A stretch of DNA of 15,983 nt, taken from NCBI GenBank assembly GCA_964589775.1, contig CAZPUN010000025.1, positions 1 through 15,983 on the forward strand, in the 5' to 3' direction. The DNA comes from an uncultured archaeon. GTDB lineage: Archaea > Asgardarchaeota > Thorarchaeia > Thorarchaeales > CAZPUN01. The translations under genes and the position numbers were made by a program. This document shows positions 1 through 15,983 of this stretch, piece after piece (within the stretch, counting starts at the first letter, position 1; each line of letters begins with the position of its first letter). The notes beneath the pieces are model-generated. The model saw only the letters and a program-made list of their open reading frames with translations. It was not told the DNA's origin and searched no databases.

Positions 1-2
1 CA

Positions 3-47
3 ATTATAAAAGAACAAGAGATCCTCGCAAAATCAGATGCCGCATAA
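3..47 (+). CDS. 3' end of an upstream gene truncated by the window edge (...IIKEQEILAKSDAA*)
   Basis: Open frame from 3 to TAA 45-47, followed by a hairpin and T-tract; only 14 codons are visible. Confidence 0.45.
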   Translation: MIKEQEILAKSDAA

Positions 48-68
48 TGCGGCAAAAAACTCTTTTTT
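38..68 (+). terminator. Hairpin plus oligo-T terminator-like element
   Basis: Perfect 7-bp inverted repeat TGCCGCA(38-44)-TAA-TGCGGCA(48-54), then an A-run and a TCTTTTTTT tract. Confidence 0.5.
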
Positions 69-80
69 TGGTGCGTTTAA

Positions 81-335
81 ATGGAGACCAATAAAGAATA
101 CGAAAAAATAATTGAACAAGCTAGAGAGAACAACGATAAATCTTGGTTAATACCCTTAGAAATTGCAAAGGCATTAAATGTAAATATCATATCGCTCATT
201 GATGAACTTCGGTGGTCCCCAGTTTTAAATCCAGATAAAATAAAAGAAAATGAAGAATTAATTAAGCGAATTAGACCTATAATTAAAGAGATATATTTAA
301 GGGCAAACACACTAAAAACGCTGTTACTCGATTGA
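81..335 (+). CDS. Small hypothetical alpha-helical protein (84 aa)
   Basis: ATG preceded by GGTG; charged, amphipathic composition; ends 2 nt from the convergent nitrilase stop. Confidence 0.7.
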   Translation: METNKEYEKIIEQARENNDKSWLIPLEIAKALNVNIISLIDELRWSPVLNPDKIKENEELIKRIRPIIKEIYLRANTLKTLLLD

Positions 336-337
336 AC

Positions 338-1135
338 TTATTCAATTAGCCGTTTATACAGGTCGGGTATTCGATCTTTTAATAAATCATTATTTTTCGT
401 AATTTTTTTATTTCGAGCAAGATACAAACCGAGATCCGCATAGATTATGCATTCACGATCTTCTGAAGCGCGAGAAATAATATTACCTTTGACATCGATA
501 ATTTGAGAACGTCCAGTAAATACAAGACCCCGCTCCTCACCAATTCTATTCGCTGTGATTGTAAATACATGATTTTCAAGAGCGCGAACACGCATGGCAA
601 ACTGCCCATATGGTAGAACCAAGTTTGCAGGATGCACAATTAAGTCCGCACCATCTAATGCAAGAATTCGTGCCACTTCTGGAAATGCCCAATCAAAACA
701 GATCATCATTCCAATTTTATAAGAACCCACACTAAAAACTTTGGGAGGTTCTGTACCTCTCTCAAAGATGAGCTTTTCATTATCAAAAAGATGTATTTTC
801 CGATAAGTTCCGATCCAACCATCGGGTCCTACGAGTATTGCGCTATTATAATAAGATTCATCAAATGCTTCTGCAATCCCAGAAACAATAAAAACATCAT
901 ATTTCTTCGCCAAATCAATAAGAGTTGTAGAATATTTTCCATTAGGAATTTCTTCAGCAAATTTTTCAACTTCTTTGGGAGATAAATTATATCCGGTATT
1001 TGCTAATTCTGGTAAAACAATTAATTTTGCTTTATTTTCTACTGCAGTCTCAATTAAACGAGATATCGTTTCAATATTATGATCTATCTCACCAATTTTT
1101 GGATAAAATTGTATTGCAGAGACTATCATATTCAT
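338..1135 (-). CDS. Carbon-nitrogen hydrolase (nitrilase superfamily, PH0642-like amidase)
   Basis: Glu-Lys-Cys triad motifs LPELANTGY, YRKIHLF and ICFDWAFPE; HPANLVLP and RALEN..ANRIGEE. Start probably ATG 1135 or 1129 (family begins xxSAIQF) rather than 1165. Confidence 0.93.
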   Translation of the reverse strand: MNMIVSAIQFYPKIGEIDHNIETISRLIETAVENKAKLIVLPELANTGYNLSPKEVEKFAEEIPNGKYSTTLIDLAKKYDVFIVSGIAEAFDESYYNSAILVGPDGWIGTYRKIHLFDNEKLIFERGTEPPKVFSVGSYKIGMMICFDWAFPEVARILALDGADLIVHPANLVLPYGQFAMRVRALENHVFTITANRIGEERGLVFTGRSQIIDVKGNIISRASEDRECIIYADLGLYLARNKKITKNNDLLKDRIPDLYKRLIE

Positions 1136-1139
1136 GACT

Positions 1140-1345
1140 ATCGCCAAAGGTATTACAACTGACATATTTCTCGCTTTAAGATGCGAGGATTCGGTTCTGT
1201 ATATAGACTATCCGAAGATAGCTATTTCGCGCATATACTCGCCATACCCGACGAGGAGTTTTGATTATAGCTCTAAATTTTTGAGGAGCGTTTCGGATGC
1301 GGCGTGCTCAAGTCGCAACGCATTCTAAATTCGCAAATTGCTTGA
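1140..1345. ncRNA. Candidate structured RNA / cis-regulatory leader or palindromic element of unknown family
   Basis: GC 55/120 over 1201-1320 versus 25/120 in intergenic 8281-8400. Several stems, including CTATC-TTCG-GATAG on the minus strand (1208-1221). No convincing ORF. Confidence 0.4.
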
Positions 1346-1451
1346 TTATGCTATATCCTTACACGTTTATTAACTTTTAGGCGATTTATCACCACTTTAA
1401 AAAGCAAGGCTTTTTCACAGCTTGTTCGTAAAGTCTCATTTCTTTCTGAAA

Positions 1452-1472
1452 TCAAAATAAAAAAAGAAAAGG
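1452..1472 (-). terminator. Oligo-U terminator of the membrane protein gene
   Basis: Minus-strand CCTTTTCTTTTTTTATTTT about 10 nt after the stop at 1482. Confidence 0.55.
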
Positions 1473-1481
1473 TATGTATTG

Positions 1482-2120
1482 CTATAAGAATAGAAACGGT
1501 GCCGTAATTACGTAATAACCAGTTAAAATTGCAATACCTACACCAATTGATAGAAGACCAAGCACCATAGACACAGGATTTGATGCGAAGATCTTGCCGA
1601 TTAAGGTCATAAGACCGAGAATCAATGCACTAATCGCATAAACCACAGCAGCAATTACAAAGAATACAATTAACATATACTTTAGTTCCATGTAATCGGC
1701 TAGAAATGCGAACATCGGATTTTCTGCGTAGGCACCAAGTAAATTATAGACTATTACGGTACCATAGACACCTACAGAAATTGCAAGGATGATAGCAAGT
1801 GGAAACTTTGAGAGGACTCTCATAACAAGTGAGAACCCAACAGCTATAAGGGAAAGCCACATAAGCATGTTGTCAGGTGCTACACGAAAGACATTATATG
1901 CAAGCAATAGATCTACAATACCAATAAAGAATCCAAAATATGTGCCAAGATGAATGAGACCTTTTATTAACCATCCAACAAGAGGAATAGTGCTTGTAAT
2001 CTTTTCAAATAGCCATGCAGCGGCTACAATTCCAGATATAATGAAAACCCATGGCAGTACTTCAGGAGTGCTTAGCCAAGCGAGGTACTGATGAATGGGT
2101 ATGTCAAACGGCATTTGCAT
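1482..2120 (-). CDS. Hypothetical polytopic membrane protein (about 6-7 TM segments)
   Basis: Almost entirely hydrophobic segments; strong GAGGTGAGG RBS upstream of ATG 2120. Confidence 0.85.
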   Translation of the reverse strand: MQMPFDIPIHQYLAWLSTPEVLPWVFIISGIVAAAWLFEKITSTIPLVGWLIKGLIHLGTYFGFFIGIVDLLLAYNVFRVAPDNMLMWLSLIAVGFSLVMRVLSKFPLAIILAISVGVYGTVIVYNLLGAYAENPMFAFLADYMELKYMLIVFFVIAAVVYAISALILGLMTLIGKIFASNPVSMVLGLLSIGVGIAILTGYYVITAPFLFL

Positions 2121-2175
2121 TTTTAAAACCTCACCTCTACATAAAATAAATATAGAAATGGACTTATAAAAGCTT

Positions 2176-3705
2176 TCAGTGAAAATTTAGTCCTATCGTC
2201 ATGTTACTGATTATACCGAGAATTATAATATAGATCAAAAAGCCAACAAGCCCACTAAGTATTGGATGACGACTGCCCACCATTTTTGAAGACCCATAGG
2301 AAGAGTAAAAGCTCACAATTCCCATTGAGATTATCAATGGCCACATATCGGAAAAACTAGGAATGTGAGGCAATGTGAATTCGCCAAAACCTCCAAAAAA
2401 TATGCCATTCATAGATAGGAACGGTGCGAGCCCAACAGTAATTCCGATTACTGCCGCACTTGTTTTCGACAAGACTTCTATTTTTATTCCTTGTGCCTCA
2501 ATGATATTTCGCTTTTCTTCCGTAAATTCATTCCGAATAGCAATTTGCTTGGAAATACGCATTAGAAATATAGGAGCTTCGATAGGATTCGTTTCACTCA
2601 TAATATATGCGATCTTTAATAATATTTTACCACGCAATGTTTTTGTATTCTCAATTAGTTTCTCAATTGCCTCTTTATACGTGTACATATCCGAATAAAT
2701 TGGACTAAACGCCTTAATAATCCGCTCGCGAAGCTTGGGCTCTGCATATTGTGCTGATTCAAACATTGCATTTTCAGGAGAACCATGAATTCGTAACATG
2801 CCTGCAAAAACAACAATAAAATCTGTGATTGCTTTAATTTCGTTCACTTCATCCTTTAGAGGTAACCAAGCTGTTGATTTTCCTCGGGCAGAAAATAGAT
2901 TCCCTGAAACTCTTTTAATGAGAAATCTGACAAGTATTATGTAAATTATGAGCGCAATAAAAGGTATGAAACTCGTTGAATATCCTTCCATCGCTAAAAC
3001 AATAACAAGAAATATGGGGATATATGTCAAAATCATCGCAATAATTAGGAGACGACTCTCAAGCTCCATATTCAACTTTCGAAGCGCGGAATTAATTTCA
3101 GAAGACCCTTCAAAAGAAAATTGCGATAATTGCTTGGGATCGTGCTCTAATGCCAAAATCATATTAAGCCTACGACGTAGATCTGATGAAGGCTGAGTAT
3201 CAGCAAACTCCTTCAATGCCGTTTCTGGAGGGATTTCTTCCGCATTAACCCGTTGAATTATTTCAATAAAGCGTTCAGAAATCTGAGGAATATTTGCATT
3301 TGCAATCTCTTCAATAGCTTGAAAAATAGAGTTTGTAGTCACAAGTATCAATGAAAATAGTTCATAAACAAGATCCGCAATTTCCGAAAAAACAAGCTTA
3401 GTTTCTTTCATTTTAGACGGCAGATAGGTGTATGTGAGGTATAATGCAAGATAGCCAAATAGCATAGAAGACGGAATAGCAATCAATGGGCCAAGTCTAA
3501 ATAACAAGACAAATAATGAAATAAAGGCAACTATAAACGCCATAATTGCACCAGAGCTTACATCATTGGGCGATACGCCATATTTTTGAGAATAATATTT
3601 ACATGCAGTATCAACTTCGTCATCTTGAAGCTTTTTTGCAATACTACGAATTCCTGGGATTTTCCCAGATACCCTACACCACTTTCCATATAACAATTCA
3701 ATCAA
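2176..3705 (-). CDS. Type II secretion F / TadC (ArlJ/PilC-like) membrane platform protein
   Basis: Two repeats of a cytoplasmic helical domain followed by TM bundles (SIFQAIEEIA..ISERFIEII..PPETALKEFA; GSPENAM..YKEAIEKL), the archaeal TadC architecture; TTG start. Confidence 0.75.
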   Translation of the reverse strand: MIELLYGKWCRVSGKIPGIRSIAKKLQDDEVDTACKYYSQKYGVSPNDVSSGAIMAFIVAFISLFVLLFRLGPLIAIPSSMLFGYLALYLTYTYLPSKMKETKLVFSEIADLVYELFSLILVTTNSIFQAIEEIANANIPQISERFIEIIQRVNAEEIPPETALKEFADTQPSSDLRRRLNMILALEHDPKQLSQFSFEGSSEINSALRKLNMELESRLLIIAMILTYIPIFLVIVLAMEGYSTSFIPFIALIIYIILVRFLIKRVSGNLFSARGKSTAWLPLKDEVNEIKAITDFIVVFAGMLRIHGSPENAMFESAQYAEPKLRERIIKAFSPIYSDMYTYKEAIEKLIENTKTLRGKILLKIAYIMSETNPIEAPIFLMRISKQIAIRNEFTEEKRNIIEAQGIKIEVLSKTSAAVIGITVGLAPFLSMNGIFFGGFGEFTLPHIPSFSDMWPLIISMGIVSFYSSYGSSKMVGSRHPILSGLVGFLIYIIILGIISNMTIGLNFH

Positions 3706-3761
3706 CTACTATCTTGCTTTCACTTGAAATTAAAACAAATGAATATAAAAACTCAATCCAT

Positions 3762-3846
3762 AAAAAGACGAAAAAAGAGAATGAATATATAAGGGGGATG
3801 GCGAGTGGTGCCATCCGGGAAGAAGATCCCATGGATTTTACCATGG
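3762..3846 (-). promoter_or_regulatory. Three adjacent/overlapping hairpins followed by U-tracts (terminator/attenuator-like)
   Basis: CCATGG-N6-CCATGG (3829-3846), GGGA-N6-TCCC (3817-3830) and GGATGGC-N7-GCCATCC (3796-3816), then minus-strand TCTCTTTTTTCGTCTTTTT (3762-3780). Confidence 0.55.
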
Positions 3847-3879
3847 AAAGTCGGGTGGGTCATTGGGTGGAGAGTACAT
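3838..3879 (-). CDS. Unannotated 13-aa Pro-rich micropeptide MYSPPNDPPDFPW (candidate leader/arrest peptide)
   Basis: AGGTGA RBS (3888-3893) 8 nt before ATG 3879, the same RBS type as the genes at 2120, 4626 and 8505; TAA at 3838-3840; GC-rich island. Confidence 0.6.
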   Translation of the reverse strand: MYSPPNDPPDFPW

Positions 3880-4048
3880 TTTTGATTTCACCTTTTATTG
3901 TGGGTCATACATTAATGCCAAACTTTCCTATTTATTCAGCACACAATAAAATTTCAAAAAACGAGCAGTAAAAATGAAATAAAATAATAAAATGGTATAA
4001 AAAATACGAGAATATTATCGGGGTGCTTTTATAGAGTTTTAGTGATTA

Positions 4049-4534
4049 TTAAGATATTTCTTCATTCTGATAAATTCCGGTATAAGTTTTAGAAACTTCC
4101 TCGGATTTTACAAAAGTGATTTGACCTATCCGTGCATTTTGCTTTATTCGAATGCCATATGGGTTGTGCACTACAAGCATGCCTACGCCACGTCCTTTAT
4201 ATCCCGAATCCCAGAGCGCCGAAAATATAATTGCACCACTGCGCATTAATGACGAACGCGGTAATAAAAGCCCAACAAATCCAGAAGGAATTTCTACAAC
4301 TTCATTATATCTAACAAGATAAGCGCCTTGCTTTAACTCATACCAATTGTTTTGCGGCTCAAGATCCATATAATCAGGTAGATGTCGTTCTGAATTATCA
4401 AAATCAATCTGGCCCGTATTTGCAAAAGCCATAATTTTCCCAACTGTTAAATCAACGCCATTTGGTTGTACTTGTTTTGATTGATCAATGAAATCACTAA
4501 TGAACGATATAATTTTATTACCTGCCATAAACAT
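4049..4534 (-). CDS. dut: Archaeal dUTP diphosphatase (trimeric dUTPase / dCTP deaminase superfamily)
   Basis: QPNGVDL, PRSSLMRSG, WDSGYKG, RIGQ and C-terminal Y.G.YQ motifs; 161 aa. Confidence 0.85.
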   Translation of the reverse strand: MFMAGNKIISFISDFIDQSKQVQPNGVDLTVGKIMAFANTGQIDFDNSERHLPDYMDLEPQNNWYELKQGAYLVRYNEVVEIPSGFVGLLLPRSSLMRSGAIIFSALWDSGYKGRGVGMLVVHNPYGIRIKQNARIGQITFVKSEEVSKTYTGIYQNEEIS

Positions 4535-4625
4535 AAGTCATCACATTTTCCAATCATATACTGACAAATATAGAAGTTTTTAAAGAATATAAATACAGAT
4601 ATTTTAAGTGAATAGGTGAAAAATA

Positions 4626-5492
4626 ATGAACGGGACAGTATATAGCTTTAGGATTACACAAGAAGATTTTGAAATATGGGAAGCTCTTGAGAAAGACCCT
4701 GAGTTATATCATATTCCTCAAGCGGACTTGACAAAAATCCGTACGAAATTAAATGAACCAAATTATTGGTTTTATGTGTCCCGTTCGGATAATAAAAATG
4801 TCGCTGGAACAATAGTTCATTTAGTGCCAGAGACAAAATCGGCTATTGTCGATAGGATAATTTTGCCAAAGAATAATTTAGAAATCGGTAAAGTAACTAT
4901 TCGGGGGTCACTTCCATGGTTCGGCACTAAACAGCTTCAGAGTATCAATGCAATAGTTCTTGAAGAAAATACATTTGATTTCGATTATCCTACACATATT
5001 GTAATCCCGAAATTCACAAAGCCATTCTTATTATCACAAGGATTTGTAGAACAAAATACACTATATTTTGTTGAATTAAATGTACAAAATAAGGCAACAG
5101 AAACAAACTCATATTTTGAAGATATTTCAGAAGATGATCTTGATTTATTACAATTGAAGATAAAGCGGAAAAAATATCCATTTGAAATAATCGGAATAGC
5201 AGGTCTAACATATGAATCGTCGAAAACCCATACATTGTATAGAATTAATGAGGATACATTAGGAGTATTTGCAGTCAGAAAGGACACACCATGGATAATT
5301 GAATTCGCAACACCCATGAATGAACAATTCGCAAAAGATGTCGTGAATACGCTTATTCATTATGGTGAAACAAATGGGTTCCAAAAATTAGTAATTACAT
5401 ACGTAAGCAATAAAGATTCTGCAATGATCCAGCAATTACAACAACTTGAAGCAAAAATTATACCAACACAATGGCTTAAAAAAGAGTTATAA
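4626..5492 (+). CDS. Hypothetical protein, probable degenerate tandem GNAT fold
   Basis: AGGTGA RBS. Two repeats of a GNAT-like strand/helix pattern (FYV..VAG..AIVDRII..IGK..FLLSQGF; LGVFAV..WIIEF..FAKDVVNTLIHYG..MIQQLQQL). Confidence 0.6.
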   Translation: MNGTVYSFRITQEDFEIWEALEKDPELYHIPQADLTKIRTKLNEPNYWFYVSRSDNKNVAGTIVHLVPETKSAIVDRIILPKNNLEIGKVTIRGSLPWFGTKQLQSINAIVLEENTFDFDYPTHIVIPKFTKPFLLSQGFVEQNTLYFVELNVQNKATETNSYFEDISEDDLDLLQLKIKRKKYPFEIIGIAGLTYESSKTHTLYRINEDTLGVFAVRKDTPWIIEFATPMNEQFAKDVVNTLIHYGETNGFQKLVITYVSNKDSAMIQQLQQLEAKIIPTQWLKKEL

Positions 5493-5572
5493 TAAAGAAT
5501 ATGATAGAATAATTCAGATATTTTAATGAAAAACATAATGCTAAAAATGAATAATATTTTTTGTCTGAAAAC

Positions 5573-6616
5573 ATGGGGCGCAAAGATTTGAATAAAATAC
5601 GCATACACGAATACAATGGTGGATTCATATTAGAGCGAGATGAGACAAAAATCGGGTTGGATTCCTGCCCAGATTCAGGAATTGCTCTAATTAGTCATTC
5701 ACATATGGATCATGTTGCAGGATTTTCCGGAAAATGTACAAAATATGCCACACCAGAAACTGTGAAAACCTTTAAGGCACGCAACAGGCGAAAAAAGCTG
5801 GATATAACTGAAGTTGAGATTGGAGATGTTATCGAGTTTAAAGATACAGTCATAGAAGTTCTTAATGCAGGCCATGTATTAGGCTCCACAATGTTCAGGA
5901 TTATTTTTGATGATGGCAAATCGGTACTATATACAGGAGATTTTAACATTGTGGATAGTTTAGTGCACAAGGGCGCAAGACCTGTTGAAGCTGATATTTT
6001 AGTTCTTGATGCGACTTACGGACGCCCGGAATACGTATTTCCAGAGAGACACCATATATACTCAGAGATAATTCAAACCGTTGAAAGCATATTAGAACGA
6101 GGGCTCATACCCATGTTTAAGGCATATTCATTGGGAAAGTCTCAAGAGATTATAGCACTACTAAATCATATAGGAATCCCGGTTGTTACAGGAAACAAAA
6201 CGATAGATAAAGTAAATGAAGTTTATATTGAATCTGGAATTGATTTAGAATACATAGCTCTTGAAGAAAGCGAGCATTTACTTCATGGAGATTCAGCAAT
6301 CGTAGTGGCAAATACAAATTCAATGCACCAGCGAATTCGCAGACTTTTTGGAAGTGATGTTAGCTTAAACGTACGAGGAAAATCTGTTTTATTGGATCTT
6401 ACAGGCTGGAGCCTATTGAATTCACAATATGGAACACAAGGATTTCCATTATCGGCGCATACAGATTTTCCCGGACTTATTGAATTCACACGTGAAGTAT
6501 CACCAGAAATAGTTTATCCATTTACGGAAAACGCATATATATTTGCGAAAATACTACAACATAGAGGAATTAAAAATAAGCCATTACATTTTGGAGGTGG
6601 CGATTTTGTTCAATGA
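5573..6616 (+). CDS. Beta-CASP metallo-beta-lactamase nuclease (short archaeal aCPSF2/SNM1-like type)
   Basis: HSHMDH, AGHVLGS, YTGDF, DATYG, YSLGKSQE and SAHTD motifs; start ATG 5573 or TTG 5561. Confidence 0.9.
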   Translation: MGRKDLNKIRIHEYNGGFILERDETKIGLDSCPDSGIALISHSHMDHVAGFSGKCTKYATPETVKTFKARNRRKKLDITEVEIGDVIEFKDTVIEVLNAGHVLGSTMFRIIFDDGKSVLYTGDFNIVDSLVHKGARPVEADILVLDATYGRPEYVFPERHHIYSEIIQTVESILERGLIPMFKAYSLGKSQEIIALLNHIGIPVVTGNKTIDKVNEVYIESGIDLEYIALEESEHLLHGDSAIVVANTNSMHQRIRRLFGSDVSLNVRGKSVLLDLTGWSLLNSQYGTQGFPLSAHTDFPGLIEFTREVSPEIVYPFTENAYIFAKILQHRGIKNKPLHFGGGDFVQ

Positions 6617-7163
6617 CATTTTTGATGAAGATGAAGATGATGAGGAATATGAAATTGTTCCAATACATGCAGAAGCATTCTTTTCAGTTTCAAAAACAGG
6701 AGAAATCCATCAAAGGCTTATTTTTGATTATGATGATCCTGATGAGTACTACTATTCAATAATAGATGATGAAATGAAACTTGCAGATGAATTAGGGAAA
6801 GTTTCGGCAAATATGCAAGATTTCCTCGATGATGAAACTGTAATTATAAATAAAATTAAGGTTAGACCGAAAGTAATTTTCTGTGACATAATTCATCGTG
6901 GAAAACCAGAGATCCCATCAATTACATTTGTTATTGAATTTAAAGGAACTTTCTTTGAAGGAAAGAACCTGATAGACACATATACTGATGAAGAATATGC
7001 GCCCTATGATTTTGAAGTCGTTTGGAAATTCCCGGAAGGTTCAGAGATCATAGACGTAGATACACCATTACATTATGAGATCGATGGCACAATTCTTTAT
7101 CTCTGGGCATATGAAGGCGAAAAAGTAGGAGGACGCGAAAAAATCGCTTTTTCATTAAAATGA
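6606..7163 (+). CDS. Highly acidic hypothetical protein (185 aa)
   Basis: GGAGGTGG RBS before TTG 6606, overlapping the nuclease stop by 11 nt; 45 D/E versus 17 K/R by hand count; T-tract after the stop. Confidence 0.8.
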   Translation: MFNDIFDEDEDDEEYEIVPIHAEAFFSVSKTGEIHQRLIFDYDDPDEYYYSIIDDEMKLADELGKVSANMQDFLDDETVIINKIKVRPKVIFCDIIHRGKPEIPSITFVIEFKGTFFEGKNLIDTYTDEEYAPYDFEVVWKFPEGSEIIDVDTPLHYEIDGTILYLWAYEGEKVGGREKIAFSLK

Positions 7164-7238
7164 TTTGACTACTTTTTTTACATTTTACCACACATGTGCA
7201 ATTTAATTTTTTAGATTCTTGAACTTATTTTTATCCGA

Positions 7239-8249
7239 TTAAATACTAAAATCGAGCGCATTCTTATACTTTTTCTTAGAAAGCTTAGCGAGAATATCTG
7301 GATTATGAAGATCTTCCCGGATTATTCCTCTAGATACTTTTTCAAACATTTTTACACCCAATTCGGTACGTATAATCACAGTATTCCATAAGGATTTACT
7401 ACCTATAGAACCAATCGAAATATCTGCAGACTCTGCTGTCAGATCCTTACAATACTTACACGATAAATCTTCAAAGGGTTTAACTTCCTTCAGGGGAATT
7501 TTGATTAAATCATCTACAGTTTCAACAATAAATTTGCCTTGCTTAATATCCAGTTTTTTAACATTACGAATGTCAATATTATGTTGCCTTAGAAACTTTT
7601 CATAAAGGTTAGAATATGTAAAATTACTTGTACAAAATAGGCCTATCGTAATTCGAATTTTGTTTTTGAATATTTTGGGAATTCTAGGACTATTTTGAAT
7701 TTGTCTTACAGCATCGATTTGACATGGAAGACCTACAACGGCCAACTTGTGCAACTTTTCTTTTGTTATTGCATGCCATATTAAAGACAAATTTGGTGAA
7801 AAACTATATCTGGATTTTAACGACTTATGTAATTCCTTAGAACTATGAGCAATATACGGAACAGGAAACCATAATTGTTCATCAACACCAGATACAATAG
7901 CTCCATCAATCTCATTTAATTCGAAAAGGTGTGCTAGGATATGCGTAGTAACACCACCATCTTGTGCATCTCTGAAATATTCGCTACTTTGTGCAGAAAA
8001 AATTTCTAGATAATCTCCAAACGGTCGCTGCGAATAGGATCGCGAATTTACTTTTGGACATACATTCCAACAAAAACCACATTTATCTACTAGATTACAT
8101 TGTATTCGTATATAGGGCTCGTTATCTTTAAATGAAATACGTTCAGTTGGACATACACCTACACATGCACCGCATCTAGAACATATACCGGGTTCTATTA
8201 TAAATTTAAACAGACGCTCTTGATAGGGTATCACATTCTGAGACTCCAT
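7239..8249 (-). CDS. frhB: Coenzyme F420 hydrogenase/dehydrogenase beta-subunit family protein (FrhB/FdhB/FpoF-like) with N-terminal 2x[4Fe-4S] domain
   Basis: CSRCGACVGVCP and C..CGFCWNVCP ferredoxin motifs; AQDGGVTT, VGLPCQ, IGLFC, CKYCKD and ADISIG FrhB motifs. The symbol is family-level only. Confidence 0.9.
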   Translation of the reverse strand: MESQNVIPYQERLFKFIIEPGICSRCGACVGVCPTERISFKDNEPYIRIQCNLVDKCGFCWNVCPKVNSRSYSQRPFGDYLEIFSAQSSEYFRDAQDGGVTTHILAHLFELNEIDGAIVSGVDEQLWFPVPYIAHSSKELHKSLKSRYSFSPNLSLIWHAITKEKLHKLAVVGLPCQIDAVRQIQNSPRIPKIFKNKIRITIGLFCTSNFTYSNLYEKFLRQHNIDIRNVKKLDIKQGKFIVETVDDLIKIPLKEVKPFEDLSCKYCKDLTAESADISIGSIGSKSLWNTVIIRTELGVKMFEKVSRGIIREDLHNPDILAKLSKKKYKNALDFSI

Positions 8250-8504
8250 TCATTAAAAATTATTTTTGCATCTTAAACGTTCTATGTTCATCAATAATAT
8301 TATCATAATTTTAAAGATAGTGCTTGTGTATTTTATAAAGATAAATTATATAATTAAGAATGCTAATTGCTTTTGTACTCATTTTGCACATAATATGACA
8401 ATTGGTTATACAATTTATTCATAAAATTCAGTATTAATATGTGGATTATGAATTTAGAGACTTTTATATATATTTATTTTCAATATAAATAATAGGTGAA
8501 CTAT

Positions 8505-8864
8505 TTGTCAGATTCGAAACTTGAAGATATATTAAATAAATTTGAAGATCATGAACAAAGATTAACTAGACTCGAAGAGCTAATAAAACACAAAGATGAA
8601 ACTATGCCCTTATGGGCCAAAGATCTGGCGACAAAAGATGAATTAAAATCATTTTTTAATTCTTTAACAAGAGAAATCGATCTACTCAGAGATGACATGA
8701 ATAAGAGATTCGAAGATATAAACAAGAGATTCGAAGATATAAACAAGAGATTCGAGGAATTAAACACACATATGCGTATGTATTTCGGACTATTGACATT
8801 CGTAGTTACATTAATTAACACAATGATAACAATTATTGCTATAATGATTGTAAATAAGCCATGA
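8505..8864 (+). CDS. Coiled-coil heptad-repeat protein with C-terminal TM anchor (DUF1640/Bdr/paREP-like)
   Basis: AGGTGA RBS before TTG 8505; LATKDEL motif, (M/I)NKRFE(D/E) x3, hydrophobic C-terminal tail. Confidence 0.8.
   Translation: MSDSKLEDILNKFEDHEQRLTRLEELIKHKDETMPLWAKDLATKDELKSFFNSLTREIDLLRDDMNKRFEDINKRFEDINKRFEELNTHMRMYFGLLTFVVTLINTMITIIAIMIVNKP
8697..8759 (+). repeat. 3 x 21-bp in-frame tandem repeat
   Basis: ATGAATAAGAGATTCGAAGAT / ATAAACAAGAGATTCGAAGAT / ATAAACAAGAGATTCGAGGAA. Confidence 0.95.
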
Positions 8865-9194
8865 ATTTCTACAAAAAACGTGTGCACTATTGTTTTCGCA
8901 TTAACATTTTTATCAGATTATTATGAAATACATAGATGTGTCTAATGCACGAATTTCTTTTTGATAATATTAAGAAAAATTGCGAAGCATTTTTTTAAAA
9001 TTTAAGTATTGATTAATAGAAACATACATTATTGTGAATTCATAACGATTTATTATATTTTCAAAGAATAGACATAATTATCTCTATAATTGTGAAAACA
9101 TGATGATTTAAATTGATTTTGTTATTTAGAAATTTTGGAGATATGAAAACCATCAAAAACACATAAATCCAAAATGCACGGAGGATAGTAAAAA

Positions 9195-9470
9195 ATGATT
9201 AGATTTTCAATCGGACAAATCGGTCTAACAGATATGGGTTTGATTATAATAATGTTAGGTATGTTCTTAATCATTATTGGGATTATGATGTCTCTGTTTA
9301 AACAAGGAAACACTGACGATTATGAAGAAACGCATGTAGAAGGTAAAGCAATTATTTTAATCGGACCAATTCCAATAATTCTTGGTTGGGGTAAGAAAGC
9401 ATATATTATTAGTTTAATTGGAATTGTAATTTTAGTCCTCTATTGGCTTTTCTTCAGCGGTTGGTTTTAG
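9195..9470 (+). CDS. DUF131 (TIGR00304-like) small membrane protein
   Basis: TM segment, then the signature G..IILIGPIPIILG, then a second TM segment; GGAGG RBS. Confidence 0.85.
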   Translation: MIRFSIGQIGLTDMGLIIIMLGMFLIIIGIMMSLFKQGNTDDYEETHVEGKAIILIGPIPIILGWGKKAYIISLIGIVILVLYWLFFSGWF

Positions 9471-12086
9471 ATCAACTTTGTTTGGCTTTTCAATTTTCTT
9501 AATGATTTGATCTATCGCCTCAACTCGCTTCTTCAATCCTAATACTTCTGCCACACGTTGAACTGCATTTAAGTTATGGATTAATGTATCTAGCCATGAG
9601 AAAATATCTCCAGGATATGCATATAATGAGTAATGCTTGAGGAGATATGTAGAAATTCCAGTTGGCGTGTATCCATTTACACGAAGCGAAATTATCTTTT
9701 TTGAAAAGTTTCTCTGACCACAACCACAAAGAGGCGCATCCTTATGCTCACAATTTAGAAAATCTGTCGCCCATTTTGAAAAAATTTCATATACCCACGA
9801 ATCCAACTGTGCAACCCCAGGAGCACTATCAGCATTCATAATATCGTATATTGCATCTGAAAAGAAACGAGTCGGCATATAAGTTCGGAATGCTTTGTTT
9901 ATCTCGCCTTGTAATTTTGAGCTCAGATATACCGCATCAAAAGGTTCAAGATCTATAGCAATAGAAAGAGCACCAGTATTTGCTAATTTATTTCGTACCA
10001 TCACAGCTTCATCAGGAGTAAGATATGAAATTGAAGCTGCCTGGCCCAGAGGCGTAGGTATAACTTGACGATTTCGCACGCGAACCAAACCGCGCTTTTG
10101 AAGGTATTGCACAACTTCAGATAACTTGAAACTTCGACTGAGCATATTTTTGTAAATTTCAGCCAATTCTTCGAATTTGGTAGACCCAGTGGCACATATT
10201 GTCGCTAACACTTGCTCAGCAATCTGTTCAAGCTCAGCAAGCGGAGATACATCTTCAATTTCTCCATTCAGGATATCCATGGCGATTTGATCTTCAGTAC
10301 GATCTTGCGATGCATTATATTTACGTCCGGGCTCAACTAAGAGATAAACTTTACCAAGATCATGTTTTCCTAGCCGTCCAGCTCTGCCCAACATTTGTTC
10401 AAATTCAGCAACGGTTAACCAATTCGCGCCCATCGCTAGAGATTCAAAAATAACTTGAGATGCTGGAAAATCTACACCAGCTCCAAGAGCAGCCGTCGTA
10501 ACTACTGCCTGTAATTTTTGACGGGCAAAAGCACTCTCAATACGTTTTCGTTGGGTAAATGACAAGCCACCATGATACGGTGCAACCCGTAATCGCCTTT
10601 GCCCAAGCCATTCAGCTATTGCATGAGCACGACGCCGCGAATACGTGAAAATAATTGATTGACCTGCATGTCCAGTCGAACTCTTTTGTTTATATGCACC
10701 TGCCACTAGAGAAGCGATAAGTTCCCATTTTTCCTCTTCATTTTGAACAAGCATCAAATGGCGCTCAAGTGGAATTGGACGTCCAGTATGCAATACAAGC
10801 CGCATATTGAGCTCCTTTGCAAGATTTTCAGGATGGCCTACTGTAGCAGATAATCCAATTAGCTGCGCTTCAGGAAATAATTTTCTAATACGGACAATCA
10901 GACCATCGATCTCGGGACCACGTTCCTTTTCTGCTAGAATTTGAATTTCATCAATAATAATAACACCGACGTCACCGATTTCCTCCTTTTTACCAGCACG
11001 CAAAAGGTAGTCAAATGCTTCATAGGTGGCAGTGATGATATTAGCATTCTTTGTTTCATCGTCTACAATGATCCGTTCTTCATCACCAACATCAATATGA
11101 GACATACCAACTCTAATTCCAACTCTCAATCCTAACTTTTTATATCGCTTCTTGAATGATTCATATTTTTCATTCGTCAATGCAACGAGAGGGGATAAAT
11201 ACACCATCTTTTTCCCATTTAGAACTGCCGGAATCCCGGCTAATTCTCCAAGTAATGTTTTACCACTTGATGTAGATGAAACTACAAGTAAATGATAGCC
11301 ACGTAATAACCCAGCCTTGATAGCTTTTACTTGGACGGGCATTAGTTCAGTAATACCTTCGGAAATTAGCAGCTTCTTGAATTCAATTGGAATGCGTACG
11401 TTCTTAATTGGCACCGGTTCTTCATCTTGAGTCGCCTCTATGACATCATAAAGCGTAAGTTCGGGATGCTTTGCCGGATTAAATCGAGGACTAAATATCT
11501 GCAAAATACGATTTATATCTCTAAATTTAATCAACATAGATTCCATCTGGCGACGCATATCTGCAGACAATTCAATTCCACGGTGCCTCAGCTCACGTCT
11601 AAATTCTGCAATTCCACACCTAATACAAACTTTTTCGCCTTCGGGAGTCAATATGAAATTATCTGAGCCTATTAAACTCAGACGCCCTTGTTGAAAACAA
11701 TTCTTGCAGACGCGTACAACTCGGGGTTCTGGAAGTTTAAACTCCTCTATAAATTTCTTAAAAGGCTCAAAAGCTTCTGGAATCTTATGTGCGGGAACAA
11801 CAATGTTTTGCGCTTTTGCGAGAAATCTCTTGAACTCCTTGGGATTATAATACAATGGATGGCTTTTTATGAAGAAAAATGCACGGCGAATCCGCAAACT
11901 TCCAAAGTTCGTTTCTTCAAATTCAATTCGCCCAGATAAAATCGGCATTGCCCTAGGCTGCAGTAAGTTTTCAAAAAGTGCCATTCCTGCTTCTAGCCGT
12001 TTACCCACTGAATAAAGAAAAACAGAGAACTTTCTTGGCACATATCTAGCAATAACATCTTCATCAAACTTACTCAACCTATACAC
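9432..12086 (-). CDS. Archaea-specific superfamily 2 Ski2-like helicase (COG1202, ASH-Ski2 type, DUF5814 N-terminus)
   Basis: Q-motif LMPVQ, STSSGKT, PLVAL, DEIQ, LSAT, YHGGL, ALGAGVDFPA and QMLGRAGR; N-terminal CxxC..CxxC and C-terminal CxH..CxC motifs. Confidence 0.92.
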   Translation of the reverse strand: MYRLSKFDEDVIARYVPRKFSVFLYSVGKRLEAGMALFENLLQPRAMPILSGRIEFEETNFGSLRIRRAFFFIKSHPLYYNPKEFKRFLAKAQNIVVPAHKIPEAFEPFKKFIEEFKLPEPRVVRVCKNCFQQGRLSLIGSDNFILTPEGEKVCIRCGIAEFRRELRHRGIELSADMRRQMESMLIKFRDINRILQIFSPRFNPAKHPELTLYDVIEATQDEEPVPIKNVRIPIEFKKLLISEGITELMPVQVKAIKAGLLRGYHLLVVSSTSSGKTLLGELAGIPAVLNGKKMVYLSPLVALTNEKYESFKKRYKKLGLRVGIRVGMSHIDVGDEERIIVDDETKNANIITATYEAFDYLLRAGKKEEIGDVGVIIIDEIQILAEKERGPEIDGLIVRIRKLFPEAQLIGLSATVGHPENLAKELNMRLVLHTGRPIPLERHLMLVQNEEEKWELIASLVAGAYKQKSSTGHAGQSIIFTYSRRRAHAIAEWLGQRRLRVAPYHGGLSFTQRKRIESAFARQKLQAVVTTAALGAGVDFPASQVIFESLAMGANWLTVAEFEQMLGRAGRLGKHDLGKVYLLVEPGRKYNASQDRTEDQIAMDILNGEIEDVSPLAELEQIAEQVLATICATGSTKFEELAEIYKNMLSRSFKLSEVVQYLQKRGLVRVRNRQVIPTPLGQAASISYLTPDEAVMVRNKLANTGALSIAIDLEPFDAVYLSSKLQGEINKAFRTYMPTRFFSDAIYDIMNADSAPGVAQLDSWVYEIFSKWATDFLNCEHKDAPLCGCGQRNFSKKIISLRVNGYTPTGISTYLLKHYSLYAYPGDIFSWLDTLIHNLNAVQRVAEVLGLKKRVEAIDQIIKKIEKPNKVDLKPTAEEKPIED

Positions 12087-12245
12087 CCAAAATTATTTCT
12101 AAATAAAATCAAATAAATAAGGAAATAAAGCTATAGAATGTGGCGATGTTTCATTGTGCACAAAACATTTGAAAAAATCCATAATCTAATTTTAATCCGT
12201 TTAAAATATATAAAAAATAAGAAAACAAAATATCTTGGTTTTGAA

Positions 12246-13016
12246 TTAGTCAAACAGATAGGATTCTTGATTTTTATAAATAGCATCAAGCATTTCAAAA
12301 TATTCTTTCTTAAATGCAGTTTTCCCTTCGCCATAATCTGTATGAGCTAATTCTACAATTGTCCAATCATTCAAATAATCCCAGTCATTAATTGGCAAAA
12401 TTTTTGAACCTGCAACATCCATTATTTTAATCTTACTCGTAAATTTGTATAAATTACTAAGTAGAGATTCTTTAAAACCACGATATACGGGATTATTCGT
12501 CCCAGCAACTACAAAACGAGCCCGAACTTTCCCAGATATGTATCGCACTTTAATTTTCTTGACAAACTCCTCTACGGTATAGATTTTTGGTATTGAGCCT
12601 TGTGGATGAACTTTCGCTAAAGTATTATATGCAATAACATTTCCACGCTTGCTTATTATAGATTTAATAGTACCTATAACCTCTTTTTCTTCAACTTTTC
12701 CAAATGGATCAATTACTTCAGGACTGATTATGTTCACTTGGGGAACGGGTTCATCCAATCGCATTTCAGTAGGATCAAACAACAACGCACCAAGAGGGTG
12801 CTCAAAAGCAATCTCCACGCTTCCGCGCTTTGCAACTCCTTTGAAGAATCCAGGTCCGATTAGTGCCGATTTTAATTGATCTTCATATAATAGAGACCAC
12901 AGTTGTCGAGATAACATTAAAACTGTACCACGCACTGTGAGATCTTTTAATGACCCAAATGTGAAATCATAGGTTTCAACGTCCAACAACCAAACAAGAG
13001 GTGTAGTCCTACTCAT
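12246..13016 (-). CDS. Hypothetical alpha/beta protein (256 aa)
   Basis: Long ORF whose ATG overlaps the upstream stop (ATGAGTAG, 8 nt); no motif recognised with confidence. Confidence 0.8.
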   Translation of the reverse strand: MSRTTPLVWLLDVETYDFTFGSLKDLTVRGTVLMLSRQLWSLLYEDQLKSALIGPGFFKGVAKRGSVEIAFEHPLGALLFDPTEMRLDEPVPQVNIISPEVIDPFGKVEEKEVIGTIKSIISKRGNVIAYNTLAKVHPQGSIPKIYTVEEFVKKIKVRYISGKVRARFVVAGTNNPVYRGFKESLLSNLYKFTSKIKIMDVAGSKILPINDWDYLNDWTIVELAHTDYGEGKTAFKKEYFEMLDAIYKNQESYLFD

Positions 13017-14199
13017 CTTTATCCCTTTCTATGATATATTTAATTACAAATTCTGTCATAATCTCTGAGAATAGTTCAAAGTGCTCAGCAGGTTCAACCT
13101 TTAATAGGCGCTCTTTGGCATGTTTCTTTTCAATCTTAACAATACGCTCGGGAATGTTAAATCTCTCCTCCAGCATTCTAAATACTTGGTTTACTATTTC
13201 TTCTTTTTCAATTTTTTTATGGTATAAATAACGAGTTAAAGCATTAATTTGCTTCTTAAGGTATATAGACCTTGCAGGTTCCGGTCGTCGTGCAGCAAGT
13301 TTTACATCACGCTCTAAAAAGTCAGCAGGAGAATCCATATTGGCTTCAACTAGTCCCCCACGGGTATATGGCGCACTTAACATAACAATTTCTGAACGAT
13401 CTGGTTTAATATCAGGTTTAGGCGATAAATGCACAACCAAATGAGCGGCGGCTACGTCCGTAATATTATCGATACCATTAGTTAAACCACTAATAATGCT
13501 ACTTACTCGTGAAATAATATACTTTAGTGCTCGAGATTGCATTTCTTCCTTTTGTAAAGTATCTTCAATCCGTTGCATAAACTCAATTAAATCATTTATT
13601 ATTCTACGAATTCTATTTCGTATGATATCACGAGTCCATCTAGTTGTCGCCAAGCCAAGAGCAAAAACAGCATCAATGGGTTTGGATTTTTCATGCTCTG
13701 CAAGCCAACGTTTAATCACTTCTAAGACATATGTTTCAGCAACTTTCTGGCGGTTTTGAAAAACGGACATAGCGGTTTCAGAGCTCATAGATTCTCTTTT
13801 TATCTTAGATTCATTATTTGAAATCTCGCGGATTTTAGATTCCATTTTGTATGAAAAGGTACGATATAGATATTCAATCCATTTACCTTCTTTGATACTA
13901 AAATCTAAAAGGTGTGATGATACTTTCGCAACTTCGCTTCCAGCTTTTGTTCGTCGTTGAAGTTCATCTATCAGAAGATCTACTGCCTCTTTTACATTTA
14001 GAATTCCGTCCATTTCAATACAATATGCAACACGAGCAAGTTCGGGAGGGCATTTTAATTTTGACACAATCTTTTCTATTTCGCGCTCAGGTATTTTATA
14101 CACCTTTTCTTGAAGATCTGCATATTTTTCCTCAAATTCACGAACTAACTTTCTTCTTTCATCAATTGCTATCTTTTCGAGATCGGAGACAACTAACAC
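13009..14199 (-). CDS. Hypothetical highly charged alpha-helical protein (~400 aa)
   Basis: Long E/K/R-rich ORF; likely start GTG 14199 after GGGAGTGG (the ORF track extends to 14232). Confidence 0.8.
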   Translation of the reverse strand: MLVVSDLEKIAIDERRKLVREFEEKYADLQEKVYKIPEREIEKIVSKLKCPPELARVAYCIEMDGILNVKEAVDLLIDELQRRTKAGSEVAKVSSHLLDFSIKEGKWIEYLYRTFSYKMESKIREISNNESKIKRESMSSETAMSVFQNRQKVAETYVLEVIKRWLAEHEKSKPIDAVFALGLATTRWTRDIIRNRIRRIINDLIEFMQRIEDTLQKEEMQSRALKYIISRVSSIISGLTNGIDNITDVAAAHLVVHLSPKPDIKPDRSEIVMLSAPYTRGGLVEANMDSPADFLERDVKLAARRPEPARSIYLKKQINALTRYLYHKKIEKEEIVNQVFRMLEERFNIPERIVKIEKKHAKERLLKVEPAEHFELFSEIMTEFVIKYIIERDKDE

Positions 14200-14392
14200 A
14201 CAATGCCACTCCCGTATATTTATTAAATACAAAATTATTTTTCTAATCTACAATATCTAATTTTACGTAACTAATATTTAATAGTATTTATATAAGTCTA
14301 TTACAAATTACAAATTATGATTGATAAAATTATTTTAAAGCATAATAAAAAAATAGTTTGTCTTATGAAATAAAAAAATAAAAAAGGTGTAA

Positions 14393-15616
14393 TTATTCAA
14401 CTTTTTCTTCTTCAACCATAACTTCAGTCATAAATGCTGTACCAATAATTGCAATTGTTATATAGATACCTACGAGAAGGAGGATACCCACAAGACCATA
14501 TAGATCTAATGCAACACCGGCAGTTATTGGACCAATGATCATGCCAGTTCCAAAGAACACGGAGTAAACCCCCATTGTAGTACCACGGGTTTCTTCATGA
14601 GAGATATCAGTCAAGTACGCTAAAGCCGCGGGTGGAAAAGCTCCTGCCATAAATCCGAAAATAGGTAATAATGGCCATACTGCCCAAAGAGCTGTGATAT
14701 CATTTGCAAAACTAATTAATAAAGTTGCTAAAGCACCGAATCCTAAGAGGCCTATAACAATAAATGGTCTCCGAATCTTCATTCGGTCGGATAATTTTCC
14801 CAATAGGGGCAGAGAAATTACTAATGAGCCACCAATAAGCCCGAATAAGAAAATGATATCAAAGCTTGAAAGCCCTGTAAAATGCTCTTTAAGAATACGC
14901 TCAGTAAAAACAATGAACATACCGTAAAGACTGATAACAGGCACATAAACAGGAACTAATTTCTGCACATTTTTGTCAGCTACAACTTGCTTGATCATAG
15001 ATTTTATGCTTAAATTAATTGTATGTTTTGATTTTGTTTCCTTGATAGCTATAAGAGTGACAAAAGCCGCAAATAATGCGCCTATAGATGCAATATATAA
15101 TGTCTGTGTAGGCGTAATAAATTCGAGAAGAATGATTCCACCACCATAACCGCCAGCAAGACCCATTAATGTAAAGAGGTCATAATATCCCATAAGCTTT
15201 GCACGATTCTTTTCTTCAGAGAGATCTGCTACAATGGATAATGTGGATGAGACCTCAGAAGCTGCTCCAATACCAAATATAACCGAAACAATTGGAAGAA
15301 GTAAAGGATCTCTAAATATGGAAGCCAAGAATGCAGCTGTAGCAGTCAGAAATAAACTCAACACAAGAATTGGCTTTCTACCCTTCAAATCACATAATGA
15401 ACCAAAGAATGATACAGATAAAAGTTCTGCAATTGGATAAATAGCAAGTATTAATGCAATTTCAGTATTTGAGATAGCAGAACCTGCATATGCAGGACTA
15501 CCGATTGTAGCGATCGTAATATAAAATGCAGCGCGCATCAATAGTGTTGCAAAATATAGAACTATTAAGTTTTTCAGATTCTTCGAATGAAACAGTCCGG
15601 ACATGTACGACACCAA
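14393..15616 (-). CDS. Major facilitator superfamily transporter
   Basis: About 12 TM segments; motif A in both halves (GSLCDLKGRK, GKLSDRMKIRR); E.RA..MG and ETRGTTMG; IGP..AG. Confidence 0.93.
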   Translation of the reverse strand: MVSYMSGLFHSKNLKNLIVLYFATLLMRAAFYITIATIGSPAYAGSAISNTEIALILAIYPIAELLSVSFFGSLCDLKGRKPILVLSLFLTATAAFLASIFRDPLLLPIVSVIFGIGAASEVSSTLSIVADLSEEKNRAKLMGYYDLFTLMGLAGGYGGGIILLEFITPTQTLYIASIGALFAAFVTLIAIKETKSKHTINLSIKSMIKQVVADKNVQKLVPVYVPVISLYGMFIVFTERILKEHFTGLSSFDIIFLFGLIGGSLVISLPLLGKLSDRMKIRRPFIVIGLLGFGALATLLISFANDITALWAVWPLLPIFGFMAGAFPPAALAYLTDISHEETRGTTMGVYSVFFGTGMIIGPITAGVALDLYGLVGILLLVGIYITIAIIGTAFMTEVMVEEEKVE

Positions 15617-15865
15617 ACCAAATTTACTTTTTCTTTTGCCTAATAGATTGATTGAATAATATAAGTCTTAGCAACTAACATACTCTCCACTTTGAATATA
15701 TATGCCTTTGCGACTTCAGAAGAAATATTTACAAAAAAAGGGTTAACATTTTATCAATATTCTATCACGATTAGGTTACTTTATATAAAAAAACAAGTTG
15801 AGTTCTTATTAAAAGAATAATGAATTGTATAGATTCAATAAAAGCAACGAGAGTGGTAGTATAAA

Positions 15866-15983
15866 TTGAAGGCTAACAAGAAAACAATTATCTTGTTATT
15901 TCTCGCAGTAATTATAACTGTAGGAAGTTACACATATGGACCTGCACCTATGGAACCGGGAACATATCATGCAGAACTTGTTA
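15866..15983 (+). CDS. 5' end of a secreted/membrane-anchored protein, truncated (MKANKKTIILLFLAVIITVGSYTYGPAPMEPGTYHAELV...)
   Basis: TTG 15866 after GAGTGGT; basic n-region followed by a hydrophobic h-region; frame open to the window end. Confidence 0.7.
   Translation, partial: MKANKKTIILLFLAVIITVGSYTYGPAPMEPGTYHAELV

Follow-up and report, generated by a model that had tools for sequence, protein, structure and literature searches.

The window, that is, the whole 15,983-nt stretch of DNA that was analysed, contains on its minus strand a 13-codon ORF that encodes MYSPPNDPPDFPW and is closed by TAA (3838..3879). It lies between an upstream gene for dCTP deaminase (4049..4534, minus strand; PF22769, E 1e-23) and a downstream gene for a TadC-like membrane protein (2176..3705, minus strand), the latter assigned through its homologues and lying outside the unit described here. 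The ATG is located at 3879 and the TAA finishes at 3838; a Shine-Dalgarno sequence (SD), AGGTGA, occupies positions 3893-3888, both PP pairs are encoded by CCA-CCC, and the GC content over 3791-3870 is 45/80 against 0.22-0.24 in the flanks. The ORF, its ribosome-binding site, the proline codons and the GC value had all been named in the original prediction, which took the ORF for a stalling leader peptide controlling the TadC-like gene, and they were reproduced in our analysis. The position of that gene was confirmed as well: it encodes 509 aa from a TTG start 132 nt downstream of the ORF and is co-oriented with it, likewise in the sister species considered below. The 509-aa protein has no Pfam match of its own, and its name comes from homologues at the 30-32% level that bear T2SSF and are named TadC.

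Several features accompany the ORF on the minus strand. A conserved 5' block at 3907..3945, with an abrupt upstream limit of conservation across eight copies, is probably a promoter or, alternatively, the 5' arm of a structured RNA. It includes an AT-rich TATA-like box (3936-3929) about 55 nt before the ATG, which would place the transcription start near 3906, and the motif GGAAAGT (3921..3928), the inverted complement of GACTTTCC in codons 10-12 (3852-3845). In the predicted 5' UTR (3880..3906) 4 of 28 alignment columns are variable, all of them in a 4-nt spacer between SD and ATG and including a 1-nt indel. Hairpin H1 (3829..3846) uses the Pro12-Trp13 codons as its 5' arm and carries the stop codon in its loop; its 6 bp are present in 8/8 copies, one G-U pair is possible solely on the minus strand, and the TAA is fixed amid varying loop bases. 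Further downstream lies hairpin H3 (3796..3816), a candidate 3' stabiliser or terminator hairpin with a GC-rich stem of 7 bp and a variable loop. Its stem is intact in six of the eight copies, where the loop is free, and has 1-2 mismatches in two copies of the sister species. The folding z-score for 3785-3870 of the minus strand is -4.1. Finally, a U-rich tract at 3762..3776, matched in all copies by T-tracts about 10-20 nt past H3, is likely a terminator, a reading taken from archaeal terminators generally. It should be mentioned that two tiny upstream ORFs of 5 and 6 codons (3895-3912, minus strand) are retained in every copy; the stop codon of one overlaps the SD, and both start at or before the predicted transcription start.

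The sequence AGGTGA pairs with the 16S tail of this genome and is unchanged in 8/8 copies. Its components AGGTG and GGTGA are enriched 11-12-fold 5' of long ORFs of the genome, in agreement with the earlier statement that the ribosome-binding site matches that of genuine genes. The distance between SD and ATG (8-9 nt) exceeds the genome mode of 5 and is typical for the family of Pro-Trp-ended (PW) peptides described below (family median about 7). When the element was shuffled with its dinucleotides preserved, an SD of at least 6 nt followed by ATG and a closed ORF of at least 8 codons appeared in only 1.4-2.4% of cases, and so the 13-codon ORF exceeds chance expectation.

Searches with BLAST and nhmmer revealed that a unit of about 150 nt is present three times in the genome, in the window (contig C25), at C21:88976-89143 and at C17:7897-8065, with an identical peptide encoded at each site; this dispersed nature was not visible from the window alone. 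While the window copy is placed between the dCTP deaminase and TadC-like genes, the C17 copy is located upstream of an unrelated 138-aa gene, and the C21 copy is divergent from an amidohydrolase gene and tail-to-tail with a convergent 241-aa gene ending 98 nt past the ATG. In neither orientation of the unit is a co-oriented downstream gene present at all three sites. No polyamine- or translation-related role was recognised among the genes downstream of the copies, no export signal or processing enzyme was found near the micro-ORF, and no regulator or candidate partner gene adjoins any of the three copies.

These surroundings bear directly on the idea of a cis-acting leader that senses aIF5A or polyamines and governs read-through into the tadC-like gene. 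The co-oriented gene 132 nt downstream in both species agrees with it, as does the precedent of AZIN1, whose PPW uORF is eIF5A-dependent (PMC9082881). As originally claimed, the peptide also contains strong stalling triplets: PPN and PPD are kept across the two species, with APP replacing DPP, and the published list of strong pauses includes all four triplets (PMC4739656). The expected linkage to tadC stood only in part: the arrangement recurs in the sister species, but the C17 and C21 copies lie elsewhere, and a comparable ORF is missing upstream of a distant tadC homologue. Nor do the genes downstream have a function in polyamine metabolism or translation that such a sensor would serve, and no conserved antiterminator is present. 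Thus, the tadC-leader reading fails because the contexts are unrelated, with one identical copy before the 138-aa gene and another facing a convergent gene, because no co-oriented gene is consistently present, and because H2, a small competing hairpin behind the stop codon that hinted at an attenuator, is private to the window copy. Together with the missing PP pair in 13 of 23 family peptides (see below), this makes a leader function highly unlikely.

Outside the copies, no complement to the element longer than 16 nt was found in the genome, and an antisense target RNA was rejected on this ground. A weak fourth match to the element on contig C23 falls inside coding sequence. Scans for the exact pattern across species genomes, JGI metagenomes and viral contigs met only matches due to chance or to unrelated coding sequence, DNA and covariance-model searches of 40-86 relatives revealed no element, and none of the element copies matched Rfam covariance models. 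A promoter matrix scan of the whole genome detected no shared motif elsewhere and no regulon. Contigs from the main DNA sequencing run, which possibly comes from the source sample and is not independent evidence, break at the element as they do at repeats; a second run contained only a small piece of the flank. No RNA run was among those listed for it, which carries no information on expression.

A sister species was reached via homologues of the flanking proteins (three assemblies; neighbouring proteins 72-92% identical), and in total eight copies from the two species were compared. The element is present at all three orthologous sites of the sister species, where every copy encodes the variant MIAPPNAPPDFPW with identical nucleotides. 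Core identity is 90-99% between paralogues within a species and 84-88% between orthologues of the two species. Eight fixed differences separate the copies of one species from those of the other; codons 2, 3 and 7 account for six of these, and a single column is locus-specific. Since the paralogues within a species are closer to each other than the orthologues between species, and the differences are species-fixed, this comparison indicates that the three copies undergo concerted evolution. In a third, more distant relative (ERZ23491061) the C21 site is an empty interval of 82 bp, and the contigs are too short at the other two sites. The C21 copy appears to have been gained or lost within the family, because the distant relative has only these 82 bp there.

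The SD, the ATG, the TAA and the ORF length are invariant beside variable positions. Neither the start codon, nor the ribosome-binding site, nor the frame has been lost in any homologous region, and the ORF is intact in all eight copies. Indels occur in the SD spacer, the H1 loop and the spacer between the hairpins; there is none in the 42-nt ORF. The 15 columns of the H1-H3 spacer are all variable, and the flanks of the element are unalignable between the two species. Within species only two changes were found in the ORF, both synonymous. The earlier expectation of synonymous-only variation did not hold between the species, where six non-synonymous changes are fixed and there are no synonymous changes at the eight shared codons; the degenerate shared codons are identical in 8/8 cases, compared with about 50% of those in neighbouring genes (P about 0.002). 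Hairpin H1 explains the constraint on the last codons. The remaining codon constraint may reflect two complementarities, that of codons 10-12 to the GGAAAGT block and that of the CCA-CCC pairs to the SD. The former amounts to 7-8 complementary pairs in 7/8 copies, with one mismatch in the C17 copy (minus strand), and might possibly form a long-range helix or a paired operator, whose near-invariance gives no covariation proof. Judged by this pattern of constraint, the window ORF is very likely a translated micro-ORF.

As the original prediction had anticipated, the gene is missed by gene callers; one of them annotated the antisense frame instead of the micro-ORF. The antisense ORF was examined as a candidate and discarded: a 1-nt spacer indel breaks its frame in three copies, and another copy contains a stop.

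The conservation at the nucleotide level inside the ORF would also suit a multicopy structured non-coding RNA from either strand, its ORF being incidental and its C-rich CCACCC motifs or anti-SD stretch pairing with mRNAs. Two complementary blocks join the 5' region to the ORF, one of them with a U-A/A-U swap between the species, and for several G-U pairs in H3 and in the long helix the opposite strand is the better fit, although taken together the G-U pairs give a mixed strand signal. Against such an RNA, only one of the 26 predicted base pairs covaries, and this pair is broken in the window copy. The ATG and TAA are invariant islands amid variable positions, the family is conserved at the peptide level with free codons in relatives, and a covariance-model search of 86 other genomes of the class gave no match. 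At C21, moreover, a promoter on the opposite strand would have to fit into the 15-25 nt that follow the upstream stop. We therefore regard a non-coding RNA as improbable. Other RNA-like sequences were noticed in the course of this work. A GC-rich element of about 170 nt with paired ends and no Rfam match (C15 about 8690-8860, minus strand; L081 about 12100-12280) is conserved in the sister species, where its closing stem shows a compensatory change. Two GC-rich islands (C1:27000-27230 and C17:30120-30230) have a 17-nt block in common; the C1 island contains a tandem CCACCC pair, the genome's only one besides that of the element, and a 16-nt match to the 5' UTR of the element, and its hairpin would occlude the SD of a GH3-family gene.

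Dispersed copies, the empty interval in the third relative and a genome rich in MITE-like repeats could likewise point to a non-autonomous mobile element or a DNA-level site (MITE, origin, operator). This is scarcely probable: both species carry the element at the same three sites, with 84-88% identity between them amid flanks that cannot be aligned, and the copies share no terminal repeats or target duplication. A MITE- or IS-derived element was discarded, as no terminal inverted repeats, target duplication or species-specific insertion sites were seen. A replication origin was rejected too, with true ORB boxes flanking cdc6 on C13 and no skew inflection at the C21 copy. The cdc6/orc1 gene with its canonical ORB boxes (C13:29370-32150) marks the likely replication origin of this genome. 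The window itself contains one MITE-like repeat at 1161-1440, an ORF-less sequence of about 270 bp between a 212-aa gene and a nitrilase gene, which has about 27 counterparts at 70-84% identity in the rest of the genome.

The names of homologues point to an Asgard-type archaeon as host, the sole representative of its family among the genomes compared; the other family of its order comprises 86 genomes. Relatives of the peptide were sought with the pattern SD-ATG...PxxPW-stop and, as a control, the reversed pattern. The 58 genomes searched from the sister family of the order (86 genomes) yielded 17 matches against 3 for the control, and 12 of the 17 were short in-frame ORFs; in 202 other Asgard genomes both patterns gave 3 matches and no short ORF. 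The 23 peptides collected have 10-17 aa and an SD gap of mostly 6-8 nt; a PP pair is present in 10 and absent in 13. The peptides MVSCPPNDPMPIPPW and MYPALPPDPSLPW are similar to the window peptide, and the former retains PPNDP via other codons. The motif PPxDP...PW occurs in three genomes (G002, G007 and G031) and PPDP in G008, with diverging codons. TATA-like boxes were found 47-54 nt 5' of the ATG in three members of the sister family. Members of the PW-ended family have in common an intergenic position, a length of 10-17 aa, at least three Pro residues, a Pro-Trp-stop end and a GGTGA SD 4-9 nt upstream, and the window gene is likewise an SD-led intergenic ORF of this length, proline content and ending. 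It thus appears to be a member of this class-wide family, where membership is defined by composition and a short motif, with no E-value alignment. What distinguishes it from the sister-family members is the presence of three homogenised copies at conserved unlinked sites, the frozen codons and the lack of a detectable partner protein of about 670 aa.

This partner is found in 75 of the 86 relatives. A PW peptide lies directly upstream of it at 12/30 loci, compared with 1/25 control regions (p = 0.003, a value overstated by kinship of the genomes), and its predicted structure (mean pLDDT 62) matches NirDL and Lrp/AsnC folds (E 2e-4). In the genome studied here, which is 96.75% complete, the search for it gave 0 matches. 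Many PW peptide copies of the relatives also stand alone, without the ~670-aa neighbour. Other family members are divergent from proteins of 450-540 aa, one with an AsnC-type HTH; the studied genome encodes homologues of these proteins on C30 (11502-12983) and C33 (25554-27179), with E about 1e-11, and a weaker one on C44 (270-1700), none of them with an adjacent peptide gene. The uvrC gene was considered as a fixed locus of the family and dismissed (1/30 only).

Some further members or possible members deserve mention. A PW peptide gene (L123, G044:C288:90495) is situated between the rpS7 and EF-1alpha genes, and its upstream region is common to a second copy preceding the ~670-aa partner. 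In the studied genome, a stand-alone 13-codon ORF encoding MDPIFPPAGDGGW (C15:9143-9102, minus strand; L077) has an 8-nt SD, a TATA-like box and a U-tract; it resembles the PPxGPW members of relatives and has no counterpart at the sister species' orthologous site. An SD-led 11-codon ORF, MDPYSDDPFPF (C45:13155, minus strand), closely precedes a 78-aa gene and is possibly a family member that ends in Pro-Phe.

The same unit can be read as a ribosome-holding mini-mRNA whose function is the act of translation: the SD, the PP pairs and the Pro-Trp-stop would stall ribosomes or sequester aIF5A and Pro-tRNA and so damp translation under stress or in dormancy, as CreT does, with the three copies providing dosage. 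The layout of SD, mini-ORF with consecutive prolines and stable hairpin is that of CreT (10.64898/2026.06.02.729485; PMC8501985), the replacement of DPP by APP preserves a strong pause triplet, and the freeze at the codon level between the species is easily accommodated. An aIF5A-like gene is present in the genome; quick scans turned up neither tRNA-Pro(GGG) nor deoxyhypusine synthase, which does not imply their absence. Two sister-family members lie within a cas locus. These two genes (L121:4123-4161 in G009 and L204 in G007) are antisense within the locus, flanked by a Csa1 gene and by the gene of a Csa3-like CARF-HTH protein, the latter followed by an AsnC-HTH protein gene. In the genome studied here, however, all three copies lie away from cas genes and arrays: Cas7 is encoded on C5 and a Cas6-like protein on C39, the arrays are on other contigs, and the Pfam model of Cas1 gave no match. 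None of the spacers or ectopic-repeat guides corresponds to the conserved core, and a search for a CreA guide to the promoter among 17 repeat-adjacent spacers, from arrays cut by contig ends, gave low local scores, the best match being A-rich low-complexity sequence. The 13 of 23 family peptides without PP also count against ribosome holding, and a coevolving partner explains the species-wide fixed amino-acid changes more easily. We consider ribosome holding rather unlikely, though it is the strongest of the rival readings. A likeness to permuted CRISPR repeats was discarded, being post hoc and significant in only one of four copies and in none from this species. Six isolated degenerate 36-nt CRISPR repeats occur outside arrays (C26:4655, C30, C40:13478, C44:5907, C50:1259 and C53:868) and are candidates for CreA-like regulatory guides.

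The unrelated contexts of the three copies, one of them without a co-oriented downstream gene, speak for a stand-alone gene. A free-standing micropeptide with its own terminator, named in the original prediction as the alternative, fits best, and we conclude that the window ORF is most probably a translated stand-alone gene of the PW family. Transcription of the unit would begin under the internal TATA-like box about 55 nt before the ATG and end at the U-tract, the strong SD would direct translation, and H1 and H3 may protect the mRNA. The product would be an unprocessed, acidic, proline-rigid peptide ending in Pro-Trp. The gene seems to have been copied to three unlinked sites, where gene conversion and selection would maintain uniformity and thereby one peptide variant per species. 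The constant C-terminal PxxPW could serve as an anchor and residues 2, 3 and 7 as a species specificity tag. That the peptide acts in trans as the ligand of an unlinked large Lrp/AsnC-like regulator is the likeliest mechanism among those considered, to which we would give slightly less than an even chance. The identity of all eight degenerate codons between the species, unnecessary for a plain peptide ligand, argues against it, as does the lack of a partner gene next to any copy and of a match to the ~670-aa protein in the genome. More tentatively still, it can be hypothesized that Asgard archaea possess peptide signalling in which leaderless Pro-Trp-ended peptides are sensed by large Lrp/AsnC-like receptors, and that here the peptide gene has become detached from its receptor, amplified to three sites and kept species-specific by gene conversion, similar to a pheromone identity tag.

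In the literature we found no account of ultrashort signalling peptides from Asgard archaea, nor of mini-mRNAs that hold ribosomes there; either outcome, a peptide signal or a mini-mRNA, would be a first among the prokaryotes most closely related to eukaryotes. It is also unusual for a gene of 13 codons to evolve in concert at three unlinked sites. Two natural variants differing at three residues, together with named candidate receptors in the same genome, constitute a clean test pair, and the class-wide gene family has been overlooked by gene callers.

Three groups of known systems resemble the window gene in part. MgtL is a Pro-rich leader that depends on EF-P. Like MgtL, AZIN1 and the short termination-arrest peptide PepNL (PMC11890864), the window gene is a short Pro-rich ORF with strong pause triplets, but it has no consistent downstream gene or switch structure and ends with FPW instead of PPW. 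The proline-codon CreT RNA toxin of Pseudomonas aeruginosa arrests translation via two Pro codons (10.64898/2026.06.02.729485), and haloarchaeal CreT is a small RNA with SD, mini-ORF and hairpin (PMC8501985). CreT RNAs share with the window unit a strong SD, a mini-ORF with consecutive Pro codons, a stop codon and a stabilising GC-rich hairpin. The window ORF differs in having 13 codons instead of 4-6 and in its PP pairs not immediately preceding the stop; the unit is vertically conserved in three unlinked copies away from cas genes, with no CreA-like guide found. SIP/RopB is a communication system based on an ultrashort leaderless peptide, and peptide-receptor pairs of the RRNPP type include Rgg/SHP and ComR/ComS.

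The RRNPP pairs just named (PMC7564271) and SIP have in common with the window gene an ultrashort unannotated gene with its own ribosome-binding site, an aromatic C-terminus and species-specific variants, and in relatives the PW family, like RRNPP pairs, is encoded beside a large regulator-like gene. In contrast to these peptides, that of the window is archaeal, acidic and Pro-rich, not hydrophobic, and has no adjacent partner or exporter; no TPR-type receptor gene lies beside any of its three copies, and the modelled fold of the PW family's partner appears to be Lrp/AsnC/NirDL-like, not TPR as in RRNPP receptors. The unit thus resembles an ultrashort leaderless signal peptide or a CreT-type mini-mRNA, yet lacks the linkage that defines each of them. 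Compared with these systems, what is new is that the PW family reaches a second family of the order, where its gene has been triplicated and homogenised at conserved unlinked sites and persists without its usual partner.
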